DNA from: Armatimonadota bacterium
Lineage (GTDB): Bacteria > Armatimonadota > Armatimonadia > Armatimonadales > Armatimonadaceae
Reading direction: 5' to 3'
NCBI GenBank assembly: GCA_043754515.1
Contig: JAYUUO010000016.1
Span: 1-18,723, forward strand
DNA length: 18,723 nucleotides
The notes under the pieces are model-generated. The model saw only the letters and a program-made list of their open reading frames with translations, was not told where the DNA came from and searched no databases. This document shows, one piece after another, positions 1 through 18,723 of this stretch; position 1 is the first letter of the stretch; each line of letters opens with the position of its first letter. A program made the position numbers and the translations under genes.

Positions 1-45
1 CTTCCGTCATCCCCCACCCCCACCGCGACCGCCGACCGACACGCC

Positions 46-81
46 AAAGAAAGACCGGCCTGACGAAAGTCAGGCCGGTTT
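46..81 (-). terminator. Rho-independent terminator downstream of amtB
   Basis: Perfect 11-bp stem ACCGGCCTGAC (54-64) / GTCAGGCCGGT (69-79) with a 4-nt loop. On the minus strand it is followed by CTTTCTTT, about 40 nt after the amtB stop. Confidence 0.85.
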
Positions 82-118
82 CGCACTCAAGCGGACGAAC
101 CGCCCGGCCCGCAAGTTT

Positions 119-1813
119 CTAAGAATCCGCCCTCTTGCTCAGCACGGGAACCGGAACAGTCGCCCGATCCCCTTCCTTCCCGGCGGCGTAACCGTACTCG
201 CCAGAGTGATCGCCGCCACCCATGCCACCCGGTAGCGCGGACGGAACTAGCGCGAACTCAGGATAAGCCGGGACACCGTGCTCGTGTAGATCGAGTCCTT
301 CGAGTTCCCCGGCACGCGACAGGCGCAGGATTCCGGCGGCTTTGAGACCGAACATCAGAGCGCAAGCGACGGCGAACGTGGCACCGACGATGATCGCGTT
401 GCCAACGATCTGCGCCACGAGTAGGTCTGCCCCTCCGCCGTAGAAGAGACCCTTCAGGATAGAAGGTGCGGTGTTATCGGGACCGAACTGCCCCGCCGCG
501 CCATACTTCCCGCACGCGAACAGGCCCAGTGCCCATGTACCCCAGATGCCGCAGATGCCGTGAACCGGCACCGCGCCGATCGGGTCGTCAATGCGCAAGT
601 GCTCCATTACCTCAATGGCAACGACCACTAACACGCCCGCGATCGCACCGATGATAATCGAACCGGTCGGATTCACCCAGTAGCACGGGCAGGTGATGGC
701 AACAAGTCCGGCCAGGAAGCCGTTCACCGTGTAGCCGAGGTCCCACTTCTTGGACAGCGGGTACCCGGCGAACATCCCGGCGAGACCCGCCGCGCAGGCG
801 GCGAGCGTGGTGTTCGCCGCGACCCGCCCACATCCCTCGAAGTCCATCGCGGAGAGCGTGGAACCGGGGTTGAAGCCGTACCAGCCGAACCAGAGAATCA
901 GACCGCCCGAAGCCGCGATCACGAGGTCATGCGGCAGGAACGGGCCGCCGCCGTCGCGCTTGAACCGCCGTCCGAGGCGCGGCCCGAGTGCGAGCGCACC
1001 GGCGAGCGCGATCCACCCACCAATAGCGTGTACCACCGTTGAACCCGCGAAGTCGTGGAACGAAGCGTGTAACATAGGCAGGAACTTACCCGCCGCGCCC
1101 ATGGACGCCAGCGCGCCGTCCGGCCCCCACGCCCAGTGGCCGATGATCGGGTATATAAAACCCGAAACGAAGAACGAGTAGATCAGGTCACCCCACCAGG
1201 AAGTGCGCCCGATCATGGCACCCGAGGTGATCGTGGAGCAGGTATCCGCGAACGCGAACTGGAAGAGCCAGAACGCGAGGAAAGAAACGCCGGTCGTTTC
1301 ATAAGTCGCCGGTATGTTCTGAAGCATGAACCAGGAATGGCCCTTGTCATCTCCCCAGCCGATCCAGCCGTTACCATGACCGAACATGAACGCGAAGCCG
1401 AAGGCATAAAATAATAAGCCGCACAGACAGGTATCAACGATACATTCCATGAGCACGTTCACGGTCTCGCGGGAGCGGCAGAAACCGGCCTCCAGCATCG
1501 TAAAACCGACCTGCATCGCGAAAACGAGGAACGCCGCGAGCAGAACCCACAGTGTGTTAATCGGGTTGACTATCGCGTTGCCGTCGAGTTTGGGGTCGCC
1601 CGCGTGCGCGGGGCCACCGATGAACGCGGTGATAATCAATATCAGACCAAGCAGTAGCGTAATTCCGATCGCCTTACCGCCGAGTAGCGCGTAGGCGTAG
1701 CGTCGCCATTCGGGGGATCGCAGTCGCTCCGCGAGACGCGACAGCTTGTTATTCGGCGTCAACATCGCGGGGACTACGGTCGCTGTTTCAGACCGCTTTC
1801 GCTTTGATACCAT
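119..1813 (-). CDS. amtB: Ammonium transporter (Amt family) with N-terminal extension
   Basis: Motifs FAMQVGFTMLEAG, FQFAFA, HDFAGSTVVH, LWFGWYGFNPGS, NGFLAGLVAIT, DDPIGAVPVHG and C-terminal ELEGLDLHEHG; both pore histidines present; RBS GGAGGAG 9 nt before the ATG. Confidence 0.97.
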   Translation of the reverse strand: MVSKRKRSETATVVPAMLTPNNKLSRLAERLRSPEWRRYAYALLGGKAIGITLLLGLILIITAFIGGPAHAGDPKLDGNAIVNPINTLWVLLAAFLVFAMQVGFTMLEAGFCRSRETVNVLMECIVDTCLCGLLFYAFGFAFMFGHGNGWIGWGDDKGHSWFMLQNIPATYETTGVSFLAFWLFQFAFADTCSTITSGAMIGRTSWWGDLIYSFFVSGFIYPIIGHWAWGPDGALASMGAAGKFLPMLHASFHDFAGSTVVHAIGGWIALAGALALGPRLGRRFKRDGGGPFLPHDLVIAASGGLILWFGWYGFNPGSTLSAMDFEGCGRVAANTTLAACAAGLAGMFAGYPLSKKWDLGYTVNGFLAGLVAITCPCYWVNPTGSIIIGAIAGVLVVVAIEVMEHLRIDDPIGAVPVHGICGIWGTWALGLFACGKYGAAGQFGPDNTAPSILKGLFYGGGADLLVAQIVGNAIIVGATFAVACALMFGLKAAGILRLSRAGELEGLDLHEHGVPAYPEFALVPSALPGGMGGGDHSGEYGYAAGKEGDRATVPVPVLSKRADS

Positions 1814-2147
1814 GAGTCGGCACTCCTCCCTCCGCCGCCGTCCGGGGGTATGGTTTGTGGACGGTGACGAATCCTGAACAAAATCGAGATCGAGAAACGG
1901 GTAGTTATGTCGGGGGTCGCGCGGTTACCCGCAGTTCCCCCGACGATTGATTCCGCGCCGAATCGTAGATAAAGCCGTCACCAGGTTCGCGTCGTAGCCA
2001 CCCGGCAGTGTTCAAGGGTCAAACAAAACTCGCCCGCAACAGTAAGTTGACGATCAACGAACGTGCCGAGAAATGATGGCATTTCTGTTCGCTAGCAAGT
2101 CGCGTGGGAAAGAGCAACCGTCCGAATCAGTTCCAGAACGGTACGGC

Positions 2148-2176
2148 ACTATAGCACGTGGGTGTAGGTAATGCAA
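2148..2176 (-). promoter_or_regulatory. Sigma70-type promoter of amtB (TTGCAT-N17-TATAGT, extended TG)
   Basis: Minus strand reads TTGCAT tacctacacccacgTGc TATAGT with a 17-nt spacer and an AT-rich stretch further upstream; predicts a ~330-nt leader. Confidence 0.65.
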
Positions 2177-2327
2177 GGCGCGGTGGAAAAGTTATCCGGG
2201 ATTTAGATAAAATAATATGGTAGCGAAGCGATCAAGAGCCGCACCCTATACTTGACATAGAGCGCGGCTTTCACCAGTCATCCGAAGGGCACACGGTTGG
2301 AGCAGATACTGCATTCCGCGTCGGCGT

Positions 2328-2567
2328 CTAGCCGCTCCCATCGAGAACAGGGTAATCGAGGTGTGCCGTCACCTCATGGCCCAGGCTCGGCGGACTCCCC
2401 GCGTTCGTCAGCGCGGTCCGCGCGCGGCGTACAAGATCCTCCTCCACCTTGCTCCATACGCCCCCACGCCCCTCGGTGAGGAGGCTCACGTAGCCTTGTA
2501 GCAACTCATCGAGGGACTTTATCAATTCCGCGTTCGTCCCCACGGTCGGGATGTTTGTTTCTATCAT
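2328..2567 (-). CDS. Small hypothetical protein (79 aa)
   Basis: Protein-like amphipathic helical composition, AAAGAGG RBS-like sequence upstream and its own promoter-like TTGCTA-N16-TACAAT; no family recognised. Confidence 0.65.
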   Translation of the reverse strand: MIETNIPTVGTNAELIKSLDELLQGYVSLLTEGRGGVWSKVEEDLVRRARTALTNAGSPPSLGHEVTAHLDYPVLDGSG

Positions 2568-2589
2568 TGGGATTCAGCCTCTTTCCACG

Positions 2590-2679
2590 ATTGTATATAC
2601 CGTCCGATAGATAGCAACCAAACCGGACGCGCGGGGCAATCCGCGCTACTTTTCCGCGCCCCATTTTTCACGGTACAAT
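2590..2679. promoter_or_regulatory. Divergent sigma70-like promoters for the 79-aa gene (-) and the M42 peptidase-lnt unit (+)
   Basis: Minus strand: TTGCTA (2617-2612)-N16-TACAAT (2595-2590). Plus strand: TTTCCG (2651-2656)-N17-TACAAT (2674-2679). Confidence 0.45.
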
Positions 2680-2758
2680 GGGCTGATGAAACGGTTCTCT
2701 AACAACCGCTTCCGGCCCATGTCACTCAAAATAATAGGTAGGAGTTGTTCCGTAACCA

Positions 2759-3829
2759 ATGATTTCTGATTCCGCGCTAGATTTCCTCAAGCGTCTTCTG
2801 GAAACCGCGTCCCCTTCCGGCTTCGAGGAAGCAAACGCCGCGCATTTCCGCGAGTATGTCACCCCGTTCGCGGATCGCGTCGAGACCGACCGCCACGGAA
2901 ACGTCATCGCTTCGGTCAACCCCGGAGCCCCCGTCCGCGTCATGCTTTCCGGTCATATTGACGAGATCGGCTTCCTAATTCACCACATCGCCGACGAAGG
3001 CTACTGCTACTTCCGGCCCATCGGCGGGCATGACACCGTGGTGATCGTCGGACAGCGGGTCACGGTGCATACGGCGAACGGCCCCGTCCCCGGCGTGATC
3101 GGCAAAAAACCGATTCACCTACTCACCCCCGAAGAACGCGACAAAGGAAAGGTCGAGTTGCACGACCTCTGGATAGACCTCGGCGTCACAGGTGGTAAGG
3201 ACGAAGTCGCGGCGGCGGGCGTCCAGATCGGCGACTGCGTTACCTACGCCGTCGGCTTCCAGCAACTCCTCGGTGACCGGATCGCCGCCCGCGCCTTAGA
3301 CAACCGAATCGGGGCGTGGGTAGTCGCCGAGGCACTGCGCCGCGTGAGGGAACTCGCCCCGCAGGTAGGTGTATTCGCCGTCGCGTCCGTCCAGGAAGAG
3401 ATCGGCCTGCGCGGCGCGCGAACCGCCGCCTACAGCATTGACCCGCAGATCGGTATCGCCGTTGACGTGTCGTTCGCGACCGACTATCCCTCCATGGACA
3501 AGCGCAAGGTCTCCGAACTGAAGCTCGGCAAAGGCCCCGGCATCCTACGCGGCGCGAACGCGTCCCGCAAATTGTCCGATTTTCTGATCAAGACAGCGAC
3601 CGACAGCGAAATCCCGCACCAGATTTCCATCTCCCCGGCAGGCACTGGCACTGACGCGAACGCGATACAGGTCTCGCGCGGCGGCGTGACCACGGGACTC
3701 GTGGATGTCCCGCTTCGCTACATGCACACGCCCTGCGAGGTGATCGCGCTCTCCGACGCCGACAACGCCGCCGAACTACTCGCCCGCGCCTGCGCGAAGC
3801 TACAGACGGGGGATAATTGGATCCCCTAG
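2759..3829 (+). CDS. M42 family metallo-aminopeptidase (TET-like; often annotated endoglucanase)
   Basis: SPSGFE, SGHIDEIG, ALDNRIG, QEEIGLRGA, AVDV, GTDA and LRYMHTP motifs with all metal ligands intact; AGGAG upstream. Confidence 0.95.
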   Translation: MISDSALDFLKRLLETASPSGFEEANAAHFREYVTPFADRVETDRHGNVIASVNPGAPVRVMLSGHIDEIGFLIHHIADEGYCYFRPIGGHDTVVIVGQRVTVHTANGPVPGVIGKKPIHLLTPEERDKGKVELHDLWIDLGVTGGKDEVAAAGVQIGDCVTYAVGFQQLLGDRIAARALDNRIGAWVVAEALRRVRELAPQVGVFAVASVQEEIGLRGARTAAYSIDPQIGIAVDVSFATDYPSMDKRKVSELKLGKGPGILRGANASRKLSDFLIKTATDSEIPHQISISPAGTGTDANAIQVSRGGVTTGLVDVPLRYMHTPCEVIALSDADNAAELLARACAKLQTGDNWIP

Positions 3830-5433
3830 CACCGCGCCCGGTCCCGAGTAGACGGGCAAGGTTACTCCAAGTGACCTTGCCCGTTTGTTCGGCGGTCTTG
3901 CTCGCATTCTGCTTCCCGTTCATCTCGGCGTGGTGGCTGGCGTGGCTCGCGCTCGTCCCCCTGTATCTGGCACTGCTCCGCGCGGCGGGCAACATCCGCG
4001 CCGGGCTACTAACCGGGTTCTGGTTCGGGCTTACCCTGCATCTGGTCGGTGTCTTCTGGATGAGCAAACTGGGCACCGTGCCCTGGCTTGGTGTCGCGGT
4101 TTGCGAGGCGGGCGCGTTCGCCCTCTGGGGTGCTATCGCCGCGCCGCTCCTGTTCCGCCTGCCGACATGGGCGCGCCCTCTGGCATTCGCCGCGACCTGG
4201 ACATGCCTGGAGTGGGCGCGGACGCTGGGCGCGATGGCCTTCCCCTGGTTCCCGCTCGCCGCGTCGCAGGTGCCGTGCCTGCCGATGGTGCAGATCGTCT
4301 CCGTGACCGGGCAATGGGGTTTGGGTTTCGCCGTCGCGCTCGTCAACGCCTTGCTCGTCGAGGCGTATCAAGCCCGGCGACTGCGCGACGAGAGTGTCTT
4401 CCGCTGGCTCGCGGGGTCCGCGGTTTATGTTCCGGTCGCGCTCTGGGTCGGAGGGTACTTCGCCCTCGGCAACGACGCGGCGGACCCGGCGTCCGCGCCG
4501 ACGCGGAACGTCACGGTCATTCAGGGCAACGTCGGCAAGGTGCCGGAGAACGCTGACTATAGTACTTTGGACGACTACCGTCGGACGTCGCTCGACACCT
4601 ATCTACAGATGACCCGGTTCGCCGCGAAGAGCGGAACCAAACCCGATTTCGTTCTGTGGCCCGAGACCGTGGTTCCCGGCTACCTTTTACAAGATCCGAT
4701 ATTGCAAACACTCGTCGCCGGGCTCGCCCGCGAAACGAACACCGACCTGCTAGTGGGGACGGCGGACGCCGGTGCCGGATTGACACGCTTCAACAGTGTG
4801 GTTTATCTGGACCCTAATGGGATCGTCCGGCGTAAGTACGACAAACAGCGCATCGTGCCGATGGGCGAGTTTTTCCCGTTCCGTGATTCGCTCGGCTCGA
4901 TCTACGAGAAGTACAACGTGCCGAACGAAGACCTGACACCGGGGCGTGCGCCGGGAGTTTTTCCGGTCGGGTACGGCACGCGGGAAACGCCGGTCGGGAT
5001 GCTGATCTGTTACGAGGCGGTGTTCCCGTACATCAGCCGCGACCGGGTGCGGGAAGGGGCGCGGGTACTACTGCAATCTACCTCCGACGAGACGTTCGAC
5101 GGGACCCCGAACCCGGAGCAACACGCTGATCTTTGTGTGCTAAGGGCGGTAGAAACACGCCGCTACTTCGTACGGGCGGGCGCGACCGGCTACTCCGAGA
5201 TCATAGACGCCGGGGGAAACGTAAGCCGCCGCGTCCCCGCAGGCAAGCCGGGTACCATCAGCGACCGCGTGGTGTTGCGGACGGGTGAAACCCTGTTCGT
5301 GCGGTTCGGCGACTGGTTCGTCGGCGTTTGCGCCGCGCTTACAGCCTGCGCGGGGATGTGGGTAGCCGCGCGGACGCGACCTCTTTCACGACGTCGAATT
5401 GAGTCCAGCGGAGAAACCGCACCTCCTGCGTGA
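3817..5433 (+). CDS. lnt: Apolipoprotein N-acyltransferase
   Basis: N-terminal TM helices, EWAR...FPW, VIQGN, catalytic triad WPET / YDKQRIVPMGEF / LICYEA, RAVETRR, C-terminal TLFVRFGDW plus TM helix. The TTG start overlapping the upstream gene is uncertain. Confidence 0.93.
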   Translation: MDPLAPRPVPSRRARLLQVTLPVCSAVLLAFCFPFISAWWLAWLALVPLYLALLRAAGNIRAGLLTGFWFGLTLHLVGVFWMSKLGTVPWLGVAVCEAGAFALWGAIAAPLLFRLPTWARPLAFAATWTCLEWARTLGAMAFPWFPLAASQVPCLPMVQIVSVTGQWGLGFAVALVNALLVEAYQARRLRDESVFRWLAGSAVYVPVALWVGGYFALGNDAADPASAPTRNVTVIQGNVGKVPENADYSTLDDYRRTSLDTYLQMTRFAAKSGTKPDFVLWPETVVPGYLLQDPILQTLVAGLARETNTDLLVGTADAGAGLTRFNSVVYLDPNGIVRRKYDKQRIVPMGEFFPFRDSLGSIYEKYNVPNEDLTPGRAPGVFPVGYGTRETPVGMLICYEAVFPYISRDRVREGARVLLQSTSDETFDGTPNPEQHADLCVLRAVETRRYFVRAGATGYSEIIDAGGNVSRRVPAGKPGTISDRVVLRTGETLFVRFGDWFVGVCAALTACAGMWVAARTRPLSRRRIESSGETAPPA

Positions 5434-6208
5434 ACCAGCCCTCTTCGGACGGAACCACGGTCCGCACGACCCGCATCGGCAACGGATCCGCCTGAATCCA
5501 TGTCTTGTCGCCCAGGTACGCCATTGTGTGAACCCCGCTCGAAAGAACCGCGATGTCGCCGGGGCGTAGCCTCGTATAGTCCGCCTCGTTCATGCTCTTC
5601 GCTACCGCGATAGCTGCCGTCAGCCCGCGATAGTTCTCGCCGAGTGCCTTCGCCGAGCAGTCGTGCCACCAGAGCGAGATCGCGGCGCGGAAAAGCGCGG
5701 GGTTCCGCGCGCGCATTCCTTCGCGAAGTTCCGCGTCCTGCAAGGCACCGCGCACCAGCCCCGAGCAGTCTATCCCGAGCGCGGTCTCCCCGCCCCACAC
5801 ATATGGAGTCCCTTCGAGCCTTTGTAAGGACGCCACATAGGTCGAGCGGAGCCTATCGCCGTCTATCGGGTCACCGGGCGCGAGTAGGAACGCCGCCGCG
5901 AGCACGGGAAGGACGAAAGCGAGCGTCGGCACGGCTCGGGCGCGGCGCAACAGGTACGCCCCCCCGAGCCAGAGCAAGGCACAGAGAAGTAGCAGAGCCG
6001 CCCGGAAGAGCGTGGTACGGATCGGCATCGCGAGCAGAAGGGCATATCCGACCAGAGCCACCCACCAGAAAGAAAGCAACGTTTTCTCAAAGGCGGAACG
6101 ACGCGGCGGTTCGATAAACGACAAAGGCATAGGATTTGGTGACTTCGTACTACTATCTTCGGCAGAATGTGTCCTAGAGTGTACGTCGCCGCTGTTTTTG
6201 GTGTTCAT
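5339..6208 (-). CDS. Membrane-anchored NlpC/P60 (C40) family cysteine hydrolase
   Basis: About three N-terminal hydrophobic segments, then GTPYVWGGE...GIDCSGLV, LRPGDIAV and GVHTMAYLG (catalytic Cys and His). The start could also be the ATG at 6130. Confidence 0.85.
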   Translation of the reverse strand: MNTKNSGDVHSRTHSAEDSSTKSPNPMPLSFIEPPRRSAFEKTLLSFWWVALVGYALLLAMPIRTTLFRAALLLLCALLWLGGAYLLRRARAVPTLAFVLPVLAAAFLLAPGDPIDGDRLRSTYVASLQRLEGTPYVWGGETALGIDCSGLVRGALQDAELREGMRARNPALFRAAISLWWHDCSAKALGENYRGLTAAIAVAKSMNEADYTRLRPGDIAVLSSGVHTMAYLGDKTWIQADPLPMRVVRTVVPSEEGWFTQEVRFLRWTQFDVVKEVASARLPTSPRRL

Positions 6209-6393
6209 AATGTTTTCCTACACTGCGTTAGAACGCTTAGCGGGGCGGGTCGGTTACGGGCTACACGGGGCAACGCCGCGTCGCCAGTAACGATCCGGTG
6301 ATGCGATTCGCGTGAAGATCGAGGGTGCGCGAGCGAACCGATCGCACAATGTGACGCCTAGTGCCTACAGGCTCACAAGGCGGGGGAGAGGCA

Positions 6394-6717
6394 CTAGCCC
6401 CCGACGCGGACGCCGCGCCGCGTCGGCCAGGGGTTTGTGACCGAGCGGCGCGGCTTCGGCATGGCCCAGTCAGCGGGGACATGGACCCCATGAAGCACGC
6501 CCACGGCGGACGCGATCAGCGGCGCGAACGTCTCATAGCATCGGGAACAACCGAGCAGCCCCGTGCGGTTCAGCTCGGCTTCGGAGAGGTAGCAGCCCGA
6601 ACAGACGCGGAGCGTCACCGCGTCGGGTGCCCCCGTGGCGAGCGCGTCAGGCGGGGCGGTCTCCGCGGGCGAAGGCGGCGAAGGGGGCGCGGCAACGCGC
6701 TCGAGAAGGGCGATCAT
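6394..6717 (-). CDS. Short McsA-like zinc-binding protein (only the CxxC...GLLGCxxCYxxF...HG module)
   Basis: CSGC-x8-RTGLLGCSRCYETF-x9-LHG matches the central McsA signature; promoter-like TTGCTT-N18-TACACT at 6760-6731. Confidence 0.65.
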   Translation of the reverse strand: MIALLERVAAPPSPPSPAETAPPDALATGAPDAVTLRVCSGCYLSEAELNRTGLLGCSRCYETFAPLIASAVGVLHGVHVPADWAMPKPRRSVTNPWPTRRGVRVGG

Positions 6718-6880
6718 GGGCTTCGTTCACAGTGTAGCATAGTAGCACAGGCGGAAGCAAGGGATGATGTCGGCATCCGTGGCGGCCGTCGGGGTTCAAT
6801 CCGGGCGGTCGGGTGGTCGCGGGGACGTTGTTCCCCGCGACCGAAACAGCCTACTCTCCACGATACATGGACGTGGTACG

Positions 6881-8557
6881 ATGCGTACTATGAAATCACC
6901 CCGTTTCGGTTCGCCTCTTCTCCTTCTCGCCACCACATTAACACTCTGTGCGTCCCCTGCCCTCGCACGCGACGGCACACTCTCCAGTAAAGACGCGCGC
7001 AAAATGGCGGAGGCGACTCTGACCCGGCGCAACCTCCGCGCCTACCTCTCATTTATCGCGTCCGATGAACTGCAAGGGCGCGACACGCCGTCAGTCGGCC
7101 TGAACACGGCGGCGCGTTACATCGCGACGTTCCTGGAGCGGTGGGGTTTCGCGCCGCGCGGCGATAACGGCACCTACTTCCAGACGATAACGCTCCGCAC
7201 GCTGTACCTAGACGCCGCTAAATCATCGGCGACAGTAGGCGGGAAGACGCTACGCTATGGCGACGACTTCCTCCCTACCGGTGGGAGCGAGGAGCAAGTC
7301 GCCCTCCCCACCCCGGTACCGCTAGTATATGTCGGCAACGGATGGCTAGTGAAGTCGAAGAAGCTAGACGCTTACGCGGGCCTCGACGTGCGCGGCAAGA
7401 TCGTGGTCATCGCGCCGTCCGACTTCCCCCCGCCCGGCGTCACGCGCGATGAACTGACCCGCGCGGGGCGCGGCACCGACTGGATGACGCCGGACGCCTA
7501 CGCGCGGGCGAGCGGCGCGGTCGGGATCATACACCTGCCCGACTCGTCCGACCCGGCGGGCTGGGCAAGGATAGCGGCGGGCGCGAAGCCCTCGACCCGC
7601 ATCGGCACAACCCCGGTCGGCAAGAACGACCGGGCGAATACCTCGCTACCGGTGATAACGCTTTCCCCCGCCGCCGCGTCCGCGCTCTTCGCGGGCGAAA
7701 GGACTACACTCGACGCCGCGCTCGCTAAGGCGAAGCCGGAGGCGGGCGCGTTCGCGTTCGGCGCGGGCAAGACCGCCGCCATCAGTGTCGGCGTGACGGC
7801 GAAGACGGACACCACGCAGAACGTCGTCGCCTCATGGGAAGGAAGCGATGCGCGCCTCAAAGAGCAGTTCGTCGCGCTCGGTGCCCATTATGACCACCTG
7901 GGGGTGAATGAGTCCCCCACCGCGACCGGCGACCGGATTTATAACGGCGCGGATGACGACGGTTCGGGAACGGTAGCGTTGCTTTCGATGGCGGAAACGC
8001 TGGCGACACGCCCCGACAAACGCCCCAAACGAAGCGTCCTGTTCGTGTGGCATTGCGGCGAAGAAAAGGGATTGTGGGGCTCCTCGTTTTTTACGGAGAA
8101 CCCGACGGTGCCGATCACGAGCATCGTGGCGCAACTTAACATTGACATGATCGGCCGTAGCAAACCCGAGGGGGATACCCAACCGCGCGACAAAACTCTG
8201 TCAGACCCCGACACGATCTACGTGATCGGGTCGCGCATGATCTCGAACGATCTCGGCGACGTTGTGGACTGGGTCAACAACGACTACACGAAACTGCGCT
8301 ACGATTTGCGCTACGACGACTCCAAGGACCCGAACCGCTTCTATTACCGGAGCGACCACTACAACTACGCGCAACGCGGGATCCCGATCGCGTTCTTCTT
8401 CGACGGCGTTCACGTGGACTACCACCGCGTGTCCGACGAGGTGAGCAAGATTGACTTCCCGAAGTACGAGCGGGTGGCGCGGACAATATTCCTGACGGCG
8501 GTCGCGCTCGCGGACCGCGACAAGCCGCTCGCGGTTACGGGAACCAGCCGGAAGTAG
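6881..8557 (+). CDS. Secreted M28 family metallopeptidase with PA domain
   Basis: Signal peptide MRTMKSPRFGSPLLLLATTLTLCASPALA; IASDELQGR, LVYVGNG (PA domain), GAHYDH, NGADDDGSG, GEEKGLWGS, NIDMIGR, RSDHY, DYHRVSD. Start placed at ATG 6881 (or 6890) rather than 6764. Confidence 0.93.
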   Translation: MRTMKSPRFGSPLLLLATTLTLCASPALARDGTLSSKDARKMAEATLTRRNLRAYLSFIASDELQGRDTPSVGLNTAARYIATFLERWGFAPRGDNGTYFQTITLRTLYLDAAKSSATVGGKTLRYGDDFLPTGGSEEQVALPTPVPLVYVGNGWLVKSKKLDAYAGLDVRGKIVVIAPSDFPPPGVTRDELTRAGRGTDWMTPDAYARASGAVGIIHLPDSSDPAGWARIAAGAKPSTRIGTTPVGKNDRANTSLPVITLSPAAASALFAGERTTLDAALAKAKPEAGAFAFGAGKTAAISVGVTAKTDTTQNVVASWEGSDARLKEQFVALGAHYDHLGVNESPTATGDRIYNGADDDGSGTVALLSMAETLATRPDKRPKRSVLFVWHCGEEKGLWGSSFFTENPTVPITSIVAQLNIDMIGRSKPEGDTQPRDKTLSDPDTIYVIGSRMISNDLGDVVDWVNNDYTKLRYDLRYDDSKDPNRFYYRSDHYNYAQRGIPIAFFFDGVHVDYHRVSDEVSKIDFPKYERVARTIFLTAVALADRDKPLAVTGTSRK

Positions 8558-8655
8558 CGCGGGCCCCGGCTGAGCCGCGCGGGGTGCTAGAGAAAACGCA
8601 GTTTTGCTCGCCAGGGGGTGGCGGCGGCAACTCCACAACGCGCTATAGTACGGGC

Positions 8656-9030
8656 ATGACCACGGCTATTCAGGAACAACGGGCACGCATTGGTAGTGAA
8701 GGCACACTAATTTTACACCTGCCCGTCGGCGTGTGGGGATAGGACGTAGATGTACAGGTGCGCCCCGCCGCCCCGGCGAGCGACGCCGCGCTGGCCGCCG
8801 CGATCAACCGCCCCCTTGTCGGCTCGGTGCGCACACGTTATGACGCTTTAGCGGCGAAGCGGAACGCCGGGTCGCTGACCGCGCCGGAGTACGACGAGTT
8901 GCAGCGTCTGACCGACGGGATGGAGGCCGACCACCTCCTGCGCTGGGAGAATATCGCCCGCATCGCCGCGCTACGCGGCGATGCGGCGGCGTCGGTCGCT
9001 ACCCGGTTCGGATTGGTGCTTCCTGCCTGA
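8656..9030 (+). pseudogene. Antitoxin-like gene interrupted by an in-frame TAG (8740-8742)
   Basis: ATG 8656 gives MTTAIQEQRARIGSEGTLILHLPVGVWG*DVDVQVRP..., in frame with the listed ORF 8758-9030. The C-terminal RYDALAAKRNAGSLTAPEYDELQRLTD...IAALRG resembles small helical proteins found next to HNH toxins. TATAGT at 8644-8649. Confidence 0.6.
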
Positions 9031-9242
9031 TGACGGTTTCCGAGCGGTTGCGTGGGGACGGCGACAGTCGCGGCTGTGTCAATCGCGCTTATTACGCGCT
9101 GTATCAAGCGGTAACCGCAGTGTGTTGGACGCACGGCGACGCCCCGCTGTTCGCACACGGCTGGGGCAACCCGGCGCACGATCAGTTGCCGGGGTTAATA
9201 TCAAATAACGACGACCTGCCTTTAACCCCGCGCCGAAAGTGA
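9030..9242 (+). pseudogene. Truncated HEPN-domain (UPF0332-like) gene
   Basis: SRGCVNRAYYALYQAVTAV...HG...H matches the N-terminal half of HEPN proteins; the C-terminal R-x3-DY/RxxxxH region is absent; the ATG overlaps the upstream TGA. Confidence 0.65.
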
Positions 9243-9576
9243 CGGTCTGTGCGTCAGCAGTACCGCGTGTGCCGAGAACGCCGCTACGGGTGCTGGTGAC
9301 GCCGGTTCCGACCGCGCCGCTGGTGGCAAGCGTGACGCCCCAGTTCTCGTTGAAGTTCTGACCACCGTTTACGGAAGTCGAGGTGGTGTAGTTGACGGTG
9401 ATGCCGGACTGGACGAGGGTTTCGCTGCTCGCCCCACTCCCGTTGGCGCCCCAGTTCACGGTGTCTAGTTGCTGTGGCGGCGGCTCGGCTCGGGCGTTGG
9501 TGGTCGTGAGGGCGAGCGATACGGCGGCGAGCGCGGCGGACAGGGCGAGCGGGGCGATCTGGTTGATGCGTTTCAT
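9079..9576 (-). pseudogene. Secreted protein gene (probable PEP-CTERM-type) truncated at about 9225-9240
   Basis: ATG 9576 with AAGAAAG RBS-like sequence; signal peptide MKRINQIAPLALSAALAAVSLALTTTNARA; S/T/G/N-rich beta-type mature region up to QTVTFGAG, then an R/P-rich tail that is antisense to the HEPN fragment. Confidence 0.65.
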
Positions 9577-9734
9577 CGGTCTGCTTTCTTGTTGCGATGC
9601 TGGTGCGGAAGTGTCCGCACGGCGCGCACGGGTCGGTACCGCTTGGAGCGCGGCGGGTTTTCGATAGCAGGCACGGTATTCGCGCTTGGGTTCTATTGTG
9701 CGGGCGGCTTTCGGGGCGTGGGGACAATGGCAGA

Positions 9735-9750
9735 AAAAGCGTAACACTTT
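9735..9750 (+). promoter_or_regulatory. Conserved operator-like motif AAAAGCGTAACACTTT, copy 1
   Basis: Identical 16-mer at 16461-16476 and inverted at 11271-11286; pseudo-palindrome AAAG-Y-GT-W-AC-R-CTTT; 34 nt from a minus-strand CACAAT (9700-9695). Confidence 0.75.
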
Positions 9751-9774
9751 GTTGAATGCGGTGTTGAATGAGGT
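9751..9774 (+). repeat. 12-bp tandem repeat GTTGAATG(C/A)GGT x2
   Basis: GTTGAATGCGGT followed directly by GTTGAATGAGGT (11/12 identical), adjacent to motif copy 1. Confidence 0.7.
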
Positions 9775-9833
9775 ACCGACACGCGGTTACGAAGCCGGGT
9801 TAGAAATCATACTTACGGGGTTGATAGGAACTT

Positions 9834-11075
9834 ATGTTCTCGGATGTGCTACGCGATTTACGGAGGGGGCGGTGCTTGTCACTGGGGCAGCTATCCCTGC
9901 GATCCGGTGTCACGAAGGCGACGCTGTCGCGCTGGGAGGCGGGGGTGTATCAGCCGCGCCTTCCCGAACTCGGCTCTGTTCTGGATGCGCTGGGTGCGTC
10001 GCGGACCGACCGCACCCGGTGTTTGCAGACGCTTCATGCGCCCCGCGCTGTCGCCGCCGCCCGCTCCGAGAAAAGCGTCGCCCTGCACCTGTCGCTCGGC
10101 GATCTGTTGTACGGGTTGCGAGCGCGGGCGGGCGAAACACAGGAAACGGTGGCGCGAACGGTCGGAGTGTCTCGCGCTTTGTTTCGGAAATGGGAGTACG
10201 ACGATTGCGTTCCGTCGGAGGCGCAGATCCACACGATCTGTTTCGCTCTCGACGCGACATCTGACGAGGTCGTCACGCTGACGACGCGCCGATTCGCCGA
10301 CGTCGCGCCGGATAGAAGCCGCGACGCCATTCTGCACCGCGTGGCGATGACCGCGTACTGGGACGAAGCCTTTTCCGCCCCGCTCTACCGTTTGATGCTA
10401 ACGTCGTATCTCGCGCTCCTCGGTCGTCAAACGCGGCAAGGCAAGGCGGACAACGCCGACCTCGCGCTTTTGTTTACCAAACTCGGCGATTCGGCGACGT
10501 TTTTGAGCGATGACGAAGCCGCGGCGACGCACTGTCACGCCCGCGCCCGCGCGTATGCGGAACGCGCCCTTGAGCCGGTTCATTTCCATGTCATCGGGTC
10601 GGCGCGCGCTTTGCTAGACGAGAGAGCAAACCCGGCACCGCTACGGCAACGCGTTGACGCCGCGCTTGCGTGGAAGCCGCGCTTTCCGACAAACGCGGGC
10701 AAGGCGTACCTGCTGATGTTTATCGCCAAGGAGATGGCGAAGGAAGAACCGGACGAAGCACTGCGTATGGCCGACGAGTACTGCGCTTTGGTCGCGGGGG
10801 ACGCCGACGAGTACCCGTGCCGACTGAGCGACCGGGGGCGACTGCTCAACCTATGCGGTCGCCCCGCCGAGGCGGTCGCGTTTGTGCAGAAGTTAACCCC
10901 GCAGGACGATTTCCGCGCCGGTCTCCAGCAGTTGGATCTCGCCAGGGGGTTAATCGCCCTCGGTTCGGTCGCGGAAGCGGGGCAGTGCGTGGACGCCGCG
11001 AAACGGGTTCTGTCGCCCAAATCGCGCCTCGCTGTCACACTACAAATCGCCGATTTGGAGCGCGACTTAGGATAA
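9834..11075 (+). CDS. Transcriptional regulator with two tandem XRE/Cro-C1 HTH domains and a helical TPR-like C-terminus
   Basis: HTH1 LRDLRRGRCLSLGQLSLRSGVTKATLSRWEAGVYQP; HTH2 LYGLRARAGETQETVARTVGVSRALFRKWEYDDCVP; TPR-like RGRLLNLCGRPAEAVAF and LARGLIALGSVAEAGQC; AGGA RBS. Confidence 0.88.
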   Translation: MFSDVLRDLRRGRCLSLGQLSLRSGVTKATLSRWEAGVYQPRLPELGSVLDALGASRTDRTRCLQTLHAPRAVAAARSEKSVALHLSLGDLLYGLRARAGETQETVARTVGVSRALFRKWEYDDCVPSEAQIHTICFALDATSDEVVTLTTRRFADVAPDRSRDAILHRVAMTAYWDEAFSAPLYRLMLTSYLALLGRQTRQGKADNADLALLFTKLGDSATFLSDDEAAATHCHARARAYAERALEPVHFHVIGSARALLDERANPAPLRQRVDAALAWKPRFPTNAGKAYLLMFIAKEMAKEEPDEALRMADEYCALVAGDADEYPCRLSDRGRLLNLCGRPAEAVAFVQKLTPQDDFRAGLQQLDLARGLIALGSVAEAGQCVDAAKRVLSPKSRLAVTLQIADLERDLG

Positions 11076-11093
11076 CGCGCCCCGCGCCGACAC

Positions 11094-11121
11094 CGCGAGG
11101 CGCATCACGCGAGGCGCATCA
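11094..11121 (+). repeat. Perfect 14-bp tandem duplication CGCGAGGCGCATCA x2
   Basis: Read directly at 11094-11107 and 11108-11121. Confidence 0.9.
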
Positions 11122-11270
11122 AATGTCGCCCCGGCGTTTGGCCCCAGTAGCGGTTGTTGCCGCGCGTGGAAACGCCGCGCCGCCAAACGTGCCGCTCGCC
11201 CCACCGTTCTGAAATCCGCGTTGTTCGCTCCGGGTGTGCCGTCCGCGATGCTCCGGTTCACACCAGAAAC

Positions 11271-11286
11271 AAAGTGTTACGCTTTT
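11271..11286 (-). promoter_or_regulatory. Conserved operator-like motif, copy 2 (inverted)
   Basis: AAAGTGTTACGCTTTT is the reverse complement of copies 1 and 3; flanks also resemble copy 1 (GGCA...motif...GTT...GGTG(T)TGAA); 32 nt from AATAAT (11319-11324). Confidence 0.75.
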
Positions 11287-11389
11287 GTGCCGTTCCTCCC
11301 GAACGGGCAAAAGGGAGGAATAATGAGACGTGTGAGGGGAGTTGCGCACATGCCCGGAAGCACCCCTCCTGTTGCCTCAATGCATCTTC

Positions 11390-11434
11390 GCGCACCGTCT
11401 CCACGAAGGAAGGTGCGCACCGTCTCACGAAAGG
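11390..11434 (+). repeat. Imperfect ~20-bp direct repeat GCGCACCGTCTC(C)ACGAA(A)GG x2
   Basis: 11390-11409 GCGCACCGTCTCCACGAAGG and 11415-11434 GCGCACCGTCTCACGAAAGG. Confidence 0.8.
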
Positions 11435-11445
11435 TTTACCTCCGT

Positions 11446-11590
11446 TTATTGCCCGTGATACGCGCCCTCGTGAACCCGGTCGTAATCGTTAAGGCTCTCA
11501 AACGCCGTAAGTTCGCGCTCGCGGGCGGGCAGAGCGAGGTCGGCTTCGTACATCGGCGCGGCAGGCGCGTTCGCTATAAGGCGCGCGGTA
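11446..11590 (-). pseudogene. C-terminal remnant of a putative antitoxin-like protein
   Basis: Minus frame reads ARLIANAPAAPMYEADLALPARERELTAFESLNDYDRVHEGAYHGQ*. The YxxD...ELTAFxxL pattern recalls small acidic proteins encoded upstream of PemK/MazF toxins (recall-based, not verified). Confidence 0.4.
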
Positions 11591-11632
11591 GGGTTATGCC
11601 ATGCGATACGCTAAATGCCGGAGGCCCGATTC

Positions 11633-11884
11633 ATGCCTACCTTACGAAGACTTCGTTGACTTTTTAGTCGCCGAAGCCGCACCCGTCAAAATCATCGCGT
11701 TCGCGCCGAGTGACGCTTCCCGCGCCGCGCTTACGAACTGCTCGCGCACGAAAAAGACGGCGCTATCACCACCGCCGAGAAGCGTAAACTCGATCAGTTC
11801 GTTCAACTCGAACACGTCTTACGCGTCGCAAAAGCCCGCGCCTATGAGGGAATCGCCGCCACCGGGGGCTCGGTTCCCAAGTAA
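11633..11884 (+). pseudogene. Frameshifted antitoxin-like partner of the HNH gene
   Basis: GGAGG (11620-11624) and ATG 11633. Correcting frameshifts near 11641 and 11726 gives MPT-YEDFVDFLVAEAAPVKIIAFAPSDASRA-AYELLAHEKDGAITTAEKRKLDQFVQLEHVLRVAKARA...*, a pattern typical of genes upstream of HNH nucleases. Confidence 0.7.
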
Positions 11885-11887
11885 GCC

Positions 11888-12336
11888 ATGAGCGTTGCGT
11901 GTATCCCGCCGACCTGTACCGACTCGTTATCGCCCGTGCCGATAACGTTTGCGAGTATTGCCGTGCCCCCGCGTCCGCCGTGTTTTACGGTTGCGCCGGA
12001 CAAATCGCGCAACGATTTTCCGATGATCACATCGTCAGCGAAAAGCACGGCGGCTTGACTGTCGCAGCAAACCATGCCCTCGCATGTTTCCTTTGTAACC
12101 GGAACAAGGGTAGCAATGTCGCTACACTCGACCCGAAAGCCGGTGTGTTTGTGGGTTTCTTCCATCCACGCATCGGCGTCAGGAGCAATCATTTCGCGTT
12201 CGACCCCGGCGACGGCGTGACGTTTGAAGGGGTAGCCGACATCAGCGTGGCGACGATCCGCATTTTCGGCATCAACAACACCGAACGCGTGTTCGAGCGC
12301 GGCATCCTACGAAACGCCGGTCGCTACCCCGGTTAG
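11888..12336 (+). pseudogene. HNH endonuclease, probably inactivated (5' frameshift, insertion, motif substitutions)
   Basis: RADNVCEYC, DHIVSEKHGG, ALACFLCNRNKGS, FFHPR...HF and GRYP motifs. ATG 11888 (3 nt after the upstream TAA) is out of frame with the body, implying a 1-nt deletion near 11906; GTG 11899 is a possible rescue start. Confidence 0.75.
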
Positions 12337-12363
12337 CGCACCGGAATAGCGACCGACAGATGA

Positions 12364-12942
12364 CTACTTGCGGCGGCGCGCGACGACCACGGCGCCCATG
12401 CCGAACGCAGGCAGCAGAAGCGCGAGCGTCCCCGCTTCCGGCACCGTGACCGCGTTCGTCACCTTGATCGTGAACGCTACCGGGTCGGCGTTCAAAACGT
12501 CCGAGCCGCCGGGACCGCCGCCGGCGATGCTTATCATGCCGCCCGACGACACTCCCACCTTCGCGTTCGCGCCGACTTGGACGCCGAACACCTCGAACAT
12601 GACTTTCTGCCCCGGCGTCAGGTAATACTGGCCTACGTTGTTGGGGTCGGTGTCTTCGGTTAGGAAGTTCGGCACGTTATTGAAGAACGGGTTGTCATCC
12701 ACGGTAAAGTTTGGGCTGGTGAGGATGTTGCCTTCGATGATCAAGTCCGAGATGTACAGGTTGTCGCTGGGCAGCAGGTTCGTGAACGTAGCGAAATACT
12801 GCACCGTGCTGCCGGGCGTCGCCGCGCCGACTGCGGTAAGTTTTAGGTCGAGACCTTGCGCGGACGCAGCGAGCGGGGCGAGAACGGCGGCGGCGATGAG
12901 GGAAACGCGCAGGGCAGTCGCCGCGCTAAACAAACGATTCAT
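12364..12942 (-). CDS. PEP-CTERM sorting domain-containing secreted protein
   Basis: ATG 12942 with AAGGA RBS; signal peptide MNRLFSAATALRVSLIAAAVLAPLAASAQ; C-terminal VPEAGTLALLLPAFGMGAVVVARRRK (VPE + TM + basic cluster). Confidence 0.9.
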   Translation of the reverse strand: MNRLFSAATALRVSLIAAAVLAPLAASAQGLDLKLTAVGAATPGSTVQYFATFTNLLPSDNLYISDLIIEGNILTSPNFTVDDNPFFNNVPNFLTEDTDPNNVGQYYLTPGQKVMFEVFGVQVGANAKVGVSSGGMISIAGGGPGGSDVLNADPVAFTIKVTNAVTVPEAGTLALLLPAFGMGAVVVARRRK

Positions 12943-13038
12943 GGATGTATCCTTTAGTAAACAGGGGGTCGGGAGCGCGGCACACCTTGCTGTGTGCCGC
13001 GCCGGGGAGGGCATTGGCAACGAGCCGTTGTCGGACGG

Positions 13039-16000
13039 TTAGTTACTGGGCGTGGTGAATTGAATGCGTCCGTTGAACTCGAACGGATGCACTACGCCGT
13101 TATCGGTATAGCTGCCGATGACATTCACCATGGCGGGGTACCTCTGACCGGGCGTAAATGGATTCGTTCTGACGAGAAATGAGCGGCTCGTTACACCTGC
13201 TCCCGCCTTCACGGTGCCATAAACGACGGGAAGCGTCACGGAAGAATCGAGCGTGGCGTCCGCGCCGTTGACAGTCACCTTGAACGCCGTCACGGTCACA
13301 TCCGTCGCATCCAAGCCGCCGATGTTGCCGAACGTGAACGGCACGCGATACCCATACGCCACGTCTCCATTACTGCTTGTGTAAGTAAAGCTGGGGAAAA
13401 GCGTCGGCGGCACAATGTACCGCGCTTTGACGGGGCGGGTGTTAGTCGGCAGGGGGCTGACAAGCGGGATGCGATAGATGCCGCGCCCGTAAGTCGCCGC
13501 CATCAGGTAGCCCGTCCCCGGCATTGCCTTGAGCGTTCGCACCGACACCGCCGGGAAGCCGAGCGGTTGCGTCGCGTTCGTCCATGTCGCGCCGCCGTCC
13601 GTGGTTTGATACACGCCGTTATCCGCGCCCGCGTACCATGTGGTGAGCGGCGCGGCGAAGTCACGCGCCAGCGTGTTGAACGGCGCATCCGGCAGACCCG
13701 TCGGAGTTGTCGGACCCGGACCCGAACGATCTAGGAACGTCGGCGTCGCAACCGACGTGTCCTCACACTGATAGACGTGACCGCTACCCGTACCGGACAA
13801 CGTGACCAGTATGTCTTTGTCATTCGTGTCGTTGACACTGATCGAAGTGATCGCCCGAGTCGGCAGCGCACCGGTCGGCGCGGGGACTCCCGGTGCGGTA
13901 CTCAACCGCGTCCAGTTCGCGCCATTATCGAACGACCCCCACAACGAACCGTTCGGCGCTCCGGCGTAGATAGTCGTGCTTTTCGAGGGCGCGACCGCGA
14001 TACAGCGCAAACCGACGCCTTGGTTGTCGCCGTCAAGACCTTTGCTGTTATCGCTGTCGTTACCCGTCAGGCTGGCGGTGCCGAGGCGCGTCCACTTTGC
14101 CGTGAGCGGGCTGTAACGCCACGGGAAGTTCGACCCCACATACATCTCGTTCGGAAAGTTCGGGTTGATGCCGCAATACCCGATGAGCGGTTTGGCGTCG
14201 CCCTGACCGAAAGGCGGTGTTATTTCTGCTCTGTTCGCCCAGCTGTCCTGAGTTACAAAGGTGCCCAGGTTATTGTTTAGCAGGTAACTGCGCAAGGGGT
14301 TTGTCGGGTCCTGCGCCGCGCCCGCCCCGTCGCCCGCGACGGTGGCACGCCAGTTGTTGAGATCGCCTGTAGCGACCACCGCGCCGTTATCCTGCAACCC
14401 ACCTAACATGAAGTTCTCGTTGTACGGATGGAAGTCCGCTTGGTAGAACAGGGTGGTCGGTAAGTTAGCGTTGCGATCTTGCGTGGTTACCCAGGTAGCT
14501 AACGTCGGTGCCGCCGTCATCGGGTCGGTGTAGGTCACGGGGAAAAAACCGCCATCGTTGCCGATATAGACGCGACTCGGATCGCCAGGCGCGACCACCG
14601 AGAAGTGGTTGTCGCAATGTAGGATGGTATCGCTTTCTCGGCTTCTGCCGAAGTCCACCCAGTTGGGCGTCCAGTTGGCGTCGCTGACACCGAGCGCGCA
14701 GTTAACGCCCCAAAGTGACGGGTACAGGGCGTCTTTGAGAACGCCATTGACCGGTTGCGCCGCGCAGTTGAGGTACACGTTGTAGAACGTCTGCCCCCAG
14801 TTTTTAGCACCATTGAACGCGCCGGGCGTGCCAACACCGCTGATCTCTGTCCAAGTGTAGGTGTCGTTTGCCGGGTTACGCACGCCTTTGAGGAGTGCCT
14901 TATCGGAGGCGCGCAGCACGTAAACGAGGTTTGCGTCAACGGCGGATGCCGCCACGCGGAAGCCGTCGGTGTAATCTACCGTGCCGCCGTTGAAGGCGTT
15001 TGTCGGCAACGGTATCTGCGTCCACGTTGCGCCTTGGTCTACCGAGCGCCACAACCCCGCCTGTGCCGCAACATCCGACATCCCGGAGGCGTAGTAGTAG
15101 CGCCGGTTGTTTGCCTCATCGCGCGGACTCGCCGAAAGCGACGTCCACCGCGTGCCGCCGTTGTCTGCCCCATCGCCGAGCGTATCCACGATCCGCGTCC
15201 AAGTCACGCCGCCGTCGGTCGAACGCCAGCGGTAGCCCGTCGTGCTGCTATACGTCGCGGTGGTAGCGACCACAACACCGGCCGTGTCCTTGTCAAAAAC
15301 AATAACGCTCACCGCGTCGCCGACGATGCCCTTAGCCACCATCGGGATCGGCGTCCATGTCACGCCGCCGTCGGTCGAGCGCAGCACACCGCGCCCGGTG
15401 TTGCGCCCTTCGCCGCCTTGCGCATCGCCAAGACCGACCAGAATGTTCTGCGCGTTGAACGGGTCAATCGCTATTGTATTCGTTTCCTGCCGGGCTAAAA
15501 AGGCGTCGGCAATGGGTGCCCAAGTCACGCCCGCGTCGTTGGTTCTCCACACGCCGCCGGTGCTGGTCGCCGCGAAAACGGTGTTAGCGTCGGTTGGCGA
15601 TACTGCCATACCGTTGATACGACCACTGAAGTTCGCTTCGGGAGGACCATAGAATTTCCGTTGCCCGGAAGTGTTGACGAAGTTACGAGTGCCGACCGGT
15701 TCCCATTTTGTAGGGGCTACGGGAGCGGCGGGCGCGATGCCGCCCGAAACCGACGGCGTGCGATACAAGCCGGGATTCGCGGCGAGGGTCGCGGCGTCAA
15801 TTCCGCGGATCATCACGCGGTGGCGAACGCTCGTGGTCGCGGGCATGGCATCGCGGTGGGCGTCGGCGCGCACCAGGGCGGCGGAGTCAATCGTGTCGCG
15901 CGGAAACGCGCGCTCGCGCATCTCTTGCAGATACGCATCGTAATAGTCCGGCTCGCGCTCAGAACGGAACGGGTCGGCGGGTTCGGCACGGCGCGCTGCT

Positions 16001-16266
16001 TTGGCGGCTTCAACCGCCCCGTCATACGCTTTCTCCGCGGCGGCGCGCGCCTTGACATACGCAGTCATTTTCGAGACCGACGCGATTCGCTCGGGAAGCG
16101 GCACGGCGAGGGCGGGGTTTCGGAGGGCGGCTTTTAACCGGGCGTCCGCAGGCGTCGCTTGGGCCTTGGCGGCGGGCTTCGGGTGTACGGGAGCGGCGGT
16201 CGCGGCGAGGGGAACGCTAAGCGCTATGCTCAAGGTCGTTGCAAACAGAGGAGTTCGTTTCATCAA
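13039..16266 (-). CDS. Large secreted BNR/Asp-box repeat beta-propeller protein (GH74/sialidase/VPS10-like) with a C-terminal beta-sandwich
   Basis: Signal peptide; six Asp-box repeats (WRTNDAGVTW, LRSTDGGVTW, WRSTDGGVTW, WRSVDQGATW, WGSFDNGANW, YQTTDGGATW); SGRINGMAV, HCDNH, GNDGG, GGLQDNG and ATYGRG motifs; TAGAAAG RBS-like sequence. Confidence 0.9.
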   Translation of the reverse strand: MMKRTPLFATTLSIALSVPLAATAAPVHPKPAAKAQATPADARLKAALRNPALAVPLPERIASVSKMTAYVKARAAAEKAYDGAVEAAKAARRAEPADPFRSEREPDYYDAYLQEMRERAFPRDTIDSAALVRADAHRDAMPATTSVRHRVMIRGIDAATLAANPGLYRTPSVSGGIAPAAPVAPTKWEPVGTRNFVNTSGQRKFYGPPEANFSGRINGMAVSPTDANTVFAATSTGGVWRTNDAGVTWAPIADAFLARQETNTIAIDPFNAQNILVGLGDAQGGEGRNTGRGVLRSTDGGVTWTPIPMVAKGIVGDAVSVIVFDKDTAGVVVATTATYSSTTGYRWRSTDGGVTWTRIVDTLGDGADNGGTRWTSLSASPRDEANNRRYYYASGMSDVAAQAGLWRSVDQGATWTQIPLPTNAFNGGTVDYTDGFRVAASAVDANLVYVLRASDKALLKGVRNPANDTYTWTEISGVGTPGAFNGAKNWGQTFYNVYLNCAAQPVNGVLKDALYPSLWGVNCALGVSDANWTPNWVDFGRSRESDTILHCDNHFSVVAPGDPSRVYIGNDGGFFPVTYTDPMTAAPTLATWVTTQDRNANLPTTLFYQADFHPYNENFMLGGLQDNGAVVATGDLNNWRATVAGDGAGAAQDPTNPLRSYLLNNNLGTFVTQDSWANRAEITPPFGQGDAKPLIGYCGINPNFPNEMYVGSNFPWRYSPLTAKWTRLGTASLTGNDSDNSKGLDGDNQGVGLRCIAVAPSKSTTIYAGAPNGSLWGSFDNGANWTRLSTAPGVPAPTGALPTRAITSISVNDTNDKDILVTLSGTGSGHVYQCEDTSVATPTFLDRSGPGPTTPTGLPDAPFNTLARDFAAPLTTWYAGADNGVYQTTDGGATWTNATQPLGFPAVSVRTLKAMPGTGYLMAATYGRGIYRIPLVSPLPTNTRPVKARYIVPPTLFPSFTYTSSNGDVAYGYRVPFTFGNIGGLDATDVTVTAFKVTVNGADATLDSSVTLPVVYGTVKAGAGVTSRSFLVRTNPFTPGQRYPAMVNVIGSYTDNGVVHPFEFNGRIQFTTPSN

Positions 16267-16452
16267 ATGCTTTCTATGCGGTGTAGACAGTACAAACGGA
16301 CGGTGCGACGCGAACAGTGCTATGTCTGCGTTTCGCGGTTCCGATAGGCGCGATCCTCCGGTAGTCCGGTATTGCGGAGGTTTGCCGCAGCTCGCGCCAG
16401 GGCGGGTGTGCCATTGCCAGAATCGTATCGCGGCATTTCTCGTTTCGGGGGC

Positions 16453-16477
16453 GTGTTACTAAAAGCGTAACACTTTT
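16453..16477 (+). promoter_or_regulatory. Conserved operator-like motif, copy 3, with an overlapping inverted repeat GTGTTAC-N7-GTAACAC
   Basis: AAAAGCGTAACACTTTT at 16461-16477; 33 nt from a minus-strand TACGAT (16427-16422); shares upstream TTTCGGGG(G)CGTG with copy 1. Confidence 0.75.
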
Positions 16478-16484
16478 CTGTGGA

Positions 16485-16853
16485 GTGTTCTCCCTTGCCC
16501 GCCCCCGGCGGAGTTATAAGGAGCCGCGCCCGAGCGGTTCTCCGCGCCGGGACGATCCTATCGCCGCGCGCTACGAGGCGCATACCCTTGCCCTCATGGG
16601 GCAGACCGAGGAGGCTGTCACGGCGTTGGATCGAACGATGACGGGCGGCATCGCCACATTCCGCTGCTTGATATTGCTGGCACAGATCGCGTGGGCGGAC
16701 GGCGAACCAGACGTAGCACTTGGCTATCTGCGCGACGCCAGGACACTCGCAGGACAAAATGCCGAACACGCGCATTTGCAAGGCGTGCCGGACGACCTTC
16801 GCGCCGAACTCATCGGGGAGTGCGCCGAGGTGCCGGGATTCGCGCCACACTAA
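16485..16853 (+). pseudogene. TPR-like C-terminal remnant, likely of a deleted XRE/TPR regulator
   Basis: EAHTLALMGQTEEAVTALD...LAQIAWADGEPDVALGYLRDARTL is TPR-like and parallels the last repeats of the 9834-11075 protein; no well-spaced RBS/ATG and no HTH domain. Confidence 0.5.
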
Positions 16854-16887
16854 ACCGGGGACAAGACACGGCACCCCATAATTCGCG

Positions 16888-18114
16888 CTACTCGTAGCGC
16901 AACGCGTTAATCGGGTCCAGTTTCGCGGCGCGGAACGCCGGGTAGATGCCGAAGAACATCCCGACCCCGACCGCGAACCCGAACCCCAGTAGTGCCGCCC
17001 ACGGCGGCACGAACGTTGGCAGGTTCTCGCCCGCCACCGCCCCCACCAGTTTCGACACGCCGTACCCGAACGCAACCCCTATCAGCCCGCCGACCCCGGA
17101 TACCGTCATGCTCTCGGTCACGAACTGGAGCAGGATGTCGCCGCGCTTCGCTCCGACCGCTTTGCGGATGCCGATCTCTCGCGTCCGCTCCGTCACCGAC
17201 ACCAGCATGATGTTCATGATCCCGATGCCGCCGACCAGAAGCGACAAGCCGCCCACGCCGCCAAGGATCAGTTGAAAGATCATCAGAACGCCGTCCAGCC
17301 GCTGTAGCAACCCTTCCTGCGTGTCCACCACGAAATCTTGCGCGTTCTGCGGGTGGCGCGATTTTAGCACCGCGAACACCTCGTCGGCGGCGATTTCCGA
17401 ACTCACGCCGTCCGCCGCGCGCGCCGTCAAGCCGTTGATCTCCTCGGTGCCCGTCATCCGCTTCTGGTACGACGCGAGCGGGATGTAGATCTTTTCGTCC
17501 TCGGACGGCTGACCGAACGAGCCTTTGCCTTTGTACTGGAGAAGACCCACCACGGTGTAGGGCACCCGGTCGCCGTTCAAATTGACCACGATCTGCTTGC
17601 CAACGGGATCAACGTCCTTGCCGAACAACTCGCCGCGGATCTTGTCGCCGATCACGCAAATCTTCGACCAGTCCGCGCTGTCGGTCTCCTCAACGAAACG
17701 ACCTTCAGCGATTTTGATCGCGTTAACATCGGGATACCGGTCCGTAACCCCGACCATCGTGCCGCTATAATTCTTCTTGCCATTCTCGAACTTCGCCGGC
17801 ATGTCCGCGTTCGGCACGATCACTCGGATGCTCCCCAAACGCCGCTCGATGGCGCGTATGTCTTCCAAACGGAGTCCCGCGAATGATCCGCGCCGACCGT
17901 TGGAGTCACGCTTGGGGGCGTAGAAGGCGAAGAGCAGGTTAGCACCGTCACTCTGGAAGTCTTTCACGACCTTCTGCCGCGCCCCCTGCACGATAGAGAT
18001 CATGATAATAACCGAGGCGACCCCGATGATCACGCCGAGCATCGTTAAAAAGGAGCGGAGTTTGTTGGCGTTCAAAGCCTCTAGCGCGAGGCGGACCGAG
18101 TCGAGGACATTCAT
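16888..18114 (-). CDS. ABC transporter permease, MacB/FtsX family
   Basis: NKLRSFLTMLGVIIGVASVI, GRF, VIG and LLVGGIGIMNIMLVSVTERTREIGIRKAVGA motifs, ending GIYPAFRAAKLDPINALRYE; AAAGGGA RBS. Confidence 0.96.
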   Translation of the reverse strand: MNVLDSVRLALEALNANKLRSFLTMLGVIIGVASVIIMISIVQGARQKVVKDFQSDGANLLFAFYAPKRDSNGRRGSFAGLRLEDIRAIERRLGSIRVIVPNADMPAKFENGKKNYSGTMVGVTDRYPDVNAIKIAEGRFVEETDSADWSKICVIGDKIRGELFGKDVDPVGKQIVVNLNGDRVPYTVVGLLQYKGKGSFGQPSEDEKIYIPLASYQKRMTGTEEINGLTARAADGVSSEIAADEVFAVLKSRHPQNAQDFVVDTQEGLLQRLDGVLMIFQLILGGVGGLSLLVGGIGIMNIMLVSVTERTREIGIRKAVGAKRGDILLQFVTESMTVSGVGGLIGVAFGYGVSKLVGAVAGENLPTFVPPWAALLGFGFAVGVGMFFGIYPAFRAAKLDPINALRYE

Positions 18115-18160
18115 GTATCCCTTTAGACACCGAAACCGCCCCGGCGGTTACGCCCCGACG

Positions 18161-18189
18161 TTGATTTTTTCGGCGCGCGGTGCTATACT
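18161..18189 (+). promoter_or_regulatory. Sigma70-type promoter (TTGATT-N17-TATACT, extended TG) for the TPR gene
   Basis: TTGATT 18161-18166, 17-nt spacer ending TGC, TATACT 18184-18189. Confidence 0.65.
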
Positions 18190-18226
18190 TCCGCATGTTC
18201 CGAAAAGAAGGGGTGGCGGGAGCCGG

Positions 18227-18574
18227 ATGGAAGTAGCCGCACAATTCGAAAAGGCAGTCAAACACAAACTCGTCGGGGAGTATGACGAGGCGTTAGCGTC
18301 CCTGCGCCCACTCCTACAAGAGCACCCGAACAACGCCGAGATATATCACGAACTCGGCCTGATTCACTCGTTCAAAGTGGACATGGACGAAAGCATCTAC
18401 TATCTGGAGATGGCGGTGCGTCTCGCACCCCGTAGCGTCGCGTACATGCTGGACGCCGGAAAGACGCACGCGATGTTCGGCAACGACGACAAAGCGAAGG
18501 CGATCTTCGAGTACATTCTGCAACTCGACCCCGCGAACGAAGAGGCGAAAAAGAATCTCGCCTTCTACCACTAG
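18227..18574 (+). CDS. Tetratricopeptide repeat protein (115 aa)
   Basis: GEYDEAL...HPNNAEIYHELG, LAPRSVAYMLDAG and LQLDPANEEAKKNL repeats; GGGAG RBS before ATG 18227. Confidence 0.85.
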   Translation: MEVAAQFEKAVKHKLVGEYDEALASLRPLLQEHPNNAEIYHELGLIHSFKVDMDESIYYLEMAVRLAPRSVAYMLDAGKTHAMFGNDDKAKAIFEYILQLDPANEEAKKNLAFYH

Positions 18575-18587
18575 AAGCACCGGCATC

Positions 18588-18723
18588 GTGCCACGCCCGC
18601 GCCTTCTCGTTCTGATCGCCCTGTTGCTCCTGCCTCTGCTGGTTTTTCACCGCCCCCTACTCGGCGGCGAAGCGTTCGTGCCCGCCGACCTGCTCTCCTA
18701 CCTATCGCCCTGGAAGGCTGCCC
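18588..18723 (+). CDS. 5' part of a membrane protein, probably YfhO-like (runs off the window)
   Basis: GTG 18588 gives MPRPRLLVLIALLLLPLLVFHRPLLGGEAFVPADLLSYLSPWKAA: a TM helix followed by G...P-x-D-L...PW, typical of YfhO-type N-termini. Confidence 0.6.
   Translation, partial: MPRPRLLVLIALLLLPLLVFHRPLLGGEAFVPADLLSYLSPWKAA

Follow-up and report, generated by a model that had tools for sequence, protein, structure and literature searches.

The locus and its regulator

The window (the whole 18,723-nt stretch analysed here, contig JAYUUO010000016.1 of an Armatimonadota bacterium) carries a gene for a regulator with two XRE-type helix-turn-helix domains (HTH1 and HTH2), genes for exported proteins and three copies of a 16-bp site. 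These features are listed in Table 1 together with a further copy of the site on another contig and the putative promoter elements.

Table 1. Features of the locus and copies of the 16-bp site
Feature	Position	Strand	Remarks
Site copy 1	9735..9750	+	15-mer core at 9736-9750; flanked by regulator and divergent target; G-T-AAC strand directed at regulator
Site copy 2	11271..11286	-	195 nt past regulator stop; promoter directed away from regulator
Site copy 3	16461..16476	+	exact match to copies 1 and 2
Site copy 4	G000:C301:1181		contig C301; exact; upstream of a PEP-CTERM gene; no adjoining regulator
Inverted site core GTTAC	16455..16459	+	7 nt from copy 3 core; candidate second half-site
-10-like hexamer CACAAT (copy 1)	9695..9700	-	35 nt from 15-mer; predicted start ~9688; no good -35
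-10-like hexamer AATAAT (copy 2)	11319..11324	+	33 nt from 15-mer
-10-like hexamer TACGAT (copy 3)	16422..16427	-	34 nt from 15-mer
Regulator, 413 aa	9834..11075	+	XRE-HTH1 ~3-66, flexible linker, XRE-HTH2 ~88-151, TPR-like solenoid ~160-413
Codons 27-30 (T-K-A-T)	9912..9923	+	recognition helix of HTH1 begins here; base 7 covaries with residues 27 and 30
Target 1, signal-peptide gene	9214..9576	-	5' half of PEP-CTERM protein; 3'-truncated homologue
PEP-CTERM gene	12364..12942	-	96 nt downstream of target 3
Target 3, signal-peptide BNR/Vps10-like repeat protein, 1074 aa	13039..16263	-	
Short TPR-like ORF behind copy 3	16485..16853	+	Pfam TPR_14 E 4e-5

The regulator matches Pfam HTH_31 in two stretches (E 3.8e-17), and in its structure models (pLDDT 90 and 89) the two HTHs have no fixed mutual orientation (pTM 0.48). 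No Pfam TPR family matched the protein; the TPR-like fold was recognised by structure comparison (Z 14-15). Domain scans detected neither AAA+ nor receiver domains, no NCBIfam family was above cut-off, and the Atlas neighbours of the protein are unnamed HTH-TPR clusters. Members occur throughout the phylum (267 clusters at 50% identity, E up to 1e-30), and a literature search whose scope excluded most subscription papers revealed no published account of the family or the site. The regulator represents an undescribed family with two DNA-binding domains. Two paralogues were found in the same genome: one with 48% identity, whose 5' end and promoter are beyond its contig (C15), and a broken one (C297).

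Copies 1 and 3 of the site both face signal-peptide genes, as the earlier note had claimed, with the ATGs 159 and 198 nt away; however, target 1 is truncated. Over 113 aa its product is 40% identical to a PEP-CTERM protein from a relative (L279; E 3e-13), and the similarity stops at residue 116 (~9229), after which the frame enters the antisense strand of a HEPN-like remnant. Downstream of copy 2 there is no intact exported-protein gene, although the sequence of this copy is itself intact. Because of the truncated target 1 and the missing target of copy 2, the island in the window is judged to be decaying, and the locus is partly decayed. An RNA element after copy 2 was considered and rejected (fold z 0.14, no Rfam match), and this region shares no similarity with the leaders behind downstream sites of relatives.

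The PEP-CTERM gene behind target 3 is likely co-transcribed with it. The same gene order is repeated in a paralogous operon on contig C24, and the site is absent upstream of this operon and of three same-genus homologues of target 3 (best scores 7.4, 6.5, 0.5 and 10.1). An XRE/TPR gene or TPR remnant had been described on the other side of copies 1 and 3. At copy 1 this holds, the gene being the double-XRE regulator, whereas the ORF at copy 3 is TPR-like and only possibly linked to the family. This ORF aligns to positions 329-420 of the regulator-family profile (E 8e-4), where unrelated TPR proteins score better, and blastp against the collected homologues gave no match, the lowest E value in its frame being 0.45. 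It is possibly a remnant of a regulator C-terminus.

A rare, directional site with fixed promoter geometry

The three 16-mers of the window are exact at the positions and in the orientations first described, with a chance expectation of 0.08 at up to three mismatches (shuffles). Genome-wide, four exact copies were observed and 0.00025 were expected from a 5th-order Markov model; copies with one mismatch are absent from the 5.13 Mb of the genome. A recount bore out the pseudo-palindrome with its 12/15 symmetry, and the asymmetric core bases are identical among the copies. The symmetric degenerate search pattern proposed earlier (4 exact matches in the own genome, 0 at one mismatch, 25 at two) conceals this informative asymmetry, as the site of the family is directional. 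The AT-richness reported before is confined to the site itself (55-56% GC in the surrounding 100 nt, genome 62%). The candidate second half-site is degenerate at the copies other than copy 3. A strain contig over copy 3 shows 9 differences in 267 nt, of which the 6 listed are all outside the site and the -10; these numbers are too small to carry weight. The proposal that a whole cassette was duplicated is not supported, since no regulator accompanies copy 4, the TPR ORF next to copy 3 has not been assigned to the family, and outside the site neither copy 2 nor copy 3 has flanks that align with those of copy 1.

All four identical sites are located 33-35 nt from a -10-like hexamer, and three of them face signal-peptide genes. 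The distances of 34, 32 and 33 nt from the 16-mer to CACAAT, AATAAT and TACGAT were verified in the sequence, and the predicted starts near 9688, 11331 and 16415 are consistent with the recomputed hexamer positions; at copy 4, CACAAT is found at 34 nt. Only these four among 113 genome-wide matrix matches have a -10 at 33-35 nt, a result which is partly circular because the matrix threshold was placed just below the score of these very sites.

The site in relatives

Unseeded Gibbs sampling of 60 upstream regions of homologues yielded AAAAGnGCAAC / AnnGnAACGnTTTT, which is the same site, with an information content of 10.75 bits compared to 7.6-7.75 for shuffles. The site, its geometry and the head-to-head layout recur beside homologues from other genera and families. 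A -10 hexamer lies at 33-35 nt in 17/34 sites of relatives and is missing from this position in 17/34, while other 3-nt windows contain 1.7 on average and 5 at most; on the regulator side there is no such peak. Two duplicated promoters of one relative have the -10 at 45 nt instead, farther out by one turn of the helix. A divergent exported-protein gene is present opposite 25 of the 33 regulators having a site, and downstream sites in three relatives likewise face exported genes. The core of the original claim, an uncharacterised double-XRE operator at a fixed -10 distance before exported-protein genes, is therefore supported in independent genomes by motif, spacing and gene layout.

Several close homologues (L011, L034) have no site. 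In a held-out family, 4/37 homologues reach a score of 11 (null 1.8%), and the association with the helix is not significant (2/3 versus 6/33, p 0.12). Searching 31 genomes of relatives with the bare pattern gave 11 matches against 10 for a reversed control, that is no enrichment, and the strict pattern of site plus -10 gave two, both among the sites already found. The exact 15-mer was not detected in 40 relatives. A species-wide exact scan was set aside, as its approximately 800 stretches in unrelated taxa come close to the roughly 1,100 that chance alone would give for a 15-mer in 596 Gb.

Activation or repression

With a probability of roughly 70%, we regard the 16-mer as the operator to which the neighbouring tandem-XRE/TPR-like regulator binds; this protein would then activate -35-less housekeeping-sigma promoters of a few exported or PEP-CTERM surface proteins. 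The activator role is suggested by the promoter geometry: binding centred near -54 would recruit RNA polymerase and might be extended by the degenerate second half-site toward the -35 region. The regulon is likely small and local, with activation from a position near -54 on the pattern of ComR promoters, and the copy on contig C301 points to a regulator that may act in trans as well. A general control of PEP-CTERM genes is not supported, as the site directly precedes only one of the 55 PEP-CTERM-like ORFs.

Most XRE domains are repressors, and the same protein might use the site mainly to repress its own promoter and the targets until a ligand releases it via the TPR-like domain, the spacing being inherited or that of another factor. 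In keeping with this, the regulator's own strong -10 begins within 30 nt of the site in 16/35 sites, a raw count without control, and 4/20 target promoters have a usable -35. However, the site is located upstream of -46, beyond the stretch of the target promoter that the polymerase core covers, the 33-35 nt spacing is maintained across families, the mean best -35 score is just 1.1 bits and no two-hexamer sigma-70 promoter was found in 9400-17000. Repression as the main role is for these reasons unlikely. For the activator that we favour, autorepression would still be expected in many relatives, where the promoter of the regulator gene itself overlaps this site.

One residue and one base

In a comparison of sites and regulators, base 7 was C in 15/15 regulators with N, H or D at residue 27 and in 5/27 with other residues, Ser at this position co-occurring with all four bases. 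When sites were picked with base 7 masked, the best trackers of this base among 399 alignment columns were T30, E35 and T27, all in HTH1; T30 and T27 lead again among 162 columns in 42 regulators. A phylogeny-aware test comprised only four independent pairs, which sit on well-supported branches and agree in direction (p 0.125). The regulator of the window pairs Thr27 with T at base 7. Hence, one base of the site appears to change in step with one residue of the predicted DNA-reading helix of HTH1. This domain would read the G-N-AAC core, with residue 27 selecting N (Thr for T; Asn, His or Asp for C).

The covariation also bears on the idea that another trans-acting or global factor (a CRP-like activator, an ECF or other sigma factor) binds the site, the XRE genes being simply targets that happen to lie there. 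The G-N-AAC core resembles ECF -35 elements, and it is retained beside homologues with differing helices. Base 7, however, tracks the recognition helix of the neighbouring regulator, and the site is present with K-[ASG]-T helices in 26/35 cases compared to 16/60 with other helices, being mostly missing beside homologues with unlike ones. The genome contains just four sites, with no copy at one mismatch, and no fixed -10 follows the AAC: on that side, where an ECF promoter would have its -10 at 16-17 nt, there is no positional peak of a TAnnnT-type hexamer, and no other conserved element was seen. We consider such a factor quite improbable.

Recombination sites or mobile-element ends are very improbable: the 19-nt perfect inverted match of copies 1 and 2 around the regulator gene, the identical asymmetric core, the island-like decay and the position of the C301 gene with its site between two imperfect 75-nt direct repeats would fit, but target-site duplications are lacking (copies 1 and 2 have no direct repeat in common in their outer 12-nt flanks), a scan of 13 window ORFs detected neither a recombinase nor a transposase family, two metagenome assemblies with poor coverage of the ends contain no inversion joint, and between genomes the site varies with the regulator's helix and holds its promoter spacing.

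Comparison with known systems

Divergent XRE activator/repressors, such as lambda or 434 cI and the C proteins of restriction-modification systems, likewise use one site between head-to-head promoters. Each HTH of the regulator matches C.AhdI, ImmR, SinR, P22 c2 and 434 repressor (Z 10-11, rmsd 1.2-3, 61-66 aligned); the regulator differs in having two HTHs per chain and a large TPR-like domain. Among the matches listed, no solved tandem-XRE chain closely matches both HTHs.

ComR, Rgg and PlcR, activators of the RRNPP(A) group, also combine an XRE-HTH with a TPR-like solenoid in about 400 aa (as described in PMC10075063 and PMC9765709). With 413 aa the regulator is within the 250-500 aa given for RRNPP receptors (PMC10075063), its C-terminal domain is TPR-like by fold, and Rgg and PrgX are stated to have no sequence-level TPRs either (PMC9765709). 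ComR promoters, as presented in PMC6703854, share the layout of pseudo-palindrome, fixed spacer and -10. In Foldseek, ComR, PlcR and Rgg2 lead, all weakly (E 1.5e-3 to 5e-3); the structural alignment with PlcR covers residues 85-412 (Z 14.1, rmsd 11.0, 270 aligned), that with a phage Rap residues 152-413 (Z 14.9, rmsd 4.7, 240 aligned), both tied with unrelated TPR proteins. In contrast to the single HTH or three-helix bundle of RRNPP proteins, the regulator has an additional N-terminal HTH, the one tied to the site. A crude rule, which leaderless or SHP-like ORFs could escape, found no small (10-100 aa) secreted propeptide gene adjoining it; candidates beside 9/75 homologues are mutually unrelated except for one pair (controls 16/300 window pairs), and no Asn conserved family-wide was found in the TPR part. 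Moreover, the host is not a Firmicute, has exosortases and PEP-CTERM proteins, and the targets are surface proteins. Because of the missing propeptide and the two HTHs, we rejected membership in RRNPP. The TPR-like groove may still bind a ligand or partner which gates regulator activity. A far-reaching and doubtful extension would be that peptide sensors resembling RRNPP proteins exist outside Firmicutes as a phylum-wide family. Each would switch on its own surface-protein cassette, would be insulated from its paralogues by a code of one HTH1 residue for one base of the site, and would respond to a signal peptide or PEP-CTERM tail released from the exported targets, with no pheromone gene dedicated to it.

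The PrsK/PrsR system of Proteobacteria, as outlined in PMC1569441, likewise places a conserved activator site upstream of PEP-CTERM genes whose leaders are long. The host genome contains a sigma-54 gene; however, -24/-12 promoters follow the site in 0/4 own promoters and 2/33 of relatives, TTTACA is absent from the 260 nt following each of the four sites, and the regulator is not NtrC-like, so an identity with PrsR/sigma-54 was rejected. Control would also be local, of few genes, and not regulon-wide. These analyses provide an unnamed regulator family of a barely studied phylum with a site, with the geometry of its promoters and with a residue-to-base rule that can be tested. They also offer a route to PEP-CTERM surface-protein control which would not depend on sigma-54, and according to PMC1569441 further regulators of such genes are still to be found.

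Occurrence of the site in the genome and its relatives

All three exact copies of the 16-mer which the earlier note had placed in the window were recovered, and each of the distances it quoted agreed on re-measurement. The window spans contig C16 from end to end; this is one of the 313 contigs of a 5.13 Mb genome with 62% GC. Genome-wide the 16-mer occurs four times exactly (0.00025 expected), never with one mismatch, once with two and 14 times with three. The fourth copy, on contig C301, has the same -10-like hexamer at the same distance as copy 1 and points to a gene for a 231-aa signal-peptide protein with a PEP-CTERM tail; no regulator gene lies beside it there. Copies 1 and 4 are 79% identical over a stretch of 63 nt; for copies 2 and 3, little is shared outside the 16-mer. 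The C301 gene is flanked by two direct repeats, imperfect and some 75 nt long, containing a promoter-like stretch absent from the rest of the genome, as if the gene had inserted and duplicated the promoter of the next gene.

Features of the window and of other contigs of the genome
Feature	Contig	Position	Strand	Remark
16-mer copy 1	C16	9735-9750	+
16-mer copy 2	C16	11271-11286	-
16-mer copy 3	C16	16461-16476	+
16-mer copy 4	C301	1181
Regulator gene	C16	9834-11075	+	413 aa
Candidate regulator -10	C16	9808-9813		CATACT, 57 nt from site
Target 1	C16	9214-9576	-	5' half of a PEP-CTERM protein
Target 3	C16	13039-16263	-	BNR-repeat protein
Imperfect tandem duplication	C16	11391-11433		~20 nt, in leader after copy 2
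G+C-rich hairpin	C16	12975-13004		between BNR-repeat and PEP-CTERM genes
Hairpin counterpart	C24	near 8025-8055
Antitoxin-like ORF with in-frame stop, then HEPN-like ORF	C16	8657-9242	+	HEPN-like ORF cut off near 9242
Copy of HEPN-like ORF	C77	5359-5589		56% identical
Frameshifted antitoxin-like gene and HNH gene	C16	about 11630-12336	+	several homologues elsewhere in genome
Direct repeats	C301 (locus L001)	151-221, 1223-1297

The exact 15-mer core was found in none of 40 relatives; variants of it stand upstream of homologous regulators. From 71 N-terminally complete matches, 63 had E under 1e-18 and at least 150 nt upstream, and 60 upstream regions were left after three redundant ones were dropped. 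Unseeded Gibbs sampling of these gave, in the best five of eight runs, parts of AAAAG-n-G-n-AAC-R-n-TTT, the seed of a site matrix refined with position 7 masked. The family site is directional, G-N-AAC reading toward the regulator, and the base mirroring the N is A in over 90%. In a further 37 homologues (39 minus two redundant), nearly all from another family, recognition helices are mostly different and the site is mostly absent (4/37 at a score of at least 11; null 1.8%). Pattern matches across 31 relatives (11) show no enrichment over those of the reversed control (10); by inspection, seven have a -10 at 34-35 nt and four look chance-like, and for five of the 11 a regulator gene is no further than about 1 kb away. 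At 13 of 35 sites an inverted degenerate core copy begins 2-4 nt promoter-side of the 15-mer, a position picked after inspection (shuffle mean 3.8, 0/2000), so that about 25 bp is a possible length for the operator. Tandem sites spaced 19-20 nt were seen at L027 and L209.

Genes facing the site

Among 97 regulators surveyed for divergent genes, nine had too little upstream DNA. The 88 scored face 20 PEP-CTERM-like genes (one a false pattern match; background 2.7%), 24 other signal-peptide genes and four prepilin-like genes. By a crude signal rule to which 30% of long ORFs score positive, the divergent gene is exported for 25 of 33 regulators with a site, the window's own included, versus 23 of 55 without. 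Sites downstream of the regulator occur at 4/88 loci. Three of these belong to relatives and face exported genes; the fourth, copy 2 of the window, does not. One sub-clade (L015, L200, L203, L282, L247) faces prepilin-type rather than PEP-CTERM genes, and three of its members have two sites about 39 nt apart.

Intact homologues of target 1 in L279 are likewise head-to-head with such regulators, and in a same-genus genome a homologue with 57% identity to the C301 target is part of a divergent gene run beside a regulator. The own genome encodes three exosortase-family proteins and about 55 PEP-CTERM-like ORFs, of which only one has a true site upstream; two further matches at a score of at least 13 are weak and have no -10. 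The target-3 operon has a paralogue on C24 (72% protein identity), which has no site upstream. The intergenic hairpin, a candidate processing or stability element, keeps its stem there and not its loop.

Two decayed gene pairs lie near the regulator. The HEPN-like ORF runs head-on into the truncated target 1, which marks a deletion, and the antitoxin-like/HNH pair lies downstream of copy 2.

The regulator and its family

The regulator comprises two XRE helix-turn-helix domains (HTH1, HTH2) and a helical solenoid (full model: pLDDT 90, pTM 0.79). Modelled alone, the two domains each fold well and their mutual orientation is not fixed (pTM 0.48). Foldseek returned weak matches led by ComR, PlcR and Rgg2, none with E under 0.001, and TPR-type fold matches (Z 14-15) include RRNPP and unrelated TPR proteins alike. 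Homologues occur in 14/31 other genomes of the own family (up to nine matches per genome), in 20/42 genomes of another family and, at E up to 1e-30, in 17/300 other genomes sampled from the phylum. The close clade has invariant polar solenoid residues (D209, E326, C329, R330, D333, D358, R361), at the starts of alternate helices in the predicted model; the solenoid would bind a ligand. Four regulator genes (L009, L011, L012, L027) look leaderless, with start codons 6-9 nt past the -10 hexamer.

Promoter geometry and proposed mechanism

Of 34 relatives' sites, 17 have a -10-like hexamer at 33-35 nt from the 15-mer, on the side away from the regulator, compared with a mean of 1.7 and a maximum of 5 in other 3-nt windows; there is no such peak on the regulator side. 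These sites score at least 11, exclude the own locus and were picked without use of the -10, whose matrix is an approximation with a cut-off (3.5) fixed in the knowledge of scores of 3.6-5.2 at the own sites. In one relative the spacing is 45 nt, in two duplicated promoters. The own genome has 113 matrix matches, and a -10 at 33-35 nt accompanies none of them except the four exact sites. Matches to a -35 element are poor, averaging 1.1 bits, with 4/20 reaching 4 or more.

From the observed repeats, spacing, gene arrangement and co-occurrence, the best explanation, with a probability of about 0.7, is that the site is the operator of the adjacent regulator, which would bind near -54 and activate exported-protein promoters lacking a -35. 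A strong -10 lies within 30 nt on the regulator side at 16/35 sites (a count without control), and a site overlapping the regulator's own promoter would repress it; in the window, the candidate -10 lies 57 nt away, so autoregulation at this locus is only a possibility.

Among 399 columns (31 regulators), those best tracking masked base 7, the N of G-N-AAC, are T30, E35 and T27, all within the HTH1 recognition helix; T30 and T27 again rank top with 42 regulators and 162 columns. Where residue 27 is N/H/D, base 7 is C in 15/15 cases, versus 5/27 for other residues (Fisher p 1.6e-7, uncorrected for kinship); Ser is uninformative. The window's regulator has Thr, with T in all four sites; C is found in its closest relatives that carry Asn or His. 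In a phylogeny from which HTH1 was left out, there are eight changes of residue class and nine of the base, and four independent pairs on well-supported branches agree (average 3.8, never opposite; p 0.125). No HTH2 column stands out as tracking the right half of the site. This covariation is suggestive of HTH1 reading the G-N-AAC core.

Of the other readings, a regulator acting as a repressor only is unlikely, binding of the site by some other factor is somewhat less likely still, and a recombination site is very improbable.

Comparison with known systems

We picture the regulator as working like the activators Rgg, ComR and PlcR. ComR promoters likewise combine a pseudo-palindrome, a fixed spacer and a -10 (PMC6703854). 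The five-point RRNPP signature includes an adjacent propeptide (PMC10075063); since none was found and the regulator differs further by having a pair of HTHs, it is not classed with RRNPP. Among small secreted ORFs, a single recurrent case was found: homologous 59-aa lipoprotein-like ORFs at L279 and L283, convergent with and downstream of the regulator. The PrsK/PrsR sigma-54 system was rejected as the identity of this system. Going by the accessible parts of the literature, the predicted pair is previously undescribed; supplementary regulon tables could still list the motif. Judged from sequence, the putative operator-regulator pair is real and selected, and it makes up local regulons of small size that serve exported proteins.
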